A stretch of 64,000 bases of DNA. Source: an uncultured Acidobacteriota bacterium (GTDB lineage: Bacteria > Acidobacteriota > Terriglobia > Terriglobales > SCQP01). Both the position numbers and the translations under genes were made by a program. The notes beneath the pieces were generated by a model. That model did no database searches. It worked only from the letters and a program-made list of their open reading frames with translations, and had not been told where the DNA came from. The stretch covers positions 3,056-67,055 of the forward strand of contig CALEJU010000005.1 of assembly GCA_937898755.1 (NCBI GenBank), given 5' to 3'. Every line of letters starts with the position of its first letter. Within the stretch, counting starts at the first letter, position 1. Of this stretch, positions 1 through 64,000 are shown piece after piece.

Positions 1-441
1 GACCAGCAGGGCTGGGACTGGATCGGCCTACAGCTCACGAGCGGCGCCCAGCCCTTTGACCTCTTGCTCTTCAACCTGCGCCGCAAGGACGGCGGTCGCG
101 ACCCCGCTTCGGCGGGCACCCTGCGCAACGCCGCCGCCCAGCAGAACCTCCCGGCGCTCGCGTTTACCATGACGCCCCTCGCCTGGTGGAAGAGCCCTCG
201 CACCGGCGGCCGTTACCCGATGGACTGGCATGTCTCCGTGCCGCGCGAGGGGCTGGAACTCGACATCCGGGCCGCCTTCAACGATCAGGAGCTGGCGGCC
301 CGGGCGGTGGGCGTGGAATATTGGGAGGGCGCCGTCGTGGTCACCGGCACGTCCCACGGGCAGCCGGTCCAGGGCCGCGGCTACCTCGAGATGACCGGCT
401 ACGCCCGCCCCTTCACCGCCCTGCAGGCGGGGCAGAGATAA
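1..441 (+). CDS. C-terminal part of a CrtC/AttH-like lipocalin-fold protein (5' end outside window)
   Basis: Frame 1 is open from base 1 to TAA at 439-441. The tail (...DWHVSVPREGLELDI...NDQEL...VEYWEGAVVVTG...GRGYLEMTGY) resembles the conserved C-terminus of the hydroxyneurosporene-synthase/AttH family as I remember it. Confidence 0.5.
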   Translation, partial: DQQGWDWIGLQLTSGAQPFDLLLFNLRRKDGGRDPASAGTLRNAAAQQNLPALAFTMTPLAWWKSPRTGGRYPMDWHVSVPREGLELDIRAAFNDQELAARAVGVEYWEGAVVVTGTSHGQPVQGRGYLEMTGYARPFTALQAGQR

Positions 442-450
442 AACATGCAG

Positions 451-470
451 CGCGAGGCGAGAGCCTCGCG
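451..470 (+). terminator. Perfect 8-bp GC hairpin (CGCGAGGC-GAGA-GCCTCGCG) 10 nt after the upstream stop; no U-tract
   Basis: Read directly from the sequence. The missing T-run makes an intrinsic-terminator role uncertain. Confidence 0.35.
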
Positions 471-472
471 AC

Positions 473-495
473 AAAATCCAACAACTAACAACCAA
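473..495 (-). repeat. Copy 1 of 23-nt exact core TTGGTTGTTAGTTGTTGGATTTT (here as reverse complement), heptad-periodic
   Basis: An identical 23-mer occurs at 20202..20224 (+) and 31778..31800 (-). This copy abuts the tadA ATG at 501. Confidence 0.9.
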
Positions 496-500
496 CATCC

Positions 501-1046
501 ATGAAAAAGCCCACCCCCGAGGAACTCGCCGCGCTCCAAGCGCAGGACGATCTCGCGCACATGCAGGCGGCGATCGAGCTGGCGCGCGGCGCGGCGCTGG
601 CGGGCGAGGTGCCGGTGGGGGCGCTGGTGGTCGGGCCGCAGGGTGACGTGCTGGGCCGCGGCTACAACCGCACCCGGCTCGACGTCGATCCCAGCGCCCA
701 CGCCGAGATCGTCGCGCTGCGCGAGGCCGCCTGGCGGGTCGGCAATCATCGCCTGGGCGGCTGCGTGCTCTACGTCACGCTGGAACCCTGCGCCATGTGC
801 GCCGGCGCCATCATCCAAGCTCGCTTGGCGGCCGTGGTCTATGGCGCCGACGACCCCAAAGCGGGCGCCCTGCGCAGCGTGCTGCAGCTTGCGGCGCACC
901 CGCAGCTCAACCACCGCTTCGCGGTGCGCGCCGGCGTGGCCGGCGCAGCCTGCGCCACACTGCTGCGCGAGTTCTTCCAGCAGCGCCGAAGCCCGGACCG
1001 CGCCGCGCCCCTCGCCGACTTGGAATCGCCGGAAGCCGGGGAGTGA
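501..1046 (+). CDS. tadA: tRNA-specific adenosine deaminase
   Basis: CMP/dCMP-type zinc deaminase motifs HAEIVALREA and LEPCAMCAGAI. Size 181 aa and position next to a tRNA gene fit. Confidence 0.9.
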   Translation: MKKPTPEELAALQAQDDLAHMQAAIELARGAALAGEVPVGALVVGPQGDVLGRGYNRTRLDVDPSAHAEIVALREAAWRVGNHRLGGCVLYVTLEPCAMCAGAIIQARLAAVVYGADDPKAGALRSVLQLAAHPQLNHRFAVRAGVAGAACATLLREFFQQRRSPDRAAPLADLESPEAGE

Positions 1047-1112
1047 GGCGCCGGACCCGACCTTTATCCCCGCAGCACTTTCCCTTCGCCCGGTATAATC
1101 AGAGGCTGCTGC

Positions 1113-1202
1113 GGAGAGGTGGCCGAGTGGTTGAAGGCGCGCGCCTCGAAAGCGTGTATACCTTAACGGGTATCGGGGGTTCGAATCCCTCCCTCTCCGC
1201 CA
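1113..1202 (+). tRNA. tRNA-Ser (anticodon CGA), CCA encoded
   Basis: Acceptor GGAGAGG/CCTCTCC, anticodon stem CGCGC/GCGTG with loop CTCGAAA, long variable arm, T-loop GGTTCGAATCC, 3' GCCA. Confidence 0.9.
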
Positions 1203-1823
1203 TTACTCTCTTAGGATGCCCTTCGCCTGCGCTGCCACACGGCCATTCAGCGCACCGACCAACTACAACGCCTCAGATCGATCTCACGAAATGAACTGGT
1301 AGTACACTGACCAAACAGTGCAAGCTGCAGGTAAGACAGGGGGTGCAGGTGTCGTTCACTTTTGACAACCTGGATATGCGCACGCGAGGTGCGATGGACT
1401 AGGAGCTCGACCATGATATTTCTGAAGGGACGCTCTACATCAGCCCTCGCTTGAATACTCAGGGCCAGGCGCTGTGGGCGGATCTCCTCCGCCAGACCAT
1501 TCAGGCGCACGACGAGACGTGGCTTGCAGCTCAGTTGAGAGATCGCGCGCTGCTCAATACTCACGAAGAGCGACGAAAGCCAAAAAGGCCTTACCGTTCG
1601 GTTGCCCCGATGAAACCTATGACCAGCGCGGCAGACCGTTCGCTCTGTGTATGAGGCGTGCGACTTCTTTGTGGATGAGTTGGAGGAGTTCCGGTGCCGG
1701 CTCGGAGAGGTGGCCAACGCGGCCCTTAATTGACATGCCGACGGATCAGGGTAAAATCAAAGAGGATCAAAAGATCCGGGAACTCTACCGCTTGGGGGCT
1801 TCGCAAGAAGTCCCCTTTGCTTT

Positions 1824-2585
1824 TTAGCGGCTCTCCCGCATTTCCTTTTTCCAGCAGATAAAGTCGCGGATTTTCTGGATGTCGTAGATCACGAGCCCTC
1901 GCGCGCGCAGGGCGTTGAGTTCCGCTGCAACCCTTCTCGCGGTGGCGAAAAGGTAGACTCGCTTGTCATGGGCAAGCAGTTCTTCTATGGGTCCGGCGAA
2001 GTCGCTGTCGCCGCTCCAAAGGACGAATGTTTCCGCACGCCCTCGATCAAAGTCCCGCAGTAGGTCTCGGCCGATTTCAACGTCGAAATTGCACTTCCGA
2101 TCTTCGAGCCACAGAGCGCCAGCGCGGTTCAGTTCGCGGAGCCGGTCGTTGAGGTACGTGATCGCTTCCAGTTTTAGCTGCCGGAGAAGCGGCGTCCGGA
2201 TAAAACTGTTCACGATGTCGGGCGAATCCGGCGCCACGCTCGAGACATCGATCGAGAGCCGCATGATTTTCACCGGCTTGGTATGCACCTCGTACCCTGC
2301 GGCATTCGCCTCGCGAACGAGGTTCTCCGAGTCATCGTCGCCAACAAGCGTTCCCTGATAGAGCTTGACCGCGCCGATGGCGTCAAATGAATCAAAGAAC
2401 TGCTTCAGCCGCTTGAGATCGACGTGCCACCCGAGCCGCACTGACCACGGCCTCACGTTCGCGTAATCGATGTACACGTTGGTCGGGCGGTCGAAGACCG
2501 CCTTGAGCTCGACGATGCGGCCAGCATACCGTTCCGCCAACCTGACAATGCGCTCTGTTTTCGGCGTAAATGTCACGCTGTTCAT
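1824..2585 (-). CDS. NYN-domain (LabA/DUF88-like) putative RNase
   Basis: 253 aa. N-terminal VYIDYANV and later FVLWSGDSDFAGPIE match the NYN/PIN-like acidic signature. The gene lies in a visibly lower-GC islet after tRNA-Ser. Confidence 0.65.
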   Translation of the reverse strand: MNSVTFTPKTERIVRLAERYAGRIVELKAVFDRPTNVYIDYANVRPWSVRLGWHVDLKRLKQFFDSFDAIGAVKLYQGTLVGDDDSENLVREANAAGYEVHTKPVKIMRLSIDVSSVAPDSPDIVNSFIRTPLLRQLKLEAITYLNDRLRELNRAGALWLEDRKCNFDVEIGRDLLRDFDRGRAETFVLWSGDSDFAGPIEELLAHDKRVYLFATARRVAAELNALRARGLVIYDIQKIRDFICWKKEMRESR

Positions 2586-2814
2586 TATGAGCTTGCCGGC
2601 GAATCACGCAAGGTCACAGCCGCACTCGCCCGCTTGCCGGAATCATCGCCATCGGTCGCCGGGGAACCATTGCAAAACCCCAAGAAATCCTTAGACTTAA
2701 TGCGTACTTACCATGCCGAGAATGGATGCCCGCCGGCCGCACTCAACATGGAGGGCGTCAGTGCACCGGCCGGTGCTTTCACTTCACCTGAGGACCACGC
2801 AACCGATCTTGGAA

Positions 2815-2970
2815 AGCGAGCGACGCACGCGGAAGCGCCGCGTGGATCCCAATCTCCGGGCTTGGGGTTGGGAGGTCGTGTCTTTCGACGCCGGGAAGCC
2901 GCTCAGCGGCCACCAAAGGCACGCGATCGAGGAGTATCCGACTGTGAACGGTCCGGCGGACTACGCGCTC
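2815..2970 (+). pseudogene. Relic of a type I restriction enzyme HsdR N-terminal domain
   Basis: SERRTRKRRVDPNLRAWGWEV...AIEEYPTVNGPADYAL resembles the HsdR_N pattern (E..TR..IDP.L...GW.V ... E.PT..G.ADYAL). The similarity stops abruptly, with no helicase part following. Confidence 0.4.
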
Positions 2971-3143
2971 GTCACCGTTCTCGCCTCTGCGATGTGCTCT
3001 ACCTCTGTCACCGGCTCTAATTATGTCATCCACCGGCCAATGACTAGGCCAATGGCCAGGCTATAAAAACGACTTGCCGTCCCGCTTTGGCACTCCTCCC
3101 GATGCCCCCACAGCCGCGCCCCTGCGTGGCCGACGCGCCAGCG

Positions 3144-5435
3144 TCAGCGCGGATCTCCGTACACGATGCCGCGACCGTGCGTGCCGACGTAAACGCGTCC
3201 GAATCGCTTGGGGTCGCCGGTAATCTGCAGGATGAGTCCCCACTGGTGCTGGTCGTCGTTGATCCTCACCCAGCTCCGCCCATCATCCGTCGAACGAAAG
3301 ATGCCGCGCTGGCCCGCGATTGTTCCCACCAAGTACAGCGCCGGAAACGTCTGGTGGGGCGCCGCTTTGCCGAAGCCGAAGGCGTGAATTTGCTCGACCT
3401 CAGGCATTCGGACGAACGTGGTCGCGCCGGTACCAGTCCCCGGCGTCGCATGGTACAAGCCGTCGAAGGCCGCCAGCCAGAGATCCCCGGATCGTCCCGG
3501 CGCGAGGTAGAGGCGGTCCTGACCTCCCCGGTTGTCACCGCGTGACGACGAGGCGGATGCGATCGGGCGATCCGGAAGCGTGAAGCTCTGCGCGGTGAAG
3601 GTGGCTGCTCCGTCGGTGCTCTTGTACAGCGTGTGGGCGGCGAGCGACAGGGCGTAAAACGCCCGCGGGTTGACCGGGTCGGCGATCACCCGCAGGCCGG
3701 CAGCCAGACCCTGCGCGGGCGTCCAAGTCACGCCGCGGTCGCGCGTGAATGAGGCCGACGCGCGTTCCGGGGTCCAGACCCAGGTGTTGCCGTCGGCCGA
3801 GACCGCAATCGAGCCGGACCGGCTGTCGGGCGTCGGCGCGGCCGCCGTGGCGCCCCACGTCCGGCCCCCGTCGAGCGAGTAGCTGATGTTATTCCCGGTC
3901 GTGTGATGGGCATTGACGCCGACCCGCACCACCACCTCCGGGCGCAGACTGCCGGAGGCGACCCCGGTGGTATTGCCGAAGCGCGGCGGCGCCGAGGCCC
4001 CCTCCGGTGCCGGGTGGTCAAGGTCCCAGTGCACGAACCCCCCGTAATCACCGATGGCGCTGATAAGGTGCGCGCCCCGCGGCGGGCTGTCCAGTTCCAG
4101 AGCCACGGTCTCCTCGATGCCCGCGGCCAAAATGCTCCAATGCGTCGGCGCGCCGCGATCGACCGCAGTCAGGTCGAAGGTCTCCCATCCGCCGTAGCCG
4201 GTCGTGAACACGGCGTGGTCGGAGTTGGTGGGGTCGATCTCGATGTCGAAGAGCCAGTGAATCGGGGTGCTCTTCACATAAGGCGCAAGACGGTAGTCGT
4301 AGAGGCCCCCGCCGCCGAAAACCGGCTTCCAACTCGTACCGCCGTCGGTCGAGCGGAAGATGTCCTCGCTACCTGCCGATCCCGGTCGACCGAACGAGCT
4401 GGCGATCAGGGTCCGGGGATGCTGCGCATCGACTGAAACAGCCGCGTACCCGAACTCCTTGCTGCCCGGCGTCGGGTGGTCCGGGGTGATGTCGGTCCAA
4501 ACCCCGTCGTGGGTATCGAGCCTCCACACCGCTCCATCCGTCATGCGCGAGGGCCCCGGGGCGGTGCCGTAGGCGACGTAGAGGATTCCGTCCGTCGCAA
4601 GCGCGGCGCGCTCCGGCCGATACTTCATTGGCTCTCCCGCGATCTCATGCCAGCTTGCACCATCGTCGGTCGAGGCAAACAGGTTGGGCCGGTTCATCAA
4701 CGAGACGCCCGCGTAGATCGTCTCGCGGCTCCTTCCCGGCCCGGCGCCGAACTTCACGAAGTCGATGCCGCTCCCGAGGACCGGCCTGCGTCGCCAGCGC
4801 TGCTGCGGCGTCTCGCCGGGGACGCTGGGCGGTGTGGCTGGGACGGCCTCGGTGATTTCGGGAAAACCACTGACCCGCGCCCAGGTCGCGCCGCGATCAC
4901 GGGAGCGCCAGAGCCCGTCGTGACGGGTGCCCAGGTAGAGAACGCGACCGTCCTTCGGATCGACGGCGAGTCGCTCGCCGTTGCCGCGGCCGTCTTCGTT
5001 CCCGCCAAACTTGAAGGGAACATCGGCGCGCTGGAAGCTCCGGCCGCGGTTGTTGGAGCGAAGGATGGCGCCATTCGGGGTGCGCGAATTCGTGTAGGTC
5101 CCACACGCGAGATAGACGCGGTTGGGATCCTGCGGATCAACTGCAATCGACTCGACTCCCATCAGATTGAGGTCTTTGTACGGCACCCAGTCCATCATCG
5201 GCTGCCAGCGCCGCGTCGCGGTGTCCCAGCGGTAGGCGCCACCAATGTCCGTTCGGGCGTAGCGAACATCCGGTGCAGTGGGGTGAAAAATGACTCCATC
5301 CACAAAACCGCCACCGACGATCTGAACGTTTTTCCACGTGTAGGGCGTCTGATTCGCAGCCTGTGCCGAACCTGCAATCACGAAGAGCAGCAGTACAAGA
5401 GTTGAAACTCTGAATGGATTCATGTCCGCGTTCAT
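3144..5435 (-). CDS. Secreted BNR/Asp-box repeat glycoside hydrolase, GH74 (xyloglucanase)-like
   Basis: Signal peptide ...LLLFVIAGSAQA. At least seven S-x-D-x-G-x-(T/S)-W type boxes (SRDRGATW, STDDGASW, STDGGTSW, SLDGGRTW, TRDRGVTW, STDGAATF, STDDGRSW). 763 aa. Confidence 0.7.
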   Translation of the reverse strand: MNADMNPFRVSTLVLLLFVIAGSAQAANQTPYTWKNVQIVGGGFVDGVIFHPTAPDVRYARTDIGGAYRWDTATRRWQPMMDWVPYKDLNLMGVESIAVDPQDPNRVYLACGTYTNSRTPNGAILRSNNRGRSFQRADVPFKFGGNEDGRGNGERLAVDPKDGRVLYLGTRHDGLWRSRDRGATWARVSGFPEITEAVPATPPSVPGETPQQRWRRRPVLGSGIDFVKFGAGPGRSRETIYAGVSLMNRPNLFASTDDGASWHEIAGEPMKYRPERAALATDGILYVAYGTAPGPSRMTDGAVWRLDTHDGVWTDITPDHPTPGSKEFGYAAVSVDAQHPRTLIASSFGRPGSAGSEDIFRSTDGGTSWKPVFGGGGLYDYRLAPYVKSTPIHWLFDIEIDPTNSDHAVFTTGYGGWETFDLTAVDRGAPTHWSILAAGIEETVALELDSPPRGAHLISAIGDYGGFVHWDLDHPAPEGASAPPRFGNTTGVASGSLRPEVVVRVGVNAHHTTGNNISYSLDGGRTWGATAAAPTPDSRSGSIAVSADGNTWVWTPERASASFTRDRGVTWTPAQGLAAGLRVIADPVNPRAFYALSLAAHTLYKSTDGAATFTAQSFTLPDRPIASASSSRGDNRGGQDRLYLAPGRSGDLWLAAFDGLYHATPGTGTGATTFVRMPEVEQIHAFGFGKAAPHQTFPALYLVGTIAGQRGIFRSTDDGRSWVRINDDQHQWGLILQITGDPKRFGRVYVGTHGRGIVYGDPR

Positions 5436-5653
5436 TGCCTCGCCTGCATACAGAAGGATTGTTTAGCGAAAGACGTTATCGCAGCTTCACGCGGAGTTCG
5501 GTTCCCGCATACTGCACGATCTTCAGAGGAGTGGGCGTGAGCGAGAACACATTCAGCATGCTATGGCCTCCCACGGGTTAGAGGGTGCTTTCGAGTCGAG
5601 GCAGAAAGCCCTGACTGCCAGGCACGATCAGGATTTCGGCAAGTCGATGCCAC

Positions 5654-7042
5654 TCACAATTCCATGGCGATGTAGTCCACCCGCTGCGCGGCGCCGGCCA
5701 GAGGCGGTAACTCGGCGCGCGAGCCGCAGAATGTCACAGCCAACTCCACCTGCGCCAGACTCAACGTGGCCGCCCGCGTCTGCCCGCCCACTTGCACCAA
5801 GGCCAGGTACTGGAGGATGGGGTACAAGAGCTGCGCCGCTGGGGCGAGCGGAAAGACCGGGCCAGCCGCGGCCGCTGCGTCCGGCTCGTTTCCCGCGACC
5901 GGGTTCAGGCCCTCAAACGTCAACCAGATCTCAGTTTCGGCCAGTTCGGCCACCAGCGAGGCGCAAAGCGTAATGGCGCGCTCTGCCTGGGCATCACTGT
6001 AATCGCCTGCGCCCAGGGCAAAGACGAGGTGCACACGGCGATCCTCTTCGCGGCTGAACTCGCGCACGCGCAAGTGACCGGTCTTGGCGCTCGCCTTCCA
6101 GTGCACCAGGCGGCTGCTGTCGCCCGGCTGCAGGGGCCGGACGCGATACAGATCCTGGCCGGCGCCGGGGCGCGGGCGGACCTGCTCGCCAACCCCGAGC
6201 GGCAGCGTCGTCAGCAGCCGCGCGTCGCGCGCCAGGCTGGGATATACCAAGAGGGATCCACCGCCATCCGCGGCACGAAAGGGACGGGACTTGTCAATGA
6301 GCGCAAAGGGGTAGCGCGTACCCAGCGCAAAGGCGGCGCTGGCGTAGCGTCCCCGTTGCGGAAAGCGCACCGTGCTACACACCGTGGCGCGGCTTCGACG
6401 CGGAACATAGGGAAAGTACGCCGGCTGCACTTCCAGTTCGCCAGAAGCAAGGTCACTGCGCCGTCGACCCCGGAGCCGTCGGCGGCGCGTGCGCAACGGC
6501 GCGCTGAGAGGCACGAGGCGGCGTGCGTTCCCAGTCACGGTCACCGAATAGCTGGGTAGCACCGCTTTTTCGTTCTCAAGCGTCAGTTCAACGGGAGTGT
6601 CCTCCCCGGCGAAGATGTGTGCCGGCATCTGGAAATGCAGCGCCATGCCACTGAGGTTCAGCGCCGAGGCCAAGCCGGAAGTGGCCAGGGCCGCCAGGAA
6701 CGCCGCCACGATGAGGTAGAGCAGGTTGTTGCCCGAGTTGATGGCAGCCACCAACAAAATCAGCAGCGCCACCAGGAACGGCAGCCCGGCGGCAGTAAAG
6801 CGGTATTGGACGCGTCCGCGCATCCAACGTCCCAGAATGCTGCGGCGGAACAGGGGCGGCAGGCTGATCAGGCTGATCACGCCCAGCACAAGCAGGGAGG
6901 CCGCGGCGAGGGCCGCTCGGAGCACTCCGGGAGGTACAAATCCCGCCGCCACGGCCAGCAGAAACGCCCCTCCCAGGCCGGCGCTGACCATGAGCCCGTG
7001 CCGCCAACTCCACTCCTCCACTCGCTTCTCGGCACGTGGCAT
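5654..7042 (-). CDS. DUF58-family protein with N-terminal transmembrane segments
   Basis: LVHWKASAKTGHLRVREF matches the DUF58 hallmark (.DW.ASAR.G.L.V.EF). Three hydrophobic helices lie in the first ~130 aa. Confidence 0.7.
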   Translation of the reverse strand: MPRAEKRVEEWSWRHGLMVSAGLGGAFLLAVAAGFVPPGVLRAALAAASLLVLGVISLISLPPLFRRSILGRWMRGRVQYRFTAAGLPFLVALLILLVAAINSGNNLLYLIVAAFLAALATSGLASALNLSGMALHFQMPAHIFAGEDTPVELTLENEKAVLPSYSVTVTGNARRLVPLSAPLRTRRRRLRGRRRSDLASGELEVQPAYFPYVPRRSRATVCSTVRFPQRGRYASAAFALGTRYPFALIDKSRPFRAADGGGSLLVYPSLARDARLLTTLPLGVGEQVRPRPGAGQDLYRVRPLQPGDSSRLVHWKASAKTGHLRVREFSREEDRRVHLVFALGAGDYSDAQAERAITLCASLVAELAETEIWLTFEGLNPVAGNEPDAAAAAGPVFPLAPAAQLLYPILQYLALVQVGGQTRAATLSLAQVELAVTFCGSRAELPPLAGAAQRVDYIAMEL

Positions 7043-7178
7043 GCGGCCATGCTATCGGAAAAGACGCCGGCACGTCGGCCCCCTCCGCGCGAAACGGCTC
7101 GACTCGGCCGCCCATCGTCCACCGCCCACGTTCTTCCCTCTCTCTCGCTGCGTCTGGTAAACTCGAAATCTCGCGTTG

Positions 7179-7255
7179 GGGCGCCTAGCTCAGTTGGTTA
7201 GAGCGCCGCCTTCACACGGCGGAGGTCATAGGTTCGAGTCCTATGGCGCCCACCA
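7179..7255 (+). tRNA. tRNA-Val (anticodon CAC), CCA encoded
   Basis: GGGCGCC/GGCGCCC acceptor, D-arm GCTCAGTTGGTTAGAGC, anticodon stem CCGCC/GGCGG with loop TTCACAC, T-loop GGTTCGAGTCC. Confidence 0.9.
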
Positions 7256-7317
7256 TGCCTCCCTCTGCCCCGTGGGTGGTCTGCTGCGCGGGGATCGGTG
7301 AGGGGCCGGAGGAGCCT

Positions 7318-7851
7318 ATGCGGATCACGCTCGGGGAACTGGAATTGCACCCGGTTGCGATCAGCACCACCTTCTCTGAGGGCACACTGGACCTCCAGCC
7401 GGCCGAGTGGACCTTGAAAGGGCCGCTCACGGTGACGGGGGAAGCCACCCTGTCGGGCATGGACATCGTGTTGCGACTGCGCCTCGCGGGGCAGGTCACG
7501 GCGCCGTGTGCACGTTGCCTGGAAGAGGTGGTCTTCGACTTGCAGCTTGAGCTGCAGCTGGTCTACCAGCCAGACTCCGAGATGGGCGACGCCCCGGAAG
7601 TCGAGATCCATACCGCCGACACCGAGATCGGGTTTTTCCAGGGCGACGGAGTCGATCTGGAGGATGTGGTCCGTGAGCAGGTGCTCCTGGGGGCGCCCAT
7701 GCGTGCCTTGTGCCGCGAGGCCTGCCAGGGGATTTGTCCGCAGTGCGGGCTGAACCGCAATGCCGGCACCTGTACCTGTGAGCGCGCCGCGGACGCGCGC
7801 TGGGAAGCGCTGGCCCGCTTGCGCGACCTGCCGCAGTCCGGGCGGTCCTGA
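7318..7851 (+). CDS. yceD: DUF177/YceD-family protein (large-subunit rRNA accumulation protein)
   Basis: Sits directly upstream of rpmF as in many bacteria. Cys clusters CARCLEEV and CQGICPQCG. I chose the ATG at 7318 (GGAGG 5-9 nt upstream) because the longer ORF start at 7243 overlaps tRNA-Val. Confidence 0.75.
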   Translation: MRITLGELELHPVAISTTFSEGTLDLQPAEWTLKGPLTVTGEATLSGMDIVLRLRLAGQVTAPCARCLEEVVFDLQLELQLVYQPDSEMGDAPEVEIHTADTEIGFFQGDGVDLEDVVREQVLLGAPMRALCREACQGICPQCGLNRNAGTCTCERAADARWEALARLRDLPQSGRS

Positions 7852-7924
7852 CCGCCGCACGAGTTCAATGGCCTCCCGCTGCCGGAAGGTCTCCAGACCG
7901 GAACGAAACGATTGGAGTTGTCCG

Positions 7925-8110
7925 ATGCCTAATCCGAAACGCCGCCACTCGCACCAACGCAAGAACAGCCGCCGCGCGCACGACTTTTTGACGACGCGCT
8001 CGCTTTCCGAATGCCCCAATTGTCACGAGACCAAACTGCCGCATCGTGCCTGCGCCAAGTGCGGCCATTACCGGGATCGCGAGATCTTCGCCGTCACGGA
8101 GAAGAAGTAG
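7925..8110 (+). CDS. rpmF: 50S ribosomal protein L32
   Basis: MPNPKRRHSHQRKNSRRAH...CPNCHE...CAKCGHY is the typical L32 N-terminus and zinc-ribbon. Start taken at the internal ATG of the 7760 ORF. Confidence 0.9.
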   Translation: MPNPKRRHSHQRKNSRRAHDFLTTRSLSECPNCHETKLPHRACAKCGHYRDREIFAVTEKK

Positions 8111-8168
8111 TCCGCGCCGATCGCGCTCCGGACTCGTTGCCCGCGCCGGCCCGGTGTCCCACTCGCCC

Positions 8169-9224
8169 ATGAGTTCCCTCTCCCCCGAACTGCCCATCGC
8201 CCTGGACGCGATGGGCAGCGACCTCGCCCCTCAGCCGGAGTTGGAAGGAGCGCTGGAAGCTGCCCGCGAAAGCGGCACCCGCATCCTGCTGGTCGGGCTG
8301 GTGGAGGAGCTGCAGCAGGCGCTCGACGCCCATGCCGGCCCGGAGCGCGAGCTGATCGAGCTCGTGTCCGCCACCGAGGTCATCCGCATGGATGAGAAGG
8401 TGATGAGGGCGGTGCGCAGCAAGAAAGACTCCTCGATTCACGTCGCCTGCCGCCTGGTGCGCGATGGACGCGCCGCCGCCGTGGTCAGCGCCGGCAATAC
8501 CGGCGCCGTCATGGCCACCGCCAAGATGATTCTCGGCAGCCTGCCGGGTGTGCAGCGGCCCGCCCTCGCCGCCGCTTTCCCCACCGCCGCCGGCACCGCC
8601 GCCGTGCTCCTCGATGTCGGCGCCAACGTCGACTGCCGCGCGGAACATCTCGAACAGTTCGGCATCATGGGCGAGATCTTTTACCGCGCCAAGTTCCATG
8701 CCCCGCGACCGCGGGTCGGACTGCTCTCCATCGGCGAGGAGGAGTCCAAGGGCAACGAGCTGACGCGCGAGGCGTTCGGGCTGCTCAAGGCCCTGCCCAT
8801 TGACTTCATCGGCAATGTCGAGGGCCGCGACCTTTACAACGGCCAGGTGGACGTGATCGTGTGCGACGGCTTCGTGGGAAACGTGGCGCTCAAGATCAGC
8901 GAAGGCCTGGTGGAGACGGTGCGCACCCTGCTGAAGGAAGCGTTGGGGGGCTCACTGGCCGGCAAGGTGGGCTACGCCCTGTCGCGCAAAGCCTACGCCG
9001 AGTTCAAGAAGCGACTCGACTATACCGAGTACGGTGGCGCGCCGCTGCTTGGTCTGCGCGGGGTGGTCACCGTCTCACACGGCAGCTCCAACGCCAACGC
9101 CATCAAGAACGCCATCCGCGTCGCCCGTGAACTCTATCAGCAGAATCTCACCGATCAGATCACCCGTGAAATCGCACGATTACGCGCCAGCACGGTCGCG
9201 CAATCGGTTGAGGGTGACACGTAG
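8169..9224 (+). CDS. plsX: Phosphate acyltransferase PlsX
   Basis: IALDAMGSDLAP, VVSAGNTGA, GNVEGRD, CDGFVGNV and HGSSNA motifs. Classic position after rpmF. Confidence 0.9.
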   Translation: MSSLSPELPIALDAMGSDLAPQPELEGALEAARESGTRILLVGLVEELQQALDAHAGPERELIELVSATEVIRMDEKVMRAVRSKKDSSIHVACRLVRDGRAAAVVSAGNTGAVMATAKMILGSLPGVQRPALAAAFPTAAGTAAVLLDVGANVDCRAEHLEQFGIMGEIFYRAKFHAPRPRVGLLSIGEEESKGNELTREAFGLLKALPIDFIGNVEGRDLYNGQVDVIVCDGFVGNVALKISEGLVETVRTLLKEALGGSLAGKVGYALSRKAYAEFKKRLDYTEYGGAPLLGLRGVVTVSHGSSNANAIKNAIRVARELYQQNLTDQITREIARLRASTVAQSVEGDT

Positions 9225-9271
9225 AGGGGGGAAATTCCGGCGCGGAGACGCGCCACCGTGGCGACTACCGC

Positions 9272-10210
9272 ATGGCAGCAAACATTGCCTTCATTTTCCC
9301 CGGTCAGGGATCGCAGAGCGCCGGCATGGGCCGCGAGCTGGCGGAACAGTTTCCGGTAGCCGCGCAGGTGTTTGCCGAGGCCGACGCCACGCTCGGCTGG
9401 CCGCTCTCGCGACTCTGCTTCGAGGGGCCGGACGAGCAACTGAAGCTCACCGCCAACACGCAGCCCGCCATCCTCACCGTTTCAGTCGCCGCCAGCCGGG
9501 TGCTCGAGCAGCACGGCGTCCAGCCCGCCATCGTCGCCGGCCATAGTCTGGGGGAATACTCCGCCCTGGTCGCCTCCGGGGGCTTGCAATTCGCCGACGC
9601 GTTGCGCCTGGTGCGCCGCCGCGGCGAACTGATGCAGCAGGCGGTGCCGGAGGGCGCGGGCGCCATGGCTGCCATTCTTGGGTTGGCCAGTGCCGATGTC
9701 GAGGCGCATTGCCGTGCTGCAGCCCACGGCCAGGTCTGCGCCCCCGCCAACTTCAACTCCGCCGAGCAAACCGTCATCGCCGGCGATGCGGCCGCCGTAG
9801 AACGGTGCTGCGAGCTTGTCATCGCCGCCGGAGGCCGCGCCATCCGCCTGCCGGTCAGCGCGCCATTCCATTGCAGCCTCATGCGCCCCGCCCAGCAAGC
9901 GCTGGAGCCGGACTTGCAGCGCACTCCGTTCTCGCCCCTGCGTGTGCCGCTGATCACCAACGTCGACGCCCAGTCCATCACCGCGGGTCATGTGGCCCGC
10001 GAGCGCCTGATCCGCCAGATCGTCGCTCCGGTACTCTGGGAGCGCTCCATGCAGGTGCTGCTGGCCGCAGGGGTGACGCATGTCGTCGAGGTCGGTCCGG
10101 GACGCGTTTTGAGCGGCCTGCTGCGCCGCATGGACCGCAGCCGCAAACCTCTGAACGTCGAGGACCGCCGCTCGCTCGACGCCACGCTGACCGCACTGCA
10201 GCCGCAGTAG
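9272..10210 (+). CDS. fabD: Malonyl-CoA:ACP transacylase
   Basis: FIFPGQGSQ, active-site GHSLGEYSAL, NFNSAEQTVIAG. Confidence 0.9.
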   Translation: MAANIAFIFPGQGSQSAGMGRELAEQFPVAAQVFAEADATLGWPLSRLCFEGPDEQLKLTANTQPAILTVSVAASRVLEQHGVQPAIVAGHSLGEYSALVASGGLQFADALRLVRRRGELMQQAVPEGAGAMAAILGLASADVEAHCRAAAHGQVCAPANFNSAEQTVIAGDAAAVERCCELVIAAGGRAIRLPVSAPFHCSLMRPAQQALEPDLQRTPFSPLRVPLITNVDAQSITAGHVARERLIRQIVAPVLWERSMQVLLAAGVTHVVEVGPGRVLSGLLRRMDRSRKPLNVEDRRSLDATLTALQPQ

Positions 10211-10222
10211 GCAAGGAAACGC

Positions 10223-10963
10223 ATGTCAGACATCAGAACAGCTTTGGTGACGGGAGCCTCGCAAGGCATCGGCGCCGCCATCGCGCAACGGCTCGCCCAG
10301 CAGGGTCTGCGCGTCGCCCTCGCCGCGCGAAACGGCGCATTGTTGGAGACGGTGGCAGCCGGGATTCGTGCCGCCGGCGGCGAAGCGATTTCCGTGGTGA
10401 TGGATGTCGGCCAGCCCGCCTCCATCAAGGAAGGCGTGGCCGCCCTGGTCGCCCAGTTTGGCCGCGTGGACGTGCTGGTCAACAATGCCGGTGTCACCCG
10501 CGATCAGCTCCTGCTCCGCATGAAGGCCGCCGACTGGGATCTCGTTTTGCAAACCAACCTGACCGCCGCCTTCCATGCCAGTCAAGCGGCGCTTCCCGGC
10601 ATGATCCGCCAGCGCTGGGGACGCATCATCAACATTGCCAGCGTCGTCGGACACAGCGGCAATCCCGGACAGGTGAACTACGTCGCCTCCAAGGCCGGCC
10701 TGGTGGGTCTCACCCGCGCCCTCGCCCTCGAGGTCGCCTCGCGTCAGGTCACGGTGAACGCCGTTTCGCCTGGCTTCATCGCCACCGCCATGACCGACCA
10801 TCTGGGCGAGGCCAACGTGCAAAAACTGCAGGAACGGATTCCGCTGGGACGCATCGGAACCCCGCAGGAGATCGCCGCCGGGGTCGCCTTCCTGGCCGGC
10901 GAGGAGGCCGGCTACATCACCGGCCAAGTGCTGCACATCAACGGCGGCCTGTATCTGGGCTAG
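10223..10963 (+). CDS. fabG: 3-oxoacyl-ACP reductase
   Basis: SDR motifs VTGASQGIG, NNAG, YVASKAG. C-terminal ITGQVLHINGGLY is typical of FabG. Confidence 0.85.
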   Translation: MSDIRTALVTGASQGIGAAIAQRLAQQGLRVALAARNGALLETVAAGIRAAGGEAISVVMDVGQPASIKEGVAALVAQFGRVDVLVNNAGVTRDQLLLRMKAADWDLVLQTNLTAAFHASQAALPGMIRQRWGRIINIASVVGHSGNPGQVNYVASKAGLVGLTRALALEVASRQVTVNAVSPGFIATAMTDHLGEANVQKLQERIPLGRIGTPQEIAAGVAFLAGEEAGYITGQVLHINGGLYLG

Positions 10964-11087
10964 ACGCGAACGCTGGACCGCGGGTTCCGAAGGGCGCGGG
11001 CGGAAGGCCGTAGCGCTTCCCGCAGCGTGCCGTGCTACGGTCGGATTTTGCGGCCTTTGGTCCTCGCCCTTCGCCGGCGCGCCCCCG

Positions 11088-12080
11088 TCACCCGGCAGTC
11101 AGCATGCCTGCGAGCGCCGCGGTCACGGCGCTCTGCGGCACATCCACGACCCGGCCATGCGCCCGCACCACGCGGACCGCATCCGGTGTCCAGCCCACCG
11201 GATCGAACGGCGGAATCTCGCCGATCGAGATGACGTGCGCGCCCACAGCGGCCGCCACGTGCGCCGGGCCGCTGGCGTTGCTGAGCACGACGCGGCAACG
11301 CGCAAGCGACGCGGCCAGCGCCGCCAGCGAGAGGCCGCGCACGATCTGCGTGCGCGGGGCAAGGCGAAAGGGTGCAAGAGTCGCTTCGCTTTCTTCGGGC
11401 CCGGCAAAGACTACGGCCCGAAGCGCGGGCGCTGCCTGCAGGCCGGCGCACACCACGGCGGCGAATCGCTCCGCCGGCCAACGCCGCGAGGCATGGCCGG
11501 CGCCCGGGCAGACGCCCAACCAGTCCTTCCCCGGCAAGCGCGCGGCCGCCGCTGCCGTTTCGGCCGCGGAAGGACTCAAGCGCGGGCAACGGTCCTCGAC
11601 CGTGATCCCCAGGGGTTCGAGCACCCGGCAGTAGCGCTCCAACAATGCCGCTTCCGGGTCATCCGGCGGGGGCGGGCGGTTGATGAGCCGCGGGTAGGAA
11701 CGGGTCGGCCGCAACATGGCCACACGCGTCGGCACCCCGGCCAACCAAGCCAGCAGGTTGGTCTCCTTCAGGCTGTGCAGGTCCACGCTGAGCGCGAACC
11801 GTTGCCGGCGCAGCTGCCAGACCAGCCGCGGGATCTCCCATACTGCGGTGGCGGGCCGCGCCTTCCAGCGCACGCGATCCACCGGCCAGACGGAACGAAA
11901 GCCGGCCAGGCGAAAGATCTCGGCGCCCGAGCGCGAGGCCAGCACCGTGACCCGCTCCGCCCCGCCCCAGGCTGCAAACGCACGTGCCGCCGGCAGAGCC
12001 AGCACCGCGTCGCCCATCTGGCCGAAATGAATGAGCAGCAACCGATCCCGCTCGTCTTTGGTGTGGTCTGCGCCGTTCAC
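11088..12080 (-). CDS. Glycosyltransferase family 9 (heptosyltransferase-like)
   Basis: N-terminal RLLLIHFGQMGDAVLALPA and C-terminal SNASGPAHVAAAVG resemble the RfaF/RfaC-family pattern. Confidence 0.7.
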   Translation of the reverse strand: MNGADHTKDERDRLLLIHFGQMGDAVLALPAARAFAAWGGAERVTVLASRSGAEIFRLAGFRSVWPVDRVRWKARPATAVWEIPRLVWQLRRQRFALSVDLHSLKETNLLAWLAGVPTRVAMLRPTRSYPRLINRPPPPDDPEAALLERYCRVLEPLGITVEDRCPRLSPSAAETAAAAARLPGKDWLGVCPGAGHASRRWPAERFAAVVCAGLQAAPALRAVVFAGPEESEATLAPFRLAPRTQIVRGLSLAALAASLARCRVVLSNASGPAHVAAAVGAHVISIGEIPPFDPVGWTPDAVRVVRAHGRVVDVPQSAVTAALAGMLTAG

Positions 12081-12089
12081 GTTGTGCCG

Positions 12090-12857
12090 TTAAACCAGCG
12101 CCAGGCCGCCGTCCACGACCAGCGTCTGGCCGGTAATGAACGGTGTGCAGGTGGCAAAGAACAAAACGGCGGCCGCGACGTCCTCGGCGCGTCCCGCGCG
12201 CTGGGCCGGCGTCTTGGCCACCATTTTCTGCTCCCACTCGGTGAGCGCGTCTTCGACACAAATCAAACCGGGGGCGACGGCATTGACCTGGATGGTGGGG
12301 GCCAGCGCCCGCGCCATGGCCTGGGTGAGGTGAATCAAGCCCGCTTTGGAGGCGCAGTAATGCGCGTGGGTCGGAAACGCTCGCAACCCGCCCACCGAGG
12401 CGAGGTGAATAATGCGGCCCCCGCCCGCCGCGCGCAGGGCCGGGATCGCCTCCCGGCTCACCACGAAGGGCGCCTTCAGGTTGATGTTGAGCATCGCGTC
12501 CCATTGGGCGTCGCTCATCGCCTCGAAGGCCACGTCCTCGTAGCGTCCCGCGTTGTTCACCACCACGTCGAGCCGTCCGAGGGTGGCGAGGGTGGTCGCA
12601 ATCGCCTGGCGAATCTGGCTGGTCTGGGTGAGATCCACCTGGATGCCCACCGCCGTTCCGCCCAGCCGCCGCAGTTCCTGTTCGGTTACGAAGGCTTCTT
12701 CGCGCGACTCGCGGAAGGTGAAGGCCACCGCCGCGCCGGCCCGCGCCAGCTCCAAAGCAATGGCCCGCCCGATACGTTTCGCTCCACCCGTGACCAAGGC
12801 CACCTTGCCCGCCAGGACAAGCGGGGATTGCGACAGGGGAGGAGGAGCAGGTGTCAT
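12090..12857 (-). CDS. SDR-family oxidoreductase (pteridine-reductase-like)
   Basis: VTGGAKRIG, NNAG, YCASKAG. Start set at the ATG at 12857; the ORF track extends to 12899. Confidence 0.75.
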   Translation of the reverse strand: MTPAPPPLSQSPLVLAGKVALVTGGAKRIGRAIALELARAGAAVAFTFRESREEAFVTEQELRRLGGTAVGIQVDLTQTSQIRQAIATTLATLGRLDVVVNNAGRYEDVAFEAMSDAQWDAMLNINLKAPFVVSREAIPALRAAGGGRIIHLASVGGLRAFPTHAHYCASKAGLIHLTQAMARALAPTIQVNAVAPGLICVEDALTEWEQKMVAKTPAQRAGRAEDVAAAVLFFATCTPFITGQTLVVDGGLALV

Positions 12858-12961
12858 GGGACGTCTCGACCGGCACCCGGCGACCGGATGAATTTCCAAT
12901 CATACGCGCTGCTGCCGCCGCCAACCTTCAACCGCGCACCGCCAACCGTTATGATTCCCCC

Positions 12962-13708
12962 ATGCGACTGGATGTCCTGGCTCTGGCGGCTCACCGCGAC
13001 GACGTGGAGCAGACCTGCGGCGGAACGCTTCTGAAGATGGCGGAACAGGGCGCCAGCACCGGCATTCTCGATCTCACAGCGGGTGAGATGGGAACGCGCG
13101 GCAGCGCCGTCGAGCGTGGCTTGGAGTCGGAGCAGGCGGCCGCCCTGCTGCGCGTGCACTGGCGCGGCAACCTCGGGCTCCCCGATGGCGCCCTCGAACT
13201 GACGCAGGCGTTCAAGTTGCGGGTGGCGGAGGCGATCCGCGACACGCGGCCGCGCATCCTGATCGTTCCCTACCCGCTGGCGCGGCATCCCGATCACGCC
13301 ACCGCCGGGCGCTTGGGCTTCGAGGGCGCATTTCTCGCCGGATTGCAGAAGCTGGTGTTCGCCTCCTCGGAGAGCAACGCCTTCCGCCCCCATACCGTCC
13401 TCTACGCCTCGCTCTATGCCAACGAGCGACCGCATTTCGTGGTCGACATCTCGGAACAGTTCGAGACCCGCATGCAGGCCCTCCTGAACTACCGTTCGCA
13501 GTATGAAAACCAGGCGGCCGGCAAGGACATCTTCGTCGCGGAACAGGACATCCGCGCGCGCAGCGAGGCACTGGCGCGCACCTACGGCATGATGGTGGGC
13601 GCCACCTACGGTGAGCCCTTCATCTCACCCACCCCCGCCCGCGTCCATGACCTGCGCGACCTGCATCTCGACACCTTCACGCGCGGCGGCTTGATCGCGC
13701 CCTTCTGA
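12962..13708 (+). CDS. bshB1: PIG-L/LmbE-family deacetylase, BshB1-like (bacillithiol pathway candidate)
   Basis: MRLDVLALAAHRDDVEQTCGGTLLK...LDLTAGEMGTRG...HPDH is the LmbE zinc-site pattern and close to the BshB1 N-terminus as I recall it. Start at the internal ATG 12962. Confidence 0.65.
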   Translation: MRLDVLALAAHRDDVEQTCGGTLLKMAEQGASTGILDLTAGEMGTRGSAVERGLESEQAAALLRVHWRGNLGLPDGALELTQAFKLRVAEAIRDTRPRILIVPYPLARHPDHATAGRLGFEGAFLAGLQKLVFASSESNAFRPHTVLYASLYANERPHFVVDISEQFETRMQALLNYRSQYENQAAGKDIFVAEQDIRARSEALARTYGMMVGATYGEPFISPTPARVHDLRDLHLDTFTRGGLIAPF

Positions 13709-13718
13709 ATACGAGTGC

Positions 13719-13786
13719 AAAGTGGAGAGTGAAAAGTGGAAAAGCACGTGGCGTCCTCTCCACTTTTCACTTTCCACTTTTCACTT
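13719..13786. repeat. Inverted pair of AGTGGAA/AGTGAAA heptad tandem repeats
   Basis: Left arm AAGTGGAGAGTGAAAAGTGGAAAAG (13719..13744). Right arm CTCTCCACTTTTCACTTTCCACTTTTCACTT (13757..13786). Period 7 on both arms, with several alternative pairing registers. Confidence 0.85.
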
Positions 13787-13791
13787 AGAAA

Positions 13792-13819
13792 AGGCGCCCG
13801 GGCCGACTCCCGGGCGCCT
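13792..13819 (-). terminator. Intrinsic terminator (11-bp stem AGGCGCCCGGG / CCCGGGCGCCT, 6-nt loop), U-tract on minus strand
   Basis: Lies 20 nt downstream of the 13840..14241 gene. The minus-strand reading is followed by TTTTCT. It could also stop bshB1 read-through. Confidence 0.6.
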
Positions 13820-13839
13820 GCTTCGGTTGCGCGTGCGGT

Positions 13840-14241
13840 CTAGTGGTGGCGATGCCCGCGGTGATGCCCGCCGTCGTCGCCGCGCTTCTCGTGGTGCTCG
13901 AAGCCCTTCTCGCGATGCATGAAGCGCTTGGGATGCTCGCGCACTTCCTCGCGCACTGCCGGGTGTTGACCGAGGTATTCCTTCAACTCGGGGTGCTTTT
14001 CCACGAAGTCCTGGTTGCGGATCAAGCCGGGATGGGCCTTGAGCGCCTCCGCCACTTCCTTGTGGCTGTCGAGAAACTTGTCGAAGCTCGCCACCTCGCC
14101 CCGCGTGACGTCCTTGCCGTTCTGCATCGCTGCCGGGGCGGTATTGGATGCAGCAGTCTGGGCGGACATTCCGGGGACCACCAGGGCGCCCGCTAACAGC
14201 GCCAAGCCGGCCACGTTCATCAACTGCAATGAGCGGTTCAT
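13840..14241 (-). CDS. Small secreted protein with His-rich C-terminus (hypothetical)
   Basis: Signal peptide MNRSLQLMNVAGLALLAGALVVPGMSAQ. The mature part has repeated HP-helix motifs (KAHPGL, EKHPEL, GQHPAV, REHPKR) and ends HHEKRGDDGGHHRGHRHH. It has its own terminator. Confidence 0.6.
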   Translation of the reverse strand: MNRSLQLMNVAGLALLAGALVVPGMSAQTAASNTAPAAMQNGKDVTRGEVASFDKFLDSHKEVAEALKAHPGLIRNQDFVEKHPELKEYLGQHPAVREEVREHPKRFMHREKGFEHHEKRGDDGGHHRGHRHH

Positions 14242-14919
14242 CGCGTTCTCCTTTGATCGCCTGAGACATCCGGAACGAAGTGTTTCACTTCTGTTTCAGG
14301 GGGAATGGATGGTTCGATTCACTAAAACCGGCGGGAAGGAAAATGTTGCGGACACCGGCGCGTCAGCCATGCGCAGCTTCCCACGCCCATGCGGCGCCGG
14401 GAACCTCGATTCCCCCGGCGCTCGCGTTGCTCGCTGCTTCGTACTCGAGTTCTGCCCGACACGCGACGCTTGGCGCCATCCCGTCGGGCGACACCGGACC
14501 GTCCGCAGGAATTTCGCAGACCGCTGTTGGGTTGGGCGCCGATGTATTCAGCTCCACAGGAGCCGCCTCTCGGCGGGTGAGGAGGCCACGGCGGCTGGGT
14601 AGCAATCAGCGGCCGTGGCTATGAGCGCAGGCGACGAGTGTGAGAATCGCCCCGCGTGTTGTTTCCTTATACGGAAAGCGCCAGCATTTCCCGTCCAAGA
14701 AAAATGGGCCCGCCTGATGTGGGGAACATCCCGGGTCTTCCGGGACGTTCCCCCGACCTCGCTTCGGGTGATTCACTTGTCAGAGAGCTACGACAAGCGT
14801 GTCCTTCTTAAACGGAATTGGGAGCCGTTTCCCGTCTAGGCGTGCCTGACGCGCGCCGGGACCGCCTCATGGTGCGCTAGACTAGAGAGCCCGTGGGTTG
14901 CCCGACCTGCGCTGGTTGC

Positions 14920-15009
14920 GGAGAGATGGCCGAGTGGCTGAAGGCGCACGCTTGGAAAGCGTGTATATCCGAAAGGGTATCCAGGGTTCGAATCCCTGTC
15001 TCTCCGCCA
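14920..15009 (+). tRNA. tRNA-Ser (anticodon GGA), CCA encoded
   Basis: GGAGAGA/TCTCTCC acceptor, anticodon stem CACGC/GCGTG with loop TTGGAAA, long variable arm, GGTTCGAATCC T-loop. Confidence 0.9.
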
Positions 15010-15288
15010 TCCTGATCTGGTCGCGCCCCATTGCAACTTAAGTCACAATCCCTTCCCCACCCTCTTCTGGCGGCGAACTAAAAGCGAAGACATTGCGACG
15101 AGATTGTCGCGAAATTGCGCCGAAATCTTTGTCTTGTTTCGGCCTGCTATCCCGCCAGAATGGCCGCAGGTTGTGCCTCGGTTCGCCCGGGAATTGGTTT
15201 CGCTGCTTGTGCGCGTTGCGGTGTTTGCCGATGACGATCACCCGGCTTGGAGGCCTTCCCGGATTTGCCATGTGCCACGGAGGTTCCC

Positions 15289-15996
15289 ATGTCCACCCAC
15301 TCGCTGCCGCTCACGCTGGACGCCTTTTCGCCGCGTGAGAGACAGATCGTCTCCGAATTATTGGAAGCGCAGTCGGTCAAGGAAATCGCCTGCAAACTCA
15401 ACCTGAGCGTCAATACCGTCAAGGATTATCTGAAGACGGTGTACCAGAAGGCCCAGGTACACTCCGCCCGTGAACTGCTGGTCAAGCTCTACGAGGAGCG
15501 CGAGCTGCGGCCGGCCGAACCTCTCCCCGCCGCGCAACTGGTGGCAGTGGCCGAGGCGCTGCTTGATGCCGGACGGCCGGAAGAGGTTTTGGACCGGTTG
15601 GTGCTTGGGGCGCGCAACGCGACCAGTGCTCGCCGGGTCAGCTGCTGGCTCGCCCTGCGCGCCGGCGGGGATATCCTGCTGACCGGATATCGCAGCGGGG
15701 AAACACGGCTGCCCGGCAATGGGCCCTTCCTCCGCGGCGTGTTGCAGGAGGGCTTCGGCCAGCTCCTCACCAATGACGTGCTGGCCGGGGAACGGCGCCG
15801 GATGGAAAGTTTTGGCGCGCTGGGGGAGATCACGGCATGCCGCGTCCGCATGCCCGGCCGGCATGGCCTCCTGCTCGCCTCCGACCCCAGTGGCGGCACC
15901 TTCAGCCCGGTCGAGATCGGGGCGCTCCGACTGCTGGCGCGTCTCGCCGAAACCGCGCTGCTGCGCTTGGGATCCAGCAGCGCCGCCGCCGTCTGA
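15289..15996 (+). CDS. LuxR-family transcriptional regulator (N-terminal HTH, C-terminal sensor-like domain)
   Basis: LSPRERQIVSELLEAQSVKEIACKLNLSVNTVKDYLKTVYQKAQV is a LuxR/GerE HTH. ATG at 15289 has GGAGG 6 nt upstream. Confidence 0.75.
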   Translation: MSTHSLPLTLDAFSPRERQIVSELLEAQSVKEIACKLNLSVNTVKDYLKTVYQKAQVHSARELLVKLYEERELRPAEPLPAAQLVAVAEALLDAGRPEEVLDRLVLGARNATSARRVSCWLALRAGGDILLTGYRSGETRLPGNGPFLRGVLQEGFGQLLTNDVLAGERRRMESFGALGEITACRVRMPGRHGLLLASDPSGGTFSPVEIGALRLLARLAETALLRLGSSSAAAV

Positions 15997-16037
15997 ACGC
16001 GACAGGCGTACCTGCACGCCGTCCCGGCGGCATAAGG

Positions 16038-16122
16038 CTGTTGGATTTTGGTTGTTGGATTTTATCGTAGGAGTTGGCGTTCCTCTCCACGCCTAAAATC
16101 TAACAACCAAAATCTAACAACC
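16038..16122 (+). repeat. Long hairpin built from GGATTTT/GGTTGTT heptads (~26-bp stem, 29-nt loop)
   Basis: Left arm CTGTTGGATTTTGGTTGTTGGATTTTA. Right arm TAAAATCTAACAACCAAAATCTAACAACC. The two non-Watson-Crick positions are G-U on the plus-strand RNA but C-A on the minus strand. Confidence 0.85.
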
Positions 16123-16182
16123 TTCAAAATTCAACAACAGATTTAATCCAACACCAACACTCGATTCGTTACAATCGCCTCC

Positions 16183-18099
16183 GTGAAGCACGTTGTCCTC
16201 TTGCTCAGCCTGCTAGCTGGCGTTTCCCTGCTCTCCGCCCAGAACTCGACCGAATGGCCCGCCTATGGCCATGATGGCGGGGGTACCCGCTTCTCGCCGC
16301 TCGCCCAGGTCAACCGCGACAACGTCACGCATCTCGCCGTTGCGTGGACCGTCCATACCGGCGACTTCAGCGGCCCGAAGTGGCCTTACGAGAAGAAAAG
16401 CGCCTTCGAGGCCACCCCCATCGTGGCGGGCGGCACCATGTTCGTCTGCACCGCGTTTGATCGCGTGCTGGCGCTCGACCCCGCCACCGGCGCCACCCGC
16501 TGGGCGTTCGACCCCAAGATTGACCGCACCCGCGACTACGGCGACGGCTTCATCTGCCGCGGCGTCTCCGCCTGGCCCGCCGCTCCCACGCACGTGCGTC
16601 CGCAGCGCATCTACGTCGCCACCTTGGACGCCCGCCTGATCGCGCTCGATGCCGCGAGCGGCGCCCCCGTCGCCGACTTCGGCGATCACGGCACCGTGGA
16701 CCTCTCCCAGGGCATCGTCGAGCTGAATCCCGGCGAGTACCACATGACCTCGGCGCCGGCCGTGATCGGCGACACGATTGTCGTCGGCTCGGCCATTGAC
16801 GACAACGGTCGCGTCAATATGCCGAGCGGCGTGGTGCGCGCCTACGACGCCCGCACCGGGGCGCTGCGCTGGAAGTGGGACCCCATTCCCCGCGACCCCG
16901 CCGACCCCGCCCGCAAAACCTGGCAGGGCGACACTGCGACGCAGACCGGCGCCGCCAACGCCTGGTCCACCATCTCCGTTGACCCGGCACGCGGACTGGT
17001 GTTTGTTCCCACCGGCAGCGCCAGCCCGGACTACTACGGCGGTCTGCGCAAGGGCGCCAACCTCTACGCCGACTCTGTCGTCGCCCTGCACGCCGCCACC
17101 GGCAAGGTCGCCTGGGCCTTCCAGTTCGAGCACCACGACCTTTGGGACTACGACGTCTCCTCGCAGCCGTCGTTGCTCGAAGTGTCCCGCGACGGCCACC
17201 CCGTTCCCGCCGTGCTCGCCACCAACAAGACCGGCAACCTCTATTTCCTGGATCGCGAAACCGGCAAGCCATTGTTCCCGGTCGAGGAGCGCCCGGTCCC
17301 GCAGAGCGACGTTCCCGGCGAGCAGACCTCGCCGACCCAGCCCTTTCCCACCACGCCGGCGCTCGTTCCGCAGCACCTCAGCGCCGCCGACGCCTGGGGA
17401 CTCAATGCCAGTGATCGCGCGTGGTGCCGCCAGACCATGAGCGGTCTGCGCGCCGAGGGCATCTTCACCCCGCCCAGCCTGCGCGGCAGCCTGATCTTCC
17501 CCGGCCACATCGGCGGGGTCGCCTGGGGCGGCGCCGCCGTGGATGCACCCGACGGCCTGGTTTTTCTCAACACCAACCGTCTCGCGGCGCTCATCCGGCT
17601 GGTGCCGCGCGCCCACCTCGCGGCCTATGAAAAGGCGCATCCCGACGTCGAGATCGGCGGCCAGCGTGGCTCGCCATACGCACTCAGCCGCGAATTCCTG
17701 CTCAGCCCCAGCCACACGCCCTGCAACCCTCCGCCGTGGGGCACGCTGACCGCGGTCGAGATCGCGACCGGAAAGATCCGCTGGGAGACTCCGTTCGGCT
17801 CCTGGCCGTATCCCAAACCGCAGGCCACCACGTGGGGAGGCATCAACATGGCGGGGCCGATGGCTACCGCCGGCGGCCTGGTGTTCGACGCTTCGACCAC
17901 CGACAAACTCTTGCGCGCCTTCGACGCGCAGACCGGCAAGCTGCTCTGGGCAGGCGCCCTGCCCTTCACTTCGCCGGCCACGCCCATGACTTACCTCGCC
18001 CCGAACGGCAGACAGTACGTCGTCATCGCCTCCGGCGGCCATGGCAAGCTCAGCGCCGAGTTGGGCGATGCGCTGGTCGCCTTCGCGCTGCCTAAGTGA
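16183..18099 (+). CDS. PQQ-dependent dehydrogenase (glucose/quinate/shikimate dehydrogenase family), secreted
   Basis: GTG start and signal peptide. WPAYGHDGGGTRFSPL at the N-terminus plus repeated W-containing beta-propeller motifs are typical of quinoprotein dehydrogenases. 638 aa. Confidence 0.8.
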   Translation: MKHVVLLLSLLAGVSLLSAQNSTEWPAYGHDGGGTRFSPLAQVNRDNVTHLAVAWTVHTGDFSGPKWPYEKKSAFEATPIVAGGTMFVCTAFDRVLALDPATGATRWAFDPKIDRTRDYGDGFICRGVSAWPAAPTHVRPQRIYVATLDARLIALDAASGAPVADFGDHGTVDLSQGIVELNPGEYHMTSAPAVIGDTIVVGSAIDDNGRVNMPSGVVRAYDARTGALRWKWDPIPRDPADPARKTWQGDTATQTGAANAWSTISVDPARGLVFVPTGSASPDYYGGLRKGANLYADSVVALHAATGKVAWAFQFEHHDLWDYDVSSQPSLLEVSRDGHPVPAVLATNKTGNLYFLDRETGKPLFPVEERPVPQSDVPGEQTSPTQPFPTTPALVPQHLSAADAWGLNASDRAWCRQTMSGLRAEGIFTPPSLRGSLIFPGHIGGVAWGGAAVDAPDGLVFLNTNRLAALIRLVPRAHLAAYEKAHPDVEIGGQRGSPYALSREFLLSPSHTPCNPPPWGTLTAVEIATGKIRWETPFGSWPYPKPQATTWGGINMAGPMATAGGLVFDASTTDKLLRAFDAQTGKLLWAGALPFTSPATPMTYLAPNGRQYVVIASGGHGKLSAELGDALVAFALPK

Positions 18100-18147
18100 A
18101 ACGAGGCGAGGGCCGATGACCGAAAAAACGGGATGGCGCGACCCGCG

Positions 18148-18385
18148 TGACAGCTCTCGGCCCAAGCCCGTCGGCCGAAAGAGCAATCAACTAAAATCCA
18201 ACCACCAAAAACTAACAACTCTTCGCTTCGTTCAACCGACAACCGACAACCGACCGAGGCCGAGCTCCGAGGGTCGATTAAACGCCCACCTGACAGCTCC
18301 CGGCCCAAGCCCGTCGGCCGAAAGTGCTATCAAAAATCCAACAACCAAAAACCAACAACTCTTCTCTTCGTTCAACCGACAACCT
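18148..18385. repeat. Two direct copies (~95 nt, period 143 nt) of a composite intergenic module
   Basis: Copy 1 spans 18148..~18250 and copy 2 spans 18291..~18385. Each is TGACAGCTCYCGGCCCAAGCCCGTCGGCCGAAAG + a CA-rich heptad block (AAAATCCAAC...AACAACT) + CTTCKCTTCGTT + CAACCGA heptads. Copy 2 runs up to the GH39 stop codon. Confidence 0.85.
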
Positions 18386-18386
18386 T

Positions 18387-20090
18387 CTACCAGCCCACCT
18401 CCACGAGTTCCAGCGCCTCGCCCGGCAACGTCAACGGGAGTCGCAGCGTGTGCGCCGTGGCATGCACGTCGCGCTCCGGTCCGTCCACCTGCAACTTGCC
18501 CGCCGCTTCGAGCTGCGCGACCTGCGCCGGCGTTGGGGCTGGTGGGGATCCCAGCTTTTGCCACCGTGTGAACGAATTGCTGTGCGTGGCGTCGATCCGG
18601 TAGCGGAGGACGTGCAATACACCCGCCGGCAAGCCGTCTAGTCGCAGTTGCAGCGCAAGCGGGGCACTGACGCCGGGGTCGTCGCTGTAGCGCCAGACCA
18701 TCACGTTGACGCGATGCCAGTCGCGTGTGGCGATGGCGCTCAGCGTCCCGGCGCCGGGAGCGCCGTGTTCCAGAACGTCATCAAGCGGTAGCGCCGCGGG
18801 ATTGCTGACCGGCAGCACCTTTCCCGACAGCCGTCCCAGCATGCGAAACGCGTTGAGCACGGGCTTGTCGACGCCATGCGTGGCGAGACTGCGGTATCCG
18901 GCAAACCACGGGTGGTCGAGACAGCCGGCGGGCGGTTGCGGAGCGGTCGGGGCGGCGCAGTTCCCCTCGAACTCGAAAGCCCAGGTCACCGCACCTTGGA
19001 CGCGCATGGCGTCGCGGGCGGCGAGTTCCAAGGTGCGGGCCACCGCCTCGGCGGTGTAGCTGGCGTAGAGTTCGCTGTTGCGGTAGGCGTCCTCGGGATG
19101 TTGCGCCACGGCGCAGGCGGCGCAGCCCTCCGGGTCGGACTCGCCGAGAATGATCGGCGTGTGGCGGAACTCCGGAAAGGATTTGACGATCTCCATCCCC
19201 GCGTTGATGGACCGCAATTGCTGTTGCAGTCCCATCTCCGGTTTGCCGGCGATCACTCTGGGACTGCCCTTGGCATGGAACGAGACGAAATCGAGCGGGG
19301 TCCCCGTGGCCCCAGTGGCGGCATTTGTGCCGTGCGCGCAATGTTCGAGAAAACTTCGTAGGAACCCGGCGGCGTGGGCGTTGGCCGGCCCGGTCGAGTC
19401 GGGGCCGCCGACGCGCGCCCCGGGCAGGGCCCGCCGCACCGCGTCCACGGTCACGTCGTAGAGCTTGAAGTACTCCGCCGGGGTGCCCTTCCAGTAGCCG
19501 ATGTCCGGCTCATTCCAGACCTCCCAGTCCCAGGTCCGGACGGTGGCGGCGCCGTAGCGCGCCACGTCATGCCGTACCCAGTGCTCGACCAGGTTCGCCC
19601 ATTTGCCGTAGTCGCGTGGCGGATAGGCCCACCCGGTAAAGATGGATCCTTTCGGGAACTGGTGCTGGTACGGTTCCGGGTGCGCGGAGAGCGCCTCCGG
19701 CATGAAGCCGATCTCCACCAAGGGGCGCATCTTCAGGCCGACGTAGACGTCGAAGATGCGGTCGAGTATGGTCCAGTTGTAAATCGGCCGCCCTGCGGCA
19801 TCCTCGCGATAGGCACCGGTCGAGCCCCATTTCAAAGCAGGCGTTCCATCTCCCGAGGTGAGCAGGTTGTGCACCCGCACATGCACCGGAACCGGGCTGA
19901 GCGCCGCCAGTTCCTTCAGGAGCTTTTCGCCATGTGGAAAGTAGGTGTAGTTCGGTTCATCGTGACCGACGTAGGCCCAGATGGCGGGCAGCGCCGCCCC
20001 CGGCGCGTCGGTTTGCACACGAATCACCACCGGCGCCTGCGCCGACACGCCGACCGCCAGTGCCGCGGAGAATAGAAGAGCTCGCCACAT
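18387..20090 (-). CDS. Secreted clan GH-A glycoside hydrolase, GH39-like
   Basis: Signal peptide MWRALLFSAALAVGVSAQA. WEVWNEPD (acid/base NEP motif). Start set at the ATG at 20090. Confidence 0.65.
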   Translation of the reverse strand: MWRALLFSAALAVGVSAQAPVVIRVQTDAPGAALPAIWAYVGHDEPNYTYFPHGEKLLKELAALSPVPVHVRVHNLLTSGDGTPALKWGSTGAYREDAAGRPIYNWTILDRIFDVYVGLKMRPLVEIGFMPEALSAHPEPYQHQFPKGSIFTGWAYPPRDYGKWANLVEHWVRHDVARYGAATVRTWDWEVWNEPDIGYWKGTPAEYFKLYDVTVDAVRRALPGARVGGPDSTGPANAHAAGFLRSFLEHCAHGTNAATGATGTPLDFVSFHAKGSPRVIAGKPEMGLQQQLRSINAGMEIVKSFPEFRHTPIILGESDPEGCAACAVAQHPEDAYRNSELYASYTAEAVARTLELAARDAMRVQGAVTWAFEFEGNCAAPTAPQPPAGCLDHPWFAGYRSLATHGVDKPVLNAFRMLGRLSGKVLPVSNPAALPLDDVLEHGAPGAGTLSAIATRDWHRVNVMVWRYSDDPGVSAPLALQLRLDGLPAGVLHVLRYRIDATHSNSFTRWQKLGSPPAPTPAQVAQLEAAGKLQVDGPERDVHATAHTLRLPLTLPGEALELVEVGW

Positions 20091-20121
20091 CACGCCGGAA
20101 TGGTAACAGGCTGGGGGTGAT

Positions 20122-20145
20122 CGGTTATCGGTTGTCGGTTGTCGG
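20122..20145 (+). repeat. Tandem heptanucleotides CGGTTAT-CGGTTGT-CGGTTGT-CGG
   Basis: Read directly. The same heptad occurs at 21869..21885 (+), 31645..31675 (+), 18233..18253 (-) and 18373..18384 (-). Confidence 0.9.
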
Positions 20146-20189
20146 CAAGACGAGAACGCGGACGCCACGGGCCGGACGGCGGCATGAAC

Positions 20190-20292
20190 GGTTGTTGGTT
20201 ATTGGTTGTTAGTTGTTGGATTTTAGAGCGCAGCCCATGGAGTTGTGGTTTGGCACGCTGTGCGCCGTGTAGGACAGGCACCCTGTCCCCAA
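20190..20292 (+). repeat. ~100-nt dispersed element, copy A (heptad block + two small palindromes)
   Basis: About 85% identical by eye to the reverse complement of 31706..31806. Exact shared runs are TTGGTTGTTAGTTGTTGGATTTTAGAGC, GTTGTGGTTTGGCAC and GCCGTGTAGGACAGGCA. Confidence 0.85.
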
Positions 20293-20397
20293 ACCGCTCG
20301 CAACGTACGAACGTGAAGCATTGAACGTGGGAACTCACGGTACGCGTCGTCGCTCCCACGGCCCTCCAAGCATCGGCACCCCCGCGGCAGCTTCCTC

Positions 20398-20677
20398 GAC
20401 AACGAAAGGATGATGGGCAAACCTTTCGTTAGCCAAATCCGAAGCAAAGCATCTTTTCGTTGGCCGCCTGATTCACCGGCCGCCTGGCCCCACTCGATCC
20501 CGCCCTCCGGAGCCCGCGCAGCGGGCGTCCCGCCCGTAGCCTGGGGCGAAATGCCTCGTTCGTGGTGGATAAATTAGACACGAGAGACAACGAAAGGATC
20601 ATGGGCTAAACTTTCGTTAGCTTCATCCGAAGCAAAGGATTTTTCGTTGGCCGCTTCCTTCACGGGCCGCCTTGGCC
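20398..20677 (+). repeat. ~92-nt direct duplication of the Fic 5' region (20398..20489 and 20586..20677)
   Basis: About 87% identity by eye. Each copy contains the inverted repeat AACGAAAG(G)-N12/14-(C)CTTTCGTT. Copy 1 reads TTG GCC GCC TGA (dead start). Copy 2 provides the real Fic TTG start at 20647. Confidence 0.8.
20510..20550 (+). repeat. 41-nt GC-rich repeat, copy 1 (GAGCCCGCGCAGCGGGCGTCCCGCCCGTAGCCTGGGGCGAA)
   Basis: Differs at 1 of 41 positions from 22024..22064. Contains the hairpin GCCCGC-GCA-GCGGGC. Confidence 0.85.
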
Positions 20678-21810
20678 GTTACGTCAGCCAATCCACGGCT
20701 GGGGAGACCGTGCGGGCGTTCGTTCCCCCTCCCCTGCCCCCTTCTCCGGCGGTCGATCTGAGCCGGGTCCAAGCCTTGCTCGAAGATGCGAGTCAGGCGC
20801 TGGGGCGACTCGACGGGCTGACAACGCTCCTGCCTGACCCCTCGCTTTTTATCTACCACTACGTCCGCAAAGAGGCCGTACTTTCGTCGCAAATCGAGGG
20901 CACCCAGTCCTCGCTTTCGGACCTGCTCCTCTTCGAAGATGACGAGGCCCCAGGGGTCCCGCTCGACGATGTGGTCGAGGTCTCCAACTACGTCGCCGCG
21001 CTCGATCATGGATTAAGACGGATTCGAGAAGGGTTTCCGCTTTCGCTCCGCTTGATCAAGGAAATCCACGGCGTGTTGTTGGCGAAGGGACGCGGGAGCG
21101 AGAGGAATCCCGGAGAGTTCCGCAGAAGTCAGAACTGGATTGGGGGCACTCGGCCCGGCAACGCCCTCTTCGTTCCTCCTCCGGCCGAGATGATTCTGGA
21201 GTGCATGGGAGCGCTGGAGACGTTTCTGCATGCCGCGGATCCATCCATGCCGGTCCTGGTAAAGGCGGCGCTGGTCCACGTCCAGTTCGAATCGATCCAC
21301 CCGTTTCTGGACGGCAATGGCCGCTTGGGTCGCCTCCTGATCACGTTTCTCTTGTGTACGTCGGGGATGCTGCGGGAGCCCCTCTTGTACCTGAGCTTAT
21401 ATTTCAAGGCTAATCGACAGAGCTATTACGACCTGCTGAATCGCGTCCGGAGCGAAGGGGATTGGGAACGCTGGGTCGAGTTTTTTCTGGACGGGGTTAA
21501 GCAGACCGCCGAGCAGGCATCCGACTCGGCCCGCCGCATCCTTGACTTGGTTGAAGAAGATCGCCGCAAGATTGAAGAACTGGGTCGTCCTGCCGCAACG
21601 GTGCTGCTCCTCCACTCCTGGCTGCGCCGGAAACCGATCACCTCCATTCCGATGGCGGCCAAGGCGCTCAATCTCTCCGCCCCGACCGTGGGCAAAGCCT
21701 TGGGCCACCTCCAGCGTTTGGACATAGTCCGGGAAACCACTGGCCGGCAGCGCCACCGCTTGTTTGTCTACCAGCGCTACCTCAGCACGCTGAGTGAGGG
21801 AACGGGCTGA
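20647..21810 (+). CDS. Fic-family AMPylase-type protein, class II (N-terminal autoinhibitory helix), C-terminal winged-helix
   Basis: Fic motif HPFLDGNGRLGR. Inhibitory motif (S/T)xxxE(G/N) present as SSQIEG. N-terminal G.YV......G....AFVPPPLP is typical of Fic_N proteins. TTG start. Confidence 0.85.
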   Translation: MAASFTGRLGRYVSQSTAGETVRAFVPPPLPPSPAVDLSRVQALLEDASQALGRLDGLTTLLPDPSLFIYHYVRKEAVLSSQIEGTQSSLSDLLLFEDDEAPGVPLDDVVEVSNYVAALDHGLRRIREGFPLSLRLIKEIHGVLLAKGRGSERNPGEFRRSQNWIGGTRPGNALFVPPPAEMILECMGALETFLHAADPSMPVLVKAALVHVQFESIHPFLDGNGRLGRLLITFLLCTSGMLREPLLYLSLYFKANRQSYYDLLNRVRSEGDWERWVEFFLDGVKQTAEQASDSARRILDLVEEDRRKIEELGRPAATVLLLHSWLRRKPITSIPMAAKALNLSAPTVGKALGHLQRLDIVRETTGRQRHRLFVYQRYLSTLSEGTG

Positions 21811-22023
21811 GAGCATTGCCCCTCCGGAGCCCGCGCGCGCCGAACCGGCGCCAGCCGGTGGACCGCAACGGTTGTCGGTTGTCGGAGAACACCAACACAA
21901 CGCCTCACGTCTCGACGCAACGTGGGCGTTAAACGTGAAGCGCAAAACGTGACGCGTCCGAACTCACAAAACCCCCCGTCGCCCCCCAAACTCTACGCTC
22001 CACGCCTCATGCCCTACTTCGCC

Positions 22024-22064
22024 GAGCCCGCGCAGCGGGCGGCCCGCCCGTAGCCTGGGGCGAA
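22024..22064 (+). repeat. 41-nt GC-rich repeat, copy 2
   Basis: See 20510..20550. Together the two copies bracket the Fic gene as direct repeats. Confidence 0.85.
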
Positions 22065-22163
22065 CAGCCCCAGGAAAACCGGGAACCCGCGCGCACAGAA
22101 CCGGCGTCAGCCGGTGGCCCGCAACGCCCCACAATCATCCGCTCATCTCTCGCCAAGCTCACG

Positions 22164-22574
22164 TTACGTCAGCCCAAACGCCTTTATCTCGCGTTCGTGA
22201 ACCAGGTCGATATTGAAATACAACGTGACCTTCGCGTCCTTGGCGTCCAAGGCGGTCAGCTTGTCGTACCAGTGACCATTTGCCGGGGTCTCGGCTTGGC
22301 TGGAAGGCCGGAGTCGTCCCGCGCGCAGAATCTCGTACTCCTCCTCCACCGCGATGACCTTCCACGCCGTCGCGGCCGTTTTACCATCACCGGACTTCAG
22401 AATTGAGGCCAACAACCCTTGGGCGATCGAGCGATGGAGCTGCTCGCTCCCGGCGTCGCCCAGCAGCTTATTGGCATAGGCGGCGGCCAAGTGCGCGTCG
22501 ATATCCACGTAGCTCTTGTCCAGCACGGCCTCGGCAATCCGCAGGAGCTCTTGTGACGATTTGGCCTGACCCAA
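22164..22574 (-). pseudogene. N-terminally truncated DUF4919-like gene
   Basis: ...SILKSGDGKTAATAWKVIAVEEEYEILRAGRL...HWYDKLTALDAKDAKVTLYFNID resembles the C-terminal two-thirds of DUF4919 proteins. There is no signal peptide or N-terminal part. Confidence 0.45.
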
Positions 22575-22774
22575 CTTTTCATGCCCGTCTGATTCGAGGT
22601 CGCACTGAAATCCCCCACCGGGCGCTCCAAAGCCAGATCGCCGACTCGGTCCAGATCATCGTCCACGTCGAACGCGCCGGCGGCCGACGCCGAGTCGCCG
22701 AAATCGTCGAAGTGGCCGGATTCGACGCCGACTCTGACCGCCAACAGTTCAACCCGCTCTACCAATGCACCTGA
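22562..22774 (+). pseudogene. C-terminal fragment of a VirB11/TrbB/CpaF-type secretion ATPase
   Basis: ALQSQIADSVQIIVHVERAGGRRRVAEIVEVAGFD matches the conserved tail (..QIA.A.D.IV...R...G.RRV.EI.EV.G.D). No Walker motifs precede it. Confidence 0.5.
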
Positions 22775-22789
22775 CCAGGAGGCATCACA

Positions 22790-23616
22790 ATGGATTCCAA
22801 TGCGCCTGTCACCTCGTGGGACTTCATGAAGGAGAACTACCGGCCGCAAGACCGAATTGCCATCGTGATCCGCAACCGTGCTGAGGACTACACTCTCCAG
22901 CGGCTGCTGTCGGCGCTGGACGCGCGGCTTCGCCCCGCATCCAGCGCTTCCTGCGCTACGAGAACGCCCACGGCGCCGACATCTACGTATCGATGAACAC
23001 GCTGAAGCCGGATGCCAAGGGCCGGACCAAGGCCGATATCGCCGAAATCCGTCACCTCTACCTGGACCTTGACGAAGACGGCGACCAGCGGTTGGAGCGG
23101 GTTCTCAAGAGCGACAGACTGCCGCAGCCGAACTACGTTCTTGACACGTCGCCCAGCAAGCACCAGGTCATCTGGAAGGTCGAGGGTTTCACGCTGGAGC
23201 AGGCTGAGGCCATGTTGCGCACGATGGCGCGTGAATTTGGTGGCGATCCCGCCGCTACCGATGCCGCCCGCGTACTGCGCTTGCCTGGGCTCCACAACAA
23301 GAAGTTCAGGGAACCGGTCAGCGTCAACGGCAGCAGGCTCTCCGATGCTGTACATGGATCAATAGGGTTCGCCAATTTTGCTGATGTGCCAGGGCGGGAG
23401 CGCTTCTCCACTGGCACGGGCACTGTGTCCAGCGGCCTCCGCCGCGACGGCGGCCCGTTGAGTCAATCCGAGCGGGACTGGGCTTGGGTCCGCGACCAGC
23501 TTCGCGGCGGGGTGACGCCTGAGTTGGTCAAGAAAGCGCTCGCAGAACGGCGGCATGACAAGGCCGATCCGGCATATTATGCCGAGCGGGCCGTTGCTAG
23601 GGCGTTGCATCGATGA
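22790..23616 (+). pseudogene. RepB-like DNA primase domain protein, frameshifted
   Basis: Downstream frame: ...QRFLRYENAHGADIYVSMNTLKPDAKGRTKADIAEIRHLYLDLDEDG...VLDTSPSKHQVIWKV...RVLRLPGLHNKK. The N-terminal ~45 codons are in a different frame (22790..~22930), so one frameshift lies near 22900-22935. Confidence 0.55.
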
Positions 23617-23665
23617 TTCTTGGTGCGCGGCAACGGTGCCCAACAGCCAATAGCAGCCATGCGCC

Positions 23666-24295
23666 TCAGTGACCGCGACCATACTGAGCGCCTCGTCGAA
23701 GTTGGAGATCGACGCCTGTCGAGTTAAAGCGGAACTGGAGCATCGCCGTGCTCACTAGGTATTCTGCGCATGCTTGATCATCGGAAAGTCGTCTGCGTCT
23801 GATGCTGAGAAGAGCCGTCCTCGGTAAGAGCAGACAACCCGAAAGCCAACCTGCCTCGTCTTCCTGATCCTTGTTGTGCGTCCGCAACGCTACGCCGCTT
23901 CCTGGCGCTATGAAGACCAACGATGGCTCATGGTTCAGAATGATATGAGCGACTTCGTGAGCCATACTGCTGCTTTGCCGCGCTTGCGAATGTGCGGAAT
24001 TCAGCACGATTAAATTGTGGCGACCGTCTGTCACCGTGATGGCGGACCATTCCTCGCGATGTATGGACACGAGACGTTCGACAGCGTCGGTCGGAATTTC
24101 CGAAAGGTCCCGAGGCCTTAAGATCGGAACTTTAAGACATGCGGCAATAGCGGCCGAATCCAAGGGCGCGTCCATTGCAACCTGGAGCTTGCGTCTGAAT
24201 TTAGCGGCGGTCTCCTCAGACCAAGTTTTAAACCCACGACGGAACATCAGCTCGCCCATCCCGTACTCTGCGTGCCAGCTCTTTTTGGGCGGCAA
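23666..24295 (-). CDS. capP: ImmA/IrrE-family zinc metallopeptidase (CapP-like)
   Basis: HEXXH motif as HEVAHIILNH. Lies immediately downstream of, and overlapping, the XRE gene. Start uncertain (24295, 24259 or 24247). Confidence 0.75.
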   Translation of the reverse strand: MPPKKSWHAEYGMGELMFRRGFKTWSEETAAKFRRKLQVAMDAPLDSAAIAACLKVPILRPRDLSEIPTDAVERLVSIHREEWSAITVTDGRHNLIVLNSAHSQARQSSSMAHEVAHIILNHEPSLVFIAPGSGVALRTHNKDQEDEAGWLSGCLLLPRTALLSIRRRRLSDDQACAEYLVSTAMLQFRFNSTGVDLQLRRGAQYGRGH

Positions 24296-24608
24296 GAATC
24301 AAAGTGGCCAGATCGCTGGCGGCCTCAGGAGAAAGCGCGGTGCCCGCTCGGAGATGAACCGCAGCGACTATTGGCTCGTCGAAACCGGGGCCGGCGCCAC
24401 TTTTCTGGCTTGACGGCATCTCCAGAATTTCAGCCGGGTCGACTTCCAGCCAAGTGCAGACTTTTCGGAACGTGCTCAGGTCAGGAAGCTTACCCCCCTC
24501 AACCCGCGACAGCGTAGCCGGGCTAATGCCGATTTCAGCGGCGACGTCTCGCACGCCGCGAGCGCCCCTTTTCTCGCGAAGCCGTGCTCCTAGGTGCAAA
24601 AGCGTCAT
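24228..24608 (-). CDS. capH: XRE-family HTH transcriptional regulator (CapH-like)
   Basis: LGARLREKRGARGVRDVAAEIGISPATLSRVEGGK is a Cro/C1-type HTH. GGAGG lies 5 nt before the ATG. The gene is divergent from the CBASS operon. Confidence 0.75.
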   Translation of the reverse strand: MTLLHLGARLREKRGARGVRDVAAEIGISPATLSRVEGGKLPDLSTFRKVCTWLEVDPAEILEMPSSQKSGAGPGFDEPIVAAVHLRAGTALSPEAASDLATLILAAQKELARRVRDGRADVPSWV

Positions 24609-24620
24609 TGGCAGCCTCCC

Positions 24621-24636
24621 GTTTCACTTGTGAAAC
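24621..24636. promoter_or_regulatory. Perfect palindrome GTTTCAC-TT-GTGAAAC, candidate CapH operator
   Basis: Sits 13 nt upstream of the capH ATG and 8 nt upstream of the plus-strand TTGACA. 7-bp arms with no mismatch. Confidence 0.55.
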
Positions 24637-24644
24637 AATATCGT

Positions 24645-24674
24645 TTGACACGAGGATCGTAGTGGCGGTACAGT
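24645..24674 (+). promoter_or_regulatory. Candidate sigma70-type promoter for the CBASS operon (TTGACA-N18-TACAGT)
   Basis: Consensus -35 at 24645..24650. The -10-like hexamer at 24669..24674 matches 4 of 6. Confidence 0.35.
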
Positions 24675-24790
24675 GGCGTTGAGCCCATCACCTGTAAGAC
24701 TAGCACTCTAGGGTGAGAATGGACAGCCCAATCGCCTGCTGGTATCAGGTTTTTCTGAGCCGGCCGGATAGACGCGGGGGAGAGTTCAGA

Positions 24791-25690
24791 ATGTCGAAAC
24801 AGACCGAGAGCATGAACAACGCAGCGGGGGTCGTTTGCCACCGTCGTTTGCCGGATCCCCTCTTCGAGTCGGCGTGGACTTCGATCAAGCTGACGCACGG
24901 CGTCCGGGAACGACTCCTGGCCCAGTCCCTTTTGACGCTTACAGTACGGCAACAGCTCTCCTTCGAGGCGGCACCGTTGCACGGCCTCATCCTCCTTATG
25001 GGCGTGCCAGGGACCGGAAAAACCACGTTGAGCCGCGGCCTCGCCAACCAAGTCGCTCATCGGCTTCCGCATGCCAAGACAACGTACGTCGAGATCGATC
25101 CGCATGCATTAACCAGCTCGGCACTCGGCCACAGCCAACAGGCGGTAGCAAAACTGTTTGAGCACACCATCCCTGAGCTGGCGATGGGCGGCGTCGCCAT
25201 TGTCCTGCTCGACGAGTTGGAGACGCTCGCCGTGTCCCGCCATAAACTCAGCTTGGAAGCCAACCCGATTGACGTGCATCGCGCAACCGATGCCGTACTG
25301 GCGGGCATGGACAGGCTGACCCGCGATCACAGAAATGTTCTATTGATCGGAACTACGAATTTTCCGAAGGCATTGGATCAGGCGGTAATTTCCCGGGCGG
25401 ACCACATCGAGAATATTGGCCTTCCGAACGATGCGGCCCGGCGCGAGATCATCCTGGACACGATCAAGGCCATCGGGTCTGTCTGGAATGGCGTGCGCGC
25501 GATTGAGGCCAATATCACGCGCCTTGCAAAGGCCTGCGATGGGCTTGATGGCCGGCGCATTCGAAAAGAGATTTTCGTGGCCATGGCGTCGGACGTAGAG
25601 ACGGCCAAGGACCCCGGAAAGCTGACCGCGGCGCAAATCGAGTCCGCGTTCCACCGCGCGTTGACAACACAGAAGGAGCTTGCAGAATGA
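24791..25690 (+). CDS. cap6: Trip13/Pch2-like AAA+ ATPase (CBASS Cap6)
   Basis: Walker A GVPGTGKT and Walker B VLLDELE, ~299 aa. Followed by HORMA-size genes, a CD-NTase and NucC. ATG at 24791 has GGAG 8 nt upstream. Confidence 0.8.
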   Translation: MSKQTESMNNAAGVVCHRRLPDPLFESAWTSIKLTHGVRERLLAQSLLTLTVRQQLSFEAAPLHGLILLMGVPGTGKTTLSRGLANQVAHRLPHAKTTYVEIDPHALTSSALGHSQQAVAKLFEHTIPELAMGGVAIVLLDELETLAVSRHKLSLEANPIDVHRATDAVLAGMDRLTRDHRNVLLIGTTNFPKALDQAVISRADHIENIGLPNDAARREIILDTIKAIGSVWNGVRAIEANITRLAKACDGLDGRRIRKEIFVAMASDVETAKDPGKLTAAQIESAFHRALTTQKELAE

Positions 25691-26154
25691 GAGTCCGTCG
25701 CGACATAAGTTCAATCCCGCACCACTCCGCCAGTGAGACCTGGCAGAGCATCATCGATCTTGCAACGGGCCAAGGATCAAAAGATGTCCACCAACTCAAT
25801 GCGGCTGCAGGCGTCATGGCGTCGATCATTGCCGATGAGCACCCGGCGGCCCGAGCCATCATCCTCGAAGGTGTCGGCGCGCAACTGCGAATCTATTGCC
25901 GGTATGGCATGGAAGCCGTTGAGGAAGGCAGCGCAGTGGATCCCCTCACCTGGAACCCTACGGCCGGGGACTGGACGATGCACGTGCCGTGCGATTCGGA
26001 GAATATGGCTTGGGTAAAAGGGTCGCTTTCGAAGACATCGCCGCGTATCAAAATATTCGATGTCGATGAAGCAGACCGCGCCGACGAAGAGCAAGCTGCG
26101 GCAAAGGCCAGTAGCGAAATCGTTGTCGATTGGAATTTTGGAGGGGAACTGTAA
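25687..26154 (+). CDS. 155-aa CBASS accessory protein, possibly a divergent second HORMA (Cap8/HORMA3-like)
   Basis: Its ATG overlaps the cap6 stop (ATGA at 25687-25690) and its stop overlaps the next ATG (TAATG). I recognise no motif, so the assignment rests on size and position only. Confidence 0.4.
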   Translation: MRVRRDISSIPHHSASETWQSIIDLATGQGSKDVHQLNAAAGVMASIIADEHPAARAIILEGVGAQLRIYCRYGMEAVEEGSAVDPLTWNPTAGDWTMHVPCDSENMAWVKGSLSKTSPRIKIFDVDEADRADEEQAAAKASSEIVVDWNFGGEL

Positions 26155-26663
26155 TGGCGACCCAGGCGTATGCCTACGCACGAGCCTTTGCTCAGACTCA
26201 CAGCATTGTGTTCCTGAGCGACAATCTCCGGAACACGCTGCGAGAAGTTATTCGCGAGTATGGGCTTGACCCGAACGCGTTAATGCAGGAGTGGCCTACC
26301 ATTGAACGCGGGATCAGGGTTTGGCTGGGATCGGGCCATCTGAACAAGGTTGTCGTCGAGTTCTTCAGGCCAGGCGCATCGGAGGCCTCGGCACGATGGG
26401 ATCTGCCGGTCCGCTATACGGGCTCGGGCGTAGATGACGATATGTGGCTCGACAAAGCGTACCTTCGGCAACTGATCGTCAAGGCGGCGCGCCCATCGCT
26501 TGATTGCAAATATCGCATCCTTCTCTGTACGGATCCAGGAGCTGCCAGCGTATCGGGCTTCACGGACTGCACATTTCTTTCGACAGGATCGCTTGCGGCG
26601 CGTCATTCCGGCACCGTCATTGCCACTGGTCATATGACCGCCGGCGCAACCTACTGGAGATAA
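26154..26663 (+). CDS. cap7: Bacterial HORMA-domain protein (CBASS Cap7-like)
   Basis: 170 aa. The N-terminal pattern AYAYARAFAQTHSIVFLSDNLRNTLREVI resembles the ...T.THA..IA.K.A.DL... start of bacterial HORMA proteins as I recall it. GGAGGGG precedes the ATG at 26154. Position is adjacent to the cyclase. Confidence 0.55.
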   Translation: MATQAYAYARAFAQTHSIVFLSDNLRNTLREVIREYGLDPNALMQEWPTIERGIRVWLGSGHLNKVVVEFFRPGASEASARWDLPVRYTGSGVDDDMWLDKAYLRQLIVKAARPSLDCKYRILLCTDPGAASVSGFTDCTFLSTGSLAARHSGTVIATGHMTAGATYWR

Positions 26664-26667
26664 TTGC

Positions 26668-27558
26668 ATGTTAACAACAACAGAGGCATTTGAGAAGTTC
26701 AGAAAACGGCTGGAGCTTAGTGAGACAGAACGTCAAGATGCATCTATGCGACAGACCAACGTGCGCGAGTGCATTCGGGGTGGCTTCGATATCGAGACTG
26801 ATTTCCTGTCGGGCTCTTACGGGCGGCACACAAAAACGAAGCCGCTGAAAGATGTAGATGTATTTTTCGTCCTAGGGCAAAAGGAAAAATGGCGCCGCGA
26901 TAAAACCCCCATCGAGATGCTCCGTGCCTTCGAGGCATGCCTCAAGAAACAATTCACAGAGTCGGATCAAATCGAAATCTGTCGGCGAGCGGTTACGGTC
27001 ATATTCGAGAAAAGCTATTATCCGGAGAATCATGACGGGAAGGTCCTGAGTATCGATGCAGTCCCCGCGTTTAAATCCGGGAATCATGAATATGAGATTC
27101 CAGACAAAGTGACGGGGACGTGGATCAAGACGAATCCGGAAAAGCATCAAGCGCAGGCAACCGCTAAGAATAAGGAATTGAATGGCGCTTGGGTTCCTCT
27201 CGTCAAAATGATCAAAGGCTGGAACCGGGCCAATGGCAAGCCCATCAAGCCTTCATTCCTAATCGAAGTTATCGCTGAGGAGCTGATCGAGTCCCCATTC
27301 TCGACCTACCCGGACGAGATCCGCAATTGCTTTGCGGTCATGGAAGCTAACGTCAATCGTACCTGGCCAGATCCAGCAGGGCTCGGGCCGCCGGTGTCCG
27401 ATCAAATGACTCCCGATCTCGTCGCGGCTGCCCAAAAGGCTCTTCAGGAAGCTCAGCGCAAAGCGGCGTTGGCGACGCGCGCACAAGAAACTGGCAGGCA
27501 AGGTGATGCGCTCAGCATCTGGCGCGAAATTCTTGGCGACTATTTCCCATTGTCGTAA
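26668..27558 (+). CDS. cGAS/DncV-like nucleotidyltransferase (CD-NTase, CdnC/CdnD-like)
   Basis: Pol-beta NTase signature GSYGRHTKTKPLKDVDVFFVL (GS...DxD) and third acidic residue in SIDAVPAF. 296 aa. Confidence 0.8.
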   Translation: MLTTTEAFEKFRKRLELSETERQDASMRQTNVRECIRGGFDIETDFLSGSYGRHTKTKPLKDVDVFFVLGQKEKWRRDKTPIEMLRAFEACLKKQFTESDQIEICRRAVTVIFEKSYYPENHDGKVLSIDAVPAFKSGNHEYEIPDKVTGTWIKTNPEKHQAQATAKNKELNGAWVPLVKMIKGWNRANGKPIKPSFLIEVIAEELIESPFSTYPDEIRNCFAVMEANVNRTWPDPAGLGPPVSDQMTPDLVAAAQKALQEAQRKAALATRAQETGRQGDALSIWREILGDYFPLS

Positions 27559-27569
27559 CGGAGGCAAAA

Positions 27570-28289
27570 ATGAATGACTGGTCGCTGGCGAAATTATTGG
27601 CCGGGCTTCATGATGACATTGAGGGGCGGCTTTCAATCGCCCGCAACGCCATGGGGCATCCTGTAGCAAAAGGCGACGCGAGCGAAGAGGTGTGGCTGGA
27701 TCTTCTGAAGACCTACCTTCCTCAGCGGTATCAAGCCGCTAAAGCTTTCGTTGTGGACAGCACCGGAGCCTTTAGCGAGCAGATCGATGTCCTCGTGTTC
27801 GACCGTCAATACTCACCTTTTATCTTCAGATACAATGGCCAAAGCATTGTCCCCGCTGAAAGCGTTTATGCCGCGTTCGAGGCCAAGCAGACCATCAACG
27901 CGAGCCTGGTGAAATATGCACAAGACAAAGTGGCGAGCGTGCGCAGACTGCATCGAACAAGCCTTCCAATTCCACACGCTGGTGGTGAGTATCCGGCCAA
28001 GGTTCCACGCGACATTCTGGGAGGCTTCTTGTCATTTGATAGTGATTGGAGCCCTCCGCTTGGCGTGTCGCTCATCGATGCACTTCGCGGCAGCACATTA
28101 GAGAGCCGCCTCGATTTAGGATGCGTTGCTGCACACGGCATATTTTGGCGTGGAGTCGACAATTTTTTTTCGGTCCAGCCCGAAGGTAAGCCGGCTACAG
28201 CGTTTCTCTTCGAATTGATTGCGCGGCTACAGAGTGTGGCCACCGTCCCCATGATCGACATCCGCGCATATGCTAAATGGCTGGAATAG
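27570..28289 (+). CDS. nucC: NucC-type cyclic-oligonucleotide-activated DNA endonuclease (CBASS effector)
   Basis: PD-(D/E)xK-like QIDVLVFD ... VYAAFEAKQ. Blocks DWSLAKLLAGLHDDI, KGDASEEVW, DRQYSPFIF, SVRRLHRTSLPIPHAGGEYPAK and KPATAFLFELIARLQ are very close to my memory of E. coli MS115-1 NucC. GGAGG RBS. Confidence 0.8.
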   Translation: MNDWSLAKLLAGLHDDIEGRLSIARNAMGHPVAKGDASEEVWLDLLKTYLPQRYQAAKAFVVDSTGAFSEQIDVLVFDRQYSPFIFRYNGQSIVPAESVYAAFEAKQTINASLVKYAQDKVASVRRLHRTSLPIPHAGGEYPAKVPRDILGGFLSFDSDWSPPLGVSLIDALRGSTLESRLDLGCVAAHGIFWRGVDNFFSVQPEGKPATAFLFELIARLQSVATVPMIDIRAYAKWLE

Positions 28290-28299
28290 CCGACCGAAT

Positions 28300-28873
28300 G
28301 ATTGTGAACGCTGGTCGGGTGCCCAGCCCTGAAAATGGAAACCCTCAACTACCGGTAAATCAGCTTTGACACCGCCCAAGTCGTCCCCGGGCTGGCCCTC
28401 CAGGCCAGGTTCTTCGAGACCGGCCCTTATCCCTATATCGACGGTGACCTGCCTCCTATTTCCGCACAGCGCAATGCCCGGTGTAGAAGATGTCCCGGGG
28501 TGGGGGGAGGATTCGAAGATTAATTTAATTGGCTGGACACTTTGGATGGTTCCCATCGCCAAGGTGGGTAAGCGCTGGGCTTTGTAAAAACCTTCCGTTA
28601 AGTTTACTTACCTGCAACTGCCTCCGGCACACTTTTGCCAGCCGGCTAACCATGGCTGGTGTTGGCCTGCGAGAGGTGCAAGAATTGATGGGTCACAAGA
28701 CCATAGCCATGACGTGCCGCTACAGCCATCTCGCGCCGGATCACCAGTTGGCGGCAGTGGAGCGGCTGGGGAGCATCCCGGCGATGCCAACAGCCACCAG
28801 AACAGCCACCGAAGGTTTCGAGCCCTCCGGCTTGCAGTCTTCTGCTGCTGGTCAAGTCCTTGTGGTGCAGTGA
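28300..28873 (+). pseudogene. Tyrosine recombinase (integrase) relic; only the C-terminal catalytic part is in frame
   Basis: 28529..28873 encodes ...CLRHTFASRLTMAGVGLREVQELMGHKTIAMTCRYSHLAPDH (R-H-x-x-R ... Y region). Upstream sequence shows only broken integrase-like traces with stops. Confidence 0.65.
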
Positions 28874-28877
28874 TTTA

Positions 28878-28950
28878 GCGTCTTTTCGGGGCCATAGCTC
28901 AATGGTTAGAGCAGCGGACTCATAATCCGTCGCGTGCAGGTTCGACTCCT
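28878..28950 (+). tRNA. tRNA-Met (anticodon CAT; could be tRNA-Ile2 if lysidinylated), CCA not encoded
   Basis: GGGGCCA/TGGCCCC acceptor, GCTCAATGGTTAGAGC D-arm, anticodon stem GCGGA/TCCGT with loop CTCATAA, T-arm GCAGGTTCGACTCCTGC, discriminator A followed by CTG. Confidence 0.85.
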
Positions 28951-29000
28951 GCTGGCCCCACTGCTTCCAAAGGCCGCAAGCGGAAAGCCGAAGACGACGT

Positions 29001-30482
29001 CTACTTGCCGGCCTTCGCCGTGATGCCCGGCCAGGCATCGGTGCGGAAGGGAGAGGCGGGCAGGCCGTCGCGGCTGAACAGGTTGCCGTCCGGGTTGTCG
29101 GCCCAGTCGTAGCGCACCGCCACCGGATGCCGCACCTCCGCCGCGGAGACCACCACCGCATCGCCCACGATGCGCGCCTGCGCCCAGACAAACTTGTGGT
29201 CGGCCCCGGCCACGGCAAAGCCGCGCAGCGGCGCATTCCCCTCCGCCACCAGGCCGGGCCCGACGTGCGCGAAGCGCACCCGGATGCCGGTCGGCAGGCG
29301 CCGCATGCCGACGTAGAGCGGGCCGATGGCGGTGCCGCCGCGACCATACGCGTGCGCCAGCGCCGCAAGCGCCAGGCGGTGGCCGACCTCCTGCTTGTTT
29401 TTGGGATGAATGTTGTTGGCTTCTCCCAAATCGACCGTAATGGCCATGCCGGTGTCGGGCAAACGAAGCGTCATCAGCTGCGCCTCGCGCAGCTCCGCCC
29501 ATGGGCTCTCGCCCGGCTGCGGAACGGCGGCGCCGAAGTTCGGAAGCTGCACGAACAGGAACGGTACCGGACGTCCCCAGGCCTGCCGCCAGCCGGTGAT
29601 CATGGCCGGGAACAGGGTGCGGTACTGGAAGGCGCGGTCGGCGTTCGATTCCCCCTGGTACCAGATGACGCCGCGCAGGGCGGCGGGGGCGAGCGGCGCG
29701 ATCATGCCGTTATACAGGCCGGCCGGCGTCCAACTGCCGCCCGGCCAGGTCTGATTCCACGGCTCCTGCTTGTACCTCGGGTTGTCCGGGTTGGCGGCGA
29801 AGGCGGCCAGGTCCTGCTTCCACAGGGTCAGGACGGGATGCAGCGACGCGTGCGAGGTCAGCACCGGGTAGGGCGTCCAGGCCTCCGCGGGGGTGCCGCC
29901 CCAGTCGCTCTCGATCAACCCGACCGGCACGTGCAGCGCGCCGCGCAGCTCGCGCCCGAAGAAGTAGCCGACGGCGGAGAACTCCCGCACCGCATCGGGT
30001 GTGACCGCCGCCCAAGCGGCGTCGAAGTCGTGCTGCGGCTGGTCCGCCACGCGGTGCGGCACCCGCAGCAGGCGCATCTCGGGGTCGTTGGCGGCCGCCA
30101 CCTCCTCCGCCCCGTGGTTCGCGAGGGGCAACGGGAGTTCCATGTTCGACTGCCCGGAACAGAGCCAGACCTCGCCGATCAGGAGGTCGGTGGCGGTCGT
30201 GGAGGCGCCCCCGCCGCTGACGGTCAGCGTCCAGGGGCCGCCGGCCGGCCGGGCGGGCAGCACGGCACGCCAACGCCCGTCGGCGCCCGTCCGTACCTGC
30301 GTGTGGGACGTGCCCAACTGCACGCGCAGCACGGCTCCGGCGGGCGCTTCGCCCCAGATGGGCAACGGCATCCCGCGCTGCAGCACGGCGTGATCGCGAA
30401 ACATCGGCGCCAGACGGATCTGCGCCGGGGCCACCACCGCCAGCACGGCACACAGCAGGACGAGACGAAACGGAGTACGCAT
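29001..30482 (-). CDS. Sialate O-acetylesterase-family (SASA/DUF303) carbohydrate esterase, secreted
   Basis: Signal peptide MRTPFRLVLLCAVLAVVAPAQ. CSGQSNM, GVIWYQGESNA and DWGGTPAEAW motifs. Start at the ATG at 30482. Confidence 0.75.
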   Translation of the reverse strand: MRTPFRLVLLCAVLAVVAPAQIRLAPMFRDHAVLQRGMPLPIWGEAPAGAVLRVQLGTSHTQVRTGADGRWRAVLPARPAGGPWTLTVSGGGASTTATDLLIGEVWLCSGQSNMELPLPLANHGAEEVAAANDPEMRLLRVPHRVADQPQHDFDAAWAAVTPDAVREFSAVGYFFGRELRGALHVPVGLIESDWGGTPAEAWTPYPVLTSHASLHPVLTLWKQDLAAFAANPDNPRYKQEPWNQTWPGGSWTPAGLYNGMIAPLAPAALRGVIWYQGESNADRAFQYRTLFPAMITGWRQAWGRPVPFLFVQLPNFGAAVPQPGESPWAELREAQLMTLRLPDTGMAITVDLGEANNIHPKNKQEVGHRLALAALAHAYGRGGTAIGPLYVGMRRLPTGIRVRFAHVGPGLVAEGNAPLRGFAVAGADHKFVWAQARIVGDAVVVSAAEVRHPVAVRYDWADNPDGNLFSRDGLPASPFRTDAWPGITAKAGK

Positions 30483-30693
30483 GACGGGTATCGTACTGGA
30501 AGACGGCAGGGGTTGGTGGGTAGGGGTCAAAACTGCGACGTGGACGTCGCCCCGTATCCGCACCCTGCGCCCTTCAGCCTTCCGGCTGCGGCCCGTACCC
30601 CCGCCGCCCCGCCTCTTCCCGACCGGTCGGCCATCGGCTGCGGCTTGCGCCTGCTCCGGCGGCGCGGTACAAACGCACCAGGGGTCTTTTCGC

Positions 30694-31644
30694 ATGCTGC
30701 AGTCCGACACGGTGCCGCCGGTCGCGCCGCCTCCCGGCATGACCACCACCGAGGCGCCCTTCATCGAGCAGGCGCAGCGCGATCACCGCCTCTTCATCGA
30801 GCAGCCATACGCGCTCTACAGCGAGCAGAACCACGAGGCGTGGCGCCGCCTCTTCGCCCGCATGGTGCCGCGCTGGGAGCGCTACGCCAACCCCTGGTTC
30901 CTGAAGGGCATGCAGTCGCTCTGCCTTGACGCCGACCGGGTGCCGCGGCTGGAGGACGTCAACAAGTTCCTCTCCCCGCTCACCGGCTTTCAGGCCAAGC
31001 CGGTCAGCGGCTACATCCCGTCGTTCATCTTTTTCGACTGCCTGCGCAACCGCCAGTTCCCCACCACGGTGACCATCCGGCGCGCCGACAAACTCGACTA
31101 CCTGCCCGAACCGGACATCTTCCACGACATCGCCGGCCACGTCCCGATGCATACCGACAAGGCCTTCGCCGAGACCCTGGTGCGCTTCGGCGAGTGCGCC
31201 CACACCGCAGCCGAGCTCGTCGGCGGCATCAAGGACGAGCACGAGCAGGTGCGCCGCCTGACCAGCATCATCCAGGCCATGGCCCGCTTCTTCTGGTTTA
31301 CGGTGGAGTTCGGCCTGATGCGCTCCGGCCCCGCGCCCGGCCTGGCCGGACTGCGCGCCTACGGCAGCGGCCTGCTCAGCAGCTACGGGGAACTCGAACA
31401 CAGCCTGGAGTCGCCCGCCGTGCAGCGCTTCCCGATTCAACTGGAGTGGGCCATCAACCAGTCCTTCGAGATCAACCACTACCAGCCGCTGCTGTTTATC
31501 GTCGATTCCTTCGACCACCTCTTCGGTTTGGTCGACGAACTGGAACGCTGGCTGCGCGACGGCAAGCTCGACAACGTCGCCCCCGGCGAACCGGCGGTCA
31601 ACGAGGCCGACCTGGCCAGCTTCCTGCATGCGGCAAACGCTTAA
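30694..31644 (+). CDS. phhA: Phenylalanine-4-hydroxylase (aromatic amino acid hydroxylase family)
   Basis: EPDIFHDIAGHVPMH iron-site motif. YGSGLLSSYGE. Start at the ATG at 30694. Confidence 0.85.
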   Translation: MLQSDTVPPVAPPPGMTTTEAPFIEQAQRDHRLFIEQPYALYSEQNHEAWRRLFARMVPRWERYANPWFLKGMQSLCLDADRVPRLEDVNKFLSPLTGFQAKPVSGYIPSFIFFDCLRNRQFPTTVTIRRADKLDYLPEPDIFHDIAGHVPMHTDKAFAETLVRFGECAHTAAELVGGIKDEHEQVRRLTSIIQAMARFFWFTVEFGLMRSGPAPGLAGLRAYGSGLLSSYGELEHSLESPAVQRFPIQLEWAINQSFEINHYQPLLFIVDSFDHLFGLVDELERWLRDGKLDNVAPGEPAVNEADLASFLHAANA

Positions 31645-31806
31645 CGGTTTTCGGTTGTCGGTTGTCGGTTGTCGGCAACACAAACGCCGGCGAGCTGAGT
31701 GCCACCCGGGACAGGCAGCGTGCCTGTCCTACACGGCACACGGTGTGCCAAACCACAACGCTAATGGGCGGGGCTCTAAAATCCAACAACTAACAACCAA
31801 CAACCG
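31645..31806. repeat. Composite ~160-nt element: CGGTTKT heptads (31645..31675) + two palindromes + CA-rich heptads (31778..31806); includes copy B of the ~100-nt element
   Basis: The outer blocks are complementary. Mismatches are C-A on the plus RNA but G-U on the minus RNA. Inner palindromes are GGACAGGCA-GCG-TGCCTGTCC and GGCACAC-G-GTGTGCC. Confidence 0.85.
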
Positions 31807-31836
31807 TTCCTGTCCGACTCTCCCCACCCCGACCCC

Positions 31837-32841
31837 CTACCGTTCTTTAAACAACGCCTTCGGCAGCATCATGTGGACGCCGACGTGGGTGTCGACCAGT
31901 TGCGTGATGTGCAGGTTGCCGGCCACGCTGCAGAGCATGTAGGCGTCGGTGCGGGAGAGGTGCTTGGTGGCGACCAGGAAGTCGATCATCTCTTCGGCGG
32001 CGTAGCGGGTAGCCCGCCCGAGATCGTCGTCGAAGCCCATGCTGATGTAGTCGGTCGGGGTCTCGGCCCGCGGCCAGCGCTGCTCGGTGTGTTTCAGCAG
32101 CTCAAGGCGGAAGGTCCCGCGCAGTGAGGTTTCAAGGGCCGTGATGTCAATCTCGCCGTCCCCTTGGGCGGCGTGACCGTCCCCGATCTCAAGCAACGCG
32201 CCCGGCGCAAAGACCGGGAGATACAGCGTGCTGCCCGCCACCAGCTCGCGGTTGTCCATGTTGCCGCCGTGCATCCACGGTGGAACGGAGCTGTAGCGTC
32301 CCGCCGAGGGCGGCGGCGCGTCGCCGATGCTGCCGAAGAAGGGCCGCAGCGGCACCTCGATGCCGGGGGCGAACTCCGCCACCCCCCGCTTCCAGTCCAA
32401 CGGAATGATGCGCATGGTGCCGTATGGATAGTCATGGGTCAGGAAACCACGGCCCACGCCAAAGGCGTTGTAGGCATAGTCGATGCGCGGCTCGATCTTC
32501 TCGATGTGGACCACCAGCGTATCGCCGGGTTCCGCGCCCTCGACGAAAATGGGGCCGGTCAGGATGTGGCCTCCGGGCCCTTTATCGGTGACCTGATCGT
32601 AGACGGCGCGCAACTCCGGCTCGACCCGGGCCGGCGCGAGGCCCGCGCCCTCCAGCCCCTTGGGGCTGTTGGTAATCAGGGTCTCGACGACCACGGTTGC
32701 GCCGGCGGGGACGCGCAGCACCGGCTTGGCCTGCGACCAGTAATAGCCCCACGCCACCGTCGTCGGTCCCACCGCAAGGTGGACTGGTGACTGGGCGACG
32801 GCGAGCGATGCGGCAAGGACGAGGAGCGAAGCACGCAGCAT
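31837..32841 (-). CDS. Acetamidase/formamidase-family amidohydrolase, secreted
   Basis: Signal peptide MLRASLLVLAASLAVAQS. Blocks GGHILTGPIFVEGAEPGD, GGNMDN and LEIGDGHAAQGDGE are typical of the FmdA/AmdA family. Confidence 0.75.
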   Translation of the reverse strand: MLRASLLVLAASLAVAQSPVHLAVGPTTVAWGYYWSQAKPVLRVPAGATVVVETLITNSPKGLEGAGLAPARVEPELRAVYDQVTDKGPGGHILTGPIFVEGAEPGDTLVVHIEKIEPRIDYAYNAFGVGRGFLTHDYPYGTMRIIPLDWKRGVAEFAPGIEVPLRPFFGSIGDAPPPSAGRYSSVPPWMHGGNMDNRELVAGSTLYLPVFAPGALLEIGDGHAAQGDGEIDITALETSLRGTFRLELLKHTEQRWPRAETPTDYISMGFDDDLGRATRYAAEEMIDFLVATKHLSRTDAYMLCSVAGNLHITQLVDTHVGVHMMLPKALFKER

Positions 32842-32925
32842 AAGCAGCTCTCCTGAACCGTACCAGTGTAGACGCAGGTGCAGCCTCCAGACGCTCGCCG
32901 GCTTCCCGTTCCGGCCCCGAACCAG

Positions 32926-32950
32926 AGTGGAAAGTGGAAAGTGGAAAGTG
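32926..32950 (+). repeat. Perfect tandem heptanucleotide (AGTGGAA)x3.5
   Basis: AGTGGAAAGTGGAAAGTGGAAAGTG, in the divergent region between the formamidase-family gene and smr. Same heptad family as 13719..13786. Confidence 0.9.
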
Positions 32951-32988
32951 ATGAGGCACGCGGCGCTTTGTCCGCCCTACAATGCGCC

Positions 32989-33255
32989 ATGGCCGCCTAC
33001 GAGGACCTTGACCTGCACGGCACGCGGCCCGATCCCGGCCGGGTGGGGTTCCTGCTGCAGGAAGCGCTGCTGCGCGCCCGCCGTGGTCATCGCGGTCTGC
33101 GGGTCATCCACGGCCGGGGGGAGTTCGTGTTGGCGCGCCTGGCGCAGGCCTGGCTGCAGACCCAGCAGCTCGAGTTCGAGCAGGGCGTCTTCAATCCCGG
33201 CGAGACCCGGATCGCCGCGCCGACGGTGCAGCGCTGGAAGAAAGCGGCCGGCTGA
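32989..33255 (+). CDS. Small Smr-domain protein
   Basis: LDLHG ... VIHGRG pattern of Smr/MutS2 C-terminal domains. 88 aa from the ATG at 32989. Confidence 0.6.
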   Translation: MAAYEDLDLHGTRPDPGRVGFLLQEALLRARRGHRGLRVIHGRGEFVLARLAQAWLQTQQLEFEQGVFNPGETRIAAPTVQRWKKAAG

Positions 33256-33266
33256 GAAGCCCCGGT

Positions 33267-36200
33267 TCAGACTTTCAGCGTGTCCCCCGGGCGGGCGACC
33301 AGCGAATAAATCACCGGGTTGACGAAGAAGCCCAGCAGCAGGCGCGACACCAAGCCCGCGACGATGACCAGGGCGAAGGGACGCTGGGTATCGGAGCCGA
33401 TGCCGGTGGAGAGCGCGGCCGGCAACAGACCCAGGCAGGCGACCAGGGCGGTCATCATGATGGGGCGTAGCCGCAGCAGCGCCGCGTCGTAGACCGCGGG
33501 TCCGATCTCCTGGCCTTGCAGCCGCAACTTGTTCACGTAGGAGTACAGGATCACCGCCATCTCCACCGAGACACCCATAAGGGCAAGGAGTCCGAGCACG
33601 GAGGAGACGCTGAACGGGGTTCCCGTCAGCTTTAAAGCCAGAAGTGCTCCCACCGGCTCGGTGAGCACCACCCCGAAAACAATGGCCACCGGGAACTTGA
33701 AGTTGTCATAGAGGGCAAACAGGATCAGGAACACGGTCAGAATGGCTAACGGTCCGATGACGATCAACTGCGCCTTGGCCGCCAGCAGCTCGCTGTACTC
33801 GCCGCCCCAGGTGAGGCGATAGCCGCTGGGCAGCACGACCTGCTGGGCGACCGCCCGTTGCGCGTCGCGTACGGCGGTGGCCAGATCGCGACCGTCGACG
33901 CTGTACTGCACCCCGGTATAGCGCTCGTTGTCCTCGCGGTAGATGAACGAGGCGCCGTTTTCCTGGCGGATGTTGGCCAGCTCGCGGATGGGCACCTGTT
34001 GGCCGGCCGGGGTGGCAACCAGCAGGTTGCCGATCTGGGTGGGGTCGGAGCGGTATTGCTCCGCCATGCGCACCACCAGGTCGAAGGTCTTCTCTCCCTG
34101 GATGACCTGGGTGGCCGCCTGGCCGCCCACCGCCGCCTGGATGACGGCCTCCACGTCGGCCACGTTGATGCCGTAGCGCGCCACAGCGTCGCGGTTGACG
34201 TCGATGACCAGGCTGGGCTGGCCCAGTTCGCGTACCACGGTCAGGTCGGTAAAGCCCGGTACGCGGCTGAGCACGTCCTTGACCTGCTGCGCCTTGTTCT
34301 GCAGCACGTGCAGGTCGGGGCCGAAGATTTTGACGGCAAGCGCGCTCTTCAACCCGGTCAGGGCCTCATCGACCGCATCCTCGGCCGGCTGGGTGTAGTT
34401 GAAGACGATGCCGGGGTAGACCGCGAGCTTGTGACGCAGATCGGCGATCATGGCCGCCTTGGTGTGCTGCGGGCTGGTGCGCCACACCGCGTCGTCGTAG
34501 GGCTTCAGCCCCACGTAGAACTCGCAATTAAAGAACCCGGTGGGGTCGGTGCCATCGTCGGGGCGACCCAGTTCCGAGCCCACCTCGGTGACCTGCGGGT
34601 AGCTCATCAGCAGGCTGCGTACCTGGGGGGCGATGCGGCTGGCCTCGTCGAAGGAGATGGTGTACGGCATGGTGGCGCGCACCCACAACGCCCCCTCGTC
34701 GAGGTGCGGCATGAACTCGCCGCCGATGAAGGGGACCATCAGCAGCGTCAACCCGAAGATGACCACGGTCAGCAACACGGTCAGCCGGGGGTGGTCGAGG
34801 CACGACTTCAAGAGGCGGCCGTAGAAGTCGCGCACCGCCTCGTAGCCGCGGTTGCGCTTCTCCTTGACGCCCTTGGTGAACCAGTAGGAGGCGAGCACCG
34901 GGATCAGGGTCAGGGTGAGGATCAGGGAACCCACCAGGGCGTACAGCATGGTGTCCGCCATGGGGTGGAAGAGCAGCCCGGCCGGCCCGGAGAGCGCGTA
35001 GATCGGCAGGTAACCGGCGATGATGACCGCCACGGAGTAGAAGATGGGGCGATCCACGTCGCGCGCGGCGTTCAGGATCAGCTCGTGCAGCTTGTAGGGC
35101 TGCCCTTCCTGGGCCGCCATCTCGCGGTAGATGTTTTCCATCATCACCACGGTGCCGTCGATGATGATGCCGAAGTCGATGGCCCCGATGGAGAGCAGGT
35201 TGGCGGCCACGCCCTGGGCGTGCAGGCAGATGGCGGAGAACAGCAGGGACAGCGGAATGGTCAGGGCGACGATCACCGCCGCCCGTGCGCTCACCAGGAA
35301 GAAGATGAGCACGATCAGCACCAGGATCATGCCGCGCAACAGGTTGCCTTCCACCGTGTGGATGGTCAACGCCACCAGGTCGCTGCGGTCGTAGTAGGGG
35401 ACCACCTTCACGTCCGGGGGCAGTACCGAACGATTGAGGGTGGCGGTTTCCGCCTCGACGCGCTTCAGCACGTTCTGGGTCTGTTCCCCGCGGCGCATCA
35501 GGATGACGCCCTCGACCGCGTCGTCCTGTTTCTGGTAGCCGAACTCGCCCAACCGCGGGGCGTGCCCGATCACCACCTGGCCGATGTCCGCCACGCGCAC
35601 CGGCGCGCCGTTGTTGCTGCCCACCACGACGTTCTCGATGTCGTGCGTGTCGCGGACCAGGCCCAGGCCGCGCACGTAAAAGAACTGGCCGCCTTTCGAG
35701 TAGAACCCACCGCCGGCGTTCGAGTTGTTGGCCGCCAGGGCGCTGATGACCTGCGGAACACTGAGGTGGTAGCCGTAGATGCGGGCCGGGTCGAGCAGCA
35801 CCTGGTACTGCATCACCGTGCCGCCGAACCCGGAGTCGTCGGCAACGCCGGGGACCGCCTTGTAGCCGCGCTGCAGCACCCAGTCTTCGATCGTCTTGAG
35901 TTGCTGCGGAGAGCGGTCCGGGCTCTGGATCACATAGCGGTAGACGAGGCCGCTGGGGCTGGAGAGCGGCGAGAGGCTCGGCATCACGCCGGTCGGCAAC
36001 GTCGCGCCGCTCAGGCGCCGGAAGGCCACCTCGCGCACGGCCGAGTTGTCGGTATTGTCGGCAAAGGTCAGGCGGACGTCGGAGAGCCCGTAGAGCGAGA
36101 TCGAACGCATCACCACCAGGCCGGGCATGCCGTTCATCTGCAGCTCGATCGGCAACGTCACCAGCCGCTCCACCTCCTCCGCTGCGTGGCCCGGCCACTG

Positions 36201-36353
36201 GGTGATCACCTCCACCATGGGGGGTGCCAGGTCCGGGTAGGCGTCGACCGGCATGTGCTCGAGTGAGATCACTCCGCCGGCCACCAGGAAAACGGTGAAC
36301 AGCACGATCAGGAACCGCTGCCGCAGGGCGAATTGGACGATGCGATTGATCAT
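33267..36353 (-). CDS. czcA: Heavy-metal efflux RND transporter, CzcA/CusA family
   Basis: 1028 aa with 12-TM RND architecture. N-terminal MINRIVQFALRQRFLIVLFTV and the AIDFGIIIDG motif are typical of the HME-RND family. Confidence 0.85.
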   Translation of the reverse strand: MINRIVQFALRQRFLIVLFTVFLVAGGVISLEHMPVDAYPDLAPPMVEVITQWPGHAAEEVERLVTLPIELQMNGMPGLVVMRSISLYGLSDVRLTFADNTDNSAVREVAFRRLSGATLPTGVMPSLSPLSSPSGLVYRYVIQSPDRSPQQLKTIEDWVLQRGYKAVPGVADDSGFGGTVMQYQVLLDPARIYGYHLSVPQVISALAANNSNAGGGFYSKGGQFFYVRGLGLVRDTHDIENVVVGSNNGAPVRVADIGQVVIGHAPRLGEFGYQKQDDAVEGVILMRRGEQTQNVLKRVEAETATLNRSVLPPDVKVVPYYDRSDLVALTIHTVEGNLLRGMILVLIVLIFFLVSARAAVIVALTIPLSLLFSAICLHAQGVAANLLSIGAIDFGIIIDGTVVMMENIYREMAAQEGQPYKLHELILNAARDVDRPIFYSVAVIIAGYLPIYALSGPAGLLFHPMADTMLYALVGSLILTLTLIPVLASYWFTKGVKEKRNRGYEAVRDFYGRLLKSCLDHPRLTVLLTVVIFGLTLLMVPFIGGEFMPHLDEGALWVRATMPYTISFDEASRIAPQVRSLLMSYPQVTEVGSELGRPDDGTDPTGFFNCEFYVGLKPYDDAVWRTSPQHTKAAMIADLRHKLAVYPGIVFNYTQPAEDAVDEALTGLKSALAVKIFGPDLHVLQNKAQQVKDVLSRVPGFTDLTVVRELGQPSLVIDVNRDAVARYGINVADVEAVIQAAVGGQAATQVIQGEKTFDLVVRMAEQYRSDPTQIGNLLVATPAGQQVPIRELANIRQENGASFIYREDNERYTGVQYSVDGRDLATAVRDAQRAVAQQVVLPSGYRLTWGGEYSELLAAKAQLIVIGPLAILTVFLILFALYDNFKFPVAIVFGVVLTEPVGALLALKLTGTPFSVSSVLGLLALMGVSVEMAVILYSYVNKLRLQGQEIGPAVYDAALLRLRPIMMTALVACLGLLPAALSTGIGSDTQRPFALVIVAGLVSRLLLGFFVNPVIYSLVARPGDTLKV

Positions 36354-36389
36354 GCGCGACCAGTCTCGAGAATGGGCCTCGCCCCGTTC

Positions 36390-37538
36390 CTACTTCTGCA
36401 ATGAGTTGGCGAACTGCAAGAACAGACTGCCGTCCCCCACGACGCGGTCGCCGACCTGCAGTCCGGCGAGCACCTGGGTCTGTCCGTCCTGACTGGAGCC
36501 GACCTGGAGATCGCGGCGCGCGAACTGCCGGTCGCCCACCATCAGGTAGACGAAGGGCATGTTCTCGCTGTCCCGCAAGACGGCGGAATCCGGAACCATC
36601 AAGACGCGTTTTAGCGCCCCGGCGCGCAGATCAACCGTAACGTACATGTTGTTCTTGAGCCGGTCGCCGGGATTGGGGACGATGACGCGCGCCTGCAGGG
36701 TGCGCGTCGTAGGGTCCAGCCCGGGGGCCACGTAGGAGACCCGCCCGGGAAGGCGGCCGCTGAAGGCGTCGCTCGCGATCGTCACCGTGTCGCCGACATG
36801 CACTCTCCCGATCTGCGTCTCGAAGATATTGACCAGCACCCAGACGGTGCCCAAGTCCGAGATGGTGAAACATTGCGTGCTGCCGGCTTGCAGCAACTGT
36901 CCGGGCGCCACCAGGCGCTCGACCACCTCGCCCGCAATCGGCGCCAACAGCGGGATGCTGGAGGCCGTGCCGGCCAGCGCCGTCCTGGGGTTCAGCCCCA
37001 GGATGCGCAACGACTGCTCCGCCGCCCGCAGATCGGCCGCCGCCTGCGTGCGGACCGAGGCTGCCTGTTCAAAATCGCGTTGCGCAATGGCATGGTGCTG
37101 GTACAGGTCCTGGCTGCGCTGGTAGCTCTTATCCGCCAGCTCGTAGGCGTCCTGCGCCTTGACGTAGCCGTTGCGCAGCGTGTTGTAGTCCGGGCTGCTG
37201 ATATAGAGAAGCGGCTGGCCGATCCGCACCTGCTCACCGGGCATGGCGAGGATGCGGATGACCGGTCCGCCCACCGGGGCGATCACCGGCGTGGTGCGCA
37301 GGGCGTTGTAGGCCACCGTGCCCGGCAGGCGCAACACCTCGGCGATCTGCGAGGACGCAACCGTGGCGATCTGCAGATGGCTCATCTGTTCCTGCGGCAC
37401 GGTGAACAGCGTCGGATGCGGGTGCGTGCTGCTGAACGAGGTCATCTGCTCGGCCTTGCCGCCGCCGTTGCAGCCGACCAGCGCGATGGCCGCCGCCGGC
37501 AGAATGAAGGAGAAGAAGCGCAGGCGCATGGAGATCAT
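36390..37538 (-). CDS. czcB: Efflux RND periplasmic adaptor (CzcB-like)
   Basis: Lipoprotein-like signal (LVGCNGG), HlyD/MFP beta-barrel and coiled-coil regions. Operonic with czcA and czcC. Confidence 0.8.
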   Translation of the reverse strand: MISMRLRFFSFILPAAAIALVGCNGGGKAEQMTSFSSTHPHPTLFTVPQEQMSHLQIATVASSQIAEVLRLPGTVAYNALRTTPVIAPVGGPVIRILAMPGEQVRIGQPLLYISSPDYNTLRNGYVKAQDAYELADKSYQRSQDLYQHHAIAQRDFEQAASVRTQAAADLRAAEQSLRILGLNPRTALAGTASSIPLLAPIAGEVVERLVAPGQLLQAGSTQCFTISDLGTVWVLVNIFETQIGRVHVGDTVTIASDAFSGRLPGRVSYVAPGLDPTTRTLQARVIVPNPGDRLKNNMYVTVDLRAGALKRVLMVPDSAVLRDSENMPFVYLMVGDRQFARRDLQVGSSQDGQTQVLAGLQVGDRVVGDGSLFLQFANSLQK

Positions 37539-38878
37539 GGAAGTTGTCGGCTGCCGACCGACTGTTTGAGCTGCTCGCGGGCCAGCATGTAGGCGGCCAG
37601 GGCCTGGCGGTAGGCCAGCTCGATGTCGCGATAGCTGCGCTCGGCATCGAGAAAATCCAGCAGGCTGGCGGCGCCGTGCTGGTAGGCATAGGCGCTGATG
37701 TCGCGCGACTGCCGCGCCTGACTCAGGTAGCCACCGCGATAGAGAGCGACCACCTGTTCCCCGGTGCGGGCCGCCTCGTAGGCGCTGCGCACATCGGTGA
37801 GCACCTGCTCCTGCGCCGCTTGGCGCTGCTCCTCAGCCTGCGTGATGGCGACATGGGTGCGCGCGATCTCCCCCTGATTGCGATCAAAGAGCGGCAGTTC
37901 CATGTTGAAGGCCACGCCGGCGTTGCTCAGGCCGGAGACGTGGCTGTAGGTGAAGGTGGGCGTCAGGTTGCGCTTCCCGTTGGCTTGCGCCAGGCGATAC
38001 TGACTGCCGGCCGCGACCACGCCCAACTGGGCCGCCTGCAGGTCGGGGCGGTTGCGCAGCGCCGCCGCCTCCAGATCGTCCAGATGCGAAGCGGTCGGCG
38101 TGAAATGCAGCGTGCCTGCCAGGGTGAAGTTCGTCGGCACCGCATCGAATCCCAGCAACTGCCGCAGCGAGGCGCGGGCCTGCACCAGCGCCAGGCGGGC
38201 GGCTGACACGCCGCTCTGAAACTGCAGGAGCTGCAGTCTGATCTTGAGGAAGTCGCCTTCGCTGATATCGCCGGCCCGGAAACGCTGCTGGTTGACATCG
38301 ACGCTCTGCTGGAAATCCTGCAGGTCGGCCTGGGCCGCGGCCAGGTTCGCCTGGGCCAGCAGGGCCAGGACAAACTGCTGCGCGACGTTGGCGGTGAGCG
38401 AGCGCGCGTTGTCGTCCACCTGTGCCGCGGTGACGCTGGTCTGATCGCGCGCCGCCTCCACCCGCCGCTGGCGCTTGTGGCCACGTTCGATCGTGTTGCT
38501 CACCGCCAAGTCAAACTCGCTGACCGTATTCAAGGTGGTGGCGGTCAAGGAATGCGGGCTGAAGAGCGGAATAAAAAGCGCGTCCCAAGTGAGCACCGGG
38601 TTGGGGCGGATCGCCGCGGTAATCTCCTGCGCCCGGCTCTGCAGGATCTGCGAGCGCGCCGCCTGCAAGGTGGGATTGTGGGCCAGCGCCAGGCGTATCG
38701 CCTGGTCCAAGTCGATGACCGGTCCCGGGACGGTGCCCGGTTGAGCGGCGCTTGGCGCACTCGGGGCGGCCGGTGGGCCGGCCGGCGCCACCTGCGCACC
38801 CGCCCCTCCGGCCAGGCACCCGCTCAGGGCGAGTGCCGTCAGGACGAGCCCAGGTTCAAAGCAGAGCCGATGTCGCAT
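37535..38878 (-). CDS. czcC: TolC-family outer membrane efflux protein (CzcC-like)
   Basis: Signal/lipobox LALSGCLAG and two OEP repeats. 4-nt overlap with czcB. Start at the ATG at 38878. Confidence 0.8.
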   Translation of the reverse strand: MRHRLCFEPGLVLTALALSGCLAGGAGAQVAPAGPPAAPSAPSAAQPGTVPGPVIDLDQAIRLALAHNPTLQAARSQILQSRAQEITAAIRPNPVLTWDALFIPLFSPHSLTATTLNTVSEFDLAVSNTIERGHKRQRRVEAARDQTSVTAAQVDDNARSLTANVAQQFVLALLAQANLAAAQADLQDFQQSVDVNQQRFRAGDISEGDFLKIRLQLLQFQSGVSAARLALVQARASLRQLLGFDAVPTNFTLAGTLHFTPTASHLDDLEAAALRNRPDLQAAQLGVVAAGSQYRLAQANGKRNLTPTFTYSHVSGLSNAGVAFNMELPLFDRNQGEIARTHVAITQAEEQRQAAQEQVLTDVRSAYEAARTGEQVVALYRGGYLSQARQSRDISAYAYQHGAASLLDFLDAERSYRDIELAYRQALAAYMLAREQLKQSVGSRQLP

Positions 38879-39058
38879 GTTCAAAGGACTTAGGGGTGCG
38901 GCTGGCCTTCCGCCTCCGCACCCCCTCCGTACCCTTCTTGGGCGTCCGGGGCCAGCGCACACTTCCGGCGGGATGGCCTTGATTTCCGCCTGTTGGACGT
39001 GCCCTGACCCTTTTCGGTTACAACCAAACCTTTGGGCGCCGAATCCGGCGGCCCAATT

Positions 39059-40339
39059 TCAGGACGTAAAGACCATGAGCAGGGTCAGCACGATCATGAC
39101 CCCACTGGTGCCCCAGGCGATGATGTTGCCCAGCCGCGAGTTGCAGTACTCCCCCATCACGTCCTTGCGGTTGATCAGGATCAGCATGAAGGTGAGGACG
39201 AACGGCAACAGGATGCCGTTCGCCACCTGCGACAGGATGATGATCTTGATGAGCGGCAGGCGTGGGATCAGCACGAAGCCGGCCCCGAAGGCGATCAGCG
39301 CCGTGTAGAGCCAATAGAACGCCGGCGCCTCGGAGAATTTCTTGTTGACCCCGGATTCAAAGCCCAACCCTTCACAGATGTTGTAGGCGGTCGCCAGGGG
39401 AAGAATGGCGGCGGAGAGCAGTGCGGCATTGACCAGCCCGATAGCGAAGAGCACGGCGGCATAGTGTCCCGCCAGGGGCCGGAGAGCGTTTGCTGCCTGG
39501 CCGGGGTCGGTGATATCCGTCACGCCCGCCTTGTGCAGGGTCGCGGCGCACGCCACCACGATGAAAAACGCCACGATATCCGTGATCAGGCAGCCGACGA
39601 TGACGTCCAGACGGCAGAGGGAATATTCCTTCTTCCCGATCCCCTTCTCCGCCACCGAAGCCTGCAGATAAAACTGCATCCAGGGCGCGATGGTGGTGCC
39701 CACCAAGCCGATCACCAGCAGCAGATAGTCGCGTTTGGTGCTGAAGTTGGGGACCAGCGTGTCATGCATGGCCTGGTGCCAGTCGGGATGCGCCAAATAC
39801 GCGGACGCGGCGTAGGTGAAGTAAATGAAGGAGAACGCGATCAGGATGCGCTCCACCGGGCGATAGGTCCCGCGCACGACCACCAGCCAGATGAGCAGCG
39901 CCCCCAGGGGCACGGCGATGAATTTGGTGACGCCAAAGACGCCCATTCCGGAGGCCAGGCCGGCGAATTCGGCGGCGATGTTGCCGAAATCTGCCGCGCC
40001 CAGCACCAGCATGGCAAAAAAGGTCCAGCGCAAACCGAATTCCTCCCGGATCAGGTCCGAGAGTCCCTTGCCCGTCACCGCCCCCATGCGCGCCGACATC
40101 TCCTGGATCACGATCAGGGCGACCGTGGTCGGCACCAGCGTCCAGAGCAGCAGGTAACCGAACTTCGCACCGGCCTGCGAGTAGGTGAGGATGCCGCCCG
40201 GGTCATTGTCCACGTTGGCAGTGATGAATCCGGGGCCGAAGACCGCCAGAAACAGCAGCAACCGTGAACGCAGCCCGAAGAAGCTGCGCTTCCGCCGCGG
40301 AACATATTTGGGGTGCGTTTTGGAGGCTGCGTGGGTCAT
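39059..40339 (-). CDS. mntH: Nramp-family divalent metal (Mn2+/Fe2+):H+ symporter
   Basis: FGPGFITANVDNDPGGI (DPGN-type motif) and MSARMGAVTGKGL. 426 aa with 11-12 TM segments. Confidence 0.85.
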   Translation of the reverse strand: MTHAASKTHPKYVPRRKRSFFGLRSRLLLFLAVFGPGFITANVDNDPGGILTYSQAGAKFGYLLLWTLVPTTVALIVIQEMSARMGAVTGKGLSDLIREEFGLRWTFFAMLVLGAADFGNIAAEFAGLASGMGVFGVTKFIAVPLGALLIWLVVVRGTYRPVERILIAFSFIYFTYAASAYLAHPDWHQAMHDTLVPNFSTKRDYLLLVIGLVGTTIAPWMQFYLQASVAEKGIGKKEYSLCRLDVIVGCLITDIVAFFIVVACAATLHKAGVTDITDPGQAANALRPLAGHYAAVLFAIGLVNAALLSAAILPLATAYNICEGLGFESGVNKKFSEAPAFYWLYTALIAFGAGFVLIPRLPLIKIIILSQVANGILLPFVLTFMLILINRKDVMGEYCNSRLGNIIAWGTSGVMIVLTLLMVFTS

Positions 40340-40363
40340 GGCGTGGTCCTACGTAGCGGCGGT

Positions 40364-41719
40364 CTAGAAGTCCAGATGCAGGCGTGCGGCGGGCACCAGC
40401 AGTGGGCCACGGTCGCGGTTGTAACCCGGCCGGCCGATCACCTGTACATCGGCCGACAAGAAGAGACCGCGGTAGACATGGGCAGTGTAATAGCTCTCGA
40501 GGATGTTCTCGCGACCATAGTTCAAGCGCCCGTCCCCCAGCAGGAACCCCAGCCCGCCCGCAGCCAGATAGGCGCGGTGCAACTGCGAGATGCCGTTGCT
40601 GACGAAGGCCACGCCCATCCGGTCGCGACCGCGCGCCCAGCCCGTGCCGGCCACATCGCCACCGGCCTGCACGGTGTTGTCCACCTCGGTGTAAACAAAA
40701 CTTTCATGGGCGCCTTCATTCCATCCCGTGCGCGCGAAGAGACGCACCGGGCCCAACCCCTGTTGTTCCCAGTTCAAGCCGTAGCCGTATTTGATGCTGC
40801 CGGGATGACGGTGAGCGGTAACGTCCGGCACCATCTCGCGCCCGGCCGCCACGGCTGCCAGCGCTTCGGCGTAGCTTCCCATGCGGCCGTGATTACGGTA
40901 GGCGAGGAAGCGCAACATGCCCTGCCGGTGGCGGGCGTAGCGCCAGCCCACTTCGAGATTCTCGGCGCGAGCTTTGGAGAGCTGAAGGTCAAAATCAATG
41001 CCGTTCGCCACCTTCGGCATCAACGCTTCGACAAACTTCACAGACCAGACCGGGTCATCATATTCCGCTTCCACCCCGTAGGTGTATCCGCGGGTATCAG
41101 CGGCGTAGTCAAAGGCACCGTTGTTATCCACCGTCCAATTGGCGAACTGCAGGTGGCTGTCACTGCCAGCGACGTTGAGATCGAGGAAGTCCACAACGCT
41201 GAACCGCCCGGCGTAGAACTCCAATCGCCGCGTGGGGCGGCTCCGGGCGAAGCCGAGAAAGCCGGCGTCCTGATCTTCCCGCGCATCGCCCAAGGCCACC
41301 GTTTGATGGATGAGCAGGCGCGCCACATAGGGCGCAGCCCCCAGCTCGGGGTTGCGCACCACGTCGAGGTTGGTGTAGCCGGCCAACCCAAGGGCCTGAC
41401 CGATGCCCTTGCCGCCGGCAGACTCGACATCGAACAGCAACTCCGTATTCGGCGCCAAGCGAACACCGCTATACAGGGTCTCAACGCTGGAAACGTCGAA
41501 CTCGCGGCGGTCCGGAAAACTGTTGGCGCCGGCGTACGGGGAATGAAACCGCCAGTGCCCCTGGCCAATGACGTTCCACTGTCCGGACAGCCAATAACGG
41601 TTGGAGTGCGGCAGGATATTGTCCTGCGCCGCCGCAAAGCATGGCAGGACCAACACTAGGGCCAGACAGCGAAGCACTCGCCATCCAGACACAAGAGCTG
41701 GAGTACGGAAACCCAGCAT
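40364..41719 (-). CDS. Outer-membrane porin, OprB (carbohydrate-selective porin)-like
   Basis: Signal peptide ...LVLVLPCFAAAQD, a beta-barrel-like alternating pattern and a C-terminal aromatic residue (F). Lies 24 nt upstream of mntH on the same strand. GAGGAAG RBS. Confidence 0.6.
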   Translation of the reverse strand: MLGFRTPALVSGWRVLRCLALVLVLPCFAAAQDNILPHSNRYWLSGQWNVIGQGHWRFHSPYAGANSFPDRREFDVSSVETLYSGVRLAPNTELLFDVESAGGKGIGQALGLAGYTNLDVVRNPELGAAPYVARLLIHQTVALGDAREDQDAGFLGFARSRPTRRLEFYAGRFSVVDFLDLNVAGSDSHLQFANWTVDNNGAFDYAADTRGYTYGVEAEYDDPVWSVKFVEALMPKVANGIDFDLQLSKARAENLEVGWRYARHRQGMLRFLAYRNHGRMGSYAEALAAVAAGREMVPDVTAHRHPGSIKYGYGLNWEQQGLGPVRLFARTGWNEGAHESFVYTEVDNTVQAGGDVAGTGWARGRDRMGVAFVSNGISQLHRAYLAAGGLGFLLGDGRLNYGRENILESYYTAHVYRGLFLSADVQVIGRPGYNRDRGPLLVPAARLHLDF

Positions 41720-41836
41720 AGCTTCCTCACGATCAGGCGTCACCGGGTACGCCGCGAGGAAGCGGTACGGCCCTTCTAAACGCAGGACCGAAGCACTCGC
41801 CCGGGCGCACCCAACAATCCACCAGGTTCTTTGGGT

Positions 41837-41906
41837 GTCATAAACAAAGTGGCCCACTTGCGCGGGCGACTTTATGACAATACAGGCGTGGTTGCGAAAC
41901 GGTCAA
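41837..41906 (-). promoter_or_regulatory. Candidate promoter (TTGACC-N18-TATTGT) of the porin-mntH operon overlapped by an inverted repeat
   Basis: On the minus strand the -35 is at 41906..41901 and the -10 at 41882..41877. The inverted repeat GTCATAAAGT ... ACTTTGTTTATGAC (41878..41837) starts inside the -10. Confidence 0.35.
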
Positions 41907-42028
41907 ACAAATAAACACCGCCCGGCGGCGCTCGGATGCTCCCGGATCAGGAGCCGGTAATCAGGCGCCGGCGTTCCTATCTGTCGGACTATGACCGTCC
42001 GCTGTGGTCGCCCGGCGGCGCCGACGCA

Positions 42029-42616
42029 TTACTCCGAGAACCCGAGTTGCCACAGCGTATAGCCCACGGTCTGACGCAGGGTGAGCCAGGCGCGCTGGAA
42101 CCGGTCGGAAGCCGGCCCCGGTGGGCGCGGAGCGCCGTAGGCAGTGATGCCCCGCGCGGCAAACATCCTTTTGATTCGGAATATGTGGTATCCGTCGCTG
42201 ACCACCAGCACTTCATGAGCCTGCAGTAAACGCAGCAATGCCGTCACCCGCTGCACCGAATCGTCGGTGGATGTGCCCGTCGGCTCGATGATGATGTCGG
42301 ACGGCGGAACGCCATGCGCCAGCAGGTAGCGCTCGGAAACGCCGGCTTCGGTGAACCCGGCTTCACCGCCAGAACCACCGGTGGTGATGATGCGCGGCGC
42401 GAAATGGCGGCGATACAACGCCAGCGCCTGGTCGAGCCGGCCGCGCAGCACCTCCGATGGGCGACCGCGATACTCCGCCGCACCGAACACCACCACCGCC
42501 GGCGCGGGCCGCGCTTCGTTCAGGTTCGCCTGATGCTGAATCGCGTAGAACAGCCAGCCGAGATACGCCACGGCCGCGAGGGTCACCAGAAGCGGGATCA
42601 GCAGGACGGTTCTCAT
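42029..42616 (-). CDS. YdcF/DUF218-family protein (ElyC/SanA-like), membrane-anchored
   Basis: N-terminal TM helix MRTVLLIPLLVTLAAVAYLGWLF. VVFGAAEY, RIITTGGSG and VLVVSDGYH motifs. Confidence 0.7.
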   Translation of the reverse strand: MRTVLLIPLLVTLAAVAYLGWLFYAIQHQANLNEARPAPAVVVFGAAEYRGRPSEVLRGRLDQALALYRRHFAPRIITTGGSGGEAGFTEAGVSERYLLAHGVPPSDIIIEPTGTSTDDSVQRVTALLRLLQAHEVLVVSDGYHIFRIKRMFAARGITAYGAPRPPGPASDRFQRAWLTLRQTVGYTLWQLGFSE

Positions 42617-42647
42617 CGAGACGCTCGGGCGGCGGTCGCCGACCCGC

Positions 42648-43289
42648 TCAGGATACCTCGGCCAGAAATGGCTGCAGGGTGGCTGCCGAAATCGCACCTT
42701 CGCGCAAGAGACGAGGCGGACGCCGCGTGAGATCAACCAGGGAACTGGGCAAGGGCGAGGCTGCGGCTCCGCCGTCAACGATGAGCGGGAGCTGTGAGCC
42801 CAACTGCCGCTCAACTTCCGCCGCCGACAGGCACTCTGGCGCGCCGCTGCGATTGGCGCTGGTGGCGGTGAGAGGGTGGCCCGCCTCGAGAATCACCGCG
42901 ATGGCGATTGGCGCCAGAGGTTGCCGGAGCGCAACGTTCCCGGTCTGGGCGGTCACGGTCAGCGGCAGGCGCGCACCCGCTTTCACGATCAGTGTCAGGG
43001 GCCCGGGCCAAAACGCCGCCGCCAACTTGTAAAACATTGGATCAAGACGGGCGGCCAGTTCCTCTGCTTGGTTGAGATCGGCAACCAACAGCGAGAGCGG
43101 CTTATCATACGCCCTGCCCTTGACGCGATAGACCTGCTCGACGGCCGCCAAATCCCACGGGTTGGCCGCGAGGCCGTAGACGGTGTCGGTGGGCAGCCCC
43201 ACCACTCCATGCGCGGCGAGTACGGCGCAGACTTGCGCGACCCGCTCAGGCTGCGGATGAATGGGGTGAATGGGAAGCAGCTCGGCCAT
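42648..43289 (-). CDS. tsaC: L-threonylcarbamoyladenylate synthase (TsaC/YrdC family)
   Basis: GLPTDTVYGLAANP, KPLSLLV, WPGPLTLI and SANRSG motifs. Start at the ATG at 43289. Confidence 0.85.
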   Translation of the reverse strand: MAELLPIHPIHPQPERVAQVCAVLAAHGVVGLPTDTVYGLAANPWDLAAVEQVYRVKGRAYDKPLSLLVADLNQAEELAARLDPMFYKLAAAFWPGPLTLIVKAGARLPLTVTAQTGNVALRQPLAPIAIAVILEAGHPLTATSANRSGAPECLSAAEVERQLGSQLPLIVDGGAAASPLPSSLVDLTRRPPRLLREGAISAATLQPFLAEVS

Positions 43290-43337
43290 GGAAAAGTGCC
43301 TCGCGCCGCATGAGCATCGTTGCCGCGCCCCGGCGCC

Positions 43338-43369
43338 AAAAACAAAAGGGGACGGAATCCGTCCCCTTT
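43338..43369 (-). terminator. Intrinsic terminator (11-bp stem, 3-nt loop, then TTTTGTTTTT on minus strand)
   Basis: Plus strand reads AAAAACAAAAGGGGACGGAATCCGTCCCCTTT. Lies 20 nt downstream of the small ORF stop. Confidence 0.75.
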
Positions 43370-43389
43370 CGTCCAAGATCCGGAAGAAG

Positions 43390-43446
43390 TTACTTCTTCT
43401 TCTTCTTCGCGGCCTTCTTGGCGGGCTTCTTCGTTGCTTTTGCCAT
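43390..43446 (-). CDS. 18-aa lysine-rich micro-protein MAKATKKPAKKAAKKKKK (hypothetical)
   Basis: ATG preceded by GGAG (9-nt spacing), its own promoter (43501..43529) and its own terminator. Not in the ORF track because of its size. Confidence 0.5.
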   Translation of the reverse strand: MAKATKKPAKKAAKKKKK

Positions 43447-43500
43447 TTCGCTATTCTCCATTCAATCTGCGCGGGTTGAGCCCGACACAGCTTAAGTGCA

Positions 43501-43529
43501 TGTATAGAATCTGCGCCAAGGAGTGTCAA
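43501..43529 (-). promoter_or_regulatory. Near-consensus promoter TTGACA-N17-TATACA with upstream T-tract
   Basis: The minus strand reads GATTTTTTTCTTGACACTCCTTGGCGCAGATTCTATACA. It drives the micro-ORF at 43446. Confidence 0.55.
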
Positions 43530-43654
43530 GAAAAAAATCGCTGCGGTGATGCGCGGTGATGCGCGCGTCACCCACCGTCACCGCATCGCGCATGCAACCC
43601 AAGGTTGCCACCTTGCGTCGTAGAAGTGCCCACACGTCACTCCACGCTCCGATC

Positions 43655-44761
43655 ATGATGACCGCACGTCGCGTCTCGCGCTTCACCATGCTTCCCTCAT
43701 CTCGCATCCCGTTTTTGATGCTGCCGCTGGCGGTGATCGCAATGACGCTCATGCCGGCGCGCGCCGCAGCGCAGCAAATCCAGGGCGCGCCCGCGCCTTC
43801 ATCCACGCCGGCGCCGCAGAACGCCGCACCAACCGTCTCTCCCATTGCACCCATCGTGAGCAATGTGGACCTGGTGAATTTCGTGTTCAGCGTGCAGGAC
43901 AAACGCGGCGGCTTCGTCCCCGACCTGAAAGCGACCGACTTCCGCGTCTTCGAAGACAACCGTCCGCAGACGATTCGTTTCTTTACCGCCGAGGAGCAGG
44001 TGCCCCTCACCCTCGGGCTCCTGCTCGACACCAGTCCCAGCCAGGGACGGGTGTTGCGCGAGGAGCAGTCACTGAGCGACGCCTTCTTTCAACACGTGCT
44101 GACCTCCAAGGATTTGGCCTTTGTGCTCGGCTTCGATGTCGACACGCGAATCCTGCAGGACCTCACCGCCTCCAAGTCGTTGTTGCGCGCTGCGGTGGAC
44201 TCGGCTCATATCGGCGGCGGCGGCGTCTCGGGACTGATCAACCCCGGCCCGTTTCCCAGTCAGAGTTCCTCCGGTGCCACCCACCTCTGGGATGCCATCT
44301 ACCTCGCCTGCCACGAGCGCTTGGCGCAGCAAGTGGGTCGCAAGGCGATCATCGTCATCACCGATGGTGTTGATGAGGGCAGCCACTACACAGACGCTGA
44401 TGCCCTACGCGCGCTACTCGAGACCAACGTCATTCTGTACGTGATCGTCGCCTCGGATGCCAGCTTCTACGGTGGCTATGGCGGCTTCTCCATGGTGGGG
44501 GGTGGGGCGGCTCGCATCAGCAAGCTCGCCGACTCGAGCGGCGGCCACAGCTTCCGGGCCGATGAGCGCAACATGTCCCGCGCCTTTGACCAGATCGCCA
44601 GCGAATTGCGCAGCCAGTACACCATGGCCTACCGCTCTGACCGGCCGCAGCGTGACGGCACCTTCCGCAAGGTACGCATTGAACTGGCGGCGGGCGAACA
44701 AGCCGGACACAAGATTCGCGCCCGACGCGGTTACTACGCCCTGCCGGCATCGACGCCATGA
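43655..44761 (+). CDS. VWA-domain protein with VWFA-related acidobacterial N-terminal domain, secreted
   Basis: Signal peptide ...AVIAMTLMPARAAAQQ. VNFVFSVQDKRGGFVPDLKATDFRVFEDNRPQTIRFF is the pattern I associate with the acidobacterial VWFA-related domain. DTSPS MIDAS-like motif. Confidence 0.7.
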   Translation: MMTARRVSRFTMLPSSRIPFLMLPLAVIAMTLMPARAAAQQIQGAPAPSSTPAPQNAAPTVSPIAPIVSNVDLVNFVFSVQDKRGGFVPDLKATDFRVFEDNRPQTIRFFTAEEQVPLTLGLLLDTSPSQGRVLREEQSLSDAFFQHVLTSKDLAFVLGFDVDTRILQDLTASKSLLRAAVDSAHIGGGGVSGLINPGPFPSQSSSGATHLWDAIYLACHERLAQQVGRKAIIVITDGVDEGSHYTDADALRALLETNVILYVIVASDASFYGGYGGFSMVGGGAARISKLADSSGGHSFRADERNMSRAFDQIASELRSQYTMAYRSDRPQRDGTFRKVRIELAAGEQAGHKIRARRGYYALPASTP

Positions 44762-44780
44762 CGCGGTCGCGATTGAAAAC

Positions 44781-45548
44781 CTAGTCGGCGCCGATGCGAC
44801 GCTCCCAGACCGGGGCAAAGCTCATGCGGTGCAGCGGGCTGGCACCGAAGCGTTCCAATGCCGCCAGATGACGCGGCGCACCATAACCCTTGTTGGACGC
44901 CAGATCGTAGGCGGGAAACACGGCCGCCCAGCGCCGCATCAGCGCATCGCGATAAACTTTCGCCACGATCGAGGCCGCGGCGATGGAGTGGGAGAGCGCA
45001 TCTCCATGAATCAGGGCGCGCTGGGGTCCTTGCCATTCGAGGCGGACCGCGTCTACCAGCAGGTAATCGGCTTCCGGCCGGAGCTGTTCCACGGCGCGAT
45101 GCATGGCCAGCCGGGACGCTTGGTAGATATTGCGGAAATCAATCTCGCCGGCATCAACGCCGGCAACCGCCCACGCCAGGGCACGCTGGCGTATCAGGAT
45201 GTCGAGGCGTTCTCGCTCCGGTGCGGTGAGCTGTTTGGAGTCATTGAGGCCGCGGATCGGGCGCGCGGGGTCCAGAATGACGGCCGCGGCCACGACGGGT
45301 CCAAACAATGCGCCCCGGCCCACCTCGTCCACGCCCGCTACGCGGCATGCGCCCTGCTTTTCGGCCACACGCTCATAGCGACGCGAGCATCGCAGCGGCG
45401 CACCGACTTTCGGGGAGGGCGAACTTTCCTCTGCGGCAGCGGCTGCAGGGGTGGACGGCAATGCGCAAACCGCTTCCTCCGTGGATGCCGGTAAGCCGGA
45501 TGCACCATCCGAGCGGCGTTTTAGGAACGCAGGCTGCATGCGCAACAC
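44781..45548 (-). CDS. rnhB: Ribonuclease HII
   Basis: VAGVDEVGRGALFGPVVAAAV and DSKQLT motifs. The N-terminal ~55 aa extension makes the true start uncertain. Confidence 0.85.
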   Translation of the reverse strand: MLRMQPAFLKRRSDGASGLPASTEEAVCALPSTPAAAAAEESSPSPKVGAPLRCSRRYERVAEKQGACRVAGVDEVGRGALFGPVVAAAVILDPARPIRGLNDSKQLTAPERERLDILIRQRALAWAVAGVDAGEIDFRNIYQASRLAMHRAVEQLRPEADYLLVDAVRLEWQGPQRALIHGDALSHSIAAASIVAKVYRDALMRRWAAVFPAYDLASNKGYGAPRHLAALERFGASPLHRMSFAPVWERRIGAD

Positions 45549-45597
45549 GGAGCAGGCGTCAGCTTAAGCTGCCTGCCCCGACCCGCGGGCGTTCAGT

Positions 45598-45999
45598 TCA
45601 TACCGACGCTTTTTCGGTGGCAGACTTCTTCTTCTTCGAGGTTGCGGTGCTCTCCACTTCGCGAATGCGAGCCGCCTTGCCGCGCAGGCCGCGCAGGTAA
45701 TACAGCTTGGCGCGACGCACCCGTCCGCTACGCACCAGTTCGACGCGGTCAATCACACGCGAGTTGACGGGGAAAATCCGTTCCACGCCCTGGCCGAAGG
45801 AGATCTTGCGCACCGTGAACGAGCCCCGATGGCCGCGGTCACTGCGCGCGATGCACACCCCCTCAAAAGCCTGCACGCGCTCCTTGTCGCCCTCCTTGAT
45901 GCGTACATGCACCCGCACCGTATCCCCGGGATTGAAGACGGGCAACTTGGTCCCAGCTTGGCTGGCCATGAACTTTTCCATCGCTCGCACTGCACTCAT
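45598..45999 (-). CDS. rplS: 50S ribosomal protein L19
   Basis: [30 protein letters not shown]...[19 protein letters not shown] is canonical L19. Lys-rich C-terminal tail. Confidence 0.9.
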
Positions 46000-46187
46000 G
46001 ACTCTTCTCCTGAAACCGCCCACTCGACAACCGCTGTTGCGGGGTTGGGGCGCCGTCCGGGCAGGTCGCCCGCGCTCCGGACGCATACGCTTCAACGGTT
46101 GAACGTTGCTGGGGATGTGACGCGGCCTGAACCGCTGGTCTGAATTGTAACAAAGGACGCCCGGAAAACCCAAGGCCGACCGCGACG

Positions 46188-47015
46188 TCACGGCAATGAC
46201 TCATCCTCGGACGGCGGCCCCGCCTCGCGCTCGATTTCGCGCAGCAGCGACTGCCATGCGGCCGGCATTCCCTCCGGCAACAGGTCGGGGCGATGACGGC
46301 GCGTCTTGCGGAGCGCCTCCTTGAGCCGCCAGCGGCGAATCACGGCGTGATGACCCCCGCGTAGCGCCTCGGGCACTTCCCAACCTTGGAACTCGACCGG
46401 TCGTGTGTAGTGCGGGCAATCCAGGATTCCGGGCAATGGCGGCTCATCCGGCTCAGATGACGCCGCGCCGCCGCCAAAGGATTCGTTTCGGCATGACTCT
46501 TCATGGCCGAGCACTCCGGGTATCAGACGCGCGACGGCATCAAGCACGATGGCCGCGGCCAACTCACCTCCACTCAACACATAGCTGCCGATGGAGAGTT
46601 CCTCATCGGCCATGTGCTCCGCCACGCGTTCATCCACTCCTTCATAGCGTCCACAGATCAGCACGATCTGCTGGTAAGCGGCCAAGCGCCAGGCGTCGGC
46701 CTGCCGGAAAAGAGGTCCCTGCGCGGAGAGCAGGATCACGCGCGCCGGCGCGGGCTGAATCAGGTGGCGTTGGACGCGCGCGGCCGCCCCCGTTACGTGC
46801 TGCAGACATTCCCAGATCGGCTCCGCTTTCATCACCATACCTTCGCCCCCGCCAAACGGGCGGTCGTCGGTGGTGCGATGCAGGTCGTGGGTAAAATCGC
46901 GCAGTTGGTGGAGATTGACCTTCAGCAGACCCGATTGGCGGGCGCGCGCCACCACGCCGTATTCCAGCGGACCGTGGAAAAAATCAGGAAAGATGGTGAG
47001 CAGGTCGAATTGCAT
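46188..47015 (-). CDS. trmD: tRNA (guanine37-N1)-methyltransferase
   Basis: [36 protein letters not shown] and [15 protein letters not shown] motifs. Confidence 0.9.
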
Positions 47016-47025
47016 GGCGTCTCGC

Positions 47026-47604
47026 TCACTCCGCCTTTGGGGCGGCGGGTCGGTTGACATCCAGGAGACCGTCGGGCAGCTCCATCGTGATCCGCTTCGC
47101 GCCCACGTCCACCCCCCGCACAAATCCAGCGGCAAACGGAATCAGGATCTCGTTGCCGTCCGGTGCGAGAACGTGGAACAGCAACGTCGCACCAGGAATC
47201 TCTTCCAGCACCTGGACCCGACCCACGAGCTCGCCCGCCGCCCACACCTCGCAGCCCTCCAGATCGGAGACAAAGTATTCCTCCGGCGCCAGCAGCCGGC
47301 GTTCCGCTATGGGAAGCTGCACCTCCGCCCCCACCCATGGCTCGGCGGCATTCAGGTCTTCGATGCCCTCCAGTTGCAGAATCACCAATCCCTTGTGCGG
47401 CCAGTGACGGAGGAGGCGGAAGCCGCGGCGCGCACCTTGTGCACCCAGCAGAAAGACTCGTTCCAGTCCTGCAAATCGGTCGGGAATATCGGTCAGAAGC
47501 CGCGCGCCCAATTCCCCGTGTCGCCCCTGCGTCTTCACCACCCGTGCAAGAGCTACGTAGGCCTGTTCCGGGCTGGGGGTGACGTCGGCCATGCGGCGCA
47601 TCAT
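47026..47604 (-). CDS. rimM: 16S rRNA processing protein RimM
   Basis: [17 protein letters not shown]-terminus, a PRC-barrel C-terminus and conserved operon position. Confidence 0.85.
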
Positions 47605-47669
47605 TGTCCGGGGTGGAAGGCGCGGACGCGAGACACGCAGGGCGCGCCGCGGCCAGCCAACGACGGTCG

Positions 47670-47900
47670 TTACTCGTCTATCTCGAGGCGGTAGCGCGTG
47701 GCGGAGTGACGGGCCGCCGCCGCCAGCAGGGTGCGGAGCGACCGTACCGTGCGCCCGTGGGTACCAATCAGCCGCCCCAGATCGGCGGCCGCGGCGTGCA
47801 CCTCGAGTACGGTCATCGGGCCCTCGGACTTCTCGGTGACCGTCACCGCTTCCGGCTGAGCCACCAAACCGCGAACCACGCCTTCGATGAGCTGCTTCAT
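47670..47900 (-). CDS. KH-domain RNA-binding protein (YlqC/UPF0109 family)
   Basis: 76 aa. GRLIGTHGRTVRSLRTL is a KH GxxG motif. Lies between rpsP and rimM as usual. Confidence 0.8.
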   Translation of the reverse strand: MKQLIEGVVRGLVAQPEAVTVTEKSEGPMTVLEVHAAAADLGRLIGTHGRTVRSLRTLLAAAARHSATRYRLEIDE

Positions 47901-47993
47901 GGTTCCCTCCGAGTCTTACCGTTCTTCATGCGTCGGAGACTCGGAGCGAGCGCCTTCGGCGTGTTCCATTCCCCCGACTGCCGATCCAGTCGC

Positions 47994-48266
47994 CTAGGCC
48001 GCGGGTGCCGTCTTCGCGGCTTCGGCTTGGCGTTGCTCGAAGCGGCGAATCAGTTCGCTGACCGTCTTCGACGGCTGTGCGCCCTTGCTCACCCAGTGCC
48101 GCAAGCGCTCCAGATCGAGCTCGATCGGGGCGGGGTTGGGTACCGGGTTGTAGGTTCCCAGCAGCTCCAGCGAACGCCCGTCGCGGGCCCCGCTTTTTTC
48201 CATCACCACAACGCGATAAAACGGCTTCTTCTTGGTTCCAAAACGCGACAAACGGATTGCCAACAT
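47994..48266 (-). CDS. rpsP: 30S ribosomal protein S16
   Basis: MLAIRLSRFGTKKKPFYRVVV...RDGR.LE.LGTYNP is canonical S16. Confidence 0.9.
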   Translation of the reverse strand: MLAIRLSRFGTKKKPFYRVVVMEKSGARDGRSLELLGTYNPVPNPAPIELDLERLRHWVSKGAQPSKTVSELIRRFEQRQAEAAKTAPAA

Positions 48267-48302
48267 GTTCGATTCCTTTCGCGATCCTGTTCCCTTGCGA
48301 CC

Positions 48303-49679
48303 CTAGCCCGGCGGCCGCATCCCCATCAATTTCTTGCGCAAGAACGACGAGCCGGAGACTGATTTGAACATCTTGCGCATCTCCACGTACTGCTTCAAAA
48401 CCTGGTTGACTTCCTGCACCGAGGTGCCGCTGCCACGGGCGATCCGCTTGCGGCGGCTGCCGTTGATGATCTGATGATGCTGCCGTTCCTGCTCGGTCAT
48501 GGACCCGATGATGGCCTCCACGCGGCCGAGCTGTTTCTCGTCAACCTGGGTCGAGGCCTTTTGCAACTGCTGGAAAGGCCCCACGCGCGGCAGCATCTTC
48601 ACCAGGCTTTCGAGCGATCCGAGCTTGCGCACCTGCTGGAGTTGGTTGCGGAAGTCGGCCAGTGTGAACCCATCACTGCGCAGCTTCCGTTCCAGCTCCT
48701 CCTGCTGCTTGCGATCGATCGCCTGCTCGGCCCGCTCAATCAGCGAGAGGATGTCGCCCATGCCAAGGATGCGACTGACAATGCGATCAGGGTGGAACAG
48801 CTCCAACCCGTCGGTGCGCTCGCTGGTACCAATCAACTTGATGGGCTGTCCGGTGACGCTGCGGATGGAGAGCGCCGCGCCGCCCCGGCTGTCGCCGTCC
48901 ATCTTGGTCAGGACCACTCCTGTGAGCTGCAAGTGCCGGTGAAACTCAGCCGCGGAACGCACCGCGTCCTGGCCGGTCATGGCGTCGGCCACGAAGAGGA
49001 TCTCGGTCGGATTCAGCAACTGCTTGAGTTGCGTCATCTCGCCCATCAACGCGTCATCAATGTGCAGACGGCCGGCGGTGTCGACGATCAGCACATCGCA
49101 GCCCCGGTTGAACGCATCGCGGCGAGCCGCCCGGGCGATCTCCAGCACCGCCGGAGTGCCGGCCTGCCCGCCCGCCTTGGCCAGAGCCTCATCGCCGCTG
49201 TGCAGCGGAGCCTTCAGCTCCCCGGCCAGCACCGCCAGTTGCTCGCGCGCCGCCGGCCGGTACAAGTCGACCGAAACCAGCATCGGACGATGACCGTTCT
49301 TGCGCAAGAAATACGCCAGCTTGGCGCTGGTGGTGGTCTTTCCAGAGCCCTGCAGCCCGGCCATCAGCAGCGTCGCCGGCGGCTGCGACGTCTTCACGTT
49401 CAGTCGCGCTGGCTCGCCTCCCAGCAGGTGCAGCAGTTCATCACGCAGCAGCTTGATGACCTGCTCGGCAGGCGACAGCGTGCTGAGCACTTCCTGCCCG
49501 AGCGCCTTCTGCCGGATGCCGGCAAGCAGATCGTCCGCCACCTGAACGTTCACGTCGGCCTCGAGCAGCGCCGTGCGGATCTCCTGCAGCGTGGCCTCGA
49601 CGTTCACCTCCGTCAAACGGCCTTCGCCGCGCAGAGTTTTGAACACGCGCTGTAGACGATCCGAAAGGTTCTCAAACAT
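48303..49679 (-). CDS. ffh: Signal recognition particle protein Ffh
   Basis: MFENLSDRLQ...L.G.G.L N-terminus. GLQGSGKTTT, DTAGR and TKMDGDSRGGAALS G-motifs. Met-rich M domain. Confidence 0.95.
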   Translation of the reverse strand: MFENLSDRLQRVFKTLRGEGRLTEVNVEATLQEIRTALLEADVNVQVADDLLAGIRQKALGQEVLSTLSPAEQVIKLLRDELLHLLGGEPARLNVKTSQPPATLLMAGLQGSGKTTTSAKLAYFLRKNGHRPMLVSVDLYRPAAREQLAVLAGELKAPLHSGDEALAKAGGQAGTPAVLEIARAARRDAFNRGCDVLIVDTAGRLHIDDALMGEMTQLKQLLNPTEILFVADAMTGQDAVRSAAEFHRHLQLTGVVLTKMDGDSRGGAALSIRSVTGQPIKLIGTSERTDGLELFHPDRIVSRILGMGDILSLIERAEQAIDRKQQEELERKLRSDGFTLADFRNQLQQVRKLGSLESLVKMLPRVGPFQQLQKASTQVDEKQLGRVEAIIGSMTEQERQHHQIINGSRRKRIARGSGTSVQEVNQVLKQYVEMRKMFKSVSGSSFLRKKLMGMRPPG

Positions 49680-50005
49680 ACGACTGCACTAACGAACCCG
49701 TCCCGCCGGACCGCATCCGGAGGTAACACGCAGAAAATAAAGGTGTTTCGAAACGCAGAGGGTTGCCCCGCACGCCGCGTCACCGTTGCCAGACCAGCGG
49801 CGTCTGCCGGGGATCGCTGGAAACCCTCCTATTCTACCGGTCGCCCCGCAACACGGTCAAGGCGCCGCCGCGTCCTCTCCCGCCCACGACGTTCACCCTG
49901 CCGTCGCCGGTCCGTCATGGAGTCATGACCCTGGTCCATGCACCCGACCGTCACGCCACTTTACGATCACTGCCGGAAAACGTCAGCCGGTGGCAGACTG
50001 AGACC

Positions 50006-50365
50006 ATGATCACGGTCAACTTGAACGAGAAGTTGGCGCTGTTCTCGGACCATTGGAACCCGCGCATTGTGGGCGAACTCAATGGCCAGCATCTCAAGCT
50101 GGTGAAGTTCCTCGGCGCTTTCACCTGGCATCAGCACGCCTCCGAGGACGAGCTGTTCCTCGTACTCCACGGACGCTTTCGGATGGAGTTCCGCGATCAC
50201 TCTGTCTGGGTTGACGAAGGGGAGTTCCTCATCGTGCCCCGCGGGGTCGAACACCGCCCCGTCGCCGACACCGAGGTTCAGGTGCTGCTGTTTGAGCCGG
50301 CCACGACGCTGAATACCGGCGATGCCGGCGGCCCGCTGACGCGGGTCGCACTCGAACGCCTCTGA
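50006..50365 (+). CDS. Small cupin-domain protein
   Basis: WHQHASEDELFLVLHG...VPRGVEHRP is a cupin two-motif pattern. Start at the ATG at 50006. Confidence 0.65.
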   Translation: MITVNLNEKLALFSDHWNPRIVGELNGQHLKLVKFLGAFTWHQHASEDELFLVLHGRFRMEFRDHSVWVDEGEFLIVPRGVEHRPVADTEVQVLLFEPATTLNTGDAGGPLTRVALERL

Positions 50366-50400
50366 ATGGTCCCCGCGCTGAAGCTCAACGGCGGGGACGA

Positions 50401-51009
50401 TCACCGGCGGTCCGGCTGAAAGACCGCATCCCACTCCAGCTCAAACTCATTCTTCACGCGGATCGTCCCCAGGCCGACGCGCGCCGGCGTGATACCGAAA
50501 TCGGAAAAGCGCAAACGCATCTTGCCGCGCACCCGTAGCGTTGGACCCGCCTGGATCCAGGCGAGCGGGACACGCAGCGGCCGCGATACCCCGTGCAGGA
50601 GCAGCGCACCCTCGAACTTCCCGGTCCCGTCCGGCCCCGCCGTGGCCGTTCCCCGCAACTCGATGGTGGAATAGCGGCGGACGTCCAGTTGTTCTCGAGA
50701 CTGCAGATGCTGCGTGATGGCGTTCCGCTTGACGTTCGACGCCGCCGGATCACTGTCCACGACCTGTGCCGCGGGCAGGATCAGTTGCACACGCCACGGT
50801 ATGGGGTTTTGGGGTGGAGCAGGTCGCGCCTCCACCGTGCCACTGGCGCCTTCGGCCACGATCAGGTGTTCATCTCCGAGCGCTGCCAGCAGTCCGGTCT
50901 TGGCCAGGCGAGCGGTGAAGCGGGATTGCGATGCCAGCAGGTGGTAACTGGCCGGCGTTTGCGCCACCGCGTAGGCCGAAGCCAGGATTAAGACGGCAAG
51001 TGTCCGCAT
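50401..51009 (-). CDS. YceI-family (polyisoprenoid-binding) periplasmic protein
   Basis: Signal peptide MRTLAVLILASAYAVAQ. S.F.A...GL and GTL..HGVSRPL patterns. The ATG overlaps the mscS-like stop (TGATG). Confidence 0.6.
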   Translation of the reverse strand: MRTLAVLILASAYAVAQTPASYHLLASQSRFTARLAKTGLLAALGDEHLIVAEGASGTVEARPAPPQNPIPWRVQLILPAAQVVDSDPAASNVKRNAITQHLQSREQLDVRRYSTIELRGTATAGPDGTGKFEGALLLHGVSRPLRVPLAWIQAGPTLRVRGKMRLRFSDFGITPARVGLGTIRVKNEFELEWDAVFQPDRR

Positions 51010-51881
51010 CAGACTTCTCCGCGTGTGCCCACATTGTCCCATTGCGAGATTCTCATGCGAGGCGCCCAGGCGGTCATGCCGGCGCGCTCCAACTCGGACT
51101 TGATCGCCGCGCGCAGGGCGCGGAGGATGTCTGCCTGCGCGCCGGGTACCGTCCGAACTTGGATGAGGTAATCAACCTCATCCCCATGAATGCGCTCGAT
51201 CCCGGCCACGGTGGGTTCGGCCTGGAGCCGCGCCGCGATCCCCGGGTCGTCGCGGAGCCGGGAGGCGGCCAGTTGCAAGACGCCCATCACGGCCTCGCTC
51301 GCCTCCGGGTAGTCCACCGCCACATTCAGGCTGGCCAGCGCCCAATCCCGGGTCTGATTGCTCACCACCTTCAGTTCACTATTGGGAATGAAATGGACCG
51401 TGCCGTCCAGGTCCCGCAACACCGTACGGCGCAAGGTGAGCCGCTCCACCTTTCCCTGCACGCCCGCGGCCCGCACCGTGTCGCCCACCTGGAACTGATC
51501 ATCGAGCAGCACAAAGAAGCCGGTCAGCACGTCCTTGATCAGGCTCTGGGCGCCAAACCCGACCGCCACGCCCACCACGCCCGCCCCGGCAATCAGCGGC
51601 CCTACGGCAATGTCGAGCTGCTGCAAGATCTGCAACCCGGCCAGCGTAAAGATAATGGCCGTGATCGCCCCATTGCTGACGGAGACCAGGGTGCGAAGCT
51701 GCTGCTCGCGCACCATGTCGCGGTGCCCTTCGGCAATGGCCAGCAGGCGGCGTCCCAAGGCCCGGAGCATCCAAACCAACAGAACTGCCACCACCACAAT
51801 GGTGAGCACACGGATGCCGTGCACGTGCAGCCAGTCCATGACCTCGGCCGAGTTGCCGAAAATGCGCTCCCAGACGTTCAT
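51009..51881 (-). CDS. Mechanosensitive ion channel (MscS family)
   Basis: Three N-terminal TM helices, then GFGAQSLIKDVLTGFFVLLDDQFQVGD... is the conserved MscS pore/beta-domain junction. Confidence 0.8.
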   Translation of the reverse strand: MNVWERIFGNSAEVMDWLHVHGIRVLTIVVVAVLLVWMLRALGRRLLAIAEGHRDMVREQQLRTLVSVSNGAITAIIFTLAGLQILQQLDIAVGPLIAGAGVVGVAVGFGAQSLIKDVLTGFFVLLDDQFQVGDTVRAAGVQGKVERLTLRRTVLRDLDGTVHFIPNSELKVVSNQTRDWALASLNVAVDYPEASEAVMGVLQLAASRLRDDPGIAARLQAEPTVAGIERIHGDEVDYLIQVRTVPGAQADILRALRAAIKSELERAGMTAWAPRMRISQWDNVGTRGEV

Positions 51882-52090
51882 GCGATGGCGCTGATTATAC
51901 CTGCCGCCGTCGCACTGCCCGCCCCGCGATCCCACGCCCGTCCACGGCACGGACCGAACAGCCCTCGGGAATGACGGCGCCGAATCCGACACCGACAAGG
52001 TCCCGTTTCGGGGTTAGGCGGGCAAAGGCTCCGGCGGACGACGCGCCGCCGGAGAAAACTTGTAAAGTAAAAAATTGGAGGCGCTTGTTT

Positions 52091-52480
52091 ATGCCGTCGC
52101 CCTTGCCACGACCACGCCCCGTCAATCGAAAGCGCCATCGCGGCTGGATGGCGTTACCACTGCTGGTCGCGTTGGCCGCAGCCTCTCCGGTTCGCGGGCA
52201 GCAGGTACAGACTGACAACGCCGCCGACGCGCCCTGCGCCGGTTGTCCCGGGCCCCAGGTCGATCCACAATTGGCGCGCCGACAGAAGCACGATCTGGCC
52301 AAACTGCACAACCAGCAACTGAAGAAGGACGCCGAGACCCTGCTCAGCCTGGCGCAGGAACTCAAGGCCGCCACCGACAAGTCCAATCAAGATGTGCTCT
52401 CGCTGCACATCGTCGAAAAGGCGGGGCAGATCGAGAAGCTGGCCAAACGGATCAAGGAATCCATGCGCGATGGGCGTTAA
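52091..52480 (+). CDS. Hypothetical secreted coiled-coil protein
   Basis: Signal-like WMALPLLVALAAASPVRGQQ, then a charged helical region. No recognisable family; start is either 52091 or 52148. Confidence 0.4.
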   Translation: MPSPLPRPRPVNRKRHRGWMALPLLVALAAASPVRGQQVQTDNAADAPCAGCPGPQVDPQLARRQKHDLAKLHNQQLKKDAETLLSLAQELKAATDKSNQDVLSLHIVEKAGQIEKLAKRIKESMRDGR

Positions 52481-52528
52481 CCCGCGGGAGCCCGGGGACC
52501 GAGCCCTCGCGTGGCCGAGGCGCCGGCG

Positions 52529-52849
52529 TTACACGTCGTGCTCCGCCTTTTCGCCCTTCTCGCCGCGCTCCACGATATCGCCGGTGGAGAACAGGACCGC
52601 CTTCAATGCGGCCCGCCATTTCGGTTGCTGCCGCAGCAGGAATTCCAAGTCCATCCCGAAGTGTTTAAACTCCTCCTCCTGCGCATTGCGCATGATGGCC
52701 TTGGCCTGCGCATCCTTCTCGACCGCCATGCGCTGCTCGTACCAGTTGATCGCCTGCGCCTCTTCAATGAGCGACTGGATCATGCGCGCGAAGGTTCGCG
52801 TCTCCTTCGGCAACTCGTCAGGAGGCTCGTGGTACTGATCGAAGCCCAT
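52529..52849 (-). CDS. EncFtn-like (encapsulated-ferritin family) ferritin-like protein
   Basis: 106 aa. IEEAQAINWYEQR and AQEEEFKHFGMDLEFL align with the EE...WY and EExxH metal-site motifs of Rhodospirillum rubrum EncFtn as I recall it. No G-S-L-type C-terminal targeting peptide. Confidence 0.6.
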   Translation of the reverse strand: MGFDQYHEPPDELPKETRTFARMIQSLIEEAQAINWYEQRMAVEKDAQAKAIMRNAQEEEFKHFGMDLEFLLRQQPKWRAALKAVLFSTGDIVERGEKGEKAEHDV

Positions 52850-53229
52850 TATCTTGACCTGCTCTTTCGTGCCGCGCTACGGAGGCGACGCTGCGACGGG
52901 GCGCCATCGCCCAGCGCGGCAGGTCGCGGCTTTTTGGAGGAGACGGTATGCGGCTGTTTTCCGAGTTCGCGCCAGTTCGCTTCCTGCACATCAACTCCGA
53001 GGCGCTGGGCCGCTTTCTTGACCTTGACGAATGCCCGGTCGCGTTCGGCATCGCTGACGCCCTCAACCTGGTTAAACCGCGCCAGAGCATTCCTCACGTG
53101 GGCGGCGTTCGTCAGGGGTTCCTTGCGCTGTTTCGGGAACGCAAAGGCCGCCTCGGGCAGTTTCTCCCGGTCCTTGACAGCCAGCGTCCTTTGCCCGGTG
53201 GAGGGTTTCCGCTTCGTGCGCGTCGCCAT
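52849..53229 (-). CDS. DUF6582-like small basic protein
   Basis: EAAFAFPKQRKEPLTNAAHVRNALARFNQVEGVSDAERDRAF..VKKAA..LGV is the conserved core of this family as I remember it. AGGAGAGG RBS. The stop overlaps the EncFtn-like ATG (TAATG). Confidence 0.5.
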   Translation of the reverse strand: MATRTKRKPSTGQRTLAVKDREKLPEAAFAFPKQRKEPLTNAAHVRNALARFNQVEGVSDAERDRAFVKVKKAAQRLGVDVQEANWRELGKQPHTVSSKKPRPAALGDGAPSQRRLRSAARKSRSR

Positions 53230-53466
53230 TGATCCTCTCCTGCGATGGATCCCCGACGGGGCGCCCGGTCGAGCCTCCCGACGGTGCATGTAACTCAGCC
53301 CCATGGGATGCGCGCGTTGCCGGCAGCGTTGTCGGGCAAGTAGCGATGGGAGGCGGGTTTTTGGGGGATACGGGGTGGAGGATCGGATGAATCAGGTGTC
53401 TCCTTACCCCCCACTCACTTGCTTCACACACACTTTTGAATCATCGGCACATGCGAGGTGCCGGAC

Positions 53467-53997
53467 TCACCGGACGCGTTGCTCGTCCCCGCTCTTTTCT
53501 ACCTTCCAGGTTTTCCCGTCATCAGAGCCTTGCAGCTCAAAGTGAATCTTGTCCGTTCCAGAGAACACGTTGACGTTCCTGCCGTAAACTTTTTTCCCGT
53601 TCTGCGTACCTTCCCACGAATAGACCCACCGGTTACCGACGATTGTCAGCTTGCCCCAGTCACCCGGTGTTCTTGCGTTGGGTCTGAGCGCCTGCGTGCG
53701 ATATTCCTCGCCCCCCGTGGGCAGTTTCGCAACGGGCAGGAAGACCGACAGCCCTCCAACCTTCCCGTTAATCGTTTGCTCGCAGACGAAGAAAAGCCCG
53801 GTCTTCGCGCAGTGATTTTCGATACGGGTGCTTTTCTGTCCACCAGCCGCCGGTGCGACGTCCCACTGGCCGTCGTACAGCCGCAAGGGCGCATAGGCAT
53901 CGTCTGCGGCGTTCGCTCCCCGGCCCCTCGCTGCACTGATTCCCGTCAATGTCGTCGTCGCGGCAACGAGGATCAACAATTGTTGGATTCTGTTCAT
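53467..53997 (-). CDS. Hypothetical secreted protein
   Basis: Signal peptide MNRIQQLLILVAATTTLTGISAA. A beta-rich mature part with W/Y/G pattern. Family not recognised. Confidence 0.5.
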   Translation of the reverse strand: MNRIQQLLILVAATTTLTGISAARGRGANAADDAYAPLRLYDGQWDVAPAAGGQKSTRIENHCAKTGLFFVCEQTINGKVGGLSVFLPVAKLPTGGEEYRTQALRPNARTPGDWGKLTIVGNRWVYSWEGTQNGKKVYGRNVNVFSGTDKIHFELQGSDDGKTWKVEKSGDEQRVR

Positions 53998-54040
53998 GGT
54001 CTCCAGGGAAGCAAAGCTGCCGCAGGTCTTCCTTCTTTCC

Positions 54041-56314
54041 TTACAGAAACAGCGGCGCCATCACCAGCGTGATGGTGGCCAGCAGCTTGATCAGCACGTG
54101 CAGCGACGGGCCGGCGGTGTCTTTGAAGGGATCGCCCACCGTATCGCCGACCACGGCCGCCTTGTGGGCCTCGGACTTCTTGCCGCCGTAGTTGCCCATC
54201 TCGATGAACTTCTTGGCGTTGTCCCAGGCCCCGCCGCCGTTGTTCATCAAGGTGGCGACCAGGATGCCGGTGATCGTGCCGACCATCAGGAAGGCCGCCA
54301 CCGCCTCGGCGCCGATCAGGTTAACGCCGCCCGTGGCCACCAGTTCCGATCCCCCAACGTTGAATCCGGTCAGATATCGGAAACTCACGCCCACCGCGAT
54401 CGGCATGCCGACCGCCAGCAGGCCTGGCACCACCATCTCGCGCAAGGAGGCGCGGGTGACGATATCCACGCAGGCGCGATAGTCGGGCTTGCTGGTACCC
54501 AGCATGATGCCGGGATTTTCTTTAAATTGCCGTCGCACGTCGCTGATGACGTACTGCGCGGCCTTGCCCACCGCCTTGATGGCGAAAGAACTGAACAGGA
54601 ACACCAGCATGGCGCCCAACATGCCGCCCACAAACACCGGCACGCTGGCGAGATTGATGTTATTGAATTCGAAATTCAGGCCGGCGTGTGCCCGGTTGAC
54701 CAGTGCCGCCACCTCGTCCAGATAGGCCGAGAAAAGCAGGAAGGCGGCCAGCGCGGCGCTGCCGATGGCGTAGCCCTTGGTGAGCGCCTTGGTGGTGTTG
54801 CCGACCGCGTCGAGGCGGTCGGTCTTGGCGCGGATCTCATCCGGCTGGCCGGACATTTCGATGATGCCGCCGGCGTTGTCGGTGATCGGTCCGAAGGTGT
54901 CCATCGCCAGAATGTAGGCGGCCGTGGAGAGCATGCCCATGGTGGCCACGGCGGTACCGTAGATGCCGGCACCATAAGGCTTGATGACGATACCGGTCCC
55001 CATCACGGCTTCCTGCATGCCGCGCAGGCCCAGCCAGTAGGAGAGCAGAATCGCCACGCCGATCACCAACACCGGCAGCGCGGGCGTCTCGAAACCGATG
55101 GCCAATCCAGCGATGATGTTGGTTGCCGATCCGGTCCGCGAAGCCTCGGCGATCATCTTCACCGGCCGGTAGCGATACTCGGTGTAGTACTGCGTGATGT
55201 AGACGAAGGCGAAGGCGGCCAGAATTCCCACCACGCCCGCCATGAAAAACCAGAGGTTGGCCCTCAGGAGTTCATGCACCGCCACCCAGAAGCCGACGAT
55301 GGCCAGCGCGGTGGTGAGGTAGTAGCCACGGTTCAGCGCGTCCATCGGGTCCCGATCCTCGCGGGTGCGGACGATGAGGATACCGCAGGTCGAGGCGATC
55401 AGGCCGAAGGCGCGGGCAACCAGCGGAAAGAGGATGCCGCGCAGCCCGAAGACCGGATAGAGGGTGATGCCCAGAATCATGGCGCCGACGTTCTCGGCCG
55501 CCGTCGACTCGAACAGATCGGCGCCACGGCCGGCACAGTCGCCGACGTTGTCGCCCACCAGGTCGGCGATCACCGCCGCGTTGCGCGGGTCGTCCTCGGG
55601 AATCCCCGCCTCCACCTTGCCGACCAGATCGGCGCCCACGTCCGCCGCCTTGGTGTAAATGCCGCCCCCCAACTGGGCAAACAGCGCCACGAAGCTCGCC
55701 CCAAACCCGAAGCCGACCACTTGGTAGGGCACCTGCTGCGGGAACTCCAGACCGTGGAAGAGGTAAAACAGGCCGCCGACTCCGAGCAGCGACAGCGACA
55801 CCACCACAAGTCCGGTCACCGCCCCGCCCCGCAAGGCGATCTGCATGGCGCGGTTCAGGCTGGTCCGCGCCGCGCTGGCGGTGCGGATATTGGTGCGGAT
55901 CGAGACGTACATCCCGGTAAATCCGGCCAAGCCCGAGCAGAACGCCCCCAACAGGAACGAGATGACCGTTTTTACCGCCAACGGGGCATTCGCATCCGAG
56001 GCGCGGTACCCGAAGAAAATGAGCGCCGCCAACACGATGCTCATCAGGGCGATGGTGCGGTATTGCCGGCTGAGAAACGCCTCAGCCCCTTCGCGGATGG
56101 CATCCGAGATGGCGCGCATGCCTTCCGTGCCGGTGTCGGCGCGCAAGACCCACCACGCGAATCCGGCGGCGACCATTAACGCCAGGGCACTGATGACGAG
56201 CGCCACGCCAAGCCAGCCCCGACCCTCGCTCAATGACAGGGAATCCTGCCAAAAGGCGGCGGTCACGTGCAGCGGTTCGAGAGTCGGCATCGTCAAGCCA
56301 AGGGGGAACGTCAT
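54041..56314 (-). CDS. hppA: Membrane-bound H+-translocating pyrophosphatase, K+-independent type
   Basis: GGGIYTKAADVGADLVGKVE, DNVGDCAG and GNTTKALTKGYAIGSAAL motifs. The K and T in GNTTKAxTKG are the K+-independence signature. Start at the ATG at 56314 (GGAGAA upstream); the ORF track extends to 56356. Confidence 0.9.
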   Translation of the reverse strand: MTFPLGLTMPTLEPLHVTAAFWQDSLSLSEGRGWLGVALVISALALMVAAGFAWWVLRADTGTEGMRAISDAIREGAEAFLSRQYRTIALMSIVLAALIFFGYRASDANAPLAVKTVISFLLGAFCSGLAGFTGMYVSIRTNIRTASAARTSLNRAMQIALRGGAVTGLVVVSLSLLGVGGLFYLFHGLEFPQQVPYQVVGFGFGASFVALFAQLGGGIYTKAADVGADLVGKVEAGIPEDDPRNAAVIADLVGDNVGDCAGRGADLFESTAAENVGAMILGITLYPVFGLRGILFPLVARAFGLIASTCGILIVRTREDRDPMDALNRGYYLTTALAIVGFWVAVHELLRANLWFFMAGVVGILAAFAFVYITQYYTEYRYRPVKMIAEASRTGSATNIIAGLAIGFETPALPVLVIGVAILLSYWLGLRGMQEAVMGTGIVIKPYGAGIYGTAVATMGMLSTAAYILAMDTFGPITDNAGGIIEMSGQPDEIRAKTDRLDAVGNTTKALTKGYAIGSAALAAFLLFSAYLDEVAALVNRAHAGLNFEFNNINLASVPVFVGGMLGAMLVFLFSSFAIKAVGKAAQYVISDVRRQFKENPGIMLGTSKPDYRACVDIVTRASLREMVVPGLLAVGMPIAVGVSFRYLTGFNVGGSELVATGGVNLIGAEAVAAFLMVGTITGILVATLMNNGGGAWDNAKKFIEMGNYGGKKSEAHKAAVVGDTVGDPFKDTAGPSLHVLIKLLATITLVMAPLFL

Positions 56315-56573
56315 GCGATTTTTTCTCCAGAAAGCTGTGCGAAGCCTTCGCTGCAAAGCCTTGCAGGTCAGCTTCAGCCGTGTCGCGCACGGCAGACACA
56401 GAAACGCCCGGAATCATCCGGGCAAGGGGGAGTTTATAGCACACCGTTCCCGCCGTGCCAAAACCAATCGGTCAGGACCCCTCGGCAGGGGTTCCGTGGG
56501 CATGGGAGTGTGCGAGGGCCGGCCGGGGGATGGATTGGGGGCGCCCACGCGGGCGCGCCGCGTCGCACGACCC

Positions 56574-57776
56574 TTACTGCTGTAGCACCACCTGCTGGCC
56601 TTCCTGCAGCCCGGCCAACACCTCGGCCCGGGCGCCATTCGAGATGCCCAGACGGACCGGGACGCTCCGCATGCCAGTGGGTTGGCTGTGATCCGGCACT
56701 TGAACACTGGCCTTGCGGTCCTTGTCATAGATGACCGCCCCTTCCGGAACCGTCAGCACCGCCTTATGCTCCTCCAGCACGATTTCCGCGTTGGCCGTCA
56801 TGTTGGCCTTCAACAGATCTTCGGGGTTTTGGATCGAGACCCGAACCTCGAAGGTGGTGACGTTGTCTTTTTCCACGCCCAAGGGCGCGATCTTAGTCAC
56901 CCGGCCTTGGAACTTCTTGCCGGGGAACGACTCCACCGTAATGCGGGCTGGTTGCCCAAGCACCACCTTGCCGATATCGCTCTCATCCACCTTCCCTTTG
57001 ACGTAGACCTCGCGGATGTCACCCTCCGTCATGATGAGGGTCGCGGTGGAACCGAGCACGAGAATGGAGCTGACCGCGTCGCCGACTTCCACGTCGCGGG
57101 AGAGGATCTCGCCGTCAATAGGGGCAAGGATGGTGGCGTACCGCAATTCCTCCCGGGCGTTGTCGAGGGAGGCGCGCGTCTCCGCCACTTGCGCTTTCGC
57201 TTGCAGAATCTGGGCCTGCGAGACGGCCAGCGCGGCGTGCGCGACGGCCTGCTTGTTGTGCGCCAGATCGTAGTTCTTCTCCGCCTCGTCGAGAACTTGT
57301 TGCGCAATCAGGCCATCCTTGAACATTTGGCGCGACCGCACGAACTGGCGTTCGAGAAAGGGAACATCCACGCCTTCGGCGTCGACTTCATTGCGGGCCA
57401 GGGTCGCCTGCGCGGCACGCACGTTGGCCTCGGCGCTGGCGAGCTGCGCCTGGATCTCACGCACCTTGGCTTCCAGCTGGTCACGGTCCAGCTCCGCCAG
57501 CACCTGGCCGGCATGCACATGGTCGCCAGCGTCCACATAGAGCTTGCGCAGCAGGCCGCTGGCCTTGCTCTTGATTTGGACCACCTCCGTGACCGGCTGC
57601 ACCCGCCCAGTGGCCACCACCGAGCGCGCTAGATCCTCGCGCGTCACTTTGCTCAAACGGGTGGGGTCAATCGGCGGCCCGCCACGTCGCGCATGGGCGA
57701 CCGCCCAACCTCCCCCTAGAACCATTGCGCCCCCGATGGCCAGCCAGATCCAAACCCGTCGCTGTTTGGCGGTCAA
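56574..57776 (-). CDS. Efflux periplasmic adaptor, MacA/HlyD family
   Basis: TM anchor WIWLAIGGAMVLGGGW, GRVQPV...VQIKSKASG.L..L.V..GD.V..GQ.LAELD, and a long coiled coil. Proposed TTG start at 57776 with GGAGG 7 nt upstream, because there is no in-frame ATG before the TM anchor. Confidence 0.7.
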   Translation of the reverse strand: MTAKQRRVWIWLAIGGAMVLGGGWAVAHARRGGPPIDPTRLSKVTREDLARSVVATGRVQPVTEVVQIKSKASGLLRKLYVDAGDHVHAGQVLAELDRDQLEAKVREIQAQLASAEANVRAAQATLARNEVDAEGVDVPFLERQFVRSRQMFKDGLIAQQVLDEAEKNYDLAHNKQAVAHAALAVSQAQILQAKAQVAETRASLDNAREELRYATILAPIDGEILSRDVEVGDAVSSILVLGSTATLIMTEGDIREVYVKGKVDESDIGKVVLGQPARITVESFPGKKFQGRVTKIAPLGVEKDNVTTFEVRVSIQNPEDLLKANMTANAEIVLEEHKAVLTVPEGAVIYDKDRKASVQVPDHSQPTGMRSVPVRLGISNGARAEVLAGLQEGQQVVLQQ

Positions 57777-57899
57777 TCGTCGTCCTCCCCGGTGCCGGGA
57801 CTCGCAACTTGCGTGCCCGGCATGGGATACGGACGAGCGGGCTAGAATGTTCCATTGCAGGCACGGGACAGGGACGGTCCCGCCGGCACGCGCTCCCCC

Positions 57900-59267
57900 A
57901 TGCCGCCCCCTTCCATCTTTCCCTTGCTGGGCTTCCTCTTGCTGCTGGCGGCCAATGGCTTCTTTGTGGCAGCCGAGTTTGCCCTGCTGACACTGCGCCA
58001 CACCCAGGTCCAGCGCCTCGTCGAACGCGGCTTGGCGGGCGCCCGCGCCGTTCAGCGACTGCAGGCGCAGATGGGCACACTCTTGAGCGCCGTGCAACTG
58101 GGTGTCACGCTGTGCGCCTTGGGCTTGGGCTGGGCGGTCCAGCCGGTCGTGCTCCACATGTTGCTGCCGTTGCTCGCACACGGCACGTGGACCGCCCTAC
58201 AACTGCGCTGGTTGCATGGGCTGTTGGCCGGGCTGGCGTTCGTCCTGGTGACCCTGCTCGACATCGTCCTTGCGGAACTGGTACCCAAAGGGCTGGCCCT
58301 GCGCCACAACGAGCGTCTGGCCCTGGCGATTGCCCTCCCCATGGAAGCCTTCATCCGGCTCACCTCACCCCTGCATGGCCTCATCAGTGGCGCCGCGCGC
58401 GCCGTGCTGCGTCCGTTTGGGGCCGATGGCTCGCTTTCCTGGGAACGCGCCCATTCCCCCGATGAGCTGAAAATGCTGGCCGGCGCCAGCGTGCACCTCG
58501 GCCATATCGGCCAGCCGCAAGCCGACATGATTGAGCACGTGCTCGAATTGCATGAGCTTGCCGTGCGTGAAATCATGACACCGCGTCACGATGTTCTCGC
58601 CCTGCCCATCAACACCCCGTTGAGCGCCGCCCTCGCCTTTCTGGCCTCCCATCCCCGCTCCCGCATCCCCGTCTACGAAGGCAGCCTCGATCACCTGGTG
58701 GGCGTGCTCTACGCCAAGGATCTGGTGCGCTGGGCGGGCGCCTCCCGACAGCGCGCCCCGGAACCGCAACACCTGCGCGGGTTGCTGCGCCGCCTGCCCA
58801 TTCTTCCGGAAAGCAAGCCGGTGGATCAGCTGCTGCGCGAGTTCCAAACCGGTCATGCCCACATGGCCGCGGTCGTGGATGAATTCGGAACGTTCGCCGG
58901 CGTGGTCACCGTGGAAGACGTGCTGGAACAGATCGTCGGCGAGGTCCGTGATGAATACGATCTGGAGATTGAACCCGGTCGCCCCTCCACCGCCGGACCG
59001 GGCGCGATGCCCGCCGGAGAGGCGGTCGTTCTCGACGGTCTGACCAGCCTGCGCGATCTGGAGGAGTTGCACGGCGTGGAGTTGCCGCGCGACGAATCCT
59101 ACGAGACGCTGGCCGGGTTCCTGCTCTTCCGGTTGGGTGACCTTCCACACGGTGGCGAGATGGTCGCTGTCCCACCATTCCGCCTGACCATTCTCACCAT
59201 GGCCGGCCACCGCGTCGGGCAGGTGCGGGTCGAGCGCGTCGCACCGCCCCCTGATGGTCACGGCTAG
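57900..59267 (+). CDS. CNNM/HlyC/CorC-family protein (DUF21 TM domain + CBS pair + CorC_HlyC)
   Basis: NGFFVAAEFAL..L (DUF21), a CBS region (VREIMTPR...), and AAVVDEFGTFAGVVTVEDVLEQIVGE. Confidence 0.8.
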   Translation: MPPPSIFPLLGFLLLLAANGFFVAAEFALLTLRHTQVQRLVERGLAGARAVQRLQAQMGTLLSAVQLGVTLCALGLGWAVQPVVLHMLLPLLAHGTWTALQLRWLHGLLAGLAFVLVTLLDIVLAELVPKGLALRHNERLALAIALPMEAFIRLTSPLHGLISGAARAVLRPFGADGSLSWERAHSPDELKMLAGASVHLGHIGQPQADMIEHVLELHELAVREIMTPRHDVLALPINTPLSAALAFLASHPRSRIPVYEGSLDHLVGVLYAKDLVRWAGASRQRAPEPQHLRGLLRRLPILPESKPVDQLLREFQTGHAHMAAVVDEFGTFAGVVTVEDVLEQIVGEVRDEYDLEIEPGRPSTAGPGAMPAGEAVVLDGLTSLRDLEELHGVELPRDESYETLAGFLLFRLGDLPHGGEMVAVPPFRLTILTMAGHRVGQVRVERVAPPPDGHG

Positions 59268-59303
59268 AGAACGGGGCCCGACGCGCCACCCGTCTGAATC
59301 AGA

Positions 59304-60578
59304 GTGCATCTCACCAGGAAGATGAGTTTCTTCGTTACAGTGAAATCCATGGCGCGCTTCCGAACCGCGGCTCAGCCGGCATGGCGTCTGGCGACAATGG
59401 CCGGCATGCTGGTGTGTTGCCTTCATGCCGCGGCAACGTTGCGCGTTGCGCCACATGTTGCGTCACATGACGAGCCGCGCACCGGCTTCGATCACTTTTA
59501 CAACCTCGAGTACGACGCGGCGTTGGCCGACTTCGAGTCGCAAGTTCAAGCCCAGCCGACGGCGGCGGCTTGGAATCACGTGGCGCAGACTTATCTCTAC
59601 CGCGAAATGTACCGTGTCGGCGCGCTAGCCAGCCAACTCTATGGACATGGCGATCCATTTCTCGATGAACCGTTGCGACCGGTGAGCCCGGCGGCCGCGC
59701 AGCAGTTCCTGGCGGCCAACCAACGCGCCTTGGATCTGGCCACCGCGGCCCTCACCGCCCACCCGGAGAGTGCCGCTGCTCACTACGACGCCGCTGTCGC
59801 CCTCGCCATGCGAGGGACCTATGAGTTTGTCCTGAAGAAAACCTACTTTGCGGCCTTGAGCAGCGCTCTGAAGGCGCGCAAAGAAGCGGAACGCGCCCTC
59901 GAGCTCGATCCGCGCCTGATTGATCCACGCCTCATTCTCGGCGTGCACAACTACATCGCCGGCAGCCTGCCGTTCACCGTGCGGATGATGGCCGCCGTGA
60001 CCGGTCTGGCGGGCAACAAACAACGCGGCCTGGCGCAGATCCGCGAAGTGGCCAGTGCCGGACACGGCGCCCGCACCGACGCCCGCATCATGCTCTCGGT
60101 TATCTATCGCCGCGAAGGTTGGAATCGAGACGTGCTGCCCATCCTGGACGAGTTGGCGCGGCAGTACCCTCGCAACTTCCTCTTCCAAGTGGAGGAAGCC
60201 GAGGCGGCCGAAGCCGCCGGCTTGCATACCCAGGCGTTGCAGGGCTACCAAACCGTTCTGGCGCGCGCTGCCGCGCATGCGCCAGGCAGTGTCTCCATAC
60301 CCTTGGACAAGGTCTGGTACGACATCGGCAATATCCATCGCCTGTTTTCGCGTTTCGACGACGCGCTGGCGGCCTACGCGGAAGTGGCGCGTGCGCCTCA
60401 CGCACAACCCCGTTATGTGGCGGCCGCCGCCCTCGCAGCGGGCCAAGTCAATGACCAGCTTGGCAGACGTAACCTGGCCGTCGCGCAGTATCAGCGCGCC
60501 GCCGCCGCCGCCCCCCACTCCCTTGCCGCGAAAGCCGCCCGGCGCTATCTCGACCATCCCTTCCGCCCCAGAAGGTAA
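59304..60578 (+). CDS. TPR-repeat protein (hypothetical), probably exported
   Basis: N-terminal hydrophobic segment and several A/L/Y-rich TPR-like helical pairs. No enzymatic motif. Confidence 0.5.
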   Translation: MHLTRKMSFFVTVKSMARFRTAAQPAWRLATMAGMLVCCLHAAATLRVAPHVASHDEPRTGFDHFYNLEYDAALADFESQVQAQPTAAAWNHVAQTYLYREMYRVGALASQLYGHGDPFLDEPLRPVSPAAAQQFLAANQRALDLATAALTAHPESAAAHYDAAVALAMRGTYEFVLKKTYFAALSSALKARKEAERALELDPRLIDPRLILGVHNYIAGSLPFTVRMMAAVTGLAGNKQRGLAQIREVASAGHGARTDARIMLSVIYRREGWNRDVLPILDELARQYPRNFLFQVEEAEAAEAAGLHTQALQGYQTVLARAAAHAPGSVSIPLDKVWYDIGNIHRLFSRFDDALAAYAEVARAPHAQPRYVAAAALAAGQVNDQLGRRNLAVAQYQRAAAAAPHSLAAKAARRYLDHPFRPRR

Positions 60579-60682
60579 GATCGCGACGTCGCAATGCGCC
60601 GCCCGCTTCCCAATTCCCACTCTCCAACTTTTCACTCGTCCCGGCCTTCGGCCGCTCCAGTGTCCGTTGCATACTGAACCCA

Positions 60683-61723
60683 ATGGCCGAAGTTCCCTAC
60701 GACGCCCTGTTGCTGCTCTCCTTCGGTGGACCCGAAAGCCCGGATGAAGTACTGCCCTTTCTGGAGAACGTGCTGCGCGGCCGCAACGTTCCCCGGGAAC
60801 GCATGCTGGAAGTCGCCGAGCATTACTCGCACTGCGGCGGCCGGAGCCCCATCAACGACCAGAACCGCGCGCTGATCGCCGCCCTGCAACAAGAACTGGC
60901 GGCGCGGGGCCCGCAACTCCCGATTTACTGGGGCAACCGCAATTGGCACCCCCTGCTTCCAGACACCATGCGCCGCATGCAGGCCGACGGGGTGCAGCAC
61001 GCACTGGTGTTCGTCACCTCCGCGTACAGCTCCTATTCCGGGTGCCGACAGTATCGCGAGGACGTCGCCCGGGCTCGCGAGGTGGTCGGACCGGCGGCGC
61101 CCGTCTGCGACAAACTGCGCGTCTTCTTCAATCACCCGGGCTTTATCGAAGCCATGAGCGACTGGGTGCGCGTGGCCTTGCAGGAACTCGCTCCCGCCGT
61201 GCGCTCCAAGGCGCGACTGGTGTTTACCGCACACAGCATCCCGGAGTCCATGGCGGCGAGCTGCGATTACGTTGTCCAGGTGCGCGAATCCAGTCGTCTG
61301 GTGGCGGCCCGTCTGGAGCGTCCCGAGTTCGACGTCGTTTACCAGAGCCGCAGCGGCCCGCCGACCCAGCCTTGGCTCGGCCCGGATGTGAATGACCACC
61401 TCCGCGACCTCGCCCGGCGCGGCGAAAAGGCAGTCGTCCTGGTTCCCATCGGTTTCGTCTCCGACCATATGGAGGTGGTGTTCGACCTCGACACGGAAGC
61501 GCGAGAGTCGGCGGCAGCATGCGGGCTGCCGCTCGTTCGTGCCGCCACGGTCGGAACCCATCCGGCGTTTGTCGGAATGATTCGCGATCTCATCGGCGAA
61601 CGGATCGCGGTCGCGCAGGGCACCCGCCCGGAACGTCCGGCCTTGGGCGTGCTGGGAGCCCGCGCCGACACCTGCGCCGTCGACTGCTGCCCGGCGCCCA
61701 TGACGAGGGGTGGAAGGCCTTAA
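60683..61723 (+). CDS. hemH: Ferrochelatase
   Basis: LLLSFGGPE, FTAHSIP and VPIGFVSDHMEV motifs. C-terminal Cys cluster (CAVDCCP). Confidence 0.9.
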   Translation: MAEVPYDALLLLSFGGPESPDEVLPFLENVLRGRNVPRERMLEVAEHYSHCGGRSPINDQNRALIAALQQELAARGPQLPIYWGNRNWHPLLPDTMRRMQADGVQHALVFVTSAYSSYSGCRQYREDVARAREVVGPAAPVCDKLRVFFNHPGFIEAMSDWVRVALQELAPAVRSKARLVFTAHSIPESMAASCDYVVQVRESSRLVAARLERPEFDVVYQSRSGPPTQPWLGPDVNDHLRDLARRGEKAVVLVPIGFVSDHMEVVFDLDTEARESAAACGLPLVRAATVGTHPAFVGMIRDLIGERIAVAQGTRPERPALGVLGARADTCAVDCCPAPMTRGGRP

Positions 61724-62161
61724 GCTCGCGGTCTCCTTCAAATTGAGGCGGCGCGCATTCGTGGCTGTTGCCGTCCTCGACGCCTCACCTGAAACCTTGA
61801 CGCAATGCGTTTGGGAGAGGGCGCGCCACGATGGCTCCGATCACTCGTGACCAGTCGCGACCTTGACTTGGCAGCCTCCGGCACCTTTGGAGCCGGGCGT
61901 GCTGTCGGCCTTGAGATTCCTCAAACTCGGCTCAGCGAGTTCGTCCGCATGGCGGCCGGCGGCGAGGCGATGCTGGTGCCTCGGGCAAGCAGCCCGCCGG
62001 ATGGGATCGCACGTTACCCGCTGTAACTGTGCGTTTGCCGCGTGCCGCACGTGTGCGCCGCGCGGCTTTTCTCTGCCCCGGCTCCCGCTCTTCCAGCATC
62101 GCATCCGCAGCGCGGATGCTACACTGAAAGTCAACCCCACTGCGTCAGGATTTCCCGCCCT

Positions 62162-63961
62162 TTGAAACTAGATATTCGCAACATTGCCATCATTGCCCAT
62201 GTGGACCACGGCAAGACCACCCTGGTCGACGCCATGCTCCGCCAGAGCGGCACGTTCCGCGCCAACCAGGCCCTCACCGACCGGGTGATGGACTCCAACG
62301 ATCTGGAACGCGAGCGCGGCATCACCATTCTGGCCAAGAACACCGCGGTGTTCTACCACGAGACCAAGATCAACATCGTCGACACGCCCGGCCACAGCGA
62401 CTTCGGTGGCGAGGTGGAGCGCGCCCTGCGCCTGGTGGACGGCGTGTTGCTTCTCGTGGACGCCAGCGAAGGTCCCTTGCCGCAGACGCGCTATGTCCTG
62501 CAGAAGGCGCTCGTCGCCAAGCTGCGCCCCATCCTGGTGCTCAACAAGATTGACCGCAGCGATGCCCGGCCGGCCGAGGTGCTCAACGAGGTCTACGACC
62601 TCTTCATCGACCTCGACGCCACCGAGGACCAGCTCGATTTCCCGGTGATCTATTGCAACGCCAAACAGGGCACCGCCACGCGCGACCTGCAGAAGCCGGG
62701 AGAGAACCTGCAGCCGCTGTTCGACGCGATCGTCTCCGGCCTTCCCGCCCCCGGGGGCGACGAGGCGGCGCCCTTGCAGCTCCAAATCGCCAACCTCGAC
62801 TACAGCGACTACTTCGGACGCATCGGCATCGGGCGCGTCTTCAACGGCGTGATTCAACGCGGCGCCGATGTCGCCATTGCCAAGCTCGACGGCACGCTGG
62901 TGCCGACACGTATCACCAAGCTGTTCACGTTCCGCGGCTTGAACCGCGATGAAGCGGAGTCGGTCGGTTGCGGCGATCTTGTCGCCCTGGCCGGCGTCGA
63001 GGGCATTCAGATCGGGGAAACCATCACCGAGGTGGATCGGCCTTCGCCCCTGCCCCGAATCACCATTGACGAGCCCACCATCGCCATGGTCTTCACGGTG
63101 AACACATCGCCCTTTGCCGGGCGCGAAGGGCAGTTCGTCACCTCCCGCCATTTGCGCGAACGCATGACGAAAGAGCTGCTCACCAACGTCTCCATCAAGG
63201 TCGAGGATCAGGCCACCACCGACGCCTTCCGCGTCCTCGGGCGCGGCGAGCTGCAGCTCGCCATCCTCATCGAGACCATGCGGCGCGAGGGCTTCGAACT
63301 CATGGTCGGCAAGCCGGAGATCGTCATTCGCGAGCGCGACGGCAAGAAACAGGAGCCCCTTGAGATTCTCGTGGTGGACTGCCCGGAGGAATTCATCGGC
63401 GTGGTCATCGAGAAGCTGGGACGCCGCAAGGGCCAGATGGGCAAAATGGTCAACCACGGCTCCGGACGGGTCCGCATGGAGTTCCGCATCCCAGCGCGCG
63501 GTTTGATCGGCCTGCGCAGCCAGCTCATGACCGACACGCGCGGCACGGCCTTGTTGAACTCACTCTTCGAGGGCTGGATTGAGTACCAGGGCGAGATGTC
63601 GAACCGTCCCAACGGCGTGTTGGTCTCCGACCGCTCAGGCGCCGCCACCACGTATGCCTTGAACAACCTGCAGGAGCGCGGCGAGCTGTTCATCGGCCCC
63701 GGCACCGAGGTCTACGAAGGCATGATCGCCGGCGAGAACGCCCGTGACGCTGATATGGACGTCAACGTCACCAAGGAGAAGAAGCTCACCAACATGCGCG
63801 CTTCCACCTCCGACGAGGCGATCCGGCTGATTCCCTTCCGCCCCTTGAACCTGGAGCAGGCACTCGACTTCATTGCCGAAGACGAGTACGTCGAGGTCAC
63901 CCCCAAGTCCATCCGCCTGCGCAAAAAGACGCTGGCCTTCAACAAGCGCAAGCGTAATTAA
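62162..63961 (+). CDS. typA: Translational GTPase TypA/BipA
   Basis: [31 protein letters not shown] and NKID G-motifs. About 599 aa from the TTG at 62162, which gives the usual short N-terminus. The ATG at 62042 would add ~40 non-conserved residues. Confidence 0.9.
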
Positions 63962-64000
63962 GAGAGGCGGATCGAGGGTGGAGCGGCGAACGATCCCGCC

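Follow-up and report, generated by a model that had tools for sequence, protein, structure and literature searches.

An intact two-HORMA type III CBASS operon with a NucC effector and a divergent CapH/CapP-type regulator pair on a decayed island of a Terriglobales-like acidobacterium

What kind of defence system is encoded by the five-gene operon at positions 24791–28289 (plus strand) of the analysed window, a 64-kb stretch of DNA, and does its Trip13-first gene order set it apart from known systems? Based on gene content, order, coupling, homology and the conservation of catalytic and ligand-binding residues, all observed directly in this locus, we are highly confident that it represents a complete two-HORMA type III CBASS (P. 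aeruginosa ATCC27853/CdnD subclass) with a NucC effector and a divergent CapH/CapP-type pair, carried on a decayed island in a Terriglobales-like host. The locus is an intact, ordinary copy of a well-studied anti-phage system. Profile and structure-database matches for the five core proteins agree with the initial annotation in so far as it proposed an intact HORMA/Trip13-regulated CBASS with a CD-NTase and NucC, whereas its view of the gene order as unusual did not hold.

The operon encodes, in this order, Trip13 (Cap6), HORMA3 (Cap8), HORMA2 (Cap7), a CdnD-type CD-NTase and NucC, and its genes are translationally coupled, with an ATGA overlap at the Trip13/HORMA3 junction (25687–25690), a TAATG overlap at the HORMA3/HORMA2 junction (26152–26156), and gaps of 4 nt between HORMA2 and CdnD and 11 nt between CdnD and NucC. 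A GGAG-type Shine-Dalgarno sequence lies 5′ of every operon start, and comparison with homologues shows each of the five ORFs to be full length. The core proteins match PADLOC profiles with E-values from 7e-40 to 9e-114, which is far beyond chance, and all catalytic residues that were checked in them are conserved. The gene positions, overlaps and gaps given in the initial annotation were recovered, as were the motifs that it quoted (GVPGTGKT, VLLDELE, GSYGRHT, DVDVF, SIDAVP, QIDVLVFD, VYAAFEAKQ and HEVAH).

The first gene encodes a Trip13/Pch2-like AAA+ ATPase of 299 aa (24791–25690, plus strand; PADLOC TRIP13 3e-112, Pfam AAA 2e-21), which starts with the ATG at 24791, the GTG at 24713 in the ORF list being an upstream extension. 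Walker A (G71VPGTGKT) and Walker B (LLDELE at 139) motifs are present, and the best PDB sequence matches are to eukaryotic PCH-2/TRIP13 (6e-29), the eukaryote-like kind of Trip13 that has been reported for two-HORMA operons (Ye et al., bioRxiv 10.1101/694695). The second gene product, HORMA3 (155 aa, as initially given; 25687–26154, plus strand), matches the PADLOC HORMA profile (3e-44), the precomputed Pfam family PF27322 (Cap8) and the P. aeruginosa protein in PDB 6p8p/6p8s (2e-22), named ‘HORMA1’ in the preprint; HORMA3 corresponds to the scaffold HORMA, which has been reported as locked in the open state. HORMA2 (26154–26663, plus strand) has 169 aa rather than the 170 aa first assigned to it, with matches to Pfam bacHORMA_2 (2e-38), the PADLOC HORMA profile (7e-40) and P. 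aeruginosa HORMA2 in PDB 6p8r/6p8s/6p8u (4e-29). By analogy with its characterised counterpart, HORMA2 is likely to be the peptide-binding activator of the cyclase.

The oligonucleotide cyclase is a CdnD-type CD-NTase of 296 aa (26668–27558, plus strand; PADLOC cyclase 9e-114, Pfam SMODS 1e-18) that scores 287 bits against NCBIfam CBASS_cyclase_b (cutoff 200). PDB sequence comparison identified P. aeruginosa CdnD, a D05 enzyme, as the closest solved structure (6p8u, 1e-67, 44% identity), and the Pol-beta-type active site (GS...DxD...D) aligns with that of this enzyme at G49, S50, D62, D64 and D130. P. aeruginosa CdnD produces cAAA, requires HORMA2 and is inhibited by Trip13. The last gene encodes the endonuclease effector NucC (239 aa, 27570–28289, plus strand; PADLOC NucC effector 2e-103), which is 68% identical to E. 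coli MS115-1 NucC (PDB 6p7o, 3e-102) and, like it, is expected to respond to cAAA, the activator of NucC. It retains 11 of 11 functional residues, comprising the IDx30EAK active site (I72-D73...E104-A105-K106), the cAAA pocket (R53, Y81, T225 and V226, the latter two corresponding to reference T226 and V227) and the gate-loop latch (H136, Y141).

The operon is situated on a decayed, horizontally acquired island of low GC content (0.52–0.60 in the operon vs ~0.65 in the flanks), which is bordered by a tRNA-Met (CAT; 28888–28961, plus strand; ARAGORN, Rfam tRNA 74 bits). The decay of the surrounding element, pointed out from the start, is evident from a tyrosine-recombinase remnant at 28529–28873 (plus strand), a C-terminal stub covering only profile positions 127–170 of 172 of Pfam Phage_integrase, from a RepB-type primase gene that has lost its N-terminal part and converges on the peptidase gene (22993–23616, plus strand; Pfam RepB_primase positions 50–150 of 186), and from a truncated DUF4919 gene near the operon. 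One host gene in the flanks falls into a cluster at ≥90% identity with a protein of a Terriglobales MAG, which points to a Terriglobales-like acidobacterium as the host, in line with the acidobacterial origin initially suggested. Since the island around it is decaying, the operon could itself be heading for loss. The operon might even be a silent or inactive relic that has kept its sequence and lost expression or function like the rest of the island, as the truncated integrase, primase and DUF4919 genes next to it and the occurrence of each protein as a singleton 90% cluster on two contigs only might suggest. We regard this as very unlikely given the five full-length reading frames with Shine-Dalgarno sequences and overlapping or tight junctions, the conservation of every catalytic and ligand-binding residue checked, and an intact regulator pair with promoter-like elements.

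To place the gene order, we compared 93 related loci from Acidobacteriota MAGs, proteobacterial plasmids and metagenome contigs, including contigs with a CdnD 100% identical to that of the P. aeruginosa ATCC27853 archetype. The complete order Trip13-HORMA3-HORMA2-CdnD-effector was found in 70 loci, the remainder being cut by contig ends, and none of the 93 deviated from it. Because this order is invariant across the two-HORMA subclass, including loci with the crystallised P. aeruginosa CdnD, Trip13-first is the archetype of the subclass and not a variant. The arrangement taken as archetypal in the initial annotation, with the cyclase in first position, is found in E. coli MS115-1-type one-HORMA operons (cyclase-cap7-cap6-nucC), and we rejected the description ‘non-archetypal’. 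That the locus is a rearranged type III CBASS, with a regulatory logic of its own signalled by the Trip13-first order, agrees with its difference from this one-HORMA operon but is refuted by the invariance within its own subclass, leaving this reading next to no credibility.

Upstream of the CBASS core and divergent from it, an HTH gene is followed by a peptidase gene, with a promoter region common to both transcription directions, the layout known from CapH/CapP. The first encodes an XRE-family, CapH-like repressor of 126 aa (24228–24608, minus strand; Pfam HTH_31 4e-9, HTH_26 and HTH_3) and shares 20 nt with the peptidase gene. Its HTH domain is confirmed by Pfam, and comparison with PDB sequences gave at best weak matches to XRE regulators, among them entries named DdrOC; DdrO is the substrate of IrrE. 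The ~60 C-terminal residues match nothing solved; in CapH, the N-terminal HTH is followed by an oligomerisation domain at the C terminus that carries the cleavage site. A 126–128-aa HTH gene precedes a short peptidase gene in all homologous loci examined. The second gene of the pair encodes an ImmA/IrrE-type (M78) Zn-metallopeptidase of 193 aa (23666–24247, minus strand; Pfam Peptidase_M78 4e-15, PADLOC capP 3e-10). Although its longest ORF spans 23666–24295 (TTG at 24295), homologues place the true start at the ATG at 24247 (a 31-sequence alignment starts with MFRRGF). The HExxH motif (H97/E98/H101) and E129/E131 are invariant in these 31 homologues.

The designation of the peptidase as CapP-like holds for its position and its peptidase domain, but 193 aa leave no room for the two further domains of characterised CapP (as in Thauera) and IrrE, a central HTH and a GAF domain at the C terminus. 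Both domains are absent according to the profile match (positions 20–120 of 242 in PADLOC capP, the peptidase part alone), the family length (~191 aa) and the AF2 model (pLDDT 86.6), which comprises the peptidase domain and a short helical tail and nothing more. The family forms at least 214 clusters, with lengths of 188–206 aa, nearly all 188–198 aa, among the matches listed. No direct sequence match of the peptidase to a solved PDB structure was found at E ≤ 1, and the best PDB fold matches of the model are to Deinococcus IrrE/PprI. The loop between HEVAH and the EDEA motif contains no Cys for a cysteine switch, an optional feature found in 33% of CapPs. The short, GAF-less peptidase is the single, mild peculiarity of the locus; since it lacks the GAF and HTH domains, ssDNA or DNA-damage sensing is not simply transferable to it from CapP. 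The pairing itself is already published and common: CapH/CapP have been described for type III (2H) CBASS systems, and a divergent HTH and M78 pair is present at ~30 of the 93 two-HORMA loci, about a third.

The 182-bp control region between capH and trip13 (24609–24790) contains blocks that are conserved in the corresponding intervals where homologous regulator pairs face other cargo operons. A sigma-70-like site (TTGACA, 18 nt, TACAGT; 24645–24674, plus strand) with 10 of 12 consensus matches is the predicted promoter of the CBASS operon, and TTTGACA is invariant in a four-locus alignment of control regions. Located 8 bp upstream of its −35 element is a perfect palindrome, GTTTCAC-TT-GTGAAAC (24621–24636), which has one match in the 64 kb (0.13 expected allowing ≤2 mismatches) and whose position and TCA-N4-TGA core are kept in three homologous loci (L039, L041 and L043). 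We infer that this candidate operator is bound by the CapH-like repressor; the site recognised by E. coli CapH is 22 bp long and lies upstream of the −35 (Lau et al., bioRxiv 10.1101/2022.04.27.489752). A second conserved block of invariant alignment columns (24688–24718, minus strand; −35 TTCTCA, −10 TAGTCT) is tentatively assigned as the capH promoter and is overlapped by imperfect TCA-N4-TGA half-sites.

Alternatively, the HTH and short peptidase genes could be the leftover of an ImmR/ImmA-type immunity and excision switch of the decayed element, merely adjoining the CBASS cargo. Such pairs control the excision of ICEs and prophages, RepB-primase and integrase remnants lie on the flanks, the peptidase is short and GAF-less unlike the three-domain CapP and IrrE, and the close homologue pair of L041 adjoins no recognisable defence cargo. 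However, the pair here is directly divergent from trip13 at a distance of 182 bp, and homologous pairs are likewise divergent before other defence-type operons (E1/E2+JAB, Bil-like), sharing promoter/operator blocks but not mobility genes. A further two-HORMA CBASS (L111) is preceded by a related short pair (39% identity) in this position, and the recurrence of HTH and M78 pairs at about a third of the two-HORMA loci also speaks against a chance neighbour. We therefore consider a leftover switch unlikely and favour a CapH/CapP-type regulator.

For this CBASS reading, all of the operon's biochemistry is drawn by analogy with characterised systems. The HTH repressor would bind the palindromic operator(s) of the control region and keep the operon low, and a Trip13 hexamer would hold HORMA2 open and dissociated, with the cyclase off. 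Once switched on, CdnD would make cyclic tri-AMP from ATP, which is predicted to fill the three-fold pocket of NucC trimers so that these pair into hexamers, and the hexamers would cut DNA non-specifically, killing the cell before phage release. A stress signal, probably DNA damage, may activate the M78 peptidase, whereupon the repressor would be cleaved and the operon derepressed.

The closest known system is the two-HORMA type III CBASS of P. aeruginosa ATCC27853 (Ye et al., bioRxiv 10.1101/694695), which agrees with the present locus in all five components and in their order and provided the CdnD, HORMA2 and HORMA3 structures matched here. The eukaryote-like Trip13 and a NucC with an intact cAAA pocket are found in the present locus too, although the regulatory proteins and the cyclase are only 30–45% identical and the hosts differ, P. 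aeruginosa there and an acidobacterium here. The P. aeruginosa locus was described as including an SMC-like gene and a pair of HTH and PIN genes, whereas in the present one the HTH protein and the short peptidase are encoded by two separate genes, and PIN and SMC genes are both absent. The E. coli MS115-1-type CBASS with CapH/CapP (Lau et al., bioRxiv 10.1101/2022.04.27.489752) resembles it in the functional residues of its NucC, in the divergent HTH and M78 pair with a promoter region in common, and in an operator site, a candidate one in the present locus, upstream of the −35. However, that system has one HORMA, a CdnC-type cyclase encoded first and a CapP of 288 aa with extra HTH and GAF domains, in contrast to the two HORMAs, Trip13-first order, CdnD-type cyclase and 193-aa peptidase described here. 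Beyond CBASS, Deinococcus IrrE/PprI-DdrO, to which the peptidase model is closest in fold and some of the weak sequence matches of the HTH protein point, differs by the GAF domain of IrrE, and Bacillus ImmA-ImmR controls the excision of an element and not a defence operon, yet both follow the same two-gene repressor-peptidase logic.

Seven intact genes lie within positions 23666-28289 of the window, and five of these form a plus-strand operon in which the initial annotation had recognised a HORMA/Trip13-regulated CBASS with a NucC effector. PADLOC, Pfam, NCBIfam and solved-structure matches bear this assignment out, with profile searches matching all five core proteins to TRIP13, HORMA, cyclase and NucC models. 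The operon comprises Trip13/Cap6 (24791-25690, 299 aa; PADLOC TRIP13 3e-112; Pfam AAA), HORMA3/Cap8 (25687-26154, 155 aa; PADLOC HORMA 3e-44; precomputed Pfam PF27322 Cap8), HORMA2/Cap7 (26154-26663, 169 aa; PADLOC HORMA 7e-40; Pfam bacHORMA_2 2e-38), the CD-NTase CdnD (26668-27558, 296 aa; PADLOC oligonucleotide cyclase 9e-114; Pfam SMODS 1e-18) and NucC (27570-28289, 239 aa; PADLOC NucC effector 2e-103), whose Pfam family is DUF6602 (1e-29). The cyclase also scored 287 bits against the NCBIfam equivalog CBASS_cyclase_b (cutoff 200). The overlaps ATGA at 25687 and TAATG at 26152, followed by gaps of 4 nt and 11 nt, are as originally described, and a GGAG-type ribosome-binding site precedes all five starts.

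Among solved structures, the cyclase matched CdnD of P. aeruginosa ATCC27853 (6p8u; 1e-67, 44% identity), the 169-aa protein P. aeruginosa HORMA2 (4e-29) and the 155-aa protein the other HORMA protein of P. aeruginosa (6p8p; 2e-22). The ATPase was closest to eukaryotic PCH-2/TRIP13 (6e-29), as are other Trip13 proteins of two-HORMA operons (Ye et al., bioRxiv 10.1101/694695), and the effector matched E. coli MS115-1 NucC (3e-102, 68% identity). Alignment revealed no loss of the catalytic residues checked: G49, S50, D62, D64 and D130 are all conserved in the cyclase, and NucC retains its active site (I72, D73, E104, A105, K106), cAAA pocket (R53, Y81, T225, V226) and gate-loop latch (H136, Y141). 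Profile matches, structure matches and conserved functional residues together confirm the assignment, and the locus is, as judged from sequence, a type III, two-HORMA CBASS with NucC.

The mechanism that we propose is inferred from characterised homologues, the window itself providing the sequence-level facts. A CapH-like repressor would keep operon expression low, and Trip13 would hold HORMA2 open with the cyclase off. Peptide binding would close HORMA2 onto CdnD, with HORMA3 serving as a scaffold, and CdnD would then synthesise cAAA, which could make NucC trimers pair into hexamers; these would destroy DNA, resulting in abortive infection. Under stress, the peptidase could cleave the repressor and derepress the operon.

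The gene order had been described as non-archetypal, in contrast to archetypes that begin with the cyclase. None of the literature texts searched, which included the preprint of Ye et al. (bioRxiv 10.1101/694695) rather than the published Mol Cell version, spells out how the genes of the P. aeruginosa operon are arranged, and the order was therefore settled empirically by placing genes with tblastn on 93 related loci, comprising six loci from Acidobacteriota MAGs (GTDB genomes), seven from annotated plasmids of Alpha- and Betaproteobacteria and 80 metagenome loci found by searching with the sequence of the crystallised CdnD from P. aeruginosa. The complete order Trip13-HORMA3-HORMA2-CdnD-effector, with either NucC or a SAVED protein as the effector, was found in 70 of the 93 loci, while the remaining 23 run off contig ends with a partial order consistent with this one; none of the 93 deviates from it. 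The window's order is therefore shared by every complete two-HORMA locus compared, and loci L046, L047 and L074, whose CdnD is 100% identical to that of the P. aeruginosa archetype, have the same Trip13-first order. The cyclase-first archetype is real, but is that of the E. coli subclass with one HORMA protein (capP, capH / cyclase, cap7, cap6, nucC in RefSeq annotation), so that the oddity vanishes once the comparison is made with the correct subclass, and the window operon is a textbook two-HORMA arrangement. Two distant loci (L007, 3053-4777; L027, 3806-6031) each contain two CD-NTase-like genes, adjacent in the former and ~0.6 kb apart in the latter, and neither showed anything matching the window's Trip13, HORMA or NucC proteins. 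Viral contigs scanned with the P. aeruginosa CdnD sequence gave no match.

The nearest CBASS relatives, at 76-78% identity, are all from Acidobacteriota MAGs. For a dN/dS test of selection, synonymous sites are expected to be saturated at the 65-78% amino acid identity that separates the window proteins from their nearest relatives. In the flank, the host gene at 31837-32841 falls into one cluster (≥90% identity) with a protein from a Terriglobales MAG, which supports the acidobacterial host proposed earlier. GC content drops from ~0.65 in the flanks to 0.52-0.60 across the operon, and the segment surrounding it (~20.2-28.9 kb) contains, beside an intact Fic gene, truncated DUF4919 and RepB primase genes (the latter lacking its N-terminal part) and a tyrosine recombinase stub that retains only the last ~44 profile positions, directly before tRNA-Met. 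With the DUF4919, primase and recombinase genes truncated and the CBASS cargo intact, the earlier remark that a dead mobile element surrounds an intact module was fair. The tRNA-Met (CAT; 28888-28961) faces the island and integrase stub with its 5′ end, which is unexpected because classical insertion occurs at the tRNA 3′ end, and no att-type direct repeats of at least 14 nt were found between the tRNA and the far island end. An Rfam scan of 19.5-29.5 kb detected the tRNA only; a sub-threshold 'Plastid-ycf2' match on the antisense strand of the tRNA-Met bases looks like chance.

The Fic protein on the same low-GC island (Fic_N + Fic; 20647-21810, 387 aa) carries the motif HPFLDGNGRLGR and, at its C-terminus, an HTH-like region; its gene could be a toxin or defence gene in its own right. 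It is flanked and preceded by GC-rich repeats of 45-59 nt that are 84-93% identical (20510-20555 and 22024-22069; 21826-21870 and 22082-22126; 20398-20490 and 20586-20677), including a 46-nt pair that brackets the gene at a distance of 1514 nt; these could be a REP/MITE-like element or the boundary of a small cassette. Short intergenic arrays of the heptamer CGGTTGT occur on both strands (18229-18252, 20122-20145, 20189-20205, 21869-21885, 31645-31675 and 31790-31806; 12 matches against 0.33 expected), producing a recurrent 'PTTDNR' peptide in spurious ORFs, and look like a genome-specific intergenic repeat family.

Divergent from the operon, the minus strand encodes a CapH-like XRE HTH protein (24228-24608, 126 aa) and a CapP-like M78 peptidase (ORF 23666-24295), the latter starting at ATG 24247, which gives 193 aa, since all 31 aligned homologues begin at MFRRGF. 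The peptidase gene (~6999-7628 in the coordinates of L031, the window's own region) is absent from the JGI gene calls for the window's source contig, Ga0212123_10000455 (134,691 bp) of metagenome 3300022557, despite a clear Pfam match and >200 homologue clusters. The family is uniformly short, nearly all members being 188-198 aa among the best 120 of at least 214 clusters, and HExxH and a downstream Glu are invariant in the 31-homologue alignment. As the peptidase sequence matched no solved structure at E ≤ 1, it was modelled and a fold search was run; the AF2 model (pLDDT 86.6) displays a peptidase fold with a helical tail, and its top PDB folds are Deinococcus IrrE/PprI (probability 1.0, but a weak match with E ~4e-3 and TM ~0.5). 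Characterised CapP and IrrE have central HTH and GAF domains (Lau et al., bioRxiv 10.1101/2022.04.27.489752), whereas the window peptidase has no room for either, and a cysteine-switch loop was not found in it. It is therefore only CapP-like: the divergent CapH/CapP-like pair proposed initially holds for position, HTH and catalytic peptidase domain, and falls short of the full characterised CapP architecture.

CapH/CapP genes have been reported in divergent orientation upstream of 408 CBASS systems, type III (2H) among them (Lau et al., bioRxiv 10.1101/2022.04.27.489752), and an HTH + M78 pair or fusion occupies this position in ~30 of our 93 loci in three forms. The first, a ~290-aa long peptidase with a separate HTH gene, occurs in Polaromonas, Rhizobium and Agrobacterium. 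The second, in Sulfitobacter and Methylobacterium among others, is a divergent HTH-peptidase fusion (~355-377 aa) with a small gene (160-175 aa) behind it (L001 3444-5064; L002 3466-5033; L006 3263-4886; L034, Sulfitobacter, 1385-2939; L038 838-2432). The small gene has a weak PIN match in L034 and no Pfam match in the others; this arrangement is probably the 'PIN toxin / HTH antitoxin' drawn beside the P. aeruginosa operon (Ye et al., bioRxiv 10.1101/694695). The third, with a short peptidase 39% identical to that of the window, was found in L111 alone. Rhizobium and Agrobacterium plasmids carry a small DUF2188 gene between capH and trip13 (L036 2379-2615; L037 2353-2589) and Polaromonas a 73-aa hypothetical gene (L033 2875-3096); no DUF2188-like small gene is present in the window's gap. 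DUF2188 has been linked to CapH/CapP-associated operons (Lau et al., bioRxiv 10.1101/2022.04.27.489752).

The 182-bp capH-trip13 intergenic region contains a promoter-like site ahead of the CBASS operon (TTGACA-18-TACAGT, 24645-24674) and, 8 bp upstream of it, a perfect palindrome (GTTTCAC-TT-GTGAAAC, 24621-24636) as candidate operator, which appears to be placed similarly to the E. coli CapH site upstream of the -35 element. In an alignment with the corresponding stretches of L039, L041 and L043, TTTGACA is invariant, the TCA-N4-TGA core at the palindrome is conserved and a second block (24688-24718) is conserved, which we read as a putative capH promoter overlapped by further half-sites. An exact search of the other loci matched the palindrome only on the window's own contig; its counterparts elsewhere are degenerate and their conservation is visible only by alignment.

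Close homologues of the HTH and short-peptidase pair are divergent from an E1/E2(ThiF)+JAB operon in L039 (3010-5207) and face a Bil-like ubiquitin-type operon (DUF2604, Y4jH-like E2, JAB, E1) in L043 (2576-5485), with no clear cargo beside the pair in L041. DUF3892 and TIR/SEFIR genes are located close to the Bil-like operon. Association of CapH/CapP with ubiquitin-like operons was already known (Lau et al., bioRxiv 10.1101/2022.04.27.489752). It is conceivable, and in our view rather unlikely, that the GAF-less ~191-aa peptidase and 126-aa HTH form a distinct portable cassette, abundant in Acidobacteriota metagenomes, with its own bidirectional promoter/operator (TCA-N4-TGA), fronting varied defence operons and maybe responding to a signal other than ssDNA. 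Its operons would then include two-HORMA CBASS (window, L111), E1/E2+JAB (L039) and the Bil-like operon (L043).

With this locus, an uncultured Terriglobales-like acidobacterium contributes an intact two-HORMA CBASS-NucC system to a family whose members already run into the thousands, with 3615 protein clusters at E ≤ 1e-20. The original observation was correct and careful, the system itself is already well understood, and the significance beyond annotation is little. A useful by-product is a clean split of the two type III subclasses by gene order, Trip13-first with two HORMA proteins and cyclase-first with one. The sole, mildly non-standard feature of the locus is the GAF-less regulator peptidase; characterised CapP is activated by ssDNA (Lau et al., bioRxiv 10.1101/2022.04.27.489752), and the short cassette is a potential tool for finding out where in CapP the activating signal is sensed.
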